64,000 nt of DNA, from the NCBI GenBank assembly GCA_041489155.1, contig JBGPQP010000003.1, positions 32,001 through 96,000 on the forward strand, in the 5' to 3' direction. The notes under the pieces were generated by a model, which was given only the letters and a program-made list of their open reading frames with translations, searched no databases and had not been told where the DNA came from. Below are positions 1 through 64,000 of this stretch, piece after piece; within the stretch, counting starts at the first letter, position 1; each line of letters starts with the position of its first letter. The translations under genes and the position numbers were made by a program. Source of the DNA: Candidatus Aenigmatarchaeota archaeon (lineage in GTDB: Archaea > Aenigmatarchaeota > Aenigmatarchaeia > QMZP01 > QMZT01).

Positions 1-1397
1 AAGGAGCGGAAGAAGGGAAAGTCACGACAAGGTTCGCGCCTTCGCCGACCGGGCCCCTGTCGATAGGCCAGTTCATGCGCGCGGTTTTTCTCAGCCATTA
101 TTACGCAAGGAGATACAAAGGCAAATTCATCCTTCGCATAGAGGACACTGACGCGAAGAAGATCGAAGCGAATGCCTACGAATGGCTGAAGGAGGATTTG
201 GCAAGAATGGGCATAAAATGGGATTCGCTGGTCCTCCAGTCTGACAGGTTGCATGATTATTACAAGCACGCGAAACACCTCCTTGAAAAGGAAAGGGCTT
301 ACGTGTGCACATGCCCGACCGAGACATTCAAGGAATACAAGCTTTCGAAAGCCGACTGCCCCTGCCGGGTGAATTCAAAAGAGAAAAACTTGGAACTGTG
401 GGAGGCGATGCTCGCAGGCGGCATGGAGGACGGCTCGGCTGTATTGAGGCTGAAAAACAGCATGGCTGACCCGAACCCTGTACTGCGCGACCCGCCTCTT
501 CTGAGGGTCAACAAGACCCCCCACCCCCTGAAGGGGACGAAGTACGCGGTCTGGCCTTTGTACAATTTTTCCTGCGCTGTCGACGACCATGAACTCGGAG
601 TGACGCATGTCTTCCGCGGCAAGGAGCACGAGCACAACACAGCGGTGCAGAAGATGGTATCTGACATTTTCGGCTGGGGCTTCCCGGATGTCGTTAACTT
701 CGGCATGATACGCTTCCCCGGCGGCGCGGTCCACACCAGGGACATCAAGGTGATGATAGCGAATGGCGAGGTCTCGGGCTGGGACGACCCGAAGCTCCCG
801 ACGGTCCGCGCCATGCTGAGGCGCGGCTTCCATCCGGAAGCGATAAAGAACCTCGCCATGCAGTGCGGCCTCAGCAAGAACGACATCGAGCTGAGTTGGG
901 AAAATCTCGACACGCAGAACAGGAAATTCATTGATCCCATCGCCAATAGGTACATGACCGTGATCGACCCTGTCAAGCTCCTGATAGAAGTTGCGCCTGA
1001 TAAACGCGAGGTTTTCGAAGTGCTCCATCCGGATTTCCCGGAGCGCGGCAAGAAGAAAATTCCTGTAGACCCGAAAAATATTTACATCTCCGGGAAGGAC
1101 AGTGCGGAGCTTAAAGGCAAGGTCGTCCGCCTGAAAGGCTATTGCAACGTTTCGCTTTCAAGGAAAACGAAGTGCGTGGGAGACGAAATCGTCCGCGACA
1201 TGCACAAGATACAATGGGTGAGCGAGCCGCACGTCAAGGTGAAGGTCGTCAACGCTGACGGCGTTTCCGAAGGCATAGGCGAGCCGGAGATGTCGAATCT
1301 GAAAGTCGGCGAAGTCATACAGATGGAACGCATCGGGTTCGGACGCGTGGACGCGAACGAGAACAAGCAAATAATCATATACTTCGCACACAAGTGA
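1..1397 (+). CDS. gltX: Glutamyl-tRNA synthetase, archaeal type (5'-truncated by window edge)
   Basis: The frame is open from nt 3: GKVTTRFAPSPTGPLSIGQ, then LRIEDTD, YVCTC, WPLYNFSCAVDDHELGVTHVFRGKEH, SGWDDPKLPT and QMERIGFGRVD. Confidence 0.95.
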   Translation, partial: GAEEGKVTTRFAPSPTGPLSIGQFMRAVFLSHYYARRYKGKFILRIEDTDAKKIEANAYEWLKEDLARMGIKWDSLVLQSDRLHDYYKHAKHLLEKERAYVCTCPTETFKEYKLSKADCPCRVNSKEKNLELWEAMLAGGMEDGSAVLRLKNSMADPNPVLRDPPLLRVNKTPHPLKGTKYAVWPLYNFSCAVDDHELGVTHVFRGKEHEHNTAVQKMVSDIFGWGFPDVVNFGMIRFPGGAVHTRDIKVMIANGEVSGWDDPKLPTVRAMLRRGFHPEAIKNLAMQCGLSKNDIELSWENLDTQNRKFIDPIANRYMTVIDPVKLLIEVAPDKREVFEVLHPDFPERGKKKIPVDPKNIYISGKDSAELKGKVVRLKGYCNVSLSRKTKCVGDEIVRDMHKIQWVSEPHVKVKVVNADGVSEGIGEPEMSNLKVGEVIQMERIGFGRVDANENKQIIIYFAHK

Positions 1398-1613
1398 GCC
1401 TTTTAGAAAAAGGCTCAATCGAAAAACTAACTTAAAACTTTAGCAGAAAACTATTTCTTGCAAAATAAACACATTAAATTGGAATTTTGTTCCAAATAAA
1501 TTATATTTTAGGTATTTTATACAATTATTTACCTAATTATTTGAATAAAATGTTAAAGATATGAAAATATGCATAAATAGAGAAATCTTTATTGCCATCT
1601 ACAAAAACCGGCA

Positions 1614-2447
1614 TCAGCCGAGCAGGCCCAGAATATCGAACAAGCTCATGCCCTTCGTCTGCAGCGTCACGAATTCCGCATCCTTGACTCCTGCAAGTTC
1701 TTTGGCCTTCTCTTTTGCGTCTTTTATCGTGCCTGTCGAGTCTATCAGACCCAGGTCGACAGCGTCCTTTCCGAGGAATATGTCTCCTGTGGATATCTCT
1801 TCTACCTGCGCTGGCGTAAGCTTTCTCTTCTCGCTCACGTCGCTGATGAAATATTTGAATATTTCATTGGTTATGTATTCAAGCTTGCCTCTCTCGCTTT
1901 CGGTCAGGTTGCGGAACGGCGAGCCCATGTCCTTCATTGCGCCTGACGTTATCTGCTCATAGGTGATGCCGTACTTCTCGAAGAGCTTCGAGAACTCGAG
2001 ATACGATGCGGTCACGCCCACTGATCCCGTAAGCGTGAGCGGGTCGGCCATTATGTGGTCGCAAGAGGAGGCGATCCAGTAAGCGCCGCTCGCCGCGACG
2101 TCGCCCATCCAGCAGAGCGTCGGCTTATTCATGTCGGCAACAGCGAAGGCGATTTCCCTCGACGCGACGACAGAGCCGCCCGGAGAATCGATTTCAAACA
2201 TCACTGCCTTTATGCTCGGGTCGTCTTCGGCCTTCTTTATCAGGTAAAACGCTTCCTCCGGCGTGAACGTATCGCTGAGCAGCTGCTGCCCGGAAGCGAT
2301 GACGCCCTGCACCCTGATTATGGCAATCTTGTTGCCGAAAGGCAGTTCAGTCGCCATGAAGCCAGCAGCGATAATTATGACAACGATTCCTATGCCGACA
2401 CCGATTCCCAGCAGAAACTTCCAGCCTTCCGTCTTGGATTTTTTCAT
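1614..2447 (-). CDS. sppA: Signal peptide peptidase SppA (S49 protease)
   Basis: N-terminal TM helix; IDSPGGS, AASGAYWIAS, GSVGV and KDMGSPFR motifs. Confidence 0.92.
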   Translation of the reverse strand: MKKSKTEGWKFLLGIGVGIGIVVIIIAAGFMATELPFGNKIAIIRVQGVIASGQQLLSDTFTPEEAFYLIKKAEDDPSIKAVMFEIDSPGGSVVASREIAFAVADMNKPTLCWMGDVAASGAYWIASSCDHIMADPLTLTGSVGVTASYLEFSKLFEKYGITYEQITSGAMKDMGSPFRNLTESERGKLEYITNEIFKYFISDVSEKRKLTPAQVEEISTGDIFLGKDAVDLGLIDSTGTIKDAKEKAKELAGVKDAEFVTLQTKGMSLFDILGLLG

Positions 2448-2495
2448 GATAATCAGATATGTAATCCTTTGCTTAAAAAATGCGGCAATCCTGGC

Positions 2496-3542
2496 TTAAC
2501 CCACGTCCACGCCGTTTACAATAATCTTCTGGACTTTCGTGACCTTGCCTATCACGCTGTGCGCGATGTTGTGTTTCTTAAGGACGTCAGCGATACGCTC
2601 GTAATCCTCCGGCTCCTCGCCTGGCGCGACGATTATGAAGCCGATTCCCATGTTGAACGTCCGGAACATCTCCCTGTCGCTAAGCAGGCCGTAATGCTGT
2701 ATAAGTTTGAACACCGGCTTTGTCGGTTTGGGGAGCTTGATGTCAAAGCCCACGCCGGCTTTGCTGCCTATACGTGCGAGTTTCGAGAACGCGCCGCCCG
2801 TGATGTGGGCGAGGCCATGAACCTTGCAGTTCTGCAGGATCTCGAGGACCGGTTTGACGTAAATCCTCGTCGGCTTGAGCAGCTCTTCTCCGACAGAGCA
2901 GTCAAGCTCCTTGACGTATGTGCCTATGTCATGCCTCTGCAGCAGAACTTTCCTTGCGAGCGAGAGGCCGTTCGAATGCACGCCTGAGCTCTCGAGGCCT
3001 ATGACTATGTCTCCTGGTATCATCTTTTCGCCGGTTATAATCCTGTCCTTGTAGACCATGCCTAGCGACATCGCGGCCAGGTCGAAGCCCTTTACGACGT
3101 CCGGCATTATCGCTGTTTCGCCACCGACGACAGCTACGCCAGCTTCTTTCGCCGCTTTCGCGAGGCCTTTTGCTATCTCGCTTATCATTTTCTCATCGGT
3201 TTTCTCCAGTGCGAGATAATCAACCATGGAAACAGGTTCAGCGCCCATGCAGATGAGGTCGTTCACGTTCATCGCCACGCAGTCGAAGCCGATGGTGTCG
3301 TACTTCCTCATGGCCTGGGCGATAAGCGTTTTCGTCCCGACGCCGTCGACATGTATCGCAAGCGTCTTGCCGCCGCCGATGTCGATGAGCCCTGCATAAT
3401 GCCCTATCTCGCTCAAAACCCTCCCGAACTTGTCCAAGCGCTGTGAAAAGGTCTGCTTGAAAATCTCGGCCATCTCACCGTGCGAGTGCTTGACCTTCTC
3501 TATGTCGACGCCCGCCTTCTCGTAAGTGAACTCGTCAGTCAT
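2496..3542 (-). CDS. purM: Phosphoribosylformylglycinamidine cyclo-ligase (AIR synthetase)
   Basis: YEKAGVD, DGVGTK, AMNVND, GGETA, SSGVHSNG, HITGG and RTFNMGIG motifs. Confidence 0.97.
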   Translation of the reverse strand: MTDEFTYEKAGVDIEKVKHSHGEMAEIFKQTFSQRLDKFGRVLSEIGHYAGLIDIGGGKTLAIHVDGVGTKTLIAQAMRKYDTIGFDCVAMNVNDLICMGAEPVSMVDYLALEKTDEKMISEIAKGLAKAAKEAGVAVVGGETAIMPDVVKGFDLAAMSLGMVYKDRIITGEKMIPGDIVIGLESSGVHSNGLSLARKVLLQRHDIGTYVKELDCSVGEELLKPTRIYVKPVLEILQNCKVHGLAHITGGAFSKLARIGSKAGVGFDIKLPKPTKPVFKLIQHYGLLSDREMFRTFNMGIGFIIVAPGEEPEDYERIADVLKKHNIAHSVIGKVTKVQKIIVNGVDVG

Positions 3543-3600
3543 ATTGATAATATGAACCTCTCCGTTTTAAAGTTTCGCCGGAATGAGAAAATCAGATAAT

Positions 3601-4941
3601 TCATTTCTTGTTCAACGCCTTCAGCACGTCGTCCACCTGCTCCTTCGCGGTGCCGATGTAGTTGCGCGGGTCGAACAGGCGTTCGATTTCCTTCGCTGTA
3701 AAATGCTTCTTCACCTGCGAATTTTTCAGAAGGATGTCCTTGAGCGGCGCGCCTTTAGCGTACGACTCCATCGCCGCCTGACGCATTATCTCGTGTGCGT
3801 CCTGGCGGCCAATCCCTTTTTTGACCAGCGCGATCATTATCTTCTCGCTCATTACCAGTCCCTTGGTTAGATCAAGGTTTTCCTTTATTTTGTCGTGTTG
3901 CAGCTCGAGGCTTAGAAGAATGTCAGTAATCCTTCGCAGCATGAAGTCGAGCAGCATGAAACTTTCGGCGAAGATTATTCTTTCGTTAGCGGAATTCGAG
4001 AGATCGCGCTCGTGCTCGAGCGGGTTGTTGTCGAGCGCCACCATCACATGCGATTTCAAAACGCGTGCGAGCGAGCAGACGTTCTCTGACTTCCATGGAT
4101 TACGCTTGTGCGGCATGGTCGAGCTGCCGACCTGTTTGTTCTCGAAGCTCTCCAGCACCTCGCCGATTTCCGTGCGCTGGAGGTTGCGCACTTCTTTCGC
4201 GATTTTCTCGAGGGTCGAGCCGATGAGCGCGAGGACGAAGACGAGTTCCGCATGTCTGTCGCGCTGAATCACTTGTGTCGAAATCATTACCGGAGTGAGA
4301 CCTAAATCTTTCATCACCAGCGCCTGCAACTTGCGCGCGTTCTCGCCAAACGTCGCCTGCGTGCCGACAGCGCCAGTCATCTTGCCGACGAGAATCCTTT
4401 TTTTCGCCTGCTCGAGGCGGTCGATGTCCCTCTGTATCTCGCAGAGCCAGTTCGCGAATTTCAGGCCATACGTCGTGGGAACTGCGTGCTGGCCGTGCGT
4501 CCTGCCGATGCAGACAACGTCCCTGTTTTTCTTGGTGAGCGTCGCTAGCGTATCCTTCAACTTTTTCAGGTTGCTCTCGATTATTTCTATCGCGTCCCTC
4601 AGCTGGAGCGCGAGTGCCGTGTCCTCGATGTCATACGAAGTCGCTCCATAGTGCACGTATTTGCCGGCATCGCCCGCGACTTCCGTGAGCGCCCTGACCA
4701 TCGCCATCAAATCATGATGTATTTCCTCGTCGATTTCGTGCACGCGCTCGACTGTCACGAACTGCGTGTCCGCTTTCTTCGAGATTTCTGCGGCAGCGGC
4801 TTTCGGGATGTTGCCGAGCTGCGCATGCGCTTTCGCCAGCGAAGATTCGACGTCAAGCCATTTCTGTAGCTTCGCTTCTTCCTCGAAAACTTCGCGCATC
4901 TCGTCGGAACAATAACGGTACTCGATAGGATGTATTGCCAT
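3601..4941 (-). CDS. purB: Adenylosuccinate lyase
   Basis: HYGATS, GRTHGQHAVPTT, signature GSSTMPHKRNP and HERDLSNS. Confidence 0.97.
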   Translation of the reverse strand: MAIHPIEYRYCSDEMREVFEEEAKLQKWLDVESSLAKAHAQLGNIPKAAAAEISKKADTQFVTVERVHEIDEEIHHDLMAMVRALTEVAGDAGKYVHYGATSYDIEDTALALQLRDAIEIIESNLKKLKDTLATLTKKNRDVVCIGRTHGQHAVPTTYGLKFANWLCEIQRDIDRLEQAKKRILVGKMTGAVGTQATFGENARKLQALVMKDLGLTPVMISTQVIQRDRHAELVFVLALIGSTLEKIAKEVRNLQRTEIGEVLESFENKQVGSSTMPHKRNPWKSENVCSLARVLKSHVMVALDNNPLEHERDLSNSANERIIFAESFMLLDFMLRRITDILLSLELQHDKIKENLDLTKGLVMSEKIMIALVKKGIGRQDAHEIMRQAAMESYAKGAPLKDILLKNSQVKKHFTAKEIERLFDPRNYIGTAKEQVDDVLKALNKK

Positions 4942-4966
4942 GCCATCACACCTTTATATTCATATA

Positions 4967-5935
4967 TTATTGCAGATAACCTTTCTGCCTGAGATTCTTC
5001 GCGATTCTTTGCAGCACGTTTTCACGCGTAGTCTCGAAGCGGCTTCCGGTTATCTTCTCATATGCTTCGATATACCTTTTCGCCGCTTCAACCATGACTT
5101 CATTCGTCAGCTTCGGCGGGGTGCCATCGCCCATGTAGCCCTGGTTCGCAAACCACGTCCTTACATATTCCTTGTCGAGCTTCCTCTGCTCCTCGCCTTT
5201 CGCGAAAAGCTCGTCGTACGTGTCGCTGAACCAGAACCTCGAAGAGTCAGGAGTGTGGATTTCGTCCATGAGTACGAGCTTGCCGTCCAGCAGGCCGAAC
5301 TCGTATTTCGTATCGACAAGTATCAGGCCGTGCTTGGCGACAAAGCGCGAGCCGAAATCGAAAAGCTTCAGGCTGACCTCGGACAGCTGCTCGAAAAGTT
5401 CCTTCGAAATCAGGCCTTCCTTAACAGCGTCCTCGCCTGAGATTGGCCTGTCGTGCTCGCCTTTTCCCGCCTTCGTCGTAGGAGTGATTATAGGCCTGTC
5501 GAATTTCTGGTCCTTGTGCAGCCCTTCGGGCAAGCGAACTCCGCAGAAATCCCTGACGCCGCGCTGGTAGTTGTACCATGCGGATGTCGTCGTGACACCT
5601 GTTATGTAGCCGCGCACGACCATCTCGACCGGGACGGGCTGGCATTCCTTCACGACCATGACGTTCGGATCGGGGATGTCCAGCATGTGATTTTTTACAA
5701 CGCTTTTAGTCTTGTCGAACCAGAATGCAGCAAGCTGGTTCAAAACTTGTCCCTTGAAGGGAATCGTTCCCAGCACCTTGTCAAAAGCAGAAATCCTGTC
5801 AGTCGTTATTATGATTCTCCTGTCGGTGAGGATGTAATTATCCCTCACCTTTCCCTCATACTTCCTGCCCAGATTGAAATTCGTTTTTCCGAGGGCAAGA
5901 GGAATCTGGCTCCTTATGGCCGCCTCATCTATCAT
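4967..5935 (-). CDS. purC: SAICAR synthetase
   Basis: [38 protein letters not shown] and LDKEYVR motifs. Confidence 0.97.
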
Positions 5936-6345
5936 TTCTTCCCCTTTTTCTTCGCGGGTTCAGCCCTGAGCCTGAGGATGCGTATCGCGAGTTCCGCCGC
6001 ATTCCTGCCGTTGTCTATCCCCACCGTCGCAACAGGCACGCCGCCGGGCATCTGCATCATCGAAAGCAGCGCGTCAAGCCCGTCCAGCTTCACCCCGACA
6101 GGCACGCCGATTACAGGCTTGCTCGTATGCGATGCGATGAAACCGGGCAGCGCGGCCGAAAGGCCGGCAATCGCGATTATTACGTCAGCGTCTGTGTTTT
6201 TCACGAGCCTCTCCGTCCCTTTGGGGTCCCTGTGCGCCGAGGAGACACGGATTTCGAAAGGGATTCTGCTGGTCTTCAGGACGTCTTCAGCGCGCCTCGC
6301 GACTTCCATGTCGCTCTGGCTTCCGCAAACTATCAGAACTTTCAT
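5932..6345 (-). CDS. purE: AIR carboxylase / N5-CAIR mutase
   Basis: [25 protein letters not shown] and [11 protein letters not shown] motifs. Confidence 0.95.
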
Positions 6346-6412
6346 ATCTAATCTATCGGTAGCTGTTTTATAAAATTTTGGTTTTTATGCGCCTTCGCCC
6401 AAAATAATTAAT

Positions 6413-7819
6413 ATGCGACGCGAGCATGAACATGCGCAGCAGCATAAGATGCATCCTGTGCATCACATTGCCGTCCACGGCGCGCGCGGCACCAGCGTGT
6501 GGAAGAGGCTCGTGTTTGTCATCGTCTGCGTGGCGCTTTCGGTTCTCGTGTCGTCTTATTTCCTCGGCTTTGGCACGCAGCAGCAGATTGTACTTGCCCT
6601 GACATTTTCCGCTCTTGTCATGTGGCTTTCCGAGCTCGTTCCGCTCCATGTCACTGCGTTGCTCATACCGTTCCTGCTCGTGATACTCGGCGGCTTCAAG
6701 CCGGCGGAGGCATTCTCGCCATTTTTCGATTCCATAATCGTTCTCGTGCTCGGCGGTTTCGCCATCGCTTTTGCGCTCAGCAAATACAAAGTCGACGAGT
6801 ATCTGGGCCACAAGCTCGTGCATCGCGGCTCCGGGCCGCGCATGGTTCTACTGAGCCTCATGGCTGTGACGGCGTTCCTTTCCATGTGGATGGCGAACTC
6901 AGCGGCGGCAGCATTGATGATGCCGATAGGCATCATCATACTCAAAGAAAACAAGATGCTTCCAGGCAAATCGAAATTCGGGAAATCGATGGTTCTGGGC
7001 ATAGGCTTTGCCGCGACCATCGGCGGCCTCGGCACGATGGTTGGCAGCACGCCGAACGTGCTCGTCGCGAAGTTCCTTACCCAGGCCGGCTACTCATTCG
7101 GCTTCATCGACTGGTCATACTACGGCCTGCCGATGATGATAGCGCTTATAATCTCCACTTTCACAATCCTCACCCTTCTGTTCAAGCCCGAGGTAAAGAA
7201 AATAAGCATAAAGGATGTTGAAAAGAAGCTCAACATCAACCAGAAAAAAGTCCTGGCCATATTCCTGATAACGGTCATACTCTGGATCACGAGCGAGCTG
7301 CATAAGATAGACATAGGCACAATCTCGCTCGTTCCCATATTCCTGCTGTACGCTTTCGGTTTGCTGAAGACCGAAGACTTCAAAAAATTGGACTGGCCGG
7401 CGCTGATACTGATAGGCGGAGGCATATCGCTCGGCTATGCCATGCACACTTCGGGTCTTGACGTGACAATGGCCAATGCGCTGAACACCATGATAACGGG
7501 CCAGCCGGCTATAATGATAGCCATCGTCATAATAACCTTCGGCGTCGCGCTGACGGCTTTCGCCAGCAATACCGCAGCCGCATCGGTAATGGTGCCGATG
7601 ATGATACCTCTGGCTGTCGTTACGGGCATCAATCCGAGAACACTCGCCTTCCTTGCAGGCGTCGGAGTTTCGCTGGATTTCATAATGCCCAGCGGCACGC
7701 CGCCCACGACAATCGCTTATTCCACAAGCTACGTAAAATTGAAGGAGCTTGTGAAAGCCGGACTGCTCGTGTCGGCCGCAGCGATAGCGATATGCACGGC
7801 TATTGCTGTCGCTATCTGA
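6413..7819 (+). CDS. SLC13/DASS family anion:Na+ symporter with His-rich N-terminus
   Basis: Polytopic membrane protein; SMWMANSA, GSTPN, FASNTA and PSGTPP motifs. Confidence 0.88.
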   Translation: MRREHEHAQQHKMHPVHHIAVHGARGTSVWKRLVFVIVCVALSVLVSSYFLGFGTQQQIVLALTFSALVMWLSELVPLHVTALLIPFLLVILGGFKPAEAFSPFFDSIIVLVLGGFAIAFALSKYKVDEYLGHKLVHRGSGPRMVLLSLMAVTAFLSMWMANSAAAALMMPIGIIILKENKMLPGKSKFGKSMVLGIGFAATIGGLGTMVGSTPNVLVAKFLTQAGYSFGFIDWSYYGLPMMIALIISTFTILTLLFKPEVKKISIKDVEKKLNINQKKVLAIFLITVILWITSELHKIDIGTISLVPIFLLYAFGLLKTEDFKKLDWPALILIGGGISLGYAMHTSGLDVTMANALNTMITGQPAIMIAIVIITFGVALTAFASNTAAASVMVPMMIPLAVVTGINPRTLAFLAGVGVSLDFIMPSGTPPTTIAYSTSYVKLKELVKAGLLVSAAAIAICTAIAVAI

Positions 7820-7923
7820 AGCAATTGCGGCATATCATGCTGAAGCCGGAGCTTCAGCTAAGTTTGTCCGACCCAAATAACCCAAAAAATCGGGCTAAGT
7901 GTCTTGCAATTCCCGTCTTCTAC

Positions 7924-8100
7924 TTAGAATCTCTTCTTCTTGGCGAAGCAATCTCTGCAGAAAACCGGCCTGCCCTCTGTGGGCTTGAACGGGACTTCAC
8001 ATTCTTTTCCGCACTCAGAACAAACTGCCTTGTGCATCTCTCTTGGTCTGAAGTCTCTTCTTTCCGATCTTTCTCCGAAATGCCTTTCTCTAAATGACAT
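7924..8100 (-). CDS. Small CxxC-x17-CxxC zinc-ribbon protein (58 aa; absent from ORF track)
   Basis: Manual translation MSFRERHFGERSERRDFRPREMHKAVCSECGKECEVPFKPTEGRPVFCRDCFAKKKRF; upstream GGAG and an AT-rich TATA-like box. Confidence 0.9.
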   Translation of the reverse strand: MSFRERHFGERSERRDFRPREMHKAVCSECGKECEVPFKPTEGRPVFCRDCFAKKKRF

Positions 8101-8200
8101 CCTATCTTACTCCTGTTTATATTTAATTCATTATTTTGCCTAGCTGATTTAAATACGTTTATGTCTGAAATATGCGCCTGCCGGTGCAGCTTTATTAAAG

Positions 8201-8953
8201 TCAGAACTTCTTCTTCGCGTAGTTGACCGCGTTCCTGAAAATCGCCAAGCCGTCGCCTTCCTCGGGCAGATTCGCGGTCCTCGTCCAGTACGGATGCATG
8301 TATTTCGTGACGAATTTCTCTGGGTGCGGCATTAGTCCGAACACGTTGCCTTCCGTGTTGCAGATGCCGGCGATGTCGTTCATCGAGCCGTTCGGGTTGT
8401 CTTTGTATCTAAAGACGACCTGATCATTTTCCTCGAGCTTGCGTATTGTTTCAGGCGGCGCGACGAACTTGCCCTCGCCGTGGTTTACGGGCACGAATAT
8501 TTCGCTTTTCATGCCTTTGGTGAAAACGCACCGCCCCTTGTTTACGTGCTTCAGCGTCACCCACCTGTCTATGAAATAGCCGGAATCATTCACAGCGAGG
8601 GTCACCTCCTGCTTCCCGAAGCCTGCGAACGCGGGCAGAAGGCCCGCCTTGACTATCGCCTGGAAACCGTTGCATATGCCCATGACGAGCTTGCCGCCCT
8701 CTATGAATTTCACCATGTCTCTGCTCAACTTGTATCTTATCATGTTCGCGAGAATCTTCCCTGACGCAACGTCGTCGCCGTGCGCGAAGCCGCCTGGTAT
8801 TGCGAGAATCTGGAAGTCCTCCAGAGAGACTCGGCCCTTTATTATTTCATTTATATGCGCGAGCGAGACCTGCGAGCCGACGAGTTCGAAAGCATGCATC
8901 GTCTCCTCGTCGCAGTTCGTCCCGTCCACGCGCAGCACCAAAGTTCTGACCAT
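8201..8953 (-). CDS. purQ: FGAM synthase glutaminase subunit
   Basis: GTNCD, PGGFAHGD, GICNGFQ, HGEGK, NPNGS and GLMPHPE motifs. Confidence 0.97.
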   Translation of the reverse strand: MVRTLVLRVDGTNCDEETMHAFELVGSQVSLAHINEIIKGRVSLEDFQILAIPGGFAHGDDVASGKILANMIRYKLSRDMVKFIEGGKLVMGICNGFQAIVKAGLLPAFAGFGKQEVTLAVNDSGYFIDRWVTLKHVNKGRCVFTKGMKSEIFVPVNHGEGKFVAPPETIRKLEENDQVVFRYKDNPNGSMNDIAGICNTEGNVFGLMPHPEKFVTKYMHPYWTRTANLPEEGDGLAIFRNAVNYAKKKF

Positions 8954-8963
8954 TTTTTCACCA

Positions 8964-11318
8964 TCACCAGTCGAAAGTCGATTTCCATGCCCCTTTCAGG
9001 CCGTCGATTTTTTCGTTCACGATTTCTTTCCCGCCGAGGCCGGTGACCATTAATTTCTTGTCGCCCGTCACCTCGCCGATTTTTGCGAATTTGCAGCCGG
9101 ACATGATCTTCTCGAAAGCCTTTTCCTCCGCTTTCTCGACTTCAACAATGAAACGTGAATTGCTCTCCGCGAAGAGAAGCTTGTAGTTCTTTTTGACGCC
9201 GTTTTGAGGGACGCTTCTTAGGTCGATGCTCATGCCCAGATCGCCTGCGAAGCACATCTCCGCGGCAGCGATTGCAAGCCCGCCCTCCGAGCAGTCGTGG
9301 CATGCGCGGACGAGACGCATGTCCATCGCCTTTGTCAGCGAAGCCATCGCTGTCCTTGCAGCCGGCAACTCGACTCCGGGTATCTCGCCGCCTTTCAGCG
9401 CCTTGATCATGTGGTAATGCGAACCGCCCATCTCGTCTTTCGTTTCGCCTATCAGATAAATTGGATTTCCCTCTTCCTTAAGATCCATCGTCACGGCTTT
9501 CCTCACGTCAGGCATTATCCCCACGGCGGTCACGACGAGGGTGTAGGGTATCGAAATGGTCTCCTTCCCGCCTATGCTGTATTCGTTGTAGAGGGAATCC
9601 TTGCCGGATATGAACGGCGCCTGGAAGCCCATCGATCCGTCGTAGCAAGCCTTCACTGCCTCGACCAGTGCGCCGAGCCTGTCAGCCTTCTCCGGGTTGC
9701 CCCAGGAGAAATTGTCGAGCAGCGCTATTCGCCGCCCGCCGCAGCAGACGTTGTTCCTGATGGCCTCGTCTATCGCGGAGAGCGCCATGTTGTAAGGGTT
9801 GCCAGAGAAGCGCGGATTGTAACCATTCGAAACGACGACTCCGTCCCATTTGCCGTAAACAGGCCTGAGCACGCAAGCGTCTCCAGGCCCGCCAAAGCCA
9901 TGCAGCGGCTTTATCGCCATCTTCGCCTGCACCTCGTGGTCATACTGGCGGATGATCCATTCCTTGCTGGCGACGGTCGGCGAGGCGAGTATCTTCTTCA
10001 GGGCATCACCGAAATTTTCCTCGTCCAGGATGTCGGAGTCTTTTCCCGAAACGAATTTTAATTCAGCCTTTCTGGAAACTTTCGGGATTCCATCATGCAG
10101 AAATTCCATCTCTATTTCAGCGATTTTTTCTCCTTCGAAAGTGAGCGTGAGTTTTTTGTCGCCCGTGAATTCTCCTATAACAGTCGCTTCGGTATTCTCG
10201 TTCCTGAAAATTTCCAGAACTTCGTTAACATTCGCTTCCGGTACAGCAAGCAACATCCTTTCCTGCGCCTCTGAAACCCAGATTTCCCATGGCTCGAGGC
10301 CCTCGTATTTCAGCGGGACTTTTTCAAGCCAGACTTTCACGCCGGTTTTCTTGCCCATTTCTCCCACCGCCGATGAAAGCCCGCCGCCGCCGCAGTCAGT
10401 CACTGCCGAATAAAGCGGCCTGCTGCCCTTGTCCCTCGCCCCTATCAGGCCGTCGAGAACGCGTTTCTCTTCGATTGCGTTGCCTATCTGCACTGCGCCG
10501 CTCGACGTCTTCTCCGACTCTGTGGACAGCTCTAGCGAGGCAAAGGTAACGCCGTGTATGCCGTCGCGGCCTGTTCTTCCTCCGGCAAGCACTATCTTAT
10601 CACCCGGTTTGGGATCGTGCACGTACCTGTCCTTTGGCATTATGCCAAGGCAGCCCGCGTATACCAGAGGATTGCCGATGTAGCCTTCATGAAAGCCGAA
10701 GCCGCCATTCGCCGTCGGAATGCCCATCCTGTTGCCGTAGTCGCGGATGCCTGCGACGACGCCTTTCATCAGGCGCTTCGGATGGAGAACGCCCTTCGGA
10801 AGTTTGCTGTGGGGATAGTCGGGCGGGGCGAAAAACAAAACGTCCGTCGAAAGTATCGGCTTCGCCCCCACGCCCATCACATCGCGGAATACGCCGCCAG
10901 ACCCGGTTCCTGCGCCGCCGTACGGGTCGAGTGCGCTCGGATGGTTGTGCGTCTCTACCTTGACGGCGATGTTGTGTTCGCCATCGAAGGTCACGATGCC
11001 CGCGTTGTCCTCGAAAACATGCACGCACCAAGGCAGCGCGAGTTCTTTAGTCGCCCTGATTATGTAGGATTTCAGGAGGCTTTCTATATTCTGCCCTTTG
11101 TATTCGATGCTCCCGCGGAAAGTCTTGTGCACGCAGTGCTCGGACCAGGTCTGCGCGAAGGTTTCGAGCTCCGCGTCGGTGGGGTTGCGTCCGAGTTTTG
11201 TGTAATAGTCCTGTATTTTTTTCATCTCTTCTGCGTTGAGCGCGAGCATGAACTTCCGCGAAATGCCTACAAGTTCCTTTTCATTCTTCCCAAGTATTAC
11301 GATTTCCCCAGCTTTCAT
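8964..11318 (-). CDS. purL: FGAM synthase subunit PurL
   Basis: WSEHCVHK, KVETHNHPS, GRDGIHG, DCGGGG, SEAQERM, QYDHEV, SGKDSLYN and HDCSEGG motifs. Confidence 0.97.
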   Translation of the reverse strand: MKAGEIVILGKNEKELVGISRKFMLALNAEEMKKIQDYYTKLGRNPTDAELETFAQTWSEHCVHKTFRGSIEYKGQNIESLLKSYIIRATKELALPWCVHVFEDNAGIVTFDGEHNIAVKVETHNHPSALDPYGGAGTGSGGVFRDVMGVGAKPILSTDVLFFAPPDYPHSKLPKGVLHPKRLMKGVVAGIRDYGNRMGIPTANGGFGFHEGYIGNPLVYAGCLGIMPKDRYVHDPKPGDKIVLAGGRTGRDGIHGVTFASLELSTESEKTSSGAVQIGNAIEEKRVLDGLIGARDKGSRPLYSAVTDCGGGGLSSAVGEMGKKTGVKVWLEKVPLKYEGLEPWEIWVSEAQERMLLAVPEANVNEVLEIFRNENTEATVIGEFTGDKKLTLTFEGEKIAEIEMEFLHDGIPKVSRKAELKFVSGKDSDILDEENFGDALKKILASPTVASKEWIIRQYDHEVQAKMAIKPLHGFGGPGDACVLRPVYGKWDGVVVSNGYNPRFSGNPYNMALSAIDEAIRNNVCCGGRRIALLDNFSWGNPEKADRLGALVEAVKACYDGSMGFQAPFISGKDSLYNEYSIGGKETISIPYTLVVTAVGIMPDVRKAVTMDLKEEGNPIYLIGETKDEMGGSHYHMIKALKGGEIPGVELPAARTAMASLTKAMDMRLVRACHDCSEGGLAIAAAEMCFAGDLGMSIDLRSVPQNGVKKNYKLLFAESNSRFIVEVEKAEEKAFEKIMSGCKFAKIGEVTGDKKLMVTGLGGKEIVNEKIDGLKGAWKSTFDW

Positions 11319-11319
11319 T

Positions 11320-11802
11320 TCACAGCCTCTTGTAATTGTAAGTCTGTATCAGCCTGTTAGCAAGGCATTTTTCGCATATGTTTTTGATTTCCTTTTCCGT
11401 CAGGCTGCCGCTTATAACGTAAGTAGTTCCGGTCCTGACTTTCGCTCCATTTATGCCCATGACTTCTATCGCCTTCGCCACCGAAAGGCCGACGACATCC
11501 ATGACGCCCGGCCTGAAAAACACTTCCACAACCCAGACGCCCCGCTTTTTTACGAGATTTTTCAGGTGTTTGCCGTCGAAGGCTGAGAAATTGAAATACT
11601 GTATTATGCTGTCCGCGAGAAGTTCCCTGCCTGCTTTTTCGATGTCTTCTCTGTTCACATCGCCTTCTATCACGTAAGTCTGCAGCGTTTTTACTTCGCT
11701 GACCTTGGAAATTCCAAGGCCGATGATGTCGGCTTTCGTGTTCTCCCCAAGCGGATCCCTGTAACCGTCCTTGTAGCCCACTCCAGCAACCCACATAAGC
11801 AT
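11320..11802 (-). CDS. purS: FGAM synthase PurS, tandem double-domain form
   Basis: Two PurS-like repeats (RDPLG...LLADSIIQ and PGVMDVVG...CLANRLIQ), directly upstream of purL. Confidence 0.85.
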   Translation of the reverse strand: MLMWVAGVGYKDGYRDPLGENTKADIIGLGISKVSEVKTLQTYVIEGDVNREDIEKAGRELLADSIIQYFNFSAFDGKHLKNLVKKRGVWVVEVFFRPGVMDVVGLSVAKAIEVMGINGAKVRTGTTYVISGSLTEKEIKNICEKCLANRLIQTYNYKRL

Positions 11803-11936
11803 CAATACATTAACTATGCCCGACTGTTATAAAAATCTGAGTTTTCCGCTGCATGTCAGCGGTTTTTTCAGAAAATAGTTCGGGTTCCGTACGATAAAAT
11901 TATAAAGCCTTCCGACACCATAATATTCTAATAATT

Positions 11937-12515
11937 ATGTCCGGCTTCATGAAGCACATACTGAGAAGGGAGATGCTTTCCCAGAGAAACAAGCAGAAAG
12001 GAGAGGTGAAACTGGAAAAGGACGCCATGATAAAAGAGAAACTCCTCTCGCTTAACGAATACAAGAAATCAAAGATAATCCTTTTCTATGTGTCTATAAG
12101 GGGCGAAGTCAAAACCGAAGACATGCTGTCCCAGGCCCTCAGGGAAGGCAAAAGGGTTCTGGTTCCGTTCGTTAACGTGAAGAAAAAACTGATGTTGATT
12201 TCAGAGATACACGACCTTAACGAGCTTTCGCCGGGAGCGTTTGGCATACCTGTCCCCACGCATCCCAAGAAATTCCCCCTTGACAAGATAGACCTTATGG
12301 TAGTCCCCGGCATAGCCTTTGACAGGAAGGGCAACAGGGTCGGCTACGGGACGGGCTTCTACGACAGATTCCTCAAGAGGCTCAAGAGGAATGTGCCCGT
12401 CATCGCGCTGGCTTACGACTTCCAGATAGTCCCGAAGATAATGCCCGACAAATACGACGTCAGGATCCACAAGATAGTCACCGAGAACGAAGTCATCAGC
12501 TGCAGGAAAAGGTAA
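11937..12515 (+). CDS. 5-formyltetrahydrofolate cyclo-ligase
   Basis: LFYVSIRGEV, VVPGIAFDRKGNRVGYGTGFYDR and IVTE motifs. Confidence 0.93.
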   Translation: MSGFMKHILRREMLSQRNKQKGEVKLEKDAMIKEKLLSLNEYKKSKIILFYVSIRGEVKTEDMLSQALREGKRVLVPFVNVKKKLMLISEIHDLNELSPGAFGIPVPTHPKKFPLDKIDLMVVPGIAFDRKGNRVGYGTGFYDRFLKRLKRNVPVIALAYDFQIVPKIMPDKYDVRIHKIVTENEVISCRKR

Positions 12516-12518
12516 CTT

Positions 12519-13823
12519 CTATTTTTTCAGGTCAACGTTTTCATTGAACTCGCGACCCATTCTTGCTTTCTTCCTGAACCATATCTCTCTCGCTTCCGCG
12601 ACCGTGAAGAGCGAGCCGGTGACAAGAATCAGATCGTTTTTTCCCGCAAGCTGCATCGCCTTCCTCACAGCGTCCTTCACGTCGTAGATAACGAGAAAGT
12701 CCTTGCCTTGTTTTTTCACTTCCTTCGCAAGTTCGCAGGGATCCGCTCCTCTCCCCAGCACCTTGTGCTTCGTGAGAATGAAAAAGTCTGTCTTTCTGCC
12801 CGTCTCATGAAGCATTTTTGGTATGAGCTTGTCTTCTGACGCGCTGAAGACTGTGTAAAGTTTCCTGTATTTTATCAGGTCGAGCGAGTTCATAAGATGT
12901 CTCATGGAATCGGAATCCTTCGCCCCGTCGAGCAGGATTTTCTTTCCCCTTCCAACCATTTCGAACCTTCCCGGCCATTTCACTTTTTCAAGACCTTTCT
13001 TTATCGCTTCATTTGGAATCTCTTCTTTCATCGAATTCAAAGCGGTAAGAGCGCAGGCGATATTCTTCAGCTGGTATGTGCCTGCAAGGGGAACGAAGAT
13101 TTTCATGCCCCTGAATTTAATCTCGTTGCCGCGCAGAAATGATTTCGCGCCTCTAAGCCTTTTCGCGCGCACGAATTTCGCTTTCCTGTCCTTGCATATT
13201 TTCCTGAGGACGGCGATGGCGTCGGGATTCTCGGCTCCGGTGACCAGAACTCCTCCTTCGTTCAATATGCCTGCTTTCTCCCTCGTTATTTTTTCCACAG
13301 TGTCACCGAGTATCCTGATGTGCTCCAAAGAGACGTTAGTTATTATTGAAACCTCCGGCTTGACTGTGTTCGTCGCATCCAGCCTTCCGCCGAGCCCTAC
13401 CTCAAGGACGGCGATGTCGATTTTTTTCTCCCTGAAATATTCGAACGCCATCGCTGTCACGAATTCGAAGAAAGTCGGGCATTCAAAATCCCTGCTCACA
13501 TCGTCTGCGAAGGGTTTGATTTTTTCAACGAGCCTTATGAAATCGCTTTCCGGAATCATCTGCCTGTTAACCTTGATACGTTCCCTGAAATCGAAAAGGT
13601 GAGGTTTTGTGAAAACGCCCGTCCTGTAACCCGCTTCCTTCAGAACCGAGCCTATCATTACAGTCGTAGAGCCCTTGCCACTCGTCCCGCCGACAAGGAC
13701 TGAGCGGAAGCTGTCCTGCGGGTTGCCGAGGAGTTCTAGAAGTTTTTGTATTCGCTCCAGGCCAAGCTTTATGCCGAACCTGTTCAGTTTCTGGATGTAG
13801 TCGGTCGCCTCTATATAATTCAT
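12519..13823 (-). CDS. folC: Folylpolyglutamate synthase / dihydrofolate synthase
   Basis: GTSGKGS, FRERI, PTFFE, LEVGLGGRLDATN, WPGRFE, LLDGA and TGSLF motifs. Confidence 0.93.
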   Translation of the reverse strand: MNYIEATDYIQKLNRFGIKLGLERIQKLLELLGNPQDSFRSVLVGGTSGKGSTTVMIGSVLKEAGYRTGVFTKPHLFDFRERIKVNRQMIPESDFIRLVEKIKPFADDVSRDFECPTFFEFVTAMAFEYFREKKIDIAVLEVGLGGRLDATNTVKPEVSIITNVSLEHIRILGDTVEKITREKAGILNEGGVLVTGAENPDAIAVLRKICKDRKAKFVRAKRLRGAKSFLRGNEIKFRGMKIFVPLAGTYQLKNIACALTALNSMKEEIPNEAIKKGLEKVKWPGRFEMVGRGKKILLDGAKDSDSMRHLMNSLDLIKYRKLYTVFSASEDKLIPKMLHETGRKTDFFILTKHKVLGRGADPCELAKEVKKQGKDFLVIYDVKDAVRKAMQLAGKNDLILVTGSLFTVAEAREIWFRKKARMGREFNENVDLKK

Positions 13824-13848
13824 AAAAGAAATAATTGCTCTCCGCTTT

Positions 13849-15411
13849 TTAATGCTTGAACATGCGCCTGCCGGTGAAGATCATCGCAACGCCTGCGCTG
13901 TTGCATGCCTCTATAACTTCCTTATCCTTGACTGAGCCGCCCGGTTGGATTATGAAGCGAAGCCCGTTTTTTGCTGCTTCCTCTATCGAGTCCGGAAACG
14001 GGAAAAACGAATCGCTGGCAAGGACGCATTTCGAAATTTCGCTTTCGCTTAGTTTCATGCTACTCAGGTTTTCTTTCGCCTTTTCCACCGCTATTTTCAA
14101 CGAAGTCACGCGGTTAGGCTGGCCCGCGCCCATACCGATTATGTGATACAAGCCGTGCCTGTATTCGCGCGCAATCACGACTGCGTTCGACTTCGTGTGC
14201 TTGCATGCGAGGCAGGCGAAGAGCGCGATATCCTTTTTGGCGTCTGGGAACCCGCTTTTCGTCACGGTCTTGAACTCGCTTTTACCCGCGTAGCCGATGT
14301 CGCTTTCCTGTTCGAGGACCGCTGCCTTCAGGAACCTGTAATTTTTCCCGCTCTGGGAGAAATCTCCGAGTTCGATGAGCCTCAGGTTCTTTTTTGCGTC
14401 CAGAATCTTGATGGCGTCGGCATCAAATTCCGGCGCGATTATTACCTCGACAAATTTGTCCTTGAGGAATTCTGCCGCATCCTTGTCGACCGGTTTCGTA
14501 ACGGCGACCACGCCTCCGAACGCTGATATGGGGTCGCCTTTCCAGGCGTTTTCCAGTGCCTCCCTCGCGTTCTCGCCGGTGGCGTAACCGCACGGGTTGG
14601 TGTGTTTTATTATGGCGGCGCCTGTTCCGTCCATGAGATCTCCTGCAGCGTCGACCGCGCTCTGGGCGTCAAGGTAATTGTTGTAAGACATCTCCTTGCC
14701 CTGGAGCTGTTTGGCGCTGGCTAGCGAGATTCCCTTGCCCGCGAAAATCTTAGCCTTCTGATGCCAGTTCTCTCCGTATCGCAGCGGCCTGCCGCCCGTG
14801 AATTTCAGGCGCAGGACTTCTTCGCTTGCGAATTTCCTCGAAAGGAAGCTCTCTATGTCGCCGTCGTAATCTGCTGTCATGCTGAAAGCTTTCAGTGAAA
14901 GAAGCTCTCTCGTTTTCAGGTCGACGTCCTTCCTTCCGTTCAGCTGCTTCACTATCATTTCATAATCATTAGGATCGGTCACGACCACCACGTCCCTGTA
15001 ATTCTTCGCCGACGAGCGAATTAGGGCAGGGCCACCTATGTCGATATTCTCGATGATTTCCTCGAAAGACGCGCCGGCTTCAGCAGTCTTCCTGAACTGG
15101 TAAAGATTCACAACGACCATGTCTATAGGCGATATGCCATGCGCCTTCGCCTGCTCCATGTGCCTACTGTCATCTCTGCGTGCGAGAATGCCGCCGTGGA
15201 CTTTCGGATGCAGCGTCTTTACGCGGCCATCCATCATCTCGGGGAAGCCAGTGTGCTCCTCGATGAGTTTGACTTTGACTCCGTTCTCTTTCAGAATTTT
15301 CGCAGTGCCGCCGGTCGAAATTATCTCAACGCCGAACTTCTCAAGGGCCTTCGCGAAATCGACTATGCCCGTCTTGTCGGTTACAGAAATCAAGGCGCGC
15401 CTGATTCTCAT
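13849..15411 (-). CDS. purH: Bifunctional AICAR transformylase / IMP cyclohydrolase
   Basis: ALISVTDK, STGGT, GRVKTLHP, IDIGGP, LRYGEN, SYNN, KHTNPCG, SDSFFPF and QPGGS motifs. Confidence 0.96.
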   Translation of the reverse strand: MRIRRALISVTDKTGIVDFAKALEKFGVEIISTGGTAKILKENGVKVKLIEEHTGFPEMMDGRVKTLHPKVHGGILARRDDSRHMEQAKAHGISPIDMVVVNLYQFRKTAEAGASFEEIIENIDIGGPALIRSSAKNYRDVVVVTDPNDYEMIVKQLNGRKDVDLKTRELLSLKAFSMTADYDGDIESFLSRKFASEEVLRLKFTGGRPLRYGENWHQKAKIFAGKGISLASAKQLQGKEMSYNNYLDAQSAVDAAGDLMDGTGAAIIKHTNPCGYATGENAREALENAWKGDPISAFGGVVAVTKPVDKDAAEFLKDKFVEVIIAPEFDADAIKILDAKKNLRLIELGDFSQSGKNYRFLKAAVLEQESDIGYAGKSEFKTVTKSGFPDAKKDIALFACLACKHTKSNAVVIAREYRHGLYHIIGMGAGQPNRVTSLKIAVEKAKENLSSMKLSESEISKCVLASDSFFPFPDSIEEAAKNGLRFIIQPGGSVKDKEVIEACNSAGVAMIFTGRRMFKH

Positions 15412-16022
15412 GTGAGTACCCTCACCTTGTTGCCCTCTACCTTGAGCTTGCCGGAAGAGAAAAGCTTTATTGCTTCAAGAATTACATCCTGCTCTGCCTT
15501 CTGCACTTTCGCTTTCAGCGTTTCGGCTGTCTCGTTTTCGTCGACAGCGACTGGCCTCTGCATTATTATCGGTCCCCTGTCCACGTCCGGCGTGACGAAG
15601 TGCAGCGTGCAGCCTGTGACCTTCAGGCCCAAGTTGAGCACTTCCTCATGGACGTTTATGTCCCTGCCGCCTGAAAACAAAGGCAGCAGCGACGGGTGGA
15701 TATTCATTATTTTGTTATCGTAATGCTTGCAGAACCACGGCGAAAGGACTTTCATGAAGCCTATGAGCAGAATAAGGTCAACGCCTCTCTTGTCGAGTTC
15801 GTGCGCAGCAGCCTTGTCGAACAGCACCTGCTTGCCTCCCTCGTACTCGAGGAATATCGCGTCAATGCCGTGCGATCTCGCCCTTTCAAGAATCGGCGCG
15901 TCCTCCTTGTTCGAGACGACGCAGACAATCTGCGCGTCCAACTGCCTCTTTTCGATCGCGTCTATAATCGCCTGCATGTCCGTTCCTTTTGTCGAACCCA
16001 GTACGCCAAGTTTTATCGTCAT
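15408..16022 (-). CDS. purN: Phosphoribosylglycinamide formyltransferase
   Basis: GSTKGTD, NIHPSLLP, GCTLHFV and DRGPII motifs; ATG at 16022 chosen as start. Confidence 0.94.
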   Translation of the reverse strand: MTIKLGVLGSTKGTDMQAIIDAIEKRQLDAQIVCVVSNKEDAPILERARSHGIDAIFLEYEGGKQVLFDKAAAHELDKRGVDLILLIGFMKVLSPWFCKHYDNKIMNIHPSLLPLFSGGRDINVHEEVLNLGLKVTGCTLHFVTPDVDRGPIIMQRPVAVDENETAETLKAKVQKAEQDVILEAIKLFSSGKLKVEGNKVRVLT

Positions 16023-16111
16023 CACACACCACCCACCTACCAAATTAGTATGATATATAATCCAAATTGTTTTTGTCTTTTAAAAATTAAATTCTATAAA
16101 ATCCTGAGAAA

Positions 16112-16336
16112 TTATAACTGTACCTTTAGCCCAGCTTGTCTATTGTTCATCTTTTCAATGATAGCTTTAATAGCAGGTTCATATGAGCCCGAGATAGTGA
16201 GTGTGGCTTCTCGTTCGTCAATCCCCATGTATGGCGGACAACAATTCCTTCTTAAGTAATTTGACTTGATCATATCTCTTGCGACGTATAATTGGCCTAT
16301 GTACCTTTTTGAGTTGACAGCGAGCTTAAAACTCAT
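16112..16336 (-). CDS. Small hypothetical protein (AT-rich insert)
   Basis: 74-aa ORF with AT-rich codons and TTTAAATA upstream; no recognised motif. Confidence 0.5.
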   Translation of the reverse strand: MSFKLAVNSKRYIGQLYVARDMIKSNYLRRNCCPPYMGIDEREATLTISGSYEPAIKAIIEKMNNRQAGLKVQL

Positions 16337-16378
16337 CTTAACTTAAAGGTAGTTAAATTATTTAAATATTGCGTACAG

Positions 16379-17230
16379 CTATTTCTGGAGCATTCTCTCC
16401 GCAGAAATGACGGTGTTCTCGAGGACCATCGCGACCGTGAGAGGGCCGACGCCGCCGGGTACGGGCGTGATGTAAGAGGCGACGTTCCTAACGCGGTCGA
16501 AATCTACGTCGCCGAGTATCCTGCTGCCCATGCGGTTCGTCCCCACGTCGATGACTACCGCGTCCTTCTTGACCATATCAGCCGTGACGAAATTCGCCTT
16601 ACCCACCGCAGCGAAAAGAATGTCCGCATTTTTCGTGTGGCTTTTCAAATCGCTTGTCTTCGAGTGGCACATCGTCGCTGTGGCGTTCCTTTTTATGAGC
16701 ATGAACAGCAACGGCTTGCCCACGATGTTGCTCCTGCCGATGACGACGGCGTTCTTTCCCTCGATGGGAATGCGTTCATGTTCGAGCATCTTCATTATAC
16801 CCTTCGGCGTGCAAGGCTCGAATGTTTCGTCGCCTGCCATGAGCCTGCCGAGGCTGCAGGTGGTCAGGCCGTCAACATCTTTCGTGATTGTTATGGTATC
16901 GAGGATTTTCTGCTCGTCCATCTGCGAGGGCAGCGGAAGCTGCACGAGTATGCCGTGGACATACCTGTCTGCGTTGAGTTTTTCTATGAGCCTTATCACG
17001 TCCTCCTGCTTCGCATTTCTGCCGAACATGTGGAGTTCGGCTTTCATCCCGGTCTCTTCCGAAGCCTTCATTTTTGCCTTTACGTAAATTTCCGAAGCGG
17101 CGTTGTCGCCGACAAGAAGTATGTCAAGTTTCGGCGTTATGCCTTTCTTTTTCAGAGTATTGATGCGGCTCCTGAGTTGGCCGAGAATTTCAGCTGAAAT
17201 CTTCCTGCCATCAAGAATTTTCGCTGCCAT
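16379..17230 (-). CDS. folD: Methylene-THF dehydrogenase / cyclohydrolase
   Basis: GILVQLPLP, KDVDG, PCTP, GRSNIVGKP and TPVPGGVGP motifs. Confidence 0.97.
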   Translation of the reverse strand: MAAKILDGRKISAEILGQLRSRINTLKKKGITPKLDILLVGDNAASEIYVKAKMKASEETGMKAELHMFGRNAKQEDVIRLIEKLNADRYVHGILVQLPLPSQMDEQKILDTITITKDVDGLTTCSLGRLMAGDETFEPCTPKGIMKMLEHERIPIEGKNAVVIGRSNIVGKPLLFMLIKRNATATMCHSKTSDLKSHTKNADILFAAVGKANFVTADMVKKDAVVIDVGTNRMGSRILGDVDFDRVRNVASYITPVPGGVGPLTVAMVLENTVISAERMLQK

Positions 17231-18537
17231 TATTTCGACCTTATCGCTTCCATGTGCCTTATGCGTTTCTCGATGAGCGCTCTGGTGCCTATGTCGGGCC
17301 TGTGGAACACGTTCCCCTTCACGGACCTTATTGCTTCTTCTGCAATCCTCTCAGCCTGCCAGAAATCGCTGGAAATGCCGACGAAAGCGATTGCCCTCGA
17401 GCCGCTCATGTAAAGCCCGTCAGGTTTCTGGTCAACTGACGCGAAGTACATCCTGGCGGCAGTCGAAGACGGGACTTCTACCTTCTCCCCCCTGACGGGG
17501 TTGTCCGGATAGCCTTTCGGTACCACGTATTTGCAGACAGTCGCTTTTTTATCGAACATCGCTCCGGTTTTCGAAAGGTTGTTTATGACGCCGTAACACA
17601 GGTCTATGAAGTCGCTTGTGAGTATCGGAAGCACGTTCATCGTTTCCGGGTCGCCGAGCCTCGCGTTGTATTCGAGAAGCTTGATGCCGTCTTTCGTTAC
17701 CATGAAGCCTCCGTACATGACCCCCCTGTAAAGCGTTCCGGTCTCTTTCAGTATCGCTTTCGCCACCAGTTCGGTTATCCTGTGGGCCTCTTCTATCTCG
17801 CTTTTAGTGATGAAAGGTAGCAGATGGTCGGAGCAGGAATACGAGCCCATGCCGCCGGTGTTCGGTCCCTCGTCGTTGACGTACGCGCGCTTGTGATCTT
17901 GGGCAGGCGGGCTGTCGAGCACGAAGCGTCCGTCCGTGAAGCTCTGCAGAGAGAACTCCTCGCCCTCCAGCTTCTCTTCCACTATCACCGAGGCATGCTG
18001 TTTCAAAACCTCTTCCGCATACCTCAGGGCGTCATTAACGTCCTTCAGGTGTTCGCCGTGCACCATCACTCCCTTGCCACCCGTGAGGCCGTCGGGTTTC
18101 ACGACGAATGAATCGAGCGACTGCAAAAACTCTTTAATGCCATCCATGCTGGTGAAGGCCCTGAACTCCGGCAGGCCCGGAACCCTGTGCTTTTCCATGA
18201 GCAAACGAGCGAAAGATTTCGAGGTCTCGAGTCTCGCCAAGTCCTTCGTCGGGCCGACCGAAGGGATGCCGATCTTCGCCAGCGCGTCCACCACGCCGTA
18301 GTCAAGCGGCGCCTCAGGGCCGACGACGCAGAAATCCGCGGCAACATGCCTTGCGAAACTGGTTATCCTTTCAAGGTCCTTGTAATCGCCCTGCTCGCAT
18401 TTCTGCGACAGCGAGCGGATCCCCGGGTTGTTTGATTTCATGTAGGAAAAAAGCTCGTGATGCTGCGGAGAATTGCGTATCGCCTCGGCGATCGAGTGTT
18501 CCCGGGCGCCGTTGCCGACGAGCAGCACTTTAATCAT
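17230..18537 (-). CDS. purD: Phosphoribosylamine-glycine ligase
   Basis: GNGAREH, VGPEAPL, LETSK, GKGV, QDHKR, GPNTGGMG and EYNARLGDPE motifs. Confidence 0.97.
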   Translation of the reverse strand: MIKVLLVGNGAREHSIAEAIRNSPQHHELFSYMKSNNPGIRSLSQKCEQGDYKDLERITSFARHVAADFCVVGPEAPLDYGVVDALAKIGIPSVGPTKDLARLETSKSFARLLMEKHRVPGLPEFRAFTSMDGIKEFLQSLDSFVVKPDGLTGGKGVMVHGEHLKDVNDALRYAEEVLKQHASVIVEEKLEGEEFSLQSFTDGRFVLDSPPAQDHKRAYVNDEGPNTGGMGSYSCSDHLLPFITKSEIEEAHRITELVAKAILKETGTLYRGVMYGGFMVTKDGIKLLEYNARLGDPETMNVLPILTSDFIDLCYGVINNLSKTGAMFDKKATVCKYVVPKGYPDNPVRGEKVEVPSSTAARMYFASVDQKPDGLYMSGSRAIAFVGISSDFWQAERIAEEAIRSVKGNVFHRPDIGTRALIEKRIRHMEAIRSK

Positions 18538-18589
18538 ACCAAGATATTCGATTACTGGTTTTTAAAAATAATGCAGACAGATTGTTAGT

Positions 18590-19243
18590 ATGGAACGCGA
18601 CAGAGGCAACATCGAGCCGAAGAAAATCCAGGAGTTCGCCGACCTACGCGGCAAGGAAGTCCTTGAGATCGGCTGCGGAGACGGGCGCATTTCGCGGTTT
18701 CTCGCGAAGGCCGCGAAAAGGCTGACCGCGATAGACCCTGATGCAAAGGCGATAGAGAAAGCGAAACTCAAAACCGCTGACGCGGATTTCAGGGTCGGCT
18801 CAGGTGAGAGCTTGGAATTCGGGAACGAGGCTTTCGATATCGTCGTCTTCACCCTCTCTCTCCATCACCAGGACGCAGCTAAGGCGGTGGCAGAAGCGCG
18901 CAGGGTTTTGAGGAAAAACGGCCAGTTGCTAATCATCGAGCCTGCACATGACGGCGAGGTTCAGAAACTTTTCAATCTGCTGCGGAGTGAGAGGCACGAT
19001 CTTAAAAACGCGCTCGAAACGATAAGAAAAAGCGCCTTCTTTCCCGAAAGGGAAGAGACGTTTTTCACCACGTGGTCCTTCGCTGACAGGGAGGAATTGT
19101 ACCAGCGCTATTTCGAGCATTACGGCGCGCCGAGGGATGAAAGGATAATCTACGAGATAAACAGCTTCCTCGGCGCGAAGATAAACGAGAAGCCCATCAT
19201 CCTCAGCGACAAGCTGCTGATTTTTTCCCTGCGGAAGAAATGA
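18590..19243 (+). CDS. Class I SAM-dependent methyltransferase
   Basis: VLEIGCGDG motif I, FDIV, SLHH and RVLRKNG. Confidence 0.88.
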   Translation: MERDRGNIEPKKIQEFADLRGKEVLEIGCGDGRISRFLAKAAKRLTAIDPDAKAIEKAKLKTADADFRVGSGESLEFGNEAFDIVVFTLSLHHQDAAKAVAEARRVLRKNGQLLIIEPAHDGEVQKLFNLLRSERHDLKNALETIRKSAFFPEREETFFTTWSFADREELYQRYFEHYGAPRDERIIYEINSFLGAKINEKPIILSDKLLIFSLRKK

Positions 19244-19285
19244 ATCGGTTTTCATTTTATATGCTCATTTTCATAATTTTTCTTT

Positions 19286-20260
19286 ATGATATGCCTAGGC
19301 ATAGAATCCACCGCGCACACCTTCGGCATCGGCATCTGCGACGGTAAAGGCAAAGTTCTCGCTAACGAACGCTCGGTTTACAAGCCGAAGGCTGGCTGGG
19401 GCATCATCCCGATGGATGCGGCGAAGCATCACGAGGAAGCTAAACAGCCAGTGCTTCGTGCGGCGCTGGAAAAGGCGAATTTGAGAGCGGAAGACATCGA
19501 CGTAATCGCATATTCGCGCGGGCCCGGACTGCCACCGTGTTTGTACAGAGGTCTGGAACTTGCAAAAGAGCTTTCACAAAAACACAAGCTTCCGGTTGTG
19601 GATGTCAACCACTGCATCGCGCATGTAGAAATCGGAAGACTCACTTCGAAGTTCAAAGACCCGGTCGTCGTTTACGTTTCCGGTGGCAACACGCAGATTA
19701 TCTCCTTCGCTTCCGGCCGCTACCGCGTGTTCGGCGAATGCATGGACATGGGAATCGGAAACGCTCTCGACAAGTTCGGCCGCGCGGTCGGCCTCGACTT
19801 CCCGCAGGCGCCGAAAATCGAGCAGCTGGCGAAGGGAGGCAAATGGACCGAGCTGCCATACGTCGTCAAGGGAATGGATCTTTCCTTCTCGGGCATCGTG
19901 ACAGAATGCATCAAAAAACATCATAAAGGCGAGAAGCTTGAAGATATCTGCTATTCGATTCAGGAGGTCTTCTTTTCAATGTTGACAGAAGTCACGGAAC
20001 GTGCGCTTGCGCATCTCGGCAAGGACCAGGTCCTGCTCACAGGCGGCGTCGCAGCGAACATGCGCCTGCAGGAAATGCTGAACAAAATGTGCGAAGAGCG
20101 AGAAGCGAAGTTCAAAGTGGTGCCGCGCGAATATTCGGGCGACAACGGCGCGATGATTGCATGGAATGGCATTCTTGCCAGCAAGTCTGGGCAGAAAAAA
20201 GAAGCGAAGGACATCGACCCGAGATGGCGCACGGACGACGTTGAAATACCCTGGCTCTAA
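19286..20260 (+). CDS. kae1: tRNA t6A threonylcarbamoyltransferase Kae1 (stand-alone)
   Basis: LGIESTAHT, GPGLPP, VNHCIAHVE, VSGGNT, GGVAAN and DNGAMIA motifs. Confidence 0.96.
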   Translation: MICLGIESTAHTFGIGICDGKGKVLANERSVYKPKAGWGIIPMDAAKHHEEAKQPVLRAALEKANLRAEDIDVIAYSRGPGLPPCLYRGLELAKELSQKHKLPVVDVNHCIAHVEIGRLTSKFKDPVVVYVSGGNTQIISFASGRYRVFGECMDMGIGNALDKFGRAVGLDFPQAPKIEQLAKGGKWTELPYVVKGMDLSFSGIVTECIKKHHKGEKLEDICYSIQEVFFSMLTEVTERALAHLGKDQVLLTGGVAANMRLQEMLNKMCEEREAKFKVVPREYSGDNGAMIAWNGILASKSGQKKEAKDIDPRWRTDDVEIPWL

Positions 20261-20267
20261 ACTCCCT

Positions 20268-21680
20268 TCATTTTGCCTTGCGGTTGTTTATGTAGAAAGC
20301 GATGTTTCTCTCGTCACGATCAGCGCTGCAGGAGATGAACTTTTTCTTTACTGGGTATATGCCGTTGAAGCATGCCTTGCATGTGTCGGAGTGTCCTATT
20401 GCCTCGTCGAGCTCCTCTATAGTAGGATAGCAAACGCGGTCGGCATTAAGCTTCTTGGCCACCTTTTCTCCTATCTCTTCCACGGAACCGGTCAGCCCCT
20501 GGGCGGCGAACGTTTTGCCGCTTGGATCTTTCACGCACGGGTGGGAGAGAGGCGGGCAGGATATGACGGTGACGATTTCTTTCGCTCCCGCGTTCCTGAG
20601 CTTGTAAATCATGCCGTCCCTCAGGACGGTTCCCCTCACGATCGAATCATCACCGATAGCGACCTTTTTCCCCTTTATGAATTCCTTGTTCACGAAGAAC
20701 TTGACGCGTGCGGCCATTTTCCTTTCCTCCGGGTTCTCGACTTGGAAAGTCCTTTTGGCCCCCGGGTTCTTTATGAAAATTTCTTCGAAAGGTATGAATG
20801 CTTTCTTGATGTCGCAAAGACCCTGATGATATCCGATTGCAACGCCTCTCCCTGAATCCGGCGAAGCCAAGACTAAGTCGACGTCGAGAGGGTACCTTCT
20901 GGCGAGTTTTTTGCCGAGGTCTTTCCTCACGGCGTAGACATTCCTTCCCTCGATAACCGAGGTCGGGTCGGCAAAATACACCCATTCGAACGCGCAGTGC
21001 GCATGCACGTCTTTCTTGAGAACGCGCGTCTCCATGCCGTCTTTGGATATGACTATTATTTCCCCTGGTTCCACGTCCTTTATCAGTTCCGCTTCCAGCA
21101 AGTCCAGCGCCTTGGTTTCGGAGGCTATCACGTATGTCTTGCCCTTTTTGCCTAGGCACAGCGGCTTAATCCCTTTCGGGTCCCTGAAGGCTATCAGGTA
21201 AAACTTCCCGCCTTTTCTGGCGGCTATGACCACGTTGTAAGGGCCCCTGCCCTCGAGCTTTTCCATCACTTTCTCGGCAGCCGAGTAGAAATTTCCCGTT
21301 TCCTTGAGATAATCCAGGAACAATGTCCTCATCACGCTGTCATGCTTTTTCTCGCCGAAGCCCAGCAGCACGCCGTCCATTGCCAGGGAGATGTCGACGT
21401 TCTGGTCGCCCCACTGCTCTGTGGGCTGCAGGTCCCCGCTCCTTTCATAAAGCGTGTGGCCTATGCCGATGAACGGGCTCATTTTCTCCAGTTGCGCGAG
21501 CTTGTCCTTGAGGAAGTAATAAACAAGGCCCTCTCCAGTGAGCGTGCGGAAGTACTTGCTGTCGTTGACGCTCACACCGCAGCCCTCTTCTCCTCTGTGC
21601 TGCAGGGCTGTGAGGCCGTAAAACAAGTCGCTCATTATGTTCTTGCCGTCGACAGAAAAGATCCCGATTATTCCCGACAT
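20268..21680 (-). CDS. purF: Amidophosphoribosyltransferase with degenerate glutaminase domain
   Basis: LQHRGEE, RDPKGIKPL, ASET, CAFEWVYF, PDSG, DDSIVRGT and CKACF motifs; N-terminus is MSG rather than MCG. Confidence 0.92.
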   Translation of the reverse strand: MSGIIGIFSVDGKNIMSDLFYGLTALQHRGEEGCGVSVNDSKYFRTLTGEGLVYYFLKDKLAQLEKMSPFIGIGHTLYERSGDLQPTEQWGDQNVDISLAMDGVLLGFGEKKHDSVMRTLFLDYLKETGNFYSAAEKVMEKLEGRGPYNVVIAARKGGKFYLIAFRDPKGIKPLCLGKKGKTYVIASETKALDLLEAELIKDVEPGEIIVISKDGMETRVLKKDVHAHCAFEWVYFADPTSVIEGRNVYAVRKDLGKKLARRYPLDVDLVLASPDSGRGVAIGYHQGLCDIKKAFIPFEEIFIKNPGAKRTFQVENPEERKMAARVKFFVNKEFIKGKKVAIGDDSIVRGTVLRDGMIYKLRNAGAKEIVTVISCPPLSHPCVKDPSGKTFAAQGLTGSVEEIGEKVAKKLNADRVCYPTIEELDEAIGHSDTCKACFNGIYPVKKKFISCSADRDERNIAFYINNRKAK

Positions 21681-21767
21681 TTTATTATCTTGACAGCGAT
21701 ATTTTTAAATCTGTGTGTCGGCGCATAGACGGAATTGAGGCTTTGAGACTAGTCGGATAAAAAAGAT

Positions 21768-21950
21768 TTAACAGGGAGTTGGTGCTTCTTTAATTTCTTG
21801 CGCTATCTTGCTGAGACCCTTTCTGGCGACGTGTGGATAGATAATACCGGTTTCAACGTAAGGCTGCCTTGCAAGCACGGCATCAGCCTCCATTTGAACA
21901 AAAAATTTTCTGAGGCCAAATTTACTGTCTATTTCTTCCGGGGTCATCAT
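21768..21950 (-). CDS. Small hypothetical protein (AT-rich insert)
   Basis: 60-aa ORF preceded by GGTGG and TTTAAATA. Confidence 0.45.
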   Translation of the reverse strand: MMTPEEIDSKFGLRKFFVQMEADAVLARQPYVETGIIYPHVARKGLSKIAQEIKEAPTPC

Positions 21951-22064
21951 ACCACCTGATAGATTCTTGAAATCTAATATTTAAATACTTGATTAATGTA
22001 ATTTCTTTTTAGTGATTACAAAATAAAACAGTTCGCTTTTATTTTCCTCTGTCATTTTATATCC

Positions 22065-23348
22065 ATGAGAGTCGCGATTTTGTCGGATTTCCACTTCGGT
22101 TTCGGGGATGGCAGCGAACGGGCGAATGACCCGTACGACGCCTTCAAGGAAGCGATAGAGAAAGCGATGGGCTGCGACCTGATAATCTTCGCGGGCGACA
22201 TCTTCGATAACCGCAGCCCCGACGCAGAGACCCTGACCAGGGCGATGGAGCTGATGATACCTCCGCTGCTCACGCAGACGGGCGTTAAGCTGATGCAGGG
22301 CATAGGCAAGGATGTTTCGAAGGTTTCTGAAATGGCGCTCATGGGCATCCCCATCGTCGCGATCCACGGGACGCATGAAAGGCGAACGAAAGGCCTGCTC
22401 AATCCGGTCGAAGCGCTGGAGAAGGCGGGCTTCCTGATATATTTGCACTGCAACGGCGTCGTTTTCGATAAGGACGGCACGCGCGTCGCGATACAGGGCA
22501 TGTCAGGCGTGCCAGACCAGTACGCGGAAAGCGTATTGTCAAACTGGAATCCCGCGCCGGAGCACGGCTGCTTCAACATCCTCATCCTTCACCAGTCGAT
22601 AACAGAGTTTCTCTACGCACCGCACACACTCGACCTGAACAAGCTCCCGAAAGGCTTCGATGTCTATGTCGACGGCCATATCCACGAGGCGAAGGAAAGC
22701 GAATACGCAGGAGGGACGTTCCTGCTTTCCGGTTCGCTTGTCCCGACGCAGATAAGAGAGGAATCGGAGAAGCCGAAGGGCTTCTGGATAATCGAAACCT
22801 CGCTGCGCGACGAGATAAAGGATTCGCCCGTCCTCCAGAAAGCGAGAAAATACCTCAAGAACGGCTACGCAATCTACTGGATCGAGCTTGGGCACCAGAG
22901 AAAGGTTTACGTGCGCTCATTCGAAAACCCGGACATCGAAACCGTAGAGGCCGAGCTGGGCAAAATCGTGAAAGAAAACCCGCAGAGGAAGCCCATCGTA
23001 AGAATCGACTTCAAGGGCAGGGTCAGCCCGACGCTCGCGGATGAGATAGAGATGAAATTCGGCGCAAAGGCGATACTTTCGCTGAAAAGGGAAAAAGAGG
23101 AAAAGGCGCTTCCCACCAAGACGCTGGAGGAGCACAAGCTGTCGGTCGAGGAGCTGGGCAGGAAGATACTGATGGAGAATCTTGCGAAAGCAGGTCTTGA
23201 GACCAAGGCTTTCGAATCCCTTTTCGAGCTGCTGTCCGCAGGCAAAAGCGATGAAGCGATGGCGCTGCTCGAAAAAGCGTCGCTCAAAGAGGAAAAACCG
23301 AAAAACGTCAAACAAACTAGGCTTTTTCTGGCAGGCAAGAGGCAGTAG
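22065..23348 (+). CDS. mre11: DNA double-strand break repair nuclease Mre11
   Basis: SDFHFG, AGDIFD, IHGTHE, LHQ and GHIH metallophosphoesterase motifs; length and C-terminus are Mre11-like. Confidence 0.85.
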   Translation: MRVAILSDFHFGFGDGSERANDPYDAFKEAIEKAMGCDLIIFAGDIFDNRSPDAETLTRAMELMIPPLLTQTGVKLMQGIGKDVSKVSEMALMGIPIVAIHGTHERRTKGLLNPVEALEKAGFLIYLHCNGVVFDKDGTRVAIQGMSGVPDQYAESVLSNWNPAPEHGCFNILILHQSITEFLYAPHTLDLNKLPKGFDVYVDGHIHEAKESEYAGGTFLLSGSLVPTQIREESEKPKGFWIIETSLRDEIKDSPVLQKARKYLKNGYAIYWIELGHQRKVYVRSFENPDIETVEAELGKIVKENPQRKPIVRIDFKGRVSPTLADEIEMKFGAKAILSLKREKEEKALPTKTLEEHKLSVEELGRKILMENLAKAGLETKAFESLFELLSAGKSDEAMALLEKASLKEEKPKNVKQTRLFLAGKRQ

Positions 23349-23413
23349 AACAAATAAGCAATTTATACTATGCGAACCCAACAATATATATAAAGGCTGT
23401 ATAGGGTGTCATT

Positions 23414-23983
23414 ATGGTCGAGTTTCACATAAAGGTCGAAAATGTAGTCGCCTTTGCTGTTTTAGGCAAGAGAATCGTGCTCAACAAGCTCGTTGAAAAA
23501 ATGGGCAACACCGAATACGAGCCCGAACAGTTCCCGGGCCTCGTCTACAGGATAAAGGACCCGAGGGCGGCTGCGCTTATTTTCTCGTCAGGCAAGATAG
23601 TCTGCACCGGAGCGAAGAGCATAGCTATGGCAAAGGAAGCCATGAGGAAAATCGTGCAGGACATAAAGAAGACAGGCACCGCCATGCCGACGAAGTTCAA
23701 CATAAACATAGAGAACATAGTCGCGTCGACTAAAATCGACGTCAAGCCAAGGCTCATGCTCGAGGAAATCGCCATGTCGCTCGAGGAAGTGGAATACGAG
23801 CCCGAACAGTTCCCCGGCCTTGTTTACAGGATGAAGAGCCCGCGAACCGCTTTCCTGCTTTTCGGCTCGGGCAAGATAATCTGCACGGGCGGCCGCAGCC
23901 TGGAGGACATAAACACTGCACTGAACAACTTCAAGAAGCGGCTGGAAGGGATAGGCCTGAAAATCAAGCCGGCGAAAGACTGA
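23414..23983 (+). CDS. tbp: TATA-box binding protein
   Basis: Two repeats of YEPEQFPGLVYR and F.SGKI.CTG. Confidence 0.98.
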   Translation: MVEFHIKVENVVAFAVLGKRIVLNKLVEKMGNTEYEPEQFPGLVYRIKDPRAAALIFSSGKIVCTGAKSIAMAKEAMRKIVQDIKKTGTAMPTKFNINIENIVASTKIDVKPRLMLEEIAMSLEEVEYEPEQFPGLVYRMKSPRTAFLLFGSGKIICTGGRSLEDINTALNNFKKRLEGIGLKIKPAKD

Positions 23984-24033
23984 TTCTCTGGCAACGCAAA
24001 TAACATTTAAGCAGCCGGGACAAATTCTTTAAC

Positions 24034-24945
24034 ATGGATGCTTTTGACAAGATAATCCGCGACATAAGGACCGTTAAAATCCAGGGCGCCGAGAATATCG
24101 CCATAAGCGCGGTCAAGGCACTCGAGTACCGCGGCTCAAAAATAAAGACGCATTCGGCGGCGAAGTTCTTTTACGAAATCGAGGCAGCGAAGCGCCAGCT
24201 TTTCGCTTCCAGGCCGACAGAACCGCTTATGAGGAATTCGCTTTTATACATAATCGATTCCCTGAAATCCGACAGCAACAGCGTTCTCGATCTCAAGAAG
24301 TCGCTGCGCAACCTTTCCATCGAGGTTTTGAACCACTTCGAACACGCGAGGCAGAGAATCGCGGAGATAGGGGCGAAGAAAATCGAGAACGGCATGATAG
24401 TCTTCACCCACTGCCATTCCTCGACCGTGATGCTGATCCTGAAGGCGGCGAAGGCGAAAGGCACGCGCTTCGCGGTTTACAACACGGAAGCTCGCCCGCT
24501 CTTGCAGGGAAGAATCACCGCGAAAGAGCTCGCCAAGATGAAAATCCCCGTCACCCATTTTATCGACTCCGCGGCAAGGATTGCGCTGAAGAAGGCCGAC
24601 ATCTTCCTTATGGGTTTCGACGCTGTGACGACGACGAGGGTCTACAACAAGATCGGCTCGGAGCTGTTCGCCATAATCGCAGACAAATACGATGTCCCGA
24701 TATACGCCTGCGGCGACGCGTGGAAGTTCGACCCGGAGGGCATCGCGGGCTGCGAGGAGAAAATCGAGCTCCGCCCTTCCAAGGAAATATGGCCCTCAGC
24801 GCCGAAGGGCGTCAAAATCGAAAACCCGTGCTTTGAAAAAATAAATCCCGAACTCATCACAGCGATAATCTCGGAGCTAGGCGTCTACACCCACGAGAAC
24901 TTCGTCGAGGAAGTGAAGAAGGCGTATCCGTGGCTTTCTGAATAA
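24034..24945 (+). CDS. Ribose-1,5-bisphosphate isomerase / eIF-2B family protein
   Basis: IQGA, SRPTEP, THCHSSTV, TEARP.QG, NKIGS and ISELG motifs. Confidence 0.88.
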   Translation: MDAFDKIIRDIRTVKIQGAENIAISAVKALEYRGSKIKTHSAAKFFYEIEAAKRQLFASRPTEPLMRNSLLYIIDSLKSDSNSVLDLKKSLRNLSIEVLNHFEHARQRIAEIGAKKIENGMIVFTHCHSSTVMLILKAAKAKGTRFAVYNTEARPLLQGRITAKELAKMKIPVTHFIDSAARIALKKADIFLMGFDAVTTTRVYNKIGSELFAIIADKYDVPIYACGDAWKFDPEGIAGCEEKIELRPSKEIWPSAPKGVKIENPCFEKINPELITAIISELGVYTHENFVEEVKKAYPWLSE

Positions 24946-25048
24946 AAATAATGTCGATATATGCTGGTTTTATGGCAACAAAAAGCTTTAAATATCATGA
25001 ATCCAAGTATTAACTATCAATAAGTAATAAAATATAAATGGTGAGGAT

Positions 25049-25843
25049 ATGCCTGAGGTTTTTCAATACGGTTCTAATCTGAGCAAGGATCGCTTTACTA
25101 GTAGGATGTTGCAGGGTGAATATAGGCCCGTGAGTGATCTTGGCAGATATGATTTAAATGGGTGCGAAGTCGTATTTGATGTTCCCAGTCAAACCGTACG
25201 CGTAGCTGCTGACATGATACCTTCTCAGCCTTCTTCACGTGCTGTCGGAAGAGTTTGGGGCATAACAAAAAAACAATTTGAAACTCTCAAAGGATTCGAG
25301 GGTCCTCGTTATAGAGAGGAAAGAATACAGATACCCGGAGTTGGCAATGCAATAACGTTTGTTGGCACGGATGATGCCAGAAGAATTTTCAGAGCACAAC
25401 ATTCTGGCGAGTTGCCTACAGGAGAGTATCTTCATCACATCATAACCGGACTTAATGATCCTAACGTAAGAGCAGAAATAGAATATATAAGTCAAATTAT
25501 AGGAAAAGGAAGACCAAATCTCTCTGGAAGTAGAAGAGATGTCAGGCAAACCTTTGACAACCCTAGAGAATTTATGACATCTTCAATCGGAATCGACAGA
25601 AATTTAAGAGACGATTTGGGAGTAGGAGTAGGAGATTTTGTTCGGGTACATTATGATAGAAATTGGCTTAATCTTCAGGTAAGAAAGGCCCCAATAGAAT
25701 TAGTCGATTCTACTCTGTCACCCGTAACTCTTTCAAGAAAAGCTAGAGAATTTCTTGGCATGCGACCCGTTTCGCAAAGGGACGCGGAAAGCTTCAGAAC
25801 AATATATCCTGGATTATCCATCACCAGATTAGAAAATTTATAG
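25049..25843 (+). CDS. Gamma-glutamylcyclotransferase (GGCT/AIG2-like) fused to a putative double-psi-barrel C-terminal domain
   Basis: FQYGSNL, VGRVW, LKGFEG..Y and EYLHHI motifs; AT-rich. Confidence 0.7.
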   Translation: MPEVFQYGSNLSKDRFTSRMLQGEYRPVSDLGRYDLNGCEVVFDVPSQTVRVAADMIPSQPSSRAVGRVWGITKKQFETLKGFEGPRYREERIQIPGVGNAITFVGTDDARRIFRAQHSGELPTGEYLHHIITGLNDPNVRAEIEYISQIIGKGRPNLSGSRRDVRQTFDNPREFMTSSIGIDRNLRDDLGVGVGDFVRVHYDRNWLNLQVRKAPIELVDSTLSPVTLSRKAREFLGMRPVSQRDAESFRTIYPGLSITRLENL

Positions 25844-25892
25844 AACTGGTCTCTCAACCAAACTTTTTATGACCTCGTTCAATTCAATAACT

Positions 25893-27467
25893 ATGAGCTT
25901 CGTGAGCCATCCGATGATCAGGCCGAATGCGATAGAGTCGAGACTCTACCAGGAAGCGATAGTCGGCAGGGCGGCAGCGAACGACCTGCTCTGTGTGTTG
26001 CCAACGGGATTGGGCAAGACTCCTATAGCCATCGTTTTAGCCGTTCACCGCCTTGAGAAATTCCCGGGCTCTAAGGTACTGGTCATGGCGCCGACCAAGC
26101 CGCTGACCGAGCAACATCTGCATTCTTTCATGCGGGCGATAAATCTGCCGGATGAGGAGTTCGTCCTGGTCACAGGAAAGACAAAGCCTGGCAGCAGGCA
26201 GGAGCTTTACAGGAACGCCAGAATAATTTTTGCCACGCCGCAGACCATCGAGAACGATCTGGAAGGGGGAAGGATAAACCTGGAGGACTTCTCCCTCCTG
26301 GTCTTCGACGAGGCGCACCATTCGATAGGAGATTACGCTTACCCTTACATAGCTAAGGCGTATGCCGGGCAGGCGAAGAACCGCAGGATCCTCGGCCTGA
26401 CAGCATCCCCGGGCGGGACGAAGGCTAAGATAAAGGAGATCATGGACAACCTCGGCATCCGCGAGGTCGAGATACGGACGGAGAAAGATTTCGATGTGGA
26501 GCCGTGGGTGCAGGAGAAGCATGTGGAATGGGTCTACGTCAGGCTGCCGGACGCCTTCGTTGAACTGGGCAAAACGCTCAGAAAAGCCTATATGGACAGG
26601 CTGGAGAAGCTCAGGAAAATAGGCTTCAACAAGCCCGTCGGCATCATAAGCAAGCGTGACCTTCTGGCGCTGCAACAGAAGCTCATGGCCAGCCCCTCGC
26701 GCGACTACACCAAGTTCTGGGGCGTTTCGCTGGTCTCGCAGGCGATAAAGCTCGAGCACGCGCTCGGCCTGCTTGAGACGCAGGGCATAACATCGCTCTG
26801 GAACTACTTCAGGAAGCTGTCTTCAAGCAAGGCAAAATCGTCACGGAGCGTGCTGAAGGACAAGAACGTGATAAAGGCGATGAAGCTATCCGAAGCGCTG
26901 GAGGCCGAAGGCCGCAAGCATCCGAAGATGGCGAAGCTCAGCGAGCTCGTTAGCTTCCAGCTGCGCGAAAAACCCGCCTCGAAAATCATCCTGTTCGCGA
27001 ATTACAGGGAGATGGTCAGGGAGCTAGTCAAGACGCTGTCCAATGTTGAAGGCGCGAGGCCTGGCGAATTCATGGGACAGAAGGAAGGGATGACGCAGAA
27101 CGAACAGAAGCAGCGCATACAGGAGTTCAAGGACGGCATCTATAACATACTGGTAACCACATCAATCGGCGAGGAAGGAATTGACATACCGGAGATGGAG
27201 CTCGCGATTTTCTACGAGCCCGTCCCTAGCGAAATTCGTTCGATTCAGCGGCGCGGACGAGTGGGGCGAACGAAAGTCGGCAGGATAATCATACTCATGG
27301 CCAAGGGCACGAGGGACGAAGCGTATTACTGGACCGCGCAGAGAAAGGAAAGCATCATGAGGAAAACGCTGTACGAGATGAAGGAGGAATCACGATTCCC
27401 GGAGGTGCCGACGCGTCAAAGAAGAAAGATTGCCAAGAGAAATCAGAGTAGTTTATCGGATTTCTGA
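25893..27467 (+). CDS. hef: Hef/FANCM-type SF2 helicase, without ERCC4 nuclease domain
   Basis: RLYQ, LPTGLGKT, PTKPL, DEAHH, LTASPG, HPK, SIGEEGIDIP and IQRRGRVGR motifs. Confidence 0.9.
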   Translation: MSFVSHPMIRPNAIESRLYQEAIVGRAAANDLLCVLPTGLGKTPIAIVLAVHRLEKFPGSKVLVMAPTKPLTEQHLHSFMRAINLPDEEFVLVTGKTKPGSRQELYRNARIIFATPQTIENDLEGGRINLEDFSLLVFDEAHHSIGDYAYPYIAKAYAGQAKNRRILGLTASPGGTKAKIKEIMDNLGIREVEIRTEKDFDVEPWVQEKHVEWVYVRLPDAFVELGKTLRKAYMDRLEKLRKIGFNKPVGIISKRDLLALQQKLMASPSRDYTKFWGVSLVSQAIKLEHALGLLETQGITSLWNYFRKLSSSKAKSSRSVLKDKNVIKAMKLSEALEAEGRKHPKMAKLSELVSFQLREKPASKIILFANYREMVRELVKTLSNVEGARPGEFMGQKEGMTQNEQKQRIQEFKDGIYNILVTTSIGEEGIDIPEMELAIFYEPVPSEIRSIQRRGRVGRTKVGRIIILMAKGTRDEAYYWTAQRKESIMRKTLYEMKEESRFPEVPTRQRRKIAKRNQSSLSDF

Positions 27468-27479
27468 TCAGGTTAAATG

Positions 27480-28436
27480 TTATATTCGAATGTGGCGTAA
27501 TTCACCTCTCGTGTATAGTGTTCTCCGTAAACGAAACAAAGCCCTTTGCCTAAGCTGACTAATTCGTACAGGTGTGACATCATATTTCCAAGCAAGTTGT
27601 CTAGTTTTCCCTAAATCAATGTTATCAGTAAACTTGAAACTCACAACATCGCCATGTTTTCTGCCTTTTTCTACTGTTTTTATTATTCCAAATGATTCTA
27701 ATAGATGTTCTGGAACATCTGAAAGAGGACCATATTTAGATTCAACGTATTTTAAAATTTCAGACCTATCCACGGGTTCAGTAGTTAAATTGTTTCTATT
27801 AAAATCATAATATTTTTCAATTATTGAAAATTCTCTCTCGGGAAGTGAGGATAGAGCTGAGTTCAAAGCCATGCACAACCTTTCTTCAAAATCAATCTCA
27901 GATGATGTTTTTTTAGATAAAATTAAGTCTTTATACCACCACTGATCTTCTTCTGTGGGTACTGGCCATTTGTCCACCAAGTTTAAAATAATACCAGCCA
28001 GACATTTTCTCATATACAGATCGTAATTCTTATCTTTGCCCGATGTGTGTTTTCTCTGGTTACCTAAAAATTGTATAAACGCTTCCTGAATAATATCTTC
28101 CCTGTCCTCTTCTGTCGTATCCGACCTTTTTTTGTATTCCACACAATTGTCGAATATTCTCTTCATTATTTCCAAAACCTTACCGGTTTCCATGTTTTTT
28201 TCCAACTTTCCAATTCCATTAGTGTATCCTAAAATTTTCATTTCCTCTCTCGTGGTCAAACCAAGTTCTTTCCTAACATGGGAAGGATTGCTATCGAAAA
28301 AATGTTTATAAACATCACTATGTCCTGCATCGCTTATTTCATAGATATTAGGATTCCTTCGGTTTTTTGTACAAAATCCTAAGTAAAACTCTAAAAATTC
28401 ATCCCTCTTTCCCAAACATATTTCTGTATTTGCCAT
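27480..28436 (-). CDS. Sigma70-like protein (regions 2 and 4) with possible N-terminal homing-endonuclease-associated repeat
   Basis: EDIIQEAFIQFL...YMRKCL (region 2); ALSSLPEREFSIIEKYY...QLAWKYDVTPVRISQLRQRALFRLR (region 4 HTH); AT-rich. Confidence 0.7.
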   Translation of the reverse strand: MANTEICLGKRDEFLEFYLGFCTKNRRNPNIYEISDAGHSDVYKHFFDSNPSHVRKELGLTTREEMKILGYTNGIGKLEKNMETGKVLEIMKRIFDNCVEYKKRSDTTEEDREDIIQEAFIQFLGNQRKHTSGKDKNYDLYMRKCLAGIILNLVDKWPVPTEEDQWWYKDLILSKKTSSEIDFEERLCMALNSALSSLPEREFSIIEKYYDFNRNNLTTEPVDRSEILKYVESKYGPLSDVPEHLLESFGIIKTVEKGRKHGDVVSFKFTDNIDLGKTRQLAWKYDVTPVRISQLRQRALFRLRRTLYTRGELRHIRI

Positions 28437-28548
28437 ATTTCCAATTCAAATTAAATTCTAAGATTTAAATAAGCTACTATCTTATAGTAGTTAATAATTA
28501 AAACACCACAAAAAGTTATTTTAAATCATGTAGCATAATAGTCTAATT

Positions 28549-29925
28549 ATGTATTCTCACGAAATACAGCGGCTTCTCGGGCACAAGAACATCGCCATTG
28601 GCGACAGGGTCCTCGTCCAGAAGGACGGCAAAAAGCACGAGGGCCTGCTCATGCCAAAGCCTTCCCACGGCGACGAGAGAACGGTTCTCATAAAGCTTGA
28701 CAGCGGCTACAACGTCGGCTTCGATATAACCGGCCTCGTGATTTCGAAGGCGCATTCGAAAGAGCCGAAAGACGTGAAAGAAGAGGCGAAATACGAATTC
28801 GGCAGGACGAACAAAGAGCTGCTTGAACTGAAGTTCGATGCGAACAAGCCTAAGGTCGCGCTAATCTCGACCGGCGGCACCATTGCTTCGCGGGTTGATT
28901 ACAGGACAGGAGGCGTCTACGCTGTCGAGAATCCCAAGGAGCTCCTGCACAACATACCCGAGCTTTCTCACATAGTTAATCTCGAGATGTTCAGCCCGAT
29001 TAAGAAGATGAGCGAGGATCTCGACCCTGAGGACTGGCAGCACATCGCCAGGGAGGTCGCTAAAGAGTTGAACGCCGGAAAAAAGGGTGTGATTGTAACG
29101 CACGGCACGGACACGCTGCATTACACTTCCGCTGCGTTATCATTTTTCCTTCAGAATCTCGGCAAACCCGTCGTCCTTGTAGGCGCGCAGAGGTCGAGCG
29201 ACCGGGGCTCGAGCGACGCCGGCCTGAACATCATCTGCGCGGCGCACGTCGCCGTGTCTGACATCGCCGAGGTCGGGACGTGCATGCACGGCAGCACGAA
29301 TGACGCATACTGCCATTTCATCCGCGGGACGAAGGTGCGCAAGATGCACACGACCAGGCGCGACGCCTTCCAGCCGATAAACGAGCCCGCGCTGGCGAGG
29401 GTCTTCGCTGATGGCAGGATCGATATAATCAACAAGAACTTCAGGAAAAGAGATGACAAGAAGAAGGTGGAGGTCGACGCAAAAATCGACCCGAACGTCG
29501 CGATACTCAAGGTCTATCCCGGCTCGCACTCGAATGTGATCGATTATCACATCAGGAACGGGTGTAAAGGCTTCGTCATCGAGGGGACCGGCATGGGCCA
29601 CGTGCCTACTGAAGTCTCGAAAAAGCCTTGGACCCTTGCGATAAAGAAGCACTCGGAAACCATCCCGTTTGTCATAACCTCCCAGACAATTTACGGCAGG
29701 GTAAACCCATACGTCTACACGAACCTGCGCAAGCTGTTCATCGATTCCGGAGCGATTCCTGGCGAGGACATGACCAGCGAAACTGCGTATGTCAAGCTCA
29801 TGTGGGTGCTCGGCAAGACAAAGAGTATGGAGAAGATACGCGAGATGATGCTTACGAACTACGTCGGTGAAATCACCAGCCGCACGGAAACCGACGCCTT
29901 TTCTGCAGAGGGATTGAATGAGTGA
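28549..29925 (+). CDS. gatD: Glu-tRNA(Gln) amidotransferase subunit D
   Basis: KLDSGYNVG, STGGTIASRVDYRTG, HGTDT, GAQRSSDR and ETAYVKLMW motifs. Confidence 0.97.
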   Translation: MYSHEIQRLLGHKNIAIGDRVLVQKDGKKHEGLLMPKPSHGDERTVLIKLDSGYNVGFDITGLVISKAHSKEPKDVKEEAKYEFGRTNKELLELKFDANKPKVALISTGGTIASRVDYRTGGVYAVENPKELLHNIPELSHIVNLEMFSPIKKMSEDLDPEDWQHIAREVAKELNAGKKGVIVTHGTDTLHYTSAALSFFLQNLGKPVVLVGAQRSSDRGSSDAGLNIICAAHVAVSDIAEVGTCMHGSTNDAYCHFIRGTKVRKMHTTRRDAFQPINEPALARVFADGRIDIINKNFRKRDDKKKVEVDAKIDPNVAILKVYPGSHSNVIDYHIRNGCKGFVIEGTGMGHVPTEVSKKPWTLAIKKHSETIPFVITSQTIYGRVNPYVYTNLRKLFIDSGAIPGEDMTSETAYVKLMWVLGKTKSMEKIREMMLTNYVGEITSRTETDAFSAEGLNE

Positions 29926-31069
29926 GATTTTAACTAAAAAGTTGCACAAAAATTCAGATAGAAAATTTTCGCTTATTTTAGCTAAACCCAAAAATAAGGC
30001 AGACGTTCCTAAAAATTTGTGGGAAAAATCAAAAAGGATAGTGGTTAATCGATTTCGTGAAGAATATGTACCTCTTTATCTCTTAAATTCATATAAGATT
30101 AAGATAGATAAGTTGGTTGTGAACAACACATACGGAAGGCCTATTAAATTTGTTACGGAATTAACAGAGGATTTCGCAAAAATAATAGGTGCTATTTGTT
30201 CGGATGGCCATATAACAACTAAATCAAAAGCTGATTATATCATACAGTTGGTCGATTCCGACAAAACAGCAGTCATAGCTTTTCAGAAATGGATTGAAAA
30301 TATATTTGGTAGAAAGTATACTGTCAATAAGGACTATACATCGAACTCGTGGAGAATAGATATAAACAACAAGATCATAGGCCGTTACTTGGTTGATGTT
30401 ATAGGGCTCCCTACCAATAAAAAATCTGATACTGTAAGATCACCAAAAGTTATAATGAGAAGTACTTCAGATATTCAAAAGGCATTTTGCGTTGGAGCTT
30501 TAACTTTCGATGGAGGAATAGACATAAGCGGTAATATAGAATTTTTAACACGTAGCAAACAATTCTATTTGGATATTGTTAGAATCCTGAAAAGATTGAA
30601 TATCGATGCGTACTACAAAAAAACAAGCGATAAAAACGGATTTTGGAGGTTCCATTTGTGCAGATCATCCCCAGAATATAAAAAATGGTTGCAACTTTTT
30701 GAAAAGGGAACAGAGAAATGGGAAAAAATAAAAGAAAACGTAAATGGTTTCAAAAAGATACCAACTTCGGAGAACGAAGTTCTTGAAACATTCAGCAGAG
30801 TATTCCCCTCTAAAAACAGAAGCTTTGTAAACATCTCTGATTTTTTTAATTGCCTAAAGAAAGCTGGAAATTGTAATATAGAGGAACTAACGAAGAAATT
30901 AAATATAGATAAAACCACAACAAATAAATATAGAAAAGTTCTGAAAGATTGCAATATAATACGCGAAGAACACATTGAGGGCAAGAAATATAAAATAGAG
31001 ATATGCTTCAATAAAAATATACACGAATGGAGAATACCAAAAAGGTCTTATAATGGAATTGGATTATAA
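29918..31069 (+). mobile_element. Free-standing double-motif LAGLIDADG endonuclease gene with C-terminal winged HTH
   Basis: FAKIIGAICSDGHI and FCVGALTFDGGI motifs; C-terminal IEELTKKLNIDKTTTNKYRKVL HTH; sharply AT-rich; overlaps both gatD and gatE. Confidence 0.8.
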
Positions 31070-32939
31070 AAAAATGGGTCTTAAATGTGGCATTGAGGTG
31101 CATAAACAGCTAGACACGGAACGCAAGCTTTTCTGCAACTGCAGGGCGCGCTTTTCCGAGGCGAAGCCGCAGGCAGAGGTTGTGCGGAAACTGCGAGTGG
31201 TCGCCGGCGAGACCGGCGAAATCGATGTGGCGGCGCTGGGTGAAGTTGCTAAAGGAATCGAATTCGTCTACAGGGTTTATCCCGATGAGACCTGCCTCGT
31301 CGAACTGGACGAAGAGCCAATTCATTCTCTTAATTCCGAAGCGCTTGATATTGTCCTCACCATAGGCGGACTTCTGAAGTGCGAGGTGCCAGAGGAAATC
31401 CACGTGATGAGGAAGACTGTTTTGGATGGTTCAAACACTTCCGGCTTCCAGAGGACGGCGATTGTTGGGTTGGACGGAAAAATGAAAACGTCTTTCGGCG
31501 AGGTCGGCATAGAAAACCTGTGCCTCGAGGAGGAGAGCTGCCAGATAATGGGGAGAGAGGGGAACCGCGTGTTTTATGGCCTGGACAGGCTTGGCATCCC
31601 GCTCGTCGAGATTGGCACTTCGCCCGATATCCGCTCGCCAGAACAAGCGAGAGAAGTCGCTGAGAAACTTGGCATGATAGTGCGCTCGACCGGGAAGGTG
31701 AAGCGAGGCCTCGGCACGATCAGGCAGGACATAAATGTTTCCATCGCGGGCGGCGCGAGAGTCGAGATAAAGGGTGTGCAGGAACTGAGGATGATTCCCA
31801 AGTTCGTCGAGAACGAGGCGCTGAGACAAAAGGCGCTGCTTGAGATAAGGAATGAGCTGAAGAAAAAAGGCTTCAAGCCGGTTAGGCCGAAAGTTGTTCA
31901 TGTTTCCCACATATTCAAAGGTTCTGAATCGAAGATAACGAAGGACAAGGCAACGTATGCGATTCTCATTCCAGATTTCGCGGGCTTCATGAAAAGGCAA
32001 ATCACGCCCACGAGAACGCTTGGGAATGAGATAGCGAATTACGTGAGAGCGCATTCCGACCTGAAGGGCATAATCCACAGCGACGAGGAACTCGAGAAAT
32101 ACAAGCTGGGCAAGGAATTTGGGAAACTCAGAACGGCGATGAAAGCGCATCATGGCGACACGCTCATAATCGCGGTCGGCGAGAAGGAAGCAGTTCAAAG
32201 GACCATGGACGTCGTTGCCCGGAGAATAAACCAGCTTACTGAAGGCGTTCCGAAGGAAGTGCGAAAAGCGCTTGAAACGGGTGAGACGGAATACATGCGT
32301 CCCCTTCCGGGGTCGGCCAGGCTTTACCCGGAGACCGACATACCGCCGATACGCATCACCCGCAAGAAGCTCGCTGAGATTCGAAGAAATCTGCCCGAGC
32401 TGCTCGCTGAAAAGGAGGAGAGGCACAAGAAAGAGATAGTCGAGAAGTTCAGGCTAAGCGAGGAGATAACCAAGCAGCTGGTAAAGGCCGGCAAGAAAAA
32501 GCTTTTCGATGCGCTTGTGCAGACGGGCGCTGACCCGAAGGTGATAGCCACCACGCTGACCTCAACGCTGCCTTATCTGAAGAAGAGCGGCGTCGCAATC
32601 GATAAGCTCGAGGAACGCCATTTCGCCGCGCTTTTCGTGAAATTCAGGGAAGGACATCTGACGAAGGAAGCGCTTCCTGATGTTCTGAAAGAGCTTGCCG
32701 CCCATCCCGGCATCGACATAGAGAACGCAATAAGGAAAACGAAAATTGTCTCGCTCAAGCTGGACGATCTTAAGAAGATAATCCAGAAGACCATTGAAAA
32801 GAACAGCGAACTGGTCGGTGACGAGCGGGGCGAGAAAGTCTTGCTGGGCCTGGTCATGCAGGTGGTCAGGGGCAAGATCGACCCGACCATCGTAATGAGT
32901 GAGCTTGAGATTGCATTAAGAAAAATCAAACAAAAATAA
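31053..32939 (+). CDS. gatE: Glu-tRNA(Gln) amidotransferase subunit E
   Basis: GLKCGIEVH, KLFC, MRKTVLDGSNTSGFQRT, LDRLGIPLVEI, GLGTIRQD and RLYPETD motifs. Confidence 0.97.
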   Translation: MELDYKKMGLKCGIEVHKQLDTERKLFCNCRARFSEAKPQAEVVRKLRVVAGETGEIDVAALGEVAKGIEFVYRVYPDETCLVELDEEPIHSLNSEALDIVLTIGGLLKCEVPEEIHVMRKTVLDGSNTSGFQRTAIVGLDGKMKTSFGEVGIENLCLEEESCQIMGREGNRVFYGLDRLGIPLVEIGTSPDIRSPEQAREVAEKLGMIVRSTGKVKRGLGTIRQDINVSIAGGARVEIKGVQELRMIPKFVENEALRQKALLEIRNELKKKGFKPVRPKVVHVSHIFKGSESKITKDKATYAILIPDFAGFMKRQITPTRTLGNEIANYVRAHSDLKGIIHSDEELEKYKLGKEFGKLRTAMKAHHGDTLIIAVGEKEAVQRTMDVVARRINQLTEGVPKEVRKALETGETEYMRPLPGSARLYPETDIPPIRITRKKLAEIRRNLPELLAEKEERHKKEIVEKFRLSEEITKQLVKAGKKKLFDALVQTGADPKVIATTLTSTLPYLKKSGVAIDKLEERHFAALFVKFREGHLTKEALPDVLKELAAHPGIDIENAIRKTKIVSLKLDDLKKIIQKTIEKNSELVGDERGEKVLLGLVMQVVRGKIDPTIVMSELEIALRKIKQK

Positions 32940-34274
<1,335 letters not shown>

Positions 34275-34293
34275 TCAGACGTCGGGCGGAAAG

Positions 34294-35100
34294 CTACAGA
34301 TAGCATTTCATCTTCTCGCCGCTCACGCCTGCGTAAAGCTCTATGTAAGGCTTCACGGGGCTCGAATTTATCTTCTTGAGCAGAACTTCCTCGACCTGGA
34401 AGAAGCCGACAGGCGAGTCCATCTCCACCGTTATCTTTATCGGCCGTTTCTGGCCTTTTTCAATCGTGACTTTATGGATCGAGGTGGATGAATATTTGTG
34501 TATGTCGCCCATCTTGCCCATGGCGGATTCCTTGATTATCATGGGTATGCGCGCGCGGCCTTTCTCCATGTCGCAGCCGTCCGCGATAAGTATTATGCCC
34601 GCCTCGAGCGAGTCGATCTTCTGACCGCCCATGTGGCCTAGAATCCCCTCTATCGCCATCGAGCGCACGATAACCTTCTGTTCAACGTCGTCCTTGTAAA
34701 CGTGCCCGAGAATCCTGTCAAGAATCGGCACTGCAAAAAGGGAAGCCGCATTCTCGTGCTTTTCGCGGCCGACGCTCATGCCTATGTCGTGCAGGAATGA
34801 CGCCAGCATCACGGCGATCTTGCTGTCCTCGAACGAGCCCGCGCCCTCGCTCTCGAGATTGAGCTTGATGCCTGCCCTGTTCAGCAGGTCGATCATGGCC
34901 AGCGCGTTAATCACGACTTTCCTCATGTGCACAGGGCCGTGGTCGTTGTAGCCCAGTCTCTTTATGGAAACCGTGTTGGCGTAGTCCTGCAGGCAGTCGA
35001 TTTCCCTGTCTTTCAGCATCAGCTCGGCGATTTTCAGCGGCCTGCCTGAAAGCATCTTCAGGATCTTCTCATCCATGACAGTCTCTTTGGGTGATGTCAT
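34294..35100 (-). CDS. HD-superfamily metal-dependent phosphohydrolase
   Basis: YNDHGPVH...LHDIG...GHM...ADGCD. Confidence 0.85.
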   Translation of the reverse strand: MTSPKETVMDEKILKMLSGRPLKIAELMLKDREIDCLQDYANTVSIKRLGYNDHGPVHMRKVVINALAMIDLLNRAGIKLNLESEGAGSFEDSKIAVMLASFLHDIGMSVGREKHENAASLFAVPILDRILGHVYKDDVEQKVIVRSMAIEGILGHMGGQKIDSLEAGIILIADGCDMEKGRARIPMIIKESAMGKMGDIHKYSSTSIHKVTIEKGQKRPIKITVEMDSPVGFFQVEEVLLKKINSSPVKPYIELYAGVSGEKMKCYL

Positions 35101-35144
35101 ACTATCTCCTTGTTTTTCACAGAATAAAAATAAACTACAGTTCG

Positions 35145-36617
35145 TCAGCCCTCGGAGCCGCCCCAGTAATTGGGGGCTTCCTCGGTTATTATCACATCAT
35201 GCGGATGCGATTCTTCGACGCCTTCTTTCGTCACGCGGATGAACCTCGCCTTCCTTTTCATCTCGTTTATGCTGGCGCAGCCGCAATAGCCCATCGAAGA
35301 ACGCAGGCCGCCGACCATCTGGAAAACCATTTCACCGACGCTCCCCCTGTAGGGCACGACTCCTTCCACGCCCTCCGGGACGAATTTCACGGCCTCGCTC
35401 TGGCCGTACCTGTCCTTTGAGCCGAGCTGCATCGCCTTTACAGAACCCATCCCCCTGTACTTCTTGTACTTCCTTCCGCCCATGTGAACGATTTCGCCCG
35501 GTGCCTCCTCGGTGCCGGCGAAAAGGGAGCCAATCATCACCACGCTCGCGCCGGCGGCAATCGCCTTGGCGATGTCGCCAGAATTCCTTATGCCTCCGTC
35601 GGCTATCACCGAGATTTTGCGTTTTTCCGCTGCATCGGAGCATTCCTGCACCGCGGTTACCTGCGGCACCCCGATGCCGGCGACGATTCTCGTCGTGCAT
35701 ATCGAGCCCGGCCCGATGCCGACTTTAACAGCGTCAGCGCCTGCCGCTATAAGATCACGGGTGCCTTCCGCTGTAGCCACGTTCCCCGCTATCACGTCAA
35801 TGTCATGTGCCCTTTTCAGCTGCCTGACCATTCTTATCACGTTCTCGCTGTGGCCGTGGGCCGTGTCGACCGTCAGGATATCAACGCCGGTCTTTATCAA
35901 CGCCTCGGCCCTCGCCGTGTCGAACGGCCCTATTGCCGCTCCCACGAGAAGACTCCCTTCCCTGTCCTTGGATGCATGCGGGTACTTCTGGGTCTTCTTA
36001 AGGTCAGCGAAGGTTATAAGGCCTTTGAGTCTCCCTTTCTCGTCCACTATCGGAAGCTTTTCCACCTTGTGTTTGTTCATGATTTCCACGGCTTCAACCA
36101 GGTCGGCCCTTCTTGTGATTATCGGATTCTTCGTCATCATGTTCCTTACCTTCTCGTTCGGGTCGTTTTTGAACCACATGTCCCTGCTGGTGAGAATGCC
36201 GACGACTTTCCCGTTCTCCACAACTATGAAACTCCCTACGCCCGTTTTCTTGGAAACTTCCCAGACCTTCGCAAGGGTGTCGCCCGGAGCAACTGTCAGA
36301 GGATTGCGAATTATCCAGGACTCGGATTTCTTTACCCTCCCGACTTCCTCCGCCTGCTTCTCGACGGGCATGTTCTTGTGTATTATGCCCATCCCGCCTT
36401 CCTGCGCCAGGGCGATGGCCATCTGAGATTCAGTGACAGTGTCCATCGCAGCGCTCATGATGGGTATGTTGAGAGAAATCCTTTTCGTCAGCCTGGTCTT
36501 GGTGTCAACGTCCTTGGGGATGACGCTTGATCGTCTTGGTACTAGCAGAATGTCATCGAACGTCAACGCTATCTTCCTTCTGAGCCTTTTCATCCGCGCA
36601 CCTTTCCTCCAATCCAT
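35145..36617 (-). CDS. guaB: IMP dehydrogenase with CBS pair
   Basis: [40 protein letters not shown] and PEGVEG motifs. Confidence 0.98.
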
Positions 36618-36731
36618 GTACTTCCGTCTGGGTGTTGCTTTGAGAAGATTATTGACTCGTGGTTTTTAAAGTTTTCCCCTCCCGACTGGACAATTGAAAA
36701 CGTTTTATCTGTCCTCAGGCAAAAAAATAAT

Positions 36732-38147
36732 ATGATAGGTTTCTTTTTCACGGCCTTGGCTTTCATTATTCTGGTATTTTTTATCGCAAGACCGGTTTCA
36801 ATAAATGTCCCAGGCCTTGGCCGGAAGCTGAAGTTAGACTACGCCGCAGGTAGCGTAATTGGCGTTTCCCTTTTGCTGCTGGCAAGCGTCCTTGCGCCGC
36901 ATCAGGCCTTCGCCTCGCTCATCGGCCGGCCGGGCTTCAGCCCTTACACGATAATCATCCTTTTCATGGCCGTCGCCTACATAGCGATTTCCCTCGACAG
37001 CACCGGCTTCTTCGAATACCTGGCGCTCAAGATAGCCAAGCGCTCCGGTGGCGACGGGCGCAAACTGTTCTTCTATTTCTACTTCCTAAGCGGCTTCATC
37101 ACGCTTTTCACGTCCAACGATATCGTAATCCTTACGCTCACGCCGATCATCTTCTACTTCGGCAAGCATGCGAAAATCAAAGTCCTGCCGTATCTCATCG
37201 CCGAGTTTTTTGCGGCAAATATCTGGAGCATGTTCCTTTACGTGGGCAACCCCACGAATATAATCGCGGCTTCAGCGAGCGGCATAGGCCTGATAGAATA
37301 CAGCGTATGGATGATACTTCCAACGATAGCAGCCGGTCTCTCCTGCCTGGTACTGCTTTACTTCGTCTTCAGGGAACAGGTAAGCTTCAAATTCAAAGTC
37401 CCTCACGTTAACCCAGACGATTTCCTCAAGGACAGGCGCTGCGCCTTCGTGACCTTCACCGTCTTCTGCCTGACCCTGGTCACCCTCAGCCTTTCGCCTT
37501 TCATCGGTGTTGAGATGTGGGTGGTATCTCTGTTATTCGCCGTTGCGCTGTTCATTTACGACACGGGCAGCGCCTTCAGCGAATACTACAACGAGAAGAT
37601 GACCTTCTACCACGTGTTCAAGCGCTATGTGCTGCGCCACAGGACGAAGATATACCAGTTTCGCCTGCACCTCATAGCAGAGAGGATGCCGTGGAAAATC
37701 GTTCCCTTCCTCCTGTGCTCCTTCGTGATGGTCGAGGCGCTTGTCGTGAGCGGCGTTACCGATGCCGCAGCGGCATTCTTTTCTTCGATATCTGCCAACA
37801 TATTCATGGCGGTCCTGTCCATGGGCTTCCTTTCCAGCCTAGCGGCGAATCTCGTCAACAACCAGCCGATGACCGTCCTCTTCACGAAAATCACTGAGAG
37901 CAGCCAGTTCGCCATGCCTGCAAGCACAAAGCTTGCCTCTATATTCTCGCTTATAATAGGCAGCAACCTCGGAGCGAATATCACGCTCATCGGCGCCCTC
38001 GCAGGCATAATGTGGTCGAAAATCCTGAAGGACAAGAACCAGACGGTCACCTACCGCGGCTTCGCCGAGCTCGGCTTCCTCGTTATGCCTTTGGTCATCC
38101 TTGCCGCCTGCGGCGTGCTTGCGCTGGAGTTCTTTTTCTTCGGCTAA
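36732..38147 (+). CDS. ArsB/NhaD-family ion transporter
   Basis: Polytopic membrane protein; TSNDIVILTLTP, GNPTN, NNQP, GSNLGAN and GALAG motifs. Confidence 0.85.
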   Translation: MIGFFFTALAFIILVFFIARPVSINVPGLGRKLKLDYAAGSVIGVSLLLLASVLAPHQAFASLIGRPGFSPYTIIILFMAVAYIAISLDSTGFFEYLALKIAKRSGGDGRKLFFYFYFLSGFITLFTSNDIVILTLTPIIFYFGKHAKIKVLPYLIAEFFAANIWSMFLYVGNPTNIIAASASGIGLIEYSVWMILPTIAAGLSCLVLLYFVFREQVSFKFKVPHVNPDDFLKDRRCAFVTFTVFCLTLVTLSLSPFIGVEMWVVSLLFAVALFIYDTGSAFSEYYNEKMTFYHVFKRYVLRHRTKIYQFRLHLIAERMPWKIVPFLLCSFVMVEALVVSGVTDAAAAFFSSISANIFMAVLSMGFLSSLAANLVNNQPMTVLFTKITESSQFAMPASTKLASIFSLIIGSNLGANITLIGALAGIMWSKILKDKNQTVTYRGFAELGFLVMPLVILAACGVLALEFFFFG

Positions 38148-38253
38148 GCCATTTTGCGGGTTGCATGTTTGATGTCCCTTGGGACAGACCTGCGTCTGCG
38201 AAGGTTCAAAACAAAAAGAAAAAGAAAAGATTGTATCGTTGGCCATCTCTGCT

Positions 38254-38574
38254 TTACTTTGCTTTTGTTATCGTGTAGACTTCCTTGAGAGCCACTATCA
38301 GCGCTGCACCTGCTACGAAGGCGACGAATGCGGAAAGCATCCCGCCCACCATCGTACCAAGAGTCGTGTGTAATGCTGAACCGACAAGCATAAGCGCGAC
38401 AGTCCCCAGAAGGAACTTCTGCACTTCCCCGCCTGTGACGTTAAGGAATCCTACAATGATTCCAAGCACGGCGAGGGCTGGAAGTCCGTAAACTCCCAGG
38501 TCGAAAAACCCTGCAATCACTGAAATTACTATTCCAACGATAAATGCATATCTACCGACTGTTTCCATGTTCAT
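38254..38574 (-). CDS. Small 4-TM membrane protein
   Basis: 106 aa, four hydrophobic segments, GIIVGFLNV. Confidence 0.75.
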   Translation of the reverse strand: MNMETVGRYAFIVGIVISVIAGFFDLGVYGLPALAVLGIIVGFLNVTGGEVQKFLLGTVALMLVGSALHTTLGTMVGGMLSAFVAFVAGAALIVALKEVYTITKAK

Positions 38575-38685
38575 ATAAATCTATATTTGGTTGCACCTAT
38601 ATAAATCTTTCTCTCTGTAACTGTTAACTGTTATAATATTTGTTGAATATTCAGCTTCTACGGCCGCGAAAGCACGAGTCTAACC

Positions 38686-38858
38686 TTTATAAAGGTAAGT
38701 CCCATATTAATCAACTAAAAGCGAAAAACGGCGTTAGGGATCATGCGCCTCTTGGCGGTGAATGCTAATTCTGTTTTTTGTCTATTGAAACGTGTAAACC
38801 GCAAGTAGACAACGTTTACTTCAATAAAAGTTTACATGCTTTAGAAGGAGTGATAGAG
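38686..38858 (+). promoter_or_regulatory. TATA box and long structured 5' leader of the DEAD-box helicase gene
   Basis: TTTATAAA near 38687; several overlapping inverted repeats at 38778-38838; SD GGAGTGA at 38847-38853. Confidence 0.5.
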
Positions 38859-40145
38859 ATGTCATTTGAAAAATTAGGAATAGAGCCGAGGATACTTGAT
38901 ATTCTCAGGAAGGCGGGTTTTGAAAAACCGATGCCCATACAAAGGGAGTGCATACCTCTCGTAAAACAGGGGAAGGACGTCATAGCCCAGTCGGAAACAG
39001 GGTCGGGCAAGACGCTCGCTTTCGCGATACCCATAATGGAGAAAATCGAGCAGGGCAAAGGCATACAGGCCCTTGTCGTCACGCCGACTAGGGAACTTGC
39101 GAACCAGATAACAAAGGAGTTTCTCAAGCTGACGGCGTACAAGATGGCCAACATAACGAGCGTTTACGGAGGTGTGTCCATCGAACCCCAGATAAGTTCG
39201 CTTAGGACGGCGGATGTCGTCGTCGGCACGCCGGGCAGGATACTGGACCATCTAGAGAGAAGGACCATAAATCTCTCAAACGTGAAGTACCTTGTCATCG
39301 ACGAAGCTGACCGCATGCTCGACATGGGCTTCATAGACGACGTGGAGAGGATCGTAAGCTACACGCCGAGAAGCCGCCAGACCATGCTGTTCAGCGCGAC
39401 CATACCCGGGCCAGTGTATGGCATAAGCCAGCGCTACATGAAGAATCCAATAGCGATAGAGACTGAAAGGCATGTCAAGCCGGAGTTTCTCCGCCAGATA
39501 TATTATGACGTCATGGAGAACGAGAAGTTCTCTGTCCTTGTCCATCTTATACAACAGGAAAAGCCGAAGCTCGCGATGATTTTCTGCGGCAAAAGATCGA
39601 CAGCGGACGCAGTCGCGAGAAACCTGCAGATGCAGGGCATAAACGCGAGGGTGATACACGGCGGGCTCGAGCAGAACAAGCGCGAGCGCATAATAAGCGA
39701 CACGCATGCTGGCAGCGTTCAGGTGCTTGTTGCAACGGACGTCGCTTCGCGCGGCCTCGACATAAAGGGAGTGACGCACGTCTTCAACTATGACGTTCCA
39801 GCGAAGAAGGACGATTACATCCACAGAATAGGCAGGACCGCGCGCGCCGGCAAGTCTGGCATCGCGATAACCATCCTTTCAGACTCGGACTACGACAACT
39901 TCCGCAGGATACTCAGGGACAACATGGGCCTCAACGTCGAGGAAGGCGCAAAAGAAGACTTCAGGCGCATCCCGTTCAATCCGCGCGCAGGCCGCGAGTA
40001 CAGAGGCGATGGTTATCATCAGGGAAGCCATTACGGAGGCGGGGGACAACATGGCCATCGTCATGCCCGTGACAGCCACAGAAGCTACGGACATCGCAGC
40101 AGTGAGCATGAGCATCGCAGCAGCTGGAGATCCCGCAGCCGTTAG
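38859..40145 (+). CDS. DEAD-box RNA helicase with low-complexity H/G/R/S tail
   Basis: Q motif, TGSGKT, PTRELA, TPGR, DEAD, SAT, RGLD and HRIGRTAR. Confidence 0.96.
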   Translation: MSFEKLGIEPRILDILRKAGFEKPMPIQRECIPLVKQGKDVIAQSETGSGKTLAFAIPIMEKIEQGKGIQALVVTPTRELANQITKEFLKLTAYKMANITSVYGGVSIEPQISSLRTADVVVGTPGRILDHLERRTINLSNVKYLVIDEADRMLDMGFIDDVERIVSYTPRSRQTMLFSATIPGPVYGISQRYMKNPIAIETERHVKPEFLRQIYYDVMENEKFSVLVHLIQQEKPKLAMIFCGKRSTADAVARNLQMQGINARVIHGGLEQNKRERIISDTHAGSVQVLVATDVASRGLDIKGVTHVFNYDVPAKKDDYIHRIGRTARAGKSGIAITILSDSDYDNFRRILRDNMGLNVEEGAKEDFRRIPFNPRAGREYRGDGYHQGSHYGGGGQHGHRHARDSHRSYGHRSSEHEHRSSWRSRSR

Positions 40146-40894
40146 GTTTTTTTGAAAAAGATTATTCTGGCGGGTTTCCCGCCTTTTTTTATAATCACTA
40201 CGTCGCCTTTCTCTAGCCTGCATGCCTGCTCTTCCTGGCCGTCAGAGCAGACTTCGCCTTCCTTGCTCTTGCAGGTTATCGTAACCTTGCCCTTGGCCAT
40301 CGTTATCGCGCCTTTTCTGAGCCTTCCTTGGTAAGGAGCGACTGCCACAACGCCAAACCTGCCCGGCGTGTCGAAAGGCTTCGCGCCAGCCGCCTTTGCG
40401 TAGGCGTAGGAGCCGCTTGGCGTGTAAACTATTATGCCTGAATTCCTTTCCCTCGTTTTCCTCCCGTCTATCGCCAGCTCCGCTTCCATCAGCCTTCTCA
40501 CGTATATCGGTGAGACCAGCACCTCGTTTATGGACTGGAAGGGCATCTTCGTGTTGCTTATCACGGTTTCCAGCCTGGTGAACTCGCGGATGAAATAGTC
40601 CTTCCCTTCCCTGCCGCCGAACAGCTTCCGCGCCTTATTTACGAAATCCCTGCCTGTCGCCGTCGAATAATGCCCGACCGACTTGCCGGGGTTTATGCTG
40701 AACATGGGGCACTCGAGGAACGACTGGTGCTTCAGCATCGTACCATCGCCGCCGACCATTATGGCGAGGTCGCAGTCCTGCGGCTCGTCGAAGACGTATG
40801 CGATGCCATGCTCCCTGAGAATGGAACAGAGCTTGAGCACTATCTGCTCGCCGTATTCCCTTTTCCACGTTATGTAGACTTTCGAGAATTCCAT
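40142..40894 (-). CDS. NAD(+) kinase family protein
   Basis: GGDGT, INE, TPSGSYAY and DG motifs. Confidence 0.85.
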   Translation of the reverse strand: MEFSKVYITWKREYGEQIVLKLCSILREHGIAYVFDEPQDCDLAIMVGGDGTMLKHQSFLECPMFSINPGKSVGHYSTATGRDFVNKARKLFGGREGKDYFIREFTRLETVISNTKMPFQSINEVLVSPIYVRRLMEAELAIDGRKTRERNSGIIVYTPSGSYAYAKAAGAKPFDTPGRFGVVAVAPYQGRLRKGAITMAKGKVTITCKSKEGEVCSDGQEEQACRLEKGDVVIIKKGGKPARIIFFKKT

Positions 40895-41103
40895 GCTTTC
40901 GCCCGTCGTCCGCGCCAGATAAACTAATTTTGTCCGCGGTTCTATATATTCATTTTATAGAGTCCTGCCTTTGCCCCGGCTGCCGGCAAATTACCCAAAA
41001 TTAAGTAAAATTAACCACTATTCGATGACAAAAATATTTATAAATATATAATATAATTAATTAGTAACGATTCGAAGATTTCAACTACCAGAGGTGTTTG
41101 TGG

Positions 41104-42480
41104 ATGGATTTCGGCTTTGAAGGCTTCGACTCCGGTTTCACCGGTTTTGACGTGGATGTAGAAGAGTTTCAGGTCAGCAAAAAGAAGAAATATGACAGGA
41201 TATGGAAAGTCGGTTTCGGCGGAAGCGTGTGTTCAAAACCCGTCATACTCAATGACGTAATATACTTCGGCTCCCTCGACCACAACGTTTATGCTATTGA
41301 TATCAAAACGGAAAAAGAGGTCTGGAGATTCAAGACCAACGGCATAATATTGGATTCTTCCCCGACGATACACAATGGTGTATTGTTTATAGGATGTTTT
41401 GGCGGAACCATTCATGCAATAAACATTCGGACAGGCAGGGAAGTGTGGAATTACAAGGCAGGAGGAGAGATAAACTGCAGGCCGCTTGTCTGGAACGGCG
41501 CGGTTTATTTCACGTCGAAGGACGGTTTTCTTTACGCCGTATACGAAACGGGAGGGAAGGAAATCTGGCGCTTCCGGACAGGAGACGAAATGGTTTCATC
41601 TCCCACTGTCCACAAAGGCAAAATATTCATCGGTTCTTATGACGGCAATCTTTATTGCATCAAGGAGGATACAGGCAAGGAGCTGTGGAGATTCAGAACA
41701 GGGGCGGAGATAGAGAACGATGACCAGTTCCTCATACACGAAGACATCATCTACTTCGGAGGCTTTGACAATTTCCTTTATGCGGTTGATATCGAAACCG
41801 GCAAGGAAATATGGAGGTTCAGGACCGGCAAGTATGGCAACAACAGCGTTCCAGTGATTCATAACGATGTTCTTTACCATGGAAGCAGGGACGGCATTTT
41901 TTACGCGCTTTCGCTTGAAGGCAAGGAGATATGGAGGTTCAAGGCGGGAGCGGAGATAACGGACAAGGGCCCGCTCGTATACAGGGGCAGGATTCACTTC
42001 GGGTGTGGCGACGGGAACGTGTATTGCTTGAGCACCGAAGGAGAGGAAATATGGCGTTACAAGACGGACGGAGGCGTGTACACTTCGATAGTCGAGCATG
42101 AAGGGGTCCTATACTTCGGCAGCTGGGACTGCCACCTGTATGCGCTGGACGCGGACACAGGCAGGGAAATTTGGAGGTTCACGACAAGCACGCTAACAAA
42201 AGCCCCATTACCTCCTGCATACGAATGCTTCGAGATGGAAATCAAAAAGGAAACGCACATAGAAGAGGCCATGGGAGACAGCAGGTACAAGAAGAAAAGG
42301 GAAGAGACATCGTCCCTATCAGATTATCATATTACAAGCGAATACCACACGGAATCGGAGTACAAGCAGAAATCAGAGTACGATACGAACTGGGTCATGT
42401 TTGAAGATGTCATGGAAGGAGAGGAATTATGTCTTTTGGATTCGAAGGTTTCGCATCCTCGGATTTTGAGACCGAGCTAG
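41104..42480 (+). CDS. PQQ-like (BamB-type) 8-bladed beta-propeller, paralog 1
   Basis: Repeated YFGS.D..LYA.D..TGKE.WRF.T; no signal peptide; (S[DE]Yxxx)4 tail. Confidence 0.9.
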   Translation: MDFGFEGFDSGFTGFDVDVEEFQVSKKKKYDRIWKVGFGGSVCSKPVILNDVIYFGSLDHNVYAIDIKTEKEVWRFKTNGIILDSSPTIHNGVLFIGCFGGTIHAINIRTGREVWNYKAGGEINCRPLVWNGAVYFTSKDGFLYAVYETGGKEIWRFRTGDEMVSSPTVHKGKIFIGSYDGNLYCIKEDTGKELWRFRTGAEIENDDQFLIHEDIIYFGGFDNFLYAVDIETGKEIWRFRTGKYGNNSVPVIHNDVLYHGSRDGIFYALSLEGKEIWRFKAGAEITDKGPLVYRGRIHFGCGDGNVYCLSTEGEEIWRYKTDGGVYTSIVEHEGVLYFGSWDCHLYALDADTGREIWRFTTSTLTKAPLPPAYECFEMEIKKETHIEEAMGDSRYKKKREETSSLSDYHITSEYHTESEYKQKSEYDTNWVMFEDVMEGEELCLLDSKVSHPRILRPS

Positions 42481-43784
42481 AGGATTTCAGCGTGAAGAGG
42501 ATCGGCAAGTTCGACAGGATGTGGAAGATTACCGAAGGCGGCAGCATAGCCCATTCCATACTGCACGACGGCATGGTTTACTTCGGTTCTTGTGACAGAA
42601 ATGTTTACGCCGTTGATTGCAAGAGCGGCAAGGAGATATGGAGGTTCAAGACCGGAGGACCTGTAACAGCAATGCCCTTTTTTAAGGAAGGCGTGCTTTA
42701 CATAGGCTCGCATGACGGCAAATTCTATGCGCTTGAAGCAAAGAGTGGAAAGGAGATGTGGAGATTCAACGCAGGCAGCGAGATATTTTCCGGTTCATTC
42801 GTTCATGAGGGCATGATTTTCTTCGGCTGCAGGAGCGGTTATTTTTACGCGCTGAACACCGAAGGCGAAGAGCTCTGGAGGTTCAGGACGGGCAGCGAAA
42901 TAGTCTTCAATCCCGTCGCCGCAAATGGAAAGGTTTTCGTGGGCTCGTTCGACAGGAACCTTTATTGCTTGGACTTCGAAAACGGCAAAGAACTCTGGAG
43001 GTTTAAGACAGGAGACATCGTGCACGCTGACATCATGCCGCTGGTTCTGGAAAATATGATTTACTTCGCTTCTTTTGACAGCTATCTGTACGCAGTCGAC
43101 GTTACAAGCGGCAAGGAGATATGGAGGTTCAAGACAGGAAAATACGGAAATGCAGGAAGTCCCGTGTGTTACAGAGGAGTCATCTACCACGGTTCCAGAG
43201 ACGGAATTCTTTATGTCCTGACTCTTGAAGGCAAAGAAATGTGGAGATTCAAGACGGGAGGCATGCTAGAATCTCCACCTCTAGTCAAGGATGCTTATGT
43301 TTATCTGACTTCCGAGGACGGGAATGTTTACTGCCTAAATCTCGATGGGAAAGAGCTGTGGAGGTTCAAGGCCGGAGGAGCGATTTACACCTCGCCTAAA
43401 TTCTACAAAAACGTTCTTTACATTGGCTCATGGGACTGCCATCTTTATGCGCTGAATCTCAGGGGGGAAGAAATCTGGAGATTCGCAACAAGCTCTCTCG
43501 TTCCAGCACAAATACCGCCGGCCCACGAGGCCTTCAAGATGGAGATATCAAAAACGTTTGAAAGCGATACCATTGAAGAAAAGGACAAATACAAGGCGAA
43601 GAAAGACGAGACAATCTCGCTTTCCGACTATCACGTCAAAAGTGAATATCACACGGAAAGCGAGTACAAGCAGAAGAGTGAATATGAAGCCAACTGGGTT
43701 ATATTTGAAGGAGTTCTAGAAGGTGAACAGATATGGACTTCGGATTTGAAGATCTTGACACCGGCTTCTCGGCTTTCGACGTAG
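42429..43784 (+). CDS. PQQ-like beta-propeller, paralog 2
   Basis: Same repeats and tail; SD GGAGAGG; 52-nt overlap with paralog 1. Confidence 0.9.
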   Translation: MSFGFEGFASSDFETELEDFSVKRIGKFDRMWKITEGGSIAHSILHDGMVYFGSCDRNVYAVDCKSGKEIWRFKTGGPVTAMPFFKEGVLYIGSHDGKFYALEAKSGKEMWRFNAGSEIFSGSFVHEGMIFFGCRSGYFYALNTEGEELWRFRTGSEIVFNPVAANGKVFVGSFDRNLYCLDFENGKELWRFKTGDIVHADIMPLVLENMIYFASFDSYLYAVDVTSGKEIWRFKTGKYGNAGSPVCYRGVIYHGSRDGILYVLTLEGKEMWRFKTGGMLESPPLVKDAYVYLTSEDGNVYCLNLDGKELWRFKAGGAIYTSPKFYKNVLYIGSWDCHLYALNLRGEEIWRFATSSLVPAQIPPAHEAFKMEISKTFESDTIEEKDKYKAKKDETISLSDYHVKSEYHTESEYKQKSEYEANWVIFEGVLEGEQIWTSDLKILTPASRLST

Positions 43785-45115
43785 ACGTAGAGGAAGTCGT
43801 GGTGAAGAAGACGAAGACTTACGACAGGGTATGGAAGACAACCATGGGCGGGAGCATAGACAACAACCCGCTGATGCATGAAGGGATTATCTACTTTGGC
43901 GCGTGCGACGGCCAAGTCTATGCGGTTGATGCAGGAAGCGGCAAAGTCATCTGGACGTTCAGGACGAGCGACACCATAGTCGGCTCCTCGCCCGCGCTTT
44001 TCGGGAACTCGATAATCATAGGATCGTACGACGGGAACCTCTACAGGATAGATTTGGAAAAAAGGGATGCGGTCTGGGTTTTTAAAACCTCGGGCAAGAT
44101 ATTCAGCTCGCCGTTTGTATACGGGGAAAACGCCTATTTCGGCTCGATGGACGGTAACGTTTATGCGGTCAACTGCGAGGTCGGCAAGGAGACCTGGAGA
44201 TTCAGGACGGGCGGGGAGATAGCGTCATCGCCGCTGGTTGAGAACGGAAAGGTGTACATCACATCTTACGACCATAACATGTATTGCTTGGATGCTGAAA
44301 CAGGAAAGGAATTGTGGAGGTTCAGGACAGGGGACGAGATGATAAACAACATACCCTTCATAGTACACAGGGGAGTTCTCTATTTTGGCAGCCTAGACAA
44401 TTATCTTTACGCTGTTGACTGCAACACAGGCAAGGAGCTGTGGAGATTCAAAGCTGGCAAATACGGCATCGGAGGCAGCATGCCAGTCGTCCACAAAGAT
44501 GTGCTTTACTTCGGTACAAGGGACGGGGACTTTTTTGCCCTCACTCTTAGAGGTAAGGAGCTCTGGCGCTTCCGCGCGGGCGAGCCGATAATCGGACAGC
44601 AGCCAAGGATTTACAATGGCATGATAATTTTCGGATGCGAGGACGGCAACATTTATTTCCTTGATATCAAAGGCAAGGAAATAGGAAGATTCAAGACAGG
44701 CGGAAGACTTTACGGAAAGTTCCTTTTGCATGAAGGCAAGATATACATCGGCAGCTGGGACTGTTATCTTTATTGCATAGATACTGAGAACAGGAAGGAA
44801 GTATGGAGATGCCCGACGTCGACAATGGTGCAGGCCTACATACCGCCGGCACACGCCTCGTTCAGCGTCGAGATAAAGAAGGGCGTGCATATAGAAGACG
44901 CTGTCAGCGAGGACAAATACAGGTCGAAAAAGAAGGAAGAAGTTGTTTCCCTTTCTGATTATCACGTGAAAAGCGAATATCATACGGAAAGCGAGTACAA
45001 ACAAAAATCAGAATACGATACTAACTGGGTTATGTTTGAAGATGTCACGGAAGGAGAGGAATTATGTCTTTTGGATTCGACACTTTTGAATCCGGTTTCT
45101 CGGATTTTGATGTAG
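43733..45115 (+). CDS. PQQ-like beta-propeller, paralog 3
   Basis: Same repeats and tail; SD GGTGA; 52-nt overlap with paralog 2. Confidence 0.9.
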   Translation: MDFGFEDLDTGFSAFDVDVEEVVVKKTKTYDRVWKTTMGGSIDNNPLMHEGIIYFGACDGQVYAVDAGSGKVIWTFRTSDTIVGSSPALFGNSIIIGSYDGNLYRIDLEKRDAVWVFKTSGKIFSSPFVYGENAYFGSMDGNVYAVNCEVGKETWRFRTGGEIASSPLVENGKVYITSYDHNMYCLDAETGKELWRFRTGDEMINNIPFIVHRGVLYFGSLDNYLYAVDCNTGKELWRFKAGKYGIGGSMPVVHKDVLYFGTRDGDFFALTLRGKELWRFRAGEPIIGQQPRIYNGMIIFGCEDGNIYFLDIKGKEIGRFKTGGRLYGKFLLHEGKIYIGSWDCYLYCIDTENRKEVWRCPTSTMVQAYIPPAHASFSVEIKKGVHIEDAVSEDKYRSKKKEEVVSLSDYHVKSEYHTESEYKQKSEYDTNWVMFEDVTEGEELCLLDSTLLNPVSRILM

Positions 45116-46428
45116 ACGTTGAAGAAGTGACGATGAGGAAGACCAAGAAGTTCGACCGCGTATTCCGCGTCGGCTTCGGCGGCAGCATAAACCAGAAGCC
45201 GCTTATTTTGGGCGATATCATCGTTTTCGGCTCCATGGACCATTACCTTTATGCGGTTAATCTGGAGACCGGCATGGAAGCATGGAGGATGAAGGCGAAC
45301 GGCATCTTCATGGAATCGTCGCCCGTGACAGACGGCGAGACGGTTTTCATTGGCAGTTATGATTATTGCCTTTACGCAGTTGACCCCGAAGACGGCGGCA
45401 TCAGATGGAGGTTCAGAACAGGAGGCGAAATCCTAGGCACGCCCGCACTGGACGAAAAGCATGTTTACATAGGTTCAAGGGATGGAAGCTTTTATTGTCT
45501 GGACAAAGAGTCGGGCAAAGAACTTTGGAGGTTCAGGACAGGAGACTGGGTTGTAGCGAGCGCATTTGTCGATAAGGGAAGGGTCTACATAGGCTCCTTT
45601 GATGGCAATTTCTACTGTCTCGACAAGCGCACAGGCAAGGAGATATGGCGCTTCAGGGCCGGTGCGGAGATATACGATGTCTACCCTGGTAATGTAATGA
45701 ATGGCAGAATTTTCGTTCCATGTTTTGACAACAACCTCTACTGCATCAATGCGGACAACGGCAAGGAAATATGGAGGTTCAGGGTCGGCAGATACGGCAC
45801 TGCAACTGCGCCAGCCGTCTACAAAAACGTGCTTTACCAGGAATCAAGGGACGGCATCCTTTACGCCCTGACGCTTGATGGCAAGGAGATCTGGAGATTC
45901 AAGACAGGCGGCCTCATAGGGATGCCTGTCATAAAAGAGGACAGGATCTATGTCGGCTCGGCTGACAAGAATCTTTACTGCGTAGATCTGCATGGAAAAG
46001 AGCTATGGAGATTCAGGACTGACGGAGATGTTTTCTGGTGCCCTGTGATAAAAGGCAACGTGATATACTTCACCTCTTGGGACTGCCACCTTTACGCCGT
46101 AGATTTGGAAACGCGCAAAGAGTTGTGGAGGTTTGCGACTTCCACGTTGTCGCAGGCCGAGTGGCCTCCTGCGTACGAAGGCTGGGAAGCAGAAATAAAG
46201 AAGGGAATGCACATAGAGGACGCAATAACAGAGGAAAGATACAAGGCCAGGAAAAAGGAGAACGTGGTTTCACTCTCCGATTACCACGTTGCCAGCGAGT
46301 ATCATATGGAATCTGAATATAAGCAAAAGTCTGATTACAGCACTAACTGGGCTATGTTCGAGGAAGACCTGATTACAGGGTTCATTCAGGCAGAGAGTAT
46401 CAACATTCTGCAGAAATTTATGAAGTAA
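45064..46428 (+). CDS. PQQ-like beta-propeller, paralog 4
   Basis: Same repeats and tail; SD GGAGAGG; 52-nt overlap with paralog 3. Confidence 0.9.
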   Translation: MSFGFDTFESGFSDFDVDVEEVTMRKTKKFDRVFRVGFGGSINQKPLILGDIIVFGSMDHYLYAVNLETGMEAWRMKANGIFMESSPVTDGETVFIGSYDYCLYAVDPEDGGIRWRFRTGGEILGTPALDEKHVYIGSRDGSFYCLDKESGKELWRFRTGDWVVASAFVDKGRVYIGSFDGNFYCLDKRTGKEIWRFRAGAEIYDVYPGNVMNGRIFVPCFDNNLYCINADNGKEIWRFRVGRYGTATAPAVYKNVLYQESRDGILYALTLDGKEIWRFKTGGLIGMPVIKEDRIYVGSADKNLYCVDLHGKELWRFRTDGDVFWCPVIKGNVIYFTSWDCHLYAVDLETRKELWRFATSTLSQAEWPPAYEGWEAEIKKGMHIEDAITEERYKARKKENVVSLSDYHVASEYHMESEYKQKSDYSTNWAMFEEDLITGFIQAESINILQKFMK

Positions 46429-46440
46429 AAAAGCCTGACC

Positions 46441-47520
46441 CTAATCGGCGACATGAGGCAGCAGGTTCGCTTTTTTCGTCAGCCACCATACAATTAAGGT
46501 TGCCACTATCGTACAAATAGCAAGAACCGGAATGTACCAGTAGACGTCGTCAGCAGTGAACTGGAACATGGGATTGCCGGCGATGGTCGCGATGGTGTTC
46601 GGGACCAGCAGCGCGGTGCCTATTATCGCAAGATACGCCGCCAGCAGCGCGAGGCGGTTGTTGAGAATCTGGAGCTGGTTATTGTATATTGATTGCAGCA
46701 CTTCGAGGCCGCTGGCAAGGACCTCGCTCAGGTGCTCGGCAAGGCCGATGTGCGAATGCACCTCGCCGACCAGGCCGCTAAGCCGGTCAAGTATTTTGGA
46801 ATCATCCGTGAGCAAATCAGGGTCGCCGTAGCGTATCGAGTTCAGCGCATCCACGGTTGACCACATCCCCCCGAGATAGACGATGAGCGCGTGCTTCATC
46901 TGGTGTATCTTGGGACCCAGAATCTGCCGCGGCGTTTTGGGATCCGAAAGTTCCTCGCTCATCTTGTCTCCCAACTCTTCTATCTCCCTCAGGTGGTCGA
47001 AGTTGCGCGAGTTATTTTCATCGATTATGCGAATCAGAAGCATCGTTATCTTGTCGTTCTGCAAAAGACCTTCAGGAAGCTTTCTCAGCAGGGTTTCAGC
47101 GTATCTTCTCACGCGGAAAAACCTTTTGGTTTCAATCGTGTGTATCGTGAAGATTACGTTCTGCTTTATGAAAATCAGGAGAGGATCTATGTCCACTTCG
47201 AAGCCCTTGACTTTCAACGCGGGAAGCAGAATGCCGACCTCGTTGCCAAAATCCTCGTAGCCGCTTCGGGAGGATTTAATGATTTTCTTGGCAAGCTGCT
47301 CGGTAAAGCCCAGCGATGTTGCGACTTCAACGCTTTCAGTTTCAAAGTCGCTCACAACGTAATCTATCCACGCTACGGTCGCTTCTTTTATCAGCGGGCA
47401 AAAATCCTTTACGTTGTCCGACTCCTTGCACCTCGTCTCGCCGCTTTCGTAAAGCGCTGCGCAGAAGCCGCGGTTTTCAAAAACCGAATCCTTGTTTTCC
47501 CCTTCATTCGCGTTTTCCAT
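46441..47520 (-). CDS. corA: CorA-family divalent cation transporter
   Basis: WID, long helical cytoplasmic domain, LNNRL and two C-terminal TM helices; the GMN motif is divergent (AGNP). Confidence 0.75.
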   Translation of the reverse strand: MENANEGENKDSVFENRGFCAALYESGETRCKESDNVKDFCPLIKEATVAWIDYVVSDFETESVEVATSLGFTEQLAKKIIKSSRSGYEDFGNEVGILLPALKVKGFEVDIDPLLIFIKQNVIFTIHTIETKRFFRVRRYAETLLRKLPEGLLQNDKITMLLIRIIDENNSRNFDHLREIEELGDKMSEELSDPKTPRQILGPKIHQMKHALIVYLGGMWSTVDALNSIRYGDPDLLTDDSKILDRLSGLVGEVHSHIGLAEHLSEVLASGLEVLQSIYNNQLQILNNRLALLAAYLAIIGTALLVPNTIATIAGNPMFQFTADDVYWYIPVLAICTIVATLIVWWLTKKANLLPHVAD

Positions 47521-47553
47521 ATTTTACTATCGTTTCGGGAAATATAAATCCCT

Positions 47554-48153
47554 TTAAATGCCCAGAAATCTTTCGGCGATTTTTTTCACATCCTCGAATA
47601 CTTCATCCTTAGTCCTGTCGCCGTTTACCACGAAGAAGCGCTCGTCCTTCGCCATTCTGTGATACGCGTCCCTAACCTTGCGCAGCAGCTCGACCTTCTC
47701 GAGCCTGTCGTCCGGTCTCGCCCGCTTCCGCTGCAGCGAAATCTCGGGTGCGATATCGATGAAAATCACGAGGTCCGGCTTCCTCACGTTCTCATGCAGC
47801 TTCCTTATCCATTCCGGCTTAACGCCGAATATCGCCGATTCGTAGGCGATTGTGGAATAATAATATCTGTCCGAGACGACAGTCTTGCCATCCGCCAGCG
47901 CGGGCAGAATCGTTTTCTTCAGATGCTCGAAGCGGTCGGCCGTGTAAAGGAGAGCAATTGTCTCGCCACTTTTCAACTCGAACTTGCCCGCGAGCCAGTC
48001 TTTCACGAGCCTGCCTGCCGGATTATCCGGGCTCGGCTCCTCCGTGTAAAGCACTTGCGCGCCTTTCTTGCGCAGATGCCCGCACAGCAACTGTGCCTGA
48101 GTCGCCTTGCCGGATTTATCGATGCCCTCGAACACGATGAACTTGCCCTGCAT
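47554..48153 (-). CDS. tmk: Thymidylate kinase
   Basis: FIVFEGIDKSGKAT, EEP, ADRFEH, SDRYYYS and PDLVIF motifs. Confidence 0.95.
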   Translation of the reverse strand: MQGKFIVFEGIDKSGKATQAQLLCGHLRKKGAQVLYTEEPSPDNPAGRLVKDWLAGKFELKSGETIALLYTADRFEHLKKTILPALADGKTVVSDRYYYSTIAYESAIFGVKPEWIRKLHENVRKPDLVIFIDIAPEISLQRKRARPDDRLEKVELLRKVRDAYHRMAKDERFFVVNGDRTKDEVFEDVKKIAERFLGI

Positions 48154-48181
48154 AAAGAACAATAATATTTTTACAATTTAA

Positions 48182-48718
48182 TTAATAAGGCACATTCTTA
48201 AGATTCAGAAGATACGCCACGAAGTTCGCTGACAGATGGATTATCGGCGTCATTACCAGAAGTATAACAATCCATTCCCATTTTAATGCGACCACAAGGC
48301 TAGCGAAGACAAGCATTCCAGCTATGAAGTCGAGTTGGTCCAGCAGCGGCGCCGGCCTGCCGCGTGCGATGCCAAGACGTCTTTTTATCGCTGAGCCTCC
48401 GATGTCGCCGAGCATCGCGCCGAGGCCCATCACGAAGCCGAGCAGCGGTGTCATGGGAACGATATCGAGCAGAACAGGCGACAGGTTCCATGGCAGAAGC
48501 GGAGCGACGAACATCTGGAACATCGCGACGAGCATCGCGACAATCACTCCTAGCGCCAGACCTTCCCACGTTTTGCCTGGTCCAAAAATCTGCTTGCCCC
48601 GCCACGTGCGCCCGCCATCTATCGCTCGTTTTCCTTTTGCAAGCATGCATAATCCGTTCGCTCCGTAGGCAGGCCACATGAGCCAGACGGCTTCGACGAA
48701 CGTGTAGATGTCTATCAT
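48182..48718 (-). CDS. carS: CDP-archaeol synthase
   Basis: PAYGAN, IDGG, FGPGKTWEG, GDIGGSAIKRRLG, LDQLDF and K.VPY motifs. Confidence 0.92.
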   Translation of the reverse strand: MIDIYTFVEAVWLMWPAYGANGLCMLAKGKRAIDGGRTWRGKQIFGPGKTWEGLALGVIVAMLVAMFQMFVAPLLPWNLSPVLLDIVPMTPLLGFVMGLGAMLGDIGGSAIKRRLGIARGRPAPLLDQLDFIAGMLVFASLVVALKWEWIVILLVMTPIIHLSANFVAYLLNLKNVPY

Positions 48719-49647
48719 AATGCCAACAACCCAGCGAGTTTATCTATGTTTTCAATAACATATTTTGGCTTAGCTGTCTTTAATTTACCGGCGAGTTTAG
48801 GGTCGGCCAGTGCCTTTTCATCAACAGGCATCGAAACCCCGTCTATCGTCCTCGCGTCAGCCATGTGCAGCGAGCCGAGAGGAACGCGCGCCAGCTTGCC
48901 GGACGGCGTCTGTGAAGGGTCGATGCTCAGAACCTTTGGAAGCTTTTCATGGCCTCCCATTACGTTTATTTTCAGTTCTTTCTTTATCTGTTCTGCCCAT
49001 CTGCCGGTGAAGCTCGCGAGTGGGTCGCTCTTTGAGAACATGAAATATTTGTCATAGAATGAGCCAGGCCTCGGTTTGTCGAGCATTATGTAAACATGGA
49101 AAGAGCTGCCCGTCCAGGAAACGAACGGTTCGGCTTTGCCAATCAACTTTGCCAGGTTCTCGTCTTTCCTGACAATCTCGCAGAAAGCTTTTGTGACCTT
49201 TTGTGCCGTTTCAAGAAGAACGCCTTCACCTCTGTCCATGTCGAAGAATATGCGGTCTATCGGCTTTCCTGCGCCTTCGCAGTTCGCCGCATAGAAAAAA
49301 TCCATGAGCTTGCGCGGAGGGAAGTAGGACCATACCAGTTTCTGCTTTTCAGTAAGCTGATTCTCAACGTCCTTGAGATGATGCTTGCCGCGAACTTCGA
49401 GGAACTCCGGTGTTATAGCCTCCACGAAATCTTCGATGAACAGCTTCGGTTTGTTGGAGCCGCGGTTCAGGAAATATTTTATGTTACCCTGCGGCAGCCA
49501 TACTTTCGATGCGAGTTCCTTGCCGTGCAGGAATTTTTTCAGTTTCTCGCCAGCGATTCCATAGAGCAGGAGGACGTCGATATCTCCGTATGGCCTTACC
49601 ACGTCCTTAACCTCTTTTGCTAGGCTTGAAAGTGAATTCATGGTCAT
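48715..49647 (-). CDS. Archaeo-eukaryotic primase-type polymerase, LigD Pol-domain-like
   Basis: DRIFFDMD (DxD), SWTGSSFHVY (motif II), IDPSQ and PLGSL; coupled to the LigD PE gene. Confidence 0.7.
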   Translation of the reverse strand: MTMNSLSSLAKEVKDVVRPYGDIDVLLLYGIAGEKLKKFLHGKELASKVWLPQGNIKYFLNRGSNKPKLFIEDFVEAITPEFLEVRGKHHLKDVENQLTEKQKLVWSYFPPRKLMDFFYAANCEGAGKPIDRIFFDMDRGEGVLLETAQKVTKAFCEIVRKDENLAKLIGKAEPFVSWTGSSFHVYIMLDKPRPGSFYDKYFMFSKSDPLASFTGRWAEQIKKELKINVMGGHEKLPKVLSIDPSQTPSGKLARVPLGSLHMADARTIDGVSMPVDEKALADPKLAGKLKTAKPKYVIENIDKLAGLLAL

Positions 49648-50015
49648 AATCTAACCTTGAAAAACAGCCAGTTTTTCGCCCCGGCTTTCTTGAATTTCAG
49701 CAGCACGTATTCGCCGCGCAGCTTCTTGCCGTTCATTCTGACGACGATTTTGTCATCAGTTTTTTCAACAAGGTCATACGTCCCCCTGTCCCAGATTTTC
49801 ACCTTGCCTGCGCCATAGCTGCCTTCTGGTATCGTGCCCTCGAACTTCGCATACGCCAGTTCATGGTCTTCGACCTGAATGGCCAGCCGCTTTACATTCG
49901 GCTCGAGAGGCGGCTCTTTCGGGACAGCGAAACTCTTCAGAGCGCCGTCCATCTCAAGGCGCAGGTCCCAGTGGAGATGCTTCGCATGATGCTCATGCAC
50001 GACAAATACGGGCAT
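49644..50015 (-). CDS. Stand-alone LigD 3'-phosphoesterase (PE) domain
   Basis: FVVHEHHAKHLHWDLRLEMDG, VPK, RLAIQVEDH, FEGTIPEGSYGAG and WDRG motifs. Confidence 0.93.
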   Translation of the reverse strand: MPVFVVHEHHAKHLHWDLRLEMDGALKSFAVPKEPPLEPNVKRLAIQVEDHELAYAKFEGTIPEGSYGAGKVKIWDRGTYDLVEKTDDKIVVRMNGKKLRGEYVLLKFKKAGAKNWLFFKVRL

Positions 50016-50058
50016 CTTTAAGTTTTATATAATGAATATAAAATAATCGGTATTATAT

Positions 50059-50130
50059 GGGCTCGTAGCTCAGGGGTAGAGCGCTCGGCTCGCATCCGAG
50101 AGGCCTCGGGTTCAAATCCCGACGAGTCCA
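50059..50130 (+). tRNA. tRNA-Ala(CGC)
   Basis: Cloverleaf: acceptor GGGCTCG/CGAGTCC with G3:U70, anticodon arm CTCGG-CTCGCAT-CCGAG, T arm TCGGG-TTCAAAT-CCCGA. Confidence 0.97.
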
Positions 50131-50178
50131 TATATTTTAAATAGACGATTCAAAGTTAATGGAAATCAAGTGGTTTTT

Positions 50179-50883
50179 ATGACCAAATTCCTTTACGTGA
50201 CCGATGTACATGGCACCGTAGAAATCTATGAAAGGATGTTCGAGCTGGGCAAAGCGAAGGACATCGATTTCCTGGTTTTCGGCGGGGACATAACCTCAGG
50301 CAACGACCCGAACGGCCAGAGATTCTTTCTCGGGTTTTACCTAGTGAAAAGGCTGAAGGAGTTCACGAAGCAGAGGAAGAAGCCGGTTTTCATAATGATG
50401 GGCAACGACGATTTTTCATCCAATGCCCGCATGCTCAAGAAGGCAGGCAGGCAAAAAATCGCGAACATACTGCACAACAGGTTTTTCAGGGATGATGGCA
50501 TCAATATCGCAGGCTACCCCTTCATAAACCCCACGCCCTTCCTTCTGAAAGACTGGGAAAAGAGCGAGAAGGAGATTGCGAGGGATCTTGAAAAATTGTC
50601 CGCAAAGCTCGAGCCCGAGAAAACGATTTACGTATTTCACGCGCCGCCTTACGGAACGAAGCTCGACATCCTTTGCAACGGCCAGCACAAAGGCAGCAAA
50701 GCGGTCCTGGGCTTCATAAAGAAGAACCAGCCCGTGCTGACGCTGCACGGCCACATACACGAAGCTCCCGAGGTTTCCGGGACGATGAAAGAGAAGATAG
50801 GCAGGACGCTCTGCATCAATCCAGGCAACGGGAAAATAATATCAGTCGACCTCGATGGCATGAAATTAAAAGAAATGCAGTGA
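50179..50883 (+). CDS. Icc-related metallophosphoesterase
   Basis: TDVHG, GGDI, MGNDD, HAPP, HGHIHE and NPG motifs. Confidence 0.9.
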   Translation: MTKFLYVTDVHGTVEIYERMFELGKAKDIDFLVFGGDITSGNDPNGQRFFLGFYLVKRLKEFTKQRKKPVFIMMGNDDFSSNARMLKKAGRQKIANILHNRFFRDDGINIAGYPFINPTPFLLKDWEKSEKEIARDLEKLSAKLEPEKTIYVFHAPPYGTKLDILCNGQHKGSKAVLGFIKKNQPVLTLHGHIHEAPEVSGTMKEKIGRTLCINPGNGKIISVDLDGMKLKEMQ

Positions 50884-50941
50884 AAGATAATTTTTTAAAG
50901 CGTTTTTCCAATTTTTAACGGGTTGATTTGTTGTGGTGAAG

Positions 50942-51064
50942 ATGTCTGAGTTGATTGAAAAAAGCATCTGCAGGAAATGCGGCATAGTTTTCAAACGCGC
51001 CAGCGAATGCCCGAGGTGCGGCAAGAGCGACGGGCTCGATGTTTACTTCGAGGCGAAGGAATAA
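50942..51064 (+). CDS. 40-aa zinc-ribbon microprotein (absent from ORF track)
   Basis: MSELIEKSICRKCGIVFKRASECPRCGKSDGLDVYFEAKE, with SD GGTGA upstream. Confidence 0.7.
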   Translation: MSELIEKSICRKCGIVFKRASECPRCGKSDGLDVYFEAKE

Positions 51065-51096
51065 GGTTTATTTCTGGGTAGCAATATAATATAATA

Positions 51097-51345
51097 ATGG
51101 TATTCCAGACGCTGAACAAATTGAAATGGACTGGCAAGCTTGACAGGGCCGTTATAGTTTTCATACACAGGGGAGCGGAAAACGACAGGAAAACTATTCA
51201 TGGGCATCAGCTCACAAGCATAAAAAAGTCGCATTTCTGTTACAAGGATAGGGGCCGCGAAACCCACATACCGAACCACAGGGTCCTGGAGATACGCCTG
51301 GATGGCGAGATACTATGGAAGAAAAGAACCATTCCAAAAGGATGA
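51097..51345 (+). CDS. DUF504 / MJ1316-like small protein (putative RNA end-recognition domain)
   Basis: LNKLKW, HRGA and IPNHRVLEI..DGEILWKK. Confidence 0.75.
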   Translation: MVFQTLNKLKWTGKLDRAVIVFIHRGAENDRKTIHGHQLTSIKKSHFCYKDRGRETHIPNHRVLEIRLDGEILWKKRTIPKG

Positions 51346-51812
51346 TAACCTGCTTCAAATTCCCGGAGGAGGGCAGGTCGCTCAGGAAATGGAAGAAGGT
51401 CCGCCACCCGCTGAGGGTCCTCTTCAACTACATGGTAATAACCGCGTGCAAATTCCTTCCCGACATCGAATTCAAGAACCGTCTTTACAGGAGGACGGGC
51501 ATGAAGATAGGTAAGAACGTAAAGATATACGGTTCCAATCTCGACGTATTTTTCCCCGAATTGATAGAAATAGGCGACAACTGCACCATAGGCTCTTTCA
51601 CATCCATCCTGACCCACGAATTCGTCAACGGCCATTACACGAAAGGGAGAGTGAAGATAGGCAGCGATGTTCTCGTGGGGACGATGACTCTTGTACTCCC
51701 GGGCGTTGAGATAGGAAATCGCGCGAAGATTGCCGCATACTCGCTGGTGAACAAAAGCGTGCTGCCCGACGCCTTCGTAGGCGGAGTGCCCATAAGAGAG
51801 ATAGCTACATGA
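51342..51812 (+). CDS. Hexapeptide-repeat acyltransferase
   Basis: GMKIGKNV, FFPELIEIGDN, ILTHE, LPGVEIG and GGVP; ATGA overlap with the upstream gene. Confidence 0.85.
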   Translation: MITCFKFPEEGRSLRKWKKVRHPLRVLFNYMVITACKFLPDIEFKNRLYRRTGMKIGKNVKIYGSNLDVFFPELIEIGDNCTIGSFTSILTHEFVNGHYTKGRVKIGSDVLVGTMTLVLPGVEIGNRAKIAAYSLVNKSVLPDAFVGGVPIREIAT

Positions 51813-52423
51813 GATTCGGGAAATTCTCGGAGCTCTCCGGAAGAATTCTGGGCAACAAAAAAATTCTGCTTTTTCTTGCAATAGCCAATATCGCCGGCTT
51901 TTTTGCAGGCATCTATTTTTACCGGGAGCAGTTGGCGGGCTCGAACCCGCTGCTCTGGATAGTCATAATGGACTCGCCGATCTCCGTCCTCCTTTTTGCC
52001 GTTGTCTGCATGCTCCTTTATTTCAACAAAAAAATACCCGAAGCGCTCAAGCTTTTCGCTTCCGTATACGTGATAAAATACGGCATCTGGACGATGCTTA
52101 CGCTCTGGCTCTACCGGAGCAATTACGTCATCCCGGTAGACCAGATTATAGGCGTTGCGGATTTCATTCTTCACTTCGGCATGGTGCTGGAAGGCATTGT
52201 GCTGATCCCCAAAATCAGGCCGAGAATCCGCGATACTCTGGTCGCGCTCTTGCTTTGCCTCACAAATGATTTCTTCGATTACTTCCTAGGGACAGTCACG
52301 AGAATACCGACGACGTACATAGACTTTCTTATGCTGGAAAGCTTCGCGGTGAGCATCATTTTAACGCTTTCTATTTTTATCTGTCAAAGAACGGCAGGCT
52401 CGAAGGCAAGCTCGAAATTGTAG
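51809..52423 (+). CDS. DUF1405-like membrane protein
   Basis: NIAG..G..FY..QL, DSP, KYGIWT, HFGM..E and NDFFDY. Confidence 0.75.
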   Translation: MRFGKFSELSGRILGNKKILLFLAIANIAGFFAGIYFYREQLAGSNPLLWIVIMDSPISVLLFAVVCMLLYFNKKIPEALKLFASVYVIKYGIWTMLTLWLYRSNYVIPVDQIIGVADFILHFGMVLEGIVLIPKIRPRIRDTLVALLLCLTNDFFDYFLGTVTRIPTTYIDFLMLESFAVSIILTLSIFICQRTAGSKASSKL

Positions 52424-53235
52424 AGCCGCTGGAGCCTGGGACTGAATTTTAGCAGATCCCTGCTTCCGTCTAGGATGCTTTCCAGAACTTTCCCGCTTAT
52501 CGGGATGTAAGAAGTGTGGCTTCCTGACACTAGCCTTCTTGTCTTTATCTGCCTCTCGTTCAAGCCTATTTCAGGAGTTGAAAAATTTACAAGCTGGAGA
52601 TTTTTTGCCGCAAAATCCCTTGCCTCTTCCGGAGTAGGCCGTGACAGAAAATTCAGCACCCAATATTGTTTTGGTATTTCGCTATCAGGATTCGCTTTTG
52701 CTGAGAAAAGAACGGCTGTTGCGTCACGCTCAAGCTTCTTCACTTTTGCCACGTCTTCATCCTCCAGGACCTCGTCGCATGTAGCTAACCTAAACAAGTC
52801 TGTCCTGTAATCCGGCATTTCAAGAGTTTTCGCCTTCGCCTTACGCCCGCATGACCTCGGTAGACCCATGCACTTCAGAAGCCTCGCCATGTATGCCCCG
52901 CCTTCTTCTGCCATGGACAGCACCGACCCGTGATTTCCCTTTGTCGGCTTTATCTTTGTTTTCAGACTCAGTTTTTCCATTATGTTCTTTTCTATGCGCT
53001 CAAGCGTTTCTTCATTGCCCGATATGTTAACGTCCTTTCTCGCGACGCAGCCGGAGTAGAATGCGAAATTGGCCAGGACGTTAAGGAAACTGAAATTCCC
53101 GTCAACATAGAGAGGGAGCAGTCCCCTTTCTTTGAGAAATTTGTAGCATGCAGTGGCATATTTACAATTGGGCCTGTCGTAAGTGCCTTCTATGACATCA
53201 AAGGGTGAAACAAGCGAATAATTTCTCAATTTCAT
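52384..53235 (-). CDS. Hypothetical protein, possibly a degenerate LAGLIDADG fold
   Basis: LANFAFYSGCV and ARLLKCMGLP...GRKAK...LEMPDY resemble an archaeal LAGLIDADG linker; the catalytic acidic residue is missing. Confidence 0.5.
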   Translation of the reverse strand: MKLRNYSLVSPFDVIEGTYDRPNCKYATACYKFLKERGLLPLYVDGNFSFLNVLANFAFYSGCVARKDVNISGNEETLERIEKNIMEKLSLKTKIKPTKGNHGSVLSMAEEGGAYMARLLKCMGLPRSCGRKAKAKTLEMPDYRTDLFRLATCDEVLEDEDVAKVKKLERDATAVLFSAKANPDSEIPKQYWVLNFLSRPTPEEARDFAAKNLQLVNFSTPEIGLNERQIKTRRLVSGSHTSYIPISGKVLESILDGSRDLLKFSPRLQRLYNFELAFEPAVL

Positions 53236-53268
53236 TAAAAGACGTTTCGTGCAAGTTTTAAATTCCCA

Positions 53269-54303
53269 TCATTTTCCAGAGCAGGAAACCCTGAAGTTCT
53301 CGCCGTGCTCTCTGACAGCGAATTTCGAGCCCAGGAATTTCTCGCACAGCCAGATGTTGGTCTTGACGTGCTCCGTGAGGTCGGGTATGAGGATTTCGGA
53401 TTTGCCGTGGGCGAGCGCCATGAAAGGAATCAGCTGGTCGGCGAGATGAAACCCGACCGTCGAGCCGTAGTCCATTTCTTCCTTAAGCTTGAACGCAGCC
53501 TCCTCGCCGACGACCTCCGCCGGCTTCCTCTCCTCGCCGACATGATCGCCCGAAAGGATGCAGCCCGTCGAGGTTTTCGCCCAGACGACGAAGACGGAGC
53601 CAGGAGATTTCGCTTCAACATAAAGCGGCTTTATCTCGACTCCCTTCTCCTTCCTTATTATCCTGTGGTAGCCTGCTATCTGGCGTTCTGCAACGTTCCT
53701 GTTTTTCAGCGACGAGCTGGCGATGGAAAGGCCGTCTATAGTCTCCACTTTGCCAGGCTCGGTCATTACCAGCGGCAGGATTTTCTTCGCCGGGCTGATC
53801 TCGAACTGCACGTCGCTGCCGCCTTCTGGATAGAAGCCGTGCCTTTTGACTGTGAACTTCGCCTCGATGCCCATCCTTTCAAGGATTGGAAAAAGCACGT
53901 TCTCAAGATAATAGATGGGTGGCGCCCAGAGACTCGCTGTCGAGCCGCCTTTTATGCTGAGGACGGTTTTGCCGCTGGCCAGAAGCGCGGGGATCATTAC
54001 AGCATAACCCAGGAGGCCGATGGAGCCGGCGGTCTCGATGTTGACATCGAAGCTGCCGTGCTTTATTTTTCCCGGCCTGAATTCGATTTCCTTCGAGCCG
54101 ACTTCGTCGCCTTTCAGGCTCGCCGAGCATATCTTTGCGATCGTCCTCACGGCCTCGAGATGCTGGTGGTGCAGGCCGGGGCTCGGCCGTTTCGCGCGGA
54201 TGTCTGTTATCTTTATCGGTTTTCCGGTGAGCGCTGAGAAAGCGACCGCAAGCCGAACTATCGTTCCAGAACCGCTGCCGTACTCGCCGGGGATTTCAAG
54301 CAT
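53269..54303 (-). CDS. rtcA: RNA 3'-terminal phosphate cyclase
   Basis: IRAKRPSPGLHHQH, TAGSI, GFYPEGG and HLADQLIPFMALA motifs. Confidence 0.92.
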   Translation of the reverse strand: MLEIPGEYGSGSGTIVRLAVAFSALTGKPIKITDIRAKRPSPGLHHQHLEAVRTIAKICSASLKGDEVGSKEIEFRPGKIKHGSFDVNIETAGSIGLLGYAVMIPALLASGKTVLSIKGGSTASLWAPPIYYLENVLFPILERMGIEAKFTVKRHGFYPEGGSDVQFEISPAKKILPLVMTEPGKVETIDGLSIASSSLKNRNVAERQIAGYHRIIRKEKGVEIKPLYVEAKSPGSVFVVWAKTSTGCILSGDHVGEERKPAEVVGEEAAFKLKEEMDYGSTVGFHLADQLIPFMALAHGKSEILIPDLTEHVKTNIWLCEKFLGSKFAVREHGENFRVSCSGK

Positions 54304-54351
54304 GATTATAATTTGTCTTGGGAATTAAAAATAGGTTTCATTTTCGGCGTC

Positions 54352-55602
54352 TCATGCAACCTTGAAGGTTTCGCCGTTTTTCGGCGCTTCCGCGTCGAAG
54401 CCCTTCGCCTTCAGCTCCTCGGCGAATTCCGCTGTCTTCTCTCCGTGAACCAGAAGGATTTTCCTCGGGTTGACTTTTTTGTAGAATTCAATCAGATGGT
54501 CGTGGTCGGTGTGCGCGGAGAAATCAAGGAACTCGATGCGCATCCTTGGCCTGACTTCCAGGTCGCCAGCGACGAACTTGCCCGTGTCGAGAAGCTTTCT
54601 GCCGCCGGTTCCCGGTACTTGGTATCCCGTGAGAATAAGGGTGCAGTCCTCCCTGTCGTACAGGTTGGACAGGTAGCTGACGACAGGCCCGCCGTTGAGC
54701 ATCCCTGCCGTGGTGAGAATGGCGCACGGGTTCTGTATTATCCTCTCCCTTTCGCTCGCCCTCGTGACCTTCCTTGCCATGGAAAACGCCTTCTGAAGTT
54801 TCTTGTAATCTCTTATGCTTTTCGGGTGGCGGAGAATCGCCTCCGTCGCTCTTGCGCCCATGCCGTCTATGTAAAGGGGAACGCCCAGGTCATGCAGGAT
54901 CATCAGCAGCTCCTGCGTCCTTCCCACGGCGAAAGCGGGAATGATACAAACGCCTCCCGCGTAAACAGTTTCCTGCACCTTTTTTCTGAGCGCGTCTTCA
55001 ATCGATTTCCTGTCCGGGTGGTTCATGTACGAGTACGTGGATTCGGATATGAGGACGTCAATGTCCTTGAAGTCCGTGTACGCGCCGTTCATAAGATGCG
55101 TGCCGAGGAATTTGATGTCGCCCGTGAAAAGCACGCGCTTGCCGCGGCTTTCGAGAAGCGTAGTCGCGCTTCCGGGAATGTGGCCCGCGCTCTGGAAGCT
55201 TACCGAAGAGAGGGTGAAATCGTCTTTTTCGCCCGGCTTGAGGAAAACCGCGTTCTTTTCGAGCTGGCGGATGTCGTCCATCGTGAAATCCAGGTTGTCG
55301 CATTCCCTCTTCTGCAGCTTCAGCGAGTCGCGGAGGAGGATGGAGAGCAGGTCGAAGGTCGCCGGGTCAGCGGTTATCGCGCCCCCATATCCGAGATTGT
55401 AAAGCTGCGGAAGGAGACCTGAATGGTCGAGATGCGCATGCGATACAAATACGCGGTCGAAATTTATTTCCGGCTGTATGGGTTTTCCCCAGGATTCCAC
55501 GTTGATGCCGTATTCCCAGAGGAATTTCTCGGCGCCCGTGTCTACCAGAATGCCCATCCTGCCTACTTCCCTGCAGCCGCCCAGAAAGCGCAGTTCGATC
55601 AT
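54352..55602 (-). CDS. MBL / beta-CASP ribonuclease
   Basis: LGGCREVGR, SHAHLDHSG, AGHIPG, FTGD, ESTY, FAVGRTQE, FSAH and VHGE motifs. Confidence 0.93.
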   Translation of the reverse strand: MIELRFLGGCREVGRMGILVDTGAEKFLWEYGINVESWGKPIQPEINFDRVFVSHAHLDHSGLLPQLYNLGYGGAITADPATFDLLSILLRDSLKLQKRECDNLDFTMDDIRQLEKNAVFLKPGEKDDFTLSSVSFQSAGHIPGSATTLLESRGKRVLFTGDIKFLGTHLMNGAYTDFKDIDVLISESTYSYMNHPDRKSIEDALRKKVQETVYAGGVCIIPAFAVGRTQELLMILHDLGVPLYIDGMGARATEAILRHPKSIRDYKKLQKAFSMARKVTRASERERIIQNPCAILTTAGMLNGGPVVSYLSNLYDREDCTLILTGYQVPGTGGRKLLDTGKFVAGDLEVRPRMRIEFLDFSAHTDHDHLIEFYKKVNPRKILLVHGEKTAEFAEELKAKGFDAEAPKNGETFKVA

Positions 55603-55732
55603 ACAATTACCAGTCAGTTAAGTAGTTTAATGGTCAAGCATTTTAATAAATGTCTTTGCATGCTATTATTTTTTATCAGCTTTCTTTGTGGCTGAAAACA
55701 CGGCTATAAAACGCTTTCGATAAACCCCCTCG

Positions 55733-56269
55733 TCATCGCCTTGACGGAATTCCCGCGCCAACCCTTTTGGTCAGCAGATAGCCTACGTCAAAACTCAGCA
55801 TGCCAAGGAATATTATCCATTCTCCGGTTAACAGGGAAACCATAAACGCGGTAAGCTCGAATACCAGCCTGTATTCGAAAACTTTTTTGAGGAGGCCTTT
55901 CATTTTTCCCTGGTCGGCCCTGTCGTTCCCTATTTCATCTACAAGGCCCGCGGCAAGGAAAACAGAAATCATGACGATGTCTATCTTGGGGAAGCCCCAT
56001 ATGCCCAGAAAAAGGAACATGGCCGCAATGCCTATGTTATGCGGTCGCTGGTCTATTTTCTTTGTCAGCAGGACCGCGAGAACAGCTGCAAGGCCAAGCG
56101 GAGCGAGAAGGGGATGAGTCGCAATTATGTACGCTATCATAACGCCGTACACTATGCCGGTCAGGTATGAGAAGGCTCTCCTTATTTCCAAGCCTTCATC
56201 CGCTATAAGATCGGCGAACTTTGTGAGAACACCTGCTATGAAAACCGGTATAAGTATTAAAAAATCCAT
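55733..56269 (-). CDS. Hypothetical membrane protein
   Basis: Multiple TM segments with intramembrane acidic motifs (KFADLIAD, KKID, VDEIGND). Confidence 0.7.
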   Translation of the reverse strand: MDFLILIPVFIAGVLTKFADLIADEGLEIRRAFSYLTGIVYGVMIAYIIATHPLLAPLGLAAVLAVLLTKKIDQRPHNIGIAAMFLFLGIWGFPKIDIVMISVFLAAGLVDEIGNDRADQGKMKGLLKKVFEYRLVFELTAFMVSLLTGEWIIFLGMLSFDVGYLLTKRVGAGIPSRR

Positions 56270-56278
56270 AGCAAAACC

Positions 56279-57181
56279 TCACAGAAACTCCGAAATCAAA
56301 AGCGGAAAAACGATGCTTGCGTCGCCGTCGATGGTGACATGATTCGCGCGCTTTTTTATCTTGCCCCACGAAATCGCCTCGTTCGTTCGAGCGCCAGACA
56401 GCGAGCCGTCCCATGGCTGCGACGTCGTAACGTAAACCGCATAATCCAGCCCGCCCCTGATGAGGTTGACGCCGAGCACGTGATGCTTCGATATGCCTCC
56501 GCCGAGTATTATGCCTCCGGTCTTCTTCGCGGTAAGGACAATGTTGGCCAGGCTTTTCATGTCACCCGTCACGTCGATGACGAAATCCTTGTGGTCCTGC
56601 TTGAAAAAATACGACTGGAGCCCTATAGCAGAATCGGTTATCCCGGGAGAGAAAACAGGGATTCCATTTTTAGTCGCCCAGTAGAGGAACGAGTTCTTGT
56701 CTCTCGTCATCCGTCCGAGTTCCATCGCTATTTCGCTCGGGCAGGTCGCCTTGTTTTTCCTGTACAGCCTCGTGAAAAGCGGCTGGATTTTCTTTTCGAG
56801 GAAAACGTAGCGCTCTGTCGGGACGATTATGTTGCCTATCCTGTTCATCCCCTTCCTGTGCAGCTCTTTGTCGTCAAGATTGAAATCGCCGAGCAGGTAA
56901 GGCCGGAACGAGCGGATGAAATCATGCTCTATCGCGCCGCCCGTCGTGATTATCGCGTCCACCAAGCGACGCTCGCACATCCTCGCGAAGAGCGAGCGCA
57001 TGCCGGAAGCAACCATGTTGGCGGTGAACGCAAGAAAGACGGTTGCTTTATCCTTGCGCATGCGCCTCATGATTTCCACGCCCTGTGCGAGGTTGGTCGC
57101 CTGAAAGCCTGCCAAGCGCATCTGCGCTATTAGCTTGTTCAGGCTCACACCTTCAAGATCGTAGTCCCTTATCTTGTCCAT
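56279..57181 (-). CDS. dys: Deoxyhypusine synthase
   Basis: GFQA, FTANMVASG, NRIGN, PGITDS, GGGISKH and DGSLSGARTNEAISWGK motifs. Confidence 0.96.
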   Translation of the reverse strand: MDKIRDYDLEGVSLNKLIAQMRLAGFQATNLAQGVEIMRRMRKDKATVFLAFTANMVASGMRSLFARMCERRLVDAIITTGGAIEHDFIRSFRPYLLGDFNLDDKELHRKGMNRIGNIIVPTERYVFLEKKIQPLFTRLYRKNKATCPSEIAMELGRMTRDKNSFLYWATKNGIPVFSPGITDSAIGLQSYFFKQDHKDFVIDVTGDMKSLANIVLTAKKTGGIILGGGISKHHVLGVNLIRGGLDYAVYVTTSQPWDGSLSGARTNEAISWGKIKKRANHVTIDGDASIVFPLLISEFL

Positions 57182-57214
57182 GCTTCTCAATTGGAGCAAC
57201 GTCTTAATAAAATC

Positions 57215-57562
57215 CTATTCAGGGCCTGCGAATTTCCAGAACTTCCACGTCGGCTTGCCGAAGAACGAGAGGAACAAGACCATCACCATCAGGAAGAGCA
57301 CGATGATGAATATCGTCATCGCAATGTAGGTCATCGCGAGCGCCGCGCCTTCGCCGAGGGAAAATACGAAAATGAGCGAGGCAAGCAGAATCGCTACGAT
57401 GAAGAAGGCGATCCTCTCGCGCCTCCTAGGCTCGCGTTTTGCCTTCCTTCTGAAAAAAATGACCAGGAAATAATACACGACGATAAAAATCAGCAGCGCA
57501 GCCAGCAGGCTGAAGAAGCCGACAGACCAGAGGAATCCGATGCCCGCCTCCCATGGACCCAT
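57215..57562 (-). CDS. Small membrane protein
   Basis: Three hydrophobic helices from MGPWEAG with a basic loop. Confidence 0.6.
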   Translation of the reverse strand: MGPWEAGIGFLWSVGFFSLLAALLIFIVVYYFLVIFFRRKAKREPRRRERIAFFIVAILLASLIFVFSLGEGAALAMTYIAMTIFIIVLFLMVMVLFLSFFGKPTWKFWKFAGPE

Positions 57563-57625
57563 AATTAATATTTGCGTGGGAATTTTAATAAGACTTCCAG
57601 AACAACAATATAGTATAGTGATGTA

Positions 57626-58702
57626 ATGGATTTGCAGGAAAGACTCAGGTTGATTTCTCAGGTTGGCGAGGAAATCGTCACGCATGATGAGCTCAAAGAA
57701 CTTTTAAAAGAAAAGCCGCATCCGATCGCCTACGATGGCTTCGAGCCGAGCGGACGAGTTCATATAGCACAGGGCATACTGCGCGCCATCAATGTGAACA
57801 AGATGACCCTCGCTGGCTGCCGCTTCAAGATGCTCGTCGCGGACTGGCACGGCTGGGCCAACAACAAGATGGGCGGCGATCTCGAGAAAATCCAGACGGT
57901 CGGCAAGTACCTGATAGAGGTATGGAAGTCCTGCGGCATGGACCTGGACAACGTCGAGTTCGTATGGGCATCAGAGCTCGTAAAAGACGACGATTACTGG
58001 AAGAAGGTAATGCAGGTCGCGAGAAACACGACCGTCAGCCGCATCGTCCGCTGCGGCCAGATAATGGGCAGGGAAGATGCGGAAGTCCAGCAGGCTTCGC
58101 AGATACTTTATCCGTGCATGCAGGCCGCGGACATATTCCAGCTGAAGGCGGACATCTGCCAGCTCGGCATGGACCAGCGCAAGGTCAACATCCTCGCTCG
58201 AGAGATTGGCCAGAAGCTAGGCTACTGGAAACCAGTGATAGTATCGCATCATATGCTGATGGGTCTCGGCGAGCCAGCCAGCAAGGAAAAGGATGCTGCC
58301 GAGCGGGCGATAGATCTGAAAATGTCAAAGAGCAAGCCGGAAACTGCGATATTCATGACGGACACGCAGGAGGATGTTGAAAGGAAAATAGGCAAGGCCT
58401 ACTGCCCGCAGAAAGAGGCAAGAGACAACCCGGTGCTCGAATACTGTAAGTACATCGTTTTCGAGAAGTTCAGGACGTTGGACATCAAGAGGGCTGAGAA
58501 ATTCGGAGGCGACATCACATTCGCCAGCTACGCTGAGCTAGAGAAGGCTTACGTTACCGGCGTGCTCCACCCGATGGACCTGAAGGCGGCCGTCGCTTCC
58601 AAAATAAACGAGCTGCTAGACCCGGTCAGGCAGCATTTCGAGAAAAACGCGAAGGCGAAGGAGCTTCTCGAGAAAGTGAACAAGCTGGAAGTGACCAGAT
58701 AA
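57626..58702 (+). CDS. tyrS: Tyrosyl-tRNA synthetase (HIAQ type)
   Basis: YDGFEPSGRVHIAQ, ADWH, YPCMQAAD, LGMDQRK and KMSKS motifs. Confidence 0.97.
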   Translation: MDLQERLRLISQVGEEIVTHDELKELLKEKPHPIAYDGFEPSGRVHIAQGILRAINVNKMTLAGCRFKMLVADWHGWANNKMGGDLEKIQTVGKYLIEVWKSCGMDLDNVEFVWASELVKDDDYWKKVMQVARNTTVSRIVRCGQIMGREDAEVQQASQILYPCMQAADIFQLKADICQLGMDQRKVNILAREIGQKLGYWKPVIVSHHMLMGLGEPASKEKDAAERAIDLKMSKSKPETAIFMTDTQEDVERKIGKAYCPQKEARDNPVLEYCKYIVFEKFRTLDIKRAEKFGGDITFASYAELEKAYVTGVLHPMDLKAAVASKINELLDPVRQHFEKNAKAKELLEKVNKLEVTR

Positions 58703-58718
58703 AAAACGGGATGCGCGG

Positions 58719-59411
58719 CTAGTCCAGAATCCATTCCACGTAAACGGCAACTTCCCTGATGCCGAATTTTATCTTGCGCAGGTCAGCGCCTTCGATTTCC
58801 TTTTTGGGATATATCCAGTAAGCAGAAAGCAGGACGTCGTAGCCGATCTTTTCATGCGTCCTTAAGTAGCAGCGGAGCTTCTTTATGTAATCGCATATGT
58901 ACCATTCCCTTGTGCGGGGCTTTTTGTATTCCTTCCTCTTTATCGACATCAGTATCTCGATCCATCCCTTCGCGACTCTTCTGTGGCCTATCTTCAGCAT
59001 CGCTTCTATGTCTTCCTTTATGGACTTTATGTCCCCGTGCGAGAGGCGGACGACATCGTACGGCGGCGTATGGGAATGGTAGCCTCCGACTATTTCCGCC
59101 TCGAAGGAGTCAATCGTCCTCAGCACGCGTTTGAAGGCCGCTATGTTGCCGTGCGTCACTTCCGAGGGCGTGCGCCTTTCCATCTGGAAGGGGTAGACGT
59201 TCTTTATCGACACCACGTTCTTCTTCTCGCCTTTTATTGCCTTGAAGGTCTTGTGTCCCAGCAGAACGCCGTTGGTCTCCCTGTTGTAGACCTCTATCGC
59301 AGAAGTAATGAGTTCCTTGAAGGCATGGCTTTCTATGAAGATGTCACGCATATCGTTTTCCTGTTTTCTCTTTGTTTTCACCGACTTCTTTCTGCGGGGC
59401 TTTTTTTTCAT
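58719..59411 (-). CDS. JAB/MPN+ (JAMM)-like metalloprotease domain protein
   Basis: RETNGVLLG...IVGGYHSH...LSHGD. Confidence 0.7.
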   Translation of the reverse strand: MKKKPRRKKSVKTKRKQENDMRDIFIESHAFKELITSAIEVYNRETNGVLLGHKTFKAIKGEKKNVVSIKNVYPFQMERRTPSEVTHGNIAAFKRVLRTIDSFEAEIVGGYHSHTPPYDVVRLSHGDIKSIKEDIEAMLKIGHRRVAKGWIEILMSIKRKEYKKPRTREWYICDYIKKLRCYLRTHEKIGYDVLLSAYWIYPKKEIEGADLRKIKFGIREVAVYVEWILD

Positions 59412-59482
59412 GTTTTATAATTCGCTTTACCCGTTAAATATCCTTCCCTTGCTGCCAACTCCAGAAAATCCTGCACACAAGG

Positions 59483-59652
59483 TTTATAAAAATAAGCCGC
59501 CAAGTAATTGTCATGATGAATGAAGCGATACCTGGAAACGCGAATGCGAATTCTTTACTCATGGGTATCGCAAGAAAGCACATTTATTTTTGGATGAAGC
59601 TCTAAGCTTCATCCCAAGCTTCTGCATCTAATTCCCAAAGAGGGGTTTGAGG
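59483..59652 (+). promoter_or_regulatory. TATA box, putative leader peptide and hairpins upstream of the HTH-trpB2-trpS locus
   Basis: TTTATAAA at 59483-59490; uORF 59513-59605 ending HIYFWMKL; stems 59525-59532/59564-59571 and 59592-59600/59606-59614. Confidence 0.55.
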
Positions 59653-60030
59653 ATGATTCTGCAATATTACTCCGGGCTGAAAGAGGATTCTTGCGAACTG
59701 AGCGTCAACGAGATTTTCAGCGTTGCGCTGCGGCTAGCCGGCAGGTGCCTTAACGGCAAGAGGATCGAAATCCTCCGCATGATAGCCGAACAGGACGGAG
59801 CGAGGACGATAACCTCGACCGTCGACCACATATCGGAAGAGCTGGGCTGCCCGAAATCGACCGTATGGATCAACGTGAACATGCTTAAAGAGCTCGGCCT
59901 CATAGAGAACGGCCGCGGCAATCCTGTAAGAGTGACGAAGGTGGGCGAAATACTGCTCAGGCAGATTGAAGACGACAAGGGGAAAGGTAAATTTGCTGAA
60001 AAGGCAATTACGAAAGGTGCTGGCGTATGA
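59653..60030 (+). CDS. Winged-HTH transcriptional regulator
   Basis: ISEELGCPKSTVWINVNMLKELGLIE...VRVTKVG. Confidence 0.8.
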   Translation: MILQYYSGLKEDSCELSVNEIFSVALRLAGRCLNGKRIEILRMIAEQDGARTITSTVDHISEELGCPKSTVWINVNMLKELGLIENGRGNPVRVTKVGEILLRQIEDDKGKGKFAEKAITKGAGV

Positions 60031-60060
60031 AGCATTATACCAAACACATGGCTGGGAAAG

Positions 60061-60288
60061 ATGGCGCAAAAAAATATTCGGAAGAAGGGGCTCCTGTTGC
60101 GGGCTCTCGAAGACGGGATGTTAAAAGCGATAGAACTTTCAGCAGCCGGCATTGTAATCGGCCTCGAGCCGCAGGTGATCTTGGTTTCGTCCACTGCGGT
60201 CTTCGCGGGCTCCCTGGCCTACAAGGCAGTAATGCTGAAGGTCTCGGAGAATTCGGAAAAGAAGCGAGTGCAAGTGTTAAGGAGGTAG
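60061..60288 (+). CDS. Small hypothetical protein, possibly membrane-associated
   Basis: 75 aa with two hydrophobic stretches; an alternative frame 60027-60296 also exists. Confidence 0.4.
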   Translation: MAQKNIRKKGLLLRALEDGMLKAIELSAAGIVIGLEPQVILVSSTAVFAGSLAYKAVMLKVSENSEKKRVQVLRR

Positions 60289-60292
60289 GAGC

Positions 60293-60496
60293 ATGAGGAG
60301 AATTGTACTGACTTCACAGTATGGAGGTCCGGGCTCGGTTATGACAGAAAGGGGAGGCTCTTATTTCGTCCCTAGCAGTTACGGCAATGAAAAAACCACA
60401 GTAGGCAACGAGCCTTCCGATTCGATGAGTCCGTTGAAAAACCTGATACCTGCGGCGGACATGGTTTCGGCAGATAGCCAGCAAACTGTGGCGTAG
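60293..60496 (+). CDS. Small hypothetical protein
   Basis: 67 aa with strong SD-like GGAGGT/GGAG upstream. Confidence 0.4.
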   Translation: MRRIVLTSQYGGPGSVMTERGGSYFVPSSYGNEKTTVGNEPSDSMSPLKNLIPAADMVSADSQQTVA

Positions 60497-60564
60497 GGCA
60501 GGCATTTGTATCATAGGAGGTGCTAGTATGAGAACGCATAGGGAAAAAGAAGAGAAAAGCAAAG

Positions 60565-61869
60565 GTGGTGAACTCTGGCTTCAGAGTCGATTTGAATGAG
60601 AACGAAATGCCCAGGCATTTCTACAACATTCTGCCAGACCTGCCAGAGCCGCTGCCGATGCCGCTGAATCCGGCGAGCGGTGAACCAATAAGACCTGAAA
60701 TGCTGGAGCCCTTGTTCTGCAAAGAGCTGATAAGACAGGAATTCGCTGAAGAAAAGTTTGTGAAAATACCCGTAGAGCTGAGAGAGCTTTTTCTGAAGAT
60801 AGGAAGGCCTCGCCCTCTGTGCAGGGCAACCAGGCTCGAACACGCGCTCAAGCTGCCTGGAGACGTGCGCATATTCTACAAGCGCGAGGATTTGTCGCCA
60901 GTCGGTTCGCACAAGCCGAACACAGCGCTAGCGCAGGCTTATTACGCGGCCAAAGCCGGGGTGGAAACGCTCACGACGGAGACGGGCGCGGGCCAGTGGG
61001 GTTCGGCGCTTGCGATGGCCTGCGCTTTTACCGGAATGAAATGCATCGTGTACATGGTCAGGGTGAGTTACGAGAAAAAGCCGTACAGAAAATTCCTCAT
61101 GGGCCTGTTCGGCGCGGAAGTTCACCCTTCACCGAGCGATACGACAGCGATAGGCAGGAAGATTCGCGAGCGCTTTCCAGACACGCCAGGCTCGCTTGGC
61201 ATAGCGATTTCCGAGGCGATAGAAGTCGCGGCGAAAAACGAGAAAGCGAACTACTCGCTGGGCAGCGTGCTCAATCACGTGCTCATGCACCAGACGGTGA
61301 TAGGCCTCGAAACGCAAAAGCAGTTTGAAATTATCGACGAGAAGCCTGATGTCGTGATAGGCTGCGTTGGAGGGGGGTCGAATTTCGCCGGTCTCGCCTA
61401 CCCGTTCATTGCTGAAAAGCTTGCGGGGAAAAACGATTGCGATTTCGTCGCCGTCGAGCCGGACGTCGTCCCGAGCATGACGAAAGGCGAGTACAAGTAT
61501 GACTTCGGCGACACCGGCAAGCTTACGCCGCTGCTCAAGATGTACACGCTGGGATGCGAATTCATTCCTGACGCGATACACGCCGGCGGCCTGCGCTACC
61601 ACGGTTGCGCGCCGACGCTCAGCCTGCTGAAAAAATTGGGCATAGTAAAAGCGGTAGCCTACGGCCAGAAGGAAACGTTCGAGGCAGGCAGACTTTTCGC
61701 AAGGAGCGAGGGCATCATCCCCGCGCCTGAGACGAACTTCGCTATCAAGGCGGCGATAGACAAGGCATTGCAGGCGAAGCAGGCGAAGGAGAATAAAACG
61801 ATTGTATTCAACCTGAGCGGCCACGGCCTGCTCGATCTGCAGGGCTACCACGAGGTGCTGGACATATGA
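60565..61869 (+). CDS. trpB: Tryptophan synthase beta chain, TrpB2 type
   Basis: [52 protein letters not shown] and NLSGHG motifs. Confidence 0.95.
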
Positions 61870-61940
61870 CTTAAAAACGAGCAAAATAAATACTGAGCAG
61901 TTCAAATATAGAATATTAAAGAAGCTTTACAGGTGCCAGA

Positions 61941-63056
61941 ATGAAAATCGAGATAAACCCATGGGGCTCGACGGATGTCAAGGACTACGACAAGATGTGC
62001 GAGGAGTTCGGCATCCAGCCTTTCGCGCCTCTGCTGAAGAGAATGAAGGAGCCTCATCTACTCATGAGAAGAGGCATCGTTTTCGGCCATCGCGATTTCG
62101 ACAAGATTCTCGACGCGCTGCAACGAAAAGAGAGTTACGCGATGCTCACGGGTCTCATGCCTTCGGGCAAATTCCATCTCGGGCACAAGATCCTCGCCGA
62201 GCAGATAATCTACCACCAGCAGGTGCTCGGCGCGAAGGTGTTCATCTGCGTCGCCGACATCGAAGCGTATAACATGCGCATCGACAACATGGAAGAGCTG
62301 AGGAGGATAGCGATAGAAGAATACCTGCTCAACTACATAGCCCTCGGCCTCGAGCCGAAGAATTGCGAGTTCTATTTCCAAAGCGCGCGTTCGAAAAACC
62401 CGGACCAAGCCAACGCTTTCTACCGCCTCAGCGGCATGGCCGCGAGAAAGGTGACGTTCAACGAGATGAAGGCCGTCTACGGAGAAATCACTCCCGGCAA
62501 GGTCATGTCGGTCATGACTCAGGTCGCGGACATCCTGCATCCGATGCTCCCGCAGTTCGGAGGCTACAAGCATGTAGTCGTGCCTGTCGGAGTCGACCAG
62601 GACCCGCACATCCGCCTGAGCAGGGACATCGCCTCGCGCTTCTATAAGGAATTCAAGTTCAATCTGCCAGCTTCGACTTATCATGCTTTCATAAAGGGTC
62701 TCAAGGGCGGGAAGATGTCGAGCTCTGACCCGTATTCCTACATCGCCCTCACAGACGACCCGCAGACAGCGAAAACGAAGATAGTGAAATACGCCTTCTC
62801 CGGCGGCCGCGATACGCTTGAAGAACACAGGAAGAAGGGAGGCGTGCCCGAAGTCGACGTCTCATATCAATATCTTTATTCCCAGTTCGAGCCGGACGAC
62901 AAAAAGATAAAGCAGATTTACGACGACTACAAATCCGGCAGGCTGCTTAGCGGCGAACTGAAGCAGATGCTGATAGAGAAGATGCAAGCCTTCCTCGCCG
63001 AGCACGCCAGGAAGAGGGAGCACGCAAGGAAGCAGTTAGACAAGTTCTTAAAATAA
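61941..63056 (+). CDS. trpS: Tryptophanyl-tRNA synthetase
   Basis: INPW, RRGIVFGHRD, PSGKFHLGH, GVDQDPH, KMSSS and SGELK motifs. Confidence 0.97.
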   Translation: MKIEINPWGSTDVKDYDKMCEEFGIQPFAPLLKRMKEPHLLMRRGIVFGHRDFDKILDALQRKESYAMLTGLMPSGKFHLGHKILAEQIIYHQQVLGAKVFICVADIEAYNMRIDNMEELRRIAIEEYLLNYIALGLEPKNCEFYFQSARSKNPDQANAFYRLSGMAARKVTFNEMKAVYGEITPGKVMSVMTQVADILHPMLPQFGGYKHVVVPVGVDQDPHIRLSRDIASRFYKEFKFNLPASTYHAFIKGLKGGKMSSSDPYSYIALTDDPQTAKTKIVKYAFSGGRDTLEEHRKKGGVPEVDVSYQYLYSQFEPDDKKIKQIYDDYKSGRLLSGELKQMLIEKMQAFLAEHARKREHARKQLDKFLK

Positions 63057-63075
63057 AGCCGCCTAAATATTCTAT

Positions 63076-63213
63076 GCGGGGGTTCCCGAGTGGCCAAAGG
63101 GGCAGGACTTAAGTCTGTTTGGCTTAAGTTATGAGGTCTTCTGACCTGTGATTAAGCTCTTTAAGAAATCCTGTGGCTTAGTGCCTTCCGGAGTTCGATT
63201 CTCCGCTCCCGCA
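63076..63213 (+). tRNA. tRNA-Leu(TAA) with 54-nt intron (63114-63167) at 37/38
   Basis: Acceptor GCGGGGG/CTCCCGC; anticodon arm CAGGA-CTTAAG^A-TCCTG; long variable arm; CTTA/TAAG central helix of a relaxed BHB. Confidence 0.93.
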
Positions 63214-63297
63214 TTCTTCTTATTTTTCAAATTTCGATAAACCTTTCTCTGAAAAAGGTTCAAAATAAAAGAAAAAGACAACGAACTGCTTCGCTGT

Positions 63298-63654
63298 TTA
63301 CTTGACCAGTTTTATGTCGATTGTTGAGACATTAAGCTGCATGTTGTTTTCTGCCTGTATCCTTTCTGTCCCTATGTCTATCGAGTGCTTGACGTTGTTG
63401 ACGAACCTGTTCCTGACGACCTCCACGACATCGACTGCCCTGGAAATCGCCCTGCCTCTTGCCTTTATGTGCACTTCCTTCGCTCCCTGCGAGAACTGTG
63501 TTATCACTGCCAGCACATAAGACATCGTCGGTTTCTGCCCGACAAACACTGTGTTGTCATCCGCTCTTGACCTCACTCTTTCAGGTCTTTCGTTTCTTGG
63601 TTCGCTCTTTGCCTCACTTCTTGCTTCCTTGGTTTCCTTCTTTTCTTCTGCCAT
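63298..63654 (-). CDS. albA: DNA/RNA-binding protein Alba with charged N-terminal extension
   Basis: [29 protein letters not shown] and VSTIDI; SD GGAGGTG. Confidence 0.95.
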
Positions 63655-63760
63655 GCTAAGCACCTCCTAAATCACTTGGTGTTTGTTTTCGCTATCGTCC
63701 GCTAGCTTTCTTGCTAGTATTGTTAATTAAGTTTATGGAAAGAGTATTTAAAAGTTAAGG

Positions 63761-64000
63761 TCATGCTCCGTAGAATTCTTCAAGGCTGCCAGTTATCGCT
63801 TCTCCTATCCTTTCCTGTTGCGTCGGGTCGTTGAGCAGATTGGCTTCCTGCAGGTTGCATATGAAAGCGGTTTCTATCAGCACAGCAGGCATCCTCGCAT
63901 CCATGAGGACGCCGAGATCAGCGCCTCTTATGCCCCTGTCGGCGGTCCCCAGCGTGTTGACCAGCAGAGGTTGTATGTCTTCGGCGAGCTGCCTACTGCT
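63761..64000 (-). CDS. N-acetylmuramoyl-L-alanine amidase (Amidase_3), C-terminal part; start lies beyond the window
   Basis: Manual translation SSRQLAEDIQPLLVNTLGTADRGIRGADLGVLMDARMPAVLIETAFICNLQEANLLNDPTQQERIGEAITGSLEEFYGA*. Confidence 0.85.
   Translation of the reverse strand, partial: SSRQLAEDIQPLLVNTLGTADRGIRGADLGVLMDARMPAVLIETAFICNLQEANLLNDPTQQERIGEAITGSLEEFYGA

Follow-up and report, generated by a model that had tools for sequence, protein, structure and literature searches.

What is a gene for a sigma-70-like protein in an archaeal chromosome, how did it come to be there and what might its product do? Archaeal transcription is started by TBP, TFB and TFE. The gene in question lies at positions 27480..28436, on the minus strand, of the 64,000-nucleotide stretch of DNA analysed here (the window), and encodes 318 amino acids plus a stop codon, as given in the preliminary description of the locus. 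Assignment of the whole coding sequence was based on the ORF list, on a match to the sigma70-ECF superfamily model TIGR02937 of NCBIfam (E 1.7e-9) and on a full-length homolog of 34% identity, P0002. The reading frame begins with ATG and the open frame amounts to 321 aa, extending just three in-frame codons further upstream. The results described below identify the product as a highly divergent member of the sigma-70 family that was probably acquired horizontally and may now serve as a regulator of transcription.

In order to place the protein, its sequence was compared with several collections of profiles. TIGR02937 aligned residues 103-306 with profile positions 23-164 of 165 at a score of 37.5 bits, under the curated cutoff of 42.9 bits. 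All ten families among the NCBIfam matches listed were sigma-factor models. NF005413 (FliA) aligned residues 183-213 with profile positions 174-204, and TIGR02479 aligned residues 286-307 with profile positions 202-223. Pfam Sigma70_r4 covered residues 194-214 with 19.1 bits against a cutoff of 24.1 (E 9e-4), and Sigma70_r2 of Pfam gave no match to the protein at E<=1. Region 2 was recovered with hhalign, by which the family of two members aligned over residues 107-153 with regions 2.1-2.4 of 15 aligned sigma domains from genomes belonging to this archaeal order, at a probability of 95% and E 3.8e-8. Together with the residues covered by TIGR02937, this alignment bears out the region-2-like segment noted in the preliminary description, which had named a generic helix-turn-helix (HTH) with region 2 unmatched as the outcome that would count against it; since hhalign matched region 2, that outcome did not occur.

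The sequence search of the PDB returned ten matches, all of them sigma factors and all weak (E 0.07-0.8), with FliA chains at the top and RpoD region 4 matched as well. Two sigma families of PHROGs matched with E 7e-5 and 4e-4, the sigma factor family phrog_351 covering residues 277-314, and the look-alikes in the protein atlas were sigma clusters at 0.93. Seven other matches to TIGR02937 in this genome were HTH-only and scored at most 18.4 bits. Judged from these sequence comparisons, the sigma-like match lies well beyond chance in spite of the sub-cutoff scores. Region 2 and region 4 (4.1 helices and 4.2 HTH) were both found, at scores short of the curated cutoff. Since both TIGR02937 and Sigma70_r4 fell below their cutoffs, with P0002 reaching 31.6 bits, the protein is a homolog at the level of the superfamily and not a member of the curated model. 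Overall, the results support a sigma-70-family homolog with regions 2 and 4, which is more than a generic HTH protein. Archaeal regulators of the Tfx, LuxR and HTH_10 types, described in the pertinent part of PMC5413776 as having a sigma4-type HTH without sigma2, were ruled out by the supported sigma2 domain.

The layout of the protein appears to be ECF-like, consisting of sigma2, a short linker and sigma4 without region 3, to which an N-terminal domain and an insert are added; all coordinates that follow are on the minus strand. The N-terminal domain (residues 1-83; 28188..28436) belongs to no known family and is the segment best conserved between the two members. The sigma2-like domain (residues 84-156; 27969..28187) contains the region 2.1/2.2 motif 'DREDIIQE' and the aromatic residues Y138 and Y141 in regions 2.3/2.4. 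In region 2.4, an N conserved in ECF sigmas is replaced by G in both family members (alignment A3). The sigma2-sigma4 linker (residues 157-177; 27906..27968) was delimited by the same alignment, with low pLDDT at residues 158-172. It is followed by the region 4.1 helices ('LSSLPEREFSIIEKYY', residues 178-213; 27798..27905), located by NF005413, Pfam Sigma70_r4 and VIA sigma4 superpositions. The region 4.2 helix-turn-helix ('TRQLAWKYDVTPVRISQLRQRALFRLR', residues 276-309; 27510..27611), located by TIGR02479, phrog_351 and the PDB matches to RpoD region 4, has a pI of 11.9.

Between the two halves of region 4 lies the insert of 62 aa (residues 214-275; 27612..27797), which belongs to no known family and is present in both family members. 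Alignment A3 assigned it about 63 columns in excess of ordinary ECF-like sigmas, in keeping with the insertion of roughly 60 aa ahead of the HTH that had been proposed before. The AF2 model shows the insert as two helices and a beta-hairpin (H224-235, H243-247, E251-256 and E264-269) with pLDDT 86-94, and its presence may disturb the function of sigma4. No significant Pfam family was found for the insert. Residues 1-86 matched nothing in Pfam at E<=10 and had no usable match in the protein atlas. A match to YcgL (Pfam, E 0.24) from the search with the N-terminal domain and insert was set aside as noise, and no paralog of either segment was found in the genome. The resemblance of the N-terminus to homing-endonuclease-associated repeats, the only one of seven initial observations that failed, was not borne out by these searches or by the HNH_repeat model PF18780, to which nothing in the genome matched at E<=10.

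The first AF2 model of the structure, built from an alignment of two sequences, had a pLDDT of 52 and was left out of the fold searches. The second was built from an alignment of 24 rows comprising the query, P0002 and ECF-like sigmas of the order, and reached a mean pLDDT of 75.8, with values of ~80-92 for sigma2 and 86-96 for sigma4 and the insert. The first 80 residues were modelled at low confidence, the N-terminal domain having a pLDDT of 39-70. Foldseek returned nothing from the PDB at E<=0.001, and 48 of the 49 matches listed were sigma factors or sigma-holoenzymes by title, 8ik3_C being the exception. The viral folds of BFVD likewise gave nothing at E<=0.001 and no matches better than those from the PDB. 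The best 20 rows of a structure search other than Foldseek (48,161 chains) were all sigma-factor entries. The structure of the ECF factor SigL aligned with residues 73-314 of the model.

Relatives of the protein are exceedingly scarce. A HMMER search of 1.84 billion representatives at E<=0.001 found one other protein, P0002, which is encoded on a contig of 177.5 kb and has 314 aa and 34% identity (E 1e-43), and a word-index search of 5.8 billion sequences, made with both the protein and profile A1, recovered only the query and P0002. The two are colinear from residue 13 to 304 (over 298 aa), and neither the N-terminal domain nor the insert is missing from P0002. P0002 also matched TIGR02937 independently, with E 1.1e-7. 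Identity between the two proteins is 46% in the N-terminal domain, 42% in sigma2, 21% in the linker, 22% in region 4.1, 29% in the insert and 24% in region 4.2; thus, the part presumed to contact protein has been kept better than the part presumed to read DNA. Comparison of the two sequences points to a genuine gene that is probably subject to constraint. No relative was found in the metagenome contigs scanned, in the viral contigs of IMG/VR, or by tblastn in 50,697 phage records and 72,556 plasmids. The sole match in the scan of the genome collection was a sigma factor of Actinomycetota with 26% identity over residues 52-154. The PADLOC defence models held no family for either protein (P0001 and P0002) at E<=0.1.

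The surroundings of the gene are those of an archaeal chromosome, as had been claimed. Neighbouring genes encode archaeal housekeeping proteins, namely aIF-2B, a Hef-type helicase, GatD and GatE, the last two being encoded beside the gene. The tbp gene, which the preliminary description had placed nearby, is at window positions 23429-23947 or thereabouts, 3.5 kb from the sigma-like gene. The genome encodes an archaeal Rpo1 scoring above cutoff, and the model for bacterial beta' gave only a cross-hit at that same locus. Co-encoded anti-sigma factors are typical of ECF sigmas, although not universal, and no anti-sigma gene was seen among the neighbours, the flanking genes being hef and gatD. The position between hef and gatD is a variable slot, which in three congeners (G002, G003 and G004) is occupied by a gene for a protein of ~300 aa with a signal-like N-terminus and in another (G001) is a gap of 365 bp. 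At a distance of 1.5 kb there is another AT-rich gene, a selfish one for a LAGLIDADG endonuclease. The locus is present in sediment communities.

The composition of the sigma-like gene is anomalous, with a sharp drop in GC at the gene within the window. Its GC content of 34.4% compares with a mean of 49.9+/-5.1% for the 932 ORFs of >=120 aa in this 1.13-Mb genome, only 12 of which have a GC content as low, and its GC3 of 29.5% compares with a mean of 61.9+/-11.1%; the AT-richness reported in the preliminary description was thus reproduced. The gene was found in none of 60 relatives searched, four genomes of the same genus included, and in one of 371 genomes of the phylum, i.e. in none of the 370 other than the source genome. 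With its outlying GC content and its absence from the four congeners and the 370 other genomes of the phylum, the gene looks horizontally acquired, as had been suggested at the outset.

The region upstream contains a TATA-like box of its own, the TTTAAAT noted in the preliminary description, at 28463..28469 on the minus strand, read directly from the sequence and with its centre 30 nt before the ATG. It is placed much as that of gatD, which on the opposite strand carries ATTTTAAAT at 28518-28526, ~27 nt ahead of its own ATG. In archaeal promoters such spacing of the TATA box fits a leaderless or near-leaderless transcript, and the transcript of the sigma-like gene would by its promoter be of this kind. 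A perfect palindrome, CTACTAT-N3-ATAGTAG (28474..28490), precedes the TATA box by 4 nt and may be an operator. It was matched once in the window where 0.01 matches were expected, and no other perfect copy occurs in the genome. The single copy with one mismatch, on contig C4, was dismissed, as it lies inside a coding sequence.

Taken as a whole, the protein is probably an intact, highly divergent sigma-70 member that was horizontally acquired and is now a sequence-specific regulator of transcription, a reading adopted here with some reserve. By this account, one lineage of an archaeon with a small genome would have gained the gene in the fairly recent past, in the variable hef-gatD slot, and would transcribe it from a TATA promoter of archaeal type. 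The archaeon is presumably of the DPANN type, to judge from genome sizes of 0.5-1.9 Mb in the order and from the agreement with published sigma-70 frequencies described below. The strongly basic HTH of region 4.2 is predicted to bind DNA, and the better-conserved module formed by the N-terminal domain and sigma2 is predicted to bind a protein partner, possibly the clamp of RNA polymerase (RNAP). Since the genome encodes only an archaeal RNA polymerase, together with TBP, the classical action of a sigma factor is most likely excluded. Since sigma2 and the N-terminal domain are conserved and sigma4 carries an ordered insert, the conservation pattern of the family points to a retained protein-protein interface and not merely to a recycled HTH.

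The protein could instead be cargo of an unrecognised archaeal virus, a prophage remnant or another mobile element and serve that element, for example by modulating transcription of the host. Such a proposal agrees with the regulator reading on the identity of the protein and differs as to beneficiary and origin. It suits a strongly AT-rich, strain-specific gene in a variable slot with an AT-rich LAGLIDADG endonuclease 1.5 kb off, and several of the look-alike clusters in the atlas are phage-borne. In addition, PMC12647753, a paper of 2025, reports in its passage on such genes that DPANN viruses carry divergent rpoS-like genes, one of which is on a prophage. However, the sigma-like gene is a single-gene insertion amid housekeeping genes, and neither an integrase nor a tRNA target was seen around the locus. 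The flanking direct and inverted repeats were limited to short pairs of low identity at chance level. In addition, the IMG/VR contigs, phage records and plasmids held no relative, the BFVD folds matched no better than those of the PDB, PADLOC gave no match and the PHROGs matches were to generic sigma families only. As described, the rpoS-like genes of DPANN viruses (PMC12647753) resemble the present gene as divergent homologs of sigma, there linked to mobile genomes of DPANN archaea; the present locus differs in having neither viral neighbours nor relatives in the viral collections. A role as mobile cargo is therefore a possible but unlikely explanation. The version put forward in the preliminary description, a relic of a virus or mobile element, finds little to sustain it, the ORF being unbroken and colinear with P0002 (34% identity), with no viral neighbours, no flanking repeats and no phage, plasmid or viral relatives in the collections searched.

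A bolder version of the regulator reading would make the protein a true sigma-like initiation factor, its N-terminal/sigma2 module docking on the clamp coiled-coil of the archaeal RNAP and its sigma4 HTH reading a DNA element, with the insert and N-terminal domain as adaptations. The clamp coiled-coil is the site used by TFE and Spt5. Initiation of this kind is considered improbable.

A further proposal is that the protein continues to function with a bacterial RNA polymerase, being either a recently transferred sigma factor of bacterial or phage origin that is nonfunctional in the archaeon or one that acts on a bacterial partner. The core-binding-type motif 'D-I-I-Q-E' and the group 1-3-like 4.2 helix have both been kept, and the sole match in the genome collection was the sigma factor of Actinomycetota. 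However, the protein has no close bacterial relative, P0002 being the sole match at E<=0.001 among the 1.84 billion representatives, and the gene is preceded by a suitably spaced TATA box of archaeal style, in a genome without bacterial beta'. Furthermore, a homolog of 34% identity has retained the non-sigma additions, which favours a settled and distinct family. Dependence on a bacterial polymerase is accordingly judged decidedly improbable.

That the gene is a decaying, non-functional remnant whose frame has stayed open by chance after transfer would agree with the sub-cutoff scores, the interrupted region 4 and the extremely sparse distribution. On the other hand, the frame of 318 aa is open from its first ATG, and P0002 aligns colinearly along its whole length and has the same two additions (insert and N-terminal domain), features that random decay would not keep. 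The insert is moreover predicted to be ordered, and the sequence is the same, with 0-1 mismatches, in the contigs of the runs X1 (covering 26900-28322 and 28333-29100), X2 (26900-27675 and 27895-29100) and X3 (27354-27663 and 28378-28643), which represent three studies, X2 and X3 coming from studies other than the possible source study. Decay is thus highly improbable. An assembly or binning chimera, in which a bacterial or phage fragment was joined to archaeal DNA, would explain the sharp GC drop at the gene and is refuted as far as contigs can show, since at the contig level of the check proposed in the preliminary description the contigs of all three studies span both the hef/sigma and the sigma/gatD junctions.

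Returning to the divergent sigma-70 member favoured here, the presence of a sigma gene in an archaeon of this group is in itself less surprising than the preliminary description had implied. TIGR02937 scored above cutoff in 35 of the 91 genomes of the order, which range in size from 0.5 to 1.9 Mb. Among 14 control genomes (10 bacterial and 4 archaeal), ten exceeded the cutoff, a count for which the ten were not itemised. In one genome of the order (G024), a 600-kb contig carries, after an archaeal L14/L24P/S4e/L5/S8 operon, a gene for a protein of 835 aa with Sigma70_r2, r3 and r4 above the Pfam cutoffs. Two ECF-like sigmas adjoin aEF-1alpha in another (G085), and the sigma gene of a third (G036) lies among bacterial-type replication genes. 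The passages of PMC8204110 that deal with the family report sigma-70 genes in DPANN archaea and the absence of anti-sigma factors, and call the mechanism unclear. In its Table S3 the sigma-70 family is listed for 39% of Woesearchaeota and for 38% each of Pacearchaeota and Aenigmarchaeota. The share found here, 35 of 91, is close to the 38-39% listed for Woesearchaeota and Pacearchaeota under fam00359 in that table (PMC8204110). As far as those passages go, the fam00359 homologs (PMC8204110) are also like the present gene in being sigma-70-family genes in small archaeal genomes that possess TBP and TFB. The DPANN homologs are mostly canonical, whereas the present protein is a far outlier with one relative. 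The literature searched yielded no functional study of such archaeal sigma proteins and no description of the present variant. Sigma-70 homologs in DPANN archaea are therefore known, and what is new is a rare, divergent variant.

Within the order, the family profile (A1) reached no more than 14 bits with any of 16 sigma proteins, L024 being the best. Two proteins of the same archaeal family, L021 (genome G018) and L024 (genome G009), also carry an insert between regions 4.1 and 4.2, a short one, and share a 'YGP' motif with the sigma-like protein, and L024 further shares a 'YM.KC' motif in region 2.4. They differ in that the insert is ~20 aa and not 62, in having a region-3-like segment and in being without the N-terminal domain. 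The 14 bits and the short motifs give a hint of specific kinship to L024 and L021.

Among the closest known systems are the ECF (group 4) sigmas, e.g. SigL and SigH of M. tuberculosis (PDB 6dv9_F, 3hug_A and 6jcx_F). In the present protein, a linker of ~21 aa and the lack of region 3 are combined with an extra N-terminal domain of 83 aa and the 62-aa insert in sigma4, and its 4.2 helix fits models of the Sigma70_r4/FliA type and not r4_2. It differs from the ECF sigmas also in its host, which is without bacterial RNAP, in that no neighbouring anti-sigma gene was seen and in scoring below the family cutoff. With FliA/WhiG (sigma-28) it has in common the matches of its region 4 to FliA models, at ~25 bits for each half, whereas region 3 is lacking, the 25 bits compare with cutoffs of 190-201 bits and there is no flagellar context.

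The canonical sigma genes of the sister genomes would make more convenient test cases than this gene. If the protein contacts the archaeal RNAP, it would represent reuse of an initiation factor across domains; if it acts by DNA binding alone, it would be a further bacterial regulator module recruited by archaea.

The promoter of the sigma-like gene (window 27480-28436, minus strand) contains a perfect 7-3-7 palindrome, CTACTAT-CTT-ATAGTAG, at window 28474-28490, 4 nt upstream of the TATA box. Since the palindrome occurs only once in the window, where 0.01 occurrences are expected, and only once in the genome, it is a candidate operator. The slot upstream of gatD in which the sigma-like gene lies is occupied in three genomes of the same genus by an alternative gene (L016 565-1467, L014 2921-3976 and L018 209-1102). 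Its product of ∼300-350 aa bears the twin-arginine-like signal 'RRNFIG...' and is TPR-like at the C-terminus; in the genome under study, the gene is missing from the corresponding position.

On the other side of gatD, a free-standing gene on the plus strand (window 29918-31069) encodes a LAGLIDADG homing-endonuclease-like protein of 383 aa with a winged-helix domain at the C-terminus. The gene has a GC content of 31.7% and is positioned exactly at the gatD/gatE junction, with both of its ends overlapping these neighbours. In the congeners G001, G002 and G003 gatD directly adjoins gatE, and in G004 the junction is occupied by two different genes.

Across the genome under study, 45 ORFs of at least 120 aa have a GC content of 40% or less, eight of which are clustered on contig C1 at about 65.5-74.3 kb; thus, AT-rich accessory DNA is dispersed through the genome. 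Within the window, a lower-GC kilobase (∼42%) includes a plus-strand ORF of 264 aa (25049-25843) that weakly resembles GGACT at the N-terminus and, in another segment, CDC48_N, and for which comparisons with PHROG and PADLOC gave no match. The genome also contains several TBP loci. Full two-repeat genes are located on contigs C3 (window about 23429-23947) and C20, a single-repeat frame of 106 aa on C16, and a partial copy with an internal TAA on C14.

Other sigma-family genes were found in genomes assigned to the same archaeal order. In locus L051 (contig C74 of G036, 100500-112500), an ECF-like sigma gene adjoins genes for SSB, a PD-(D/E)XK nuclease and a DNA polymerase III alpha of bacterial type, the last of these in two pieces. 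These surroundings could reflect an island of bacterial origin, an element or a problem in binning. In very long sigma-like proteins of 761 aa (L003, contig C20 of G029) and 691 aa (L004, contig C52 of G050), the RpoD-type core precedes another region-4-like segment, located close to the C-terminus, and the G029 contig carries three sigma-family matches inside ∼7 kb. An 835-aa protein encoded on a 600-kb contig (L052 5446-7950, contig C1 of G024) matches Sigma70_r2, r3 and r4 above the Pfam cutoffs and has a long C-terminal extension. An operon of archaeal ribosomal-protein genes, together with a gene for a KH-domain protein, immediately precedes this gene, which is followed by archease; the 835-aa product would offer a cleaner test case for archaeal sigma function.
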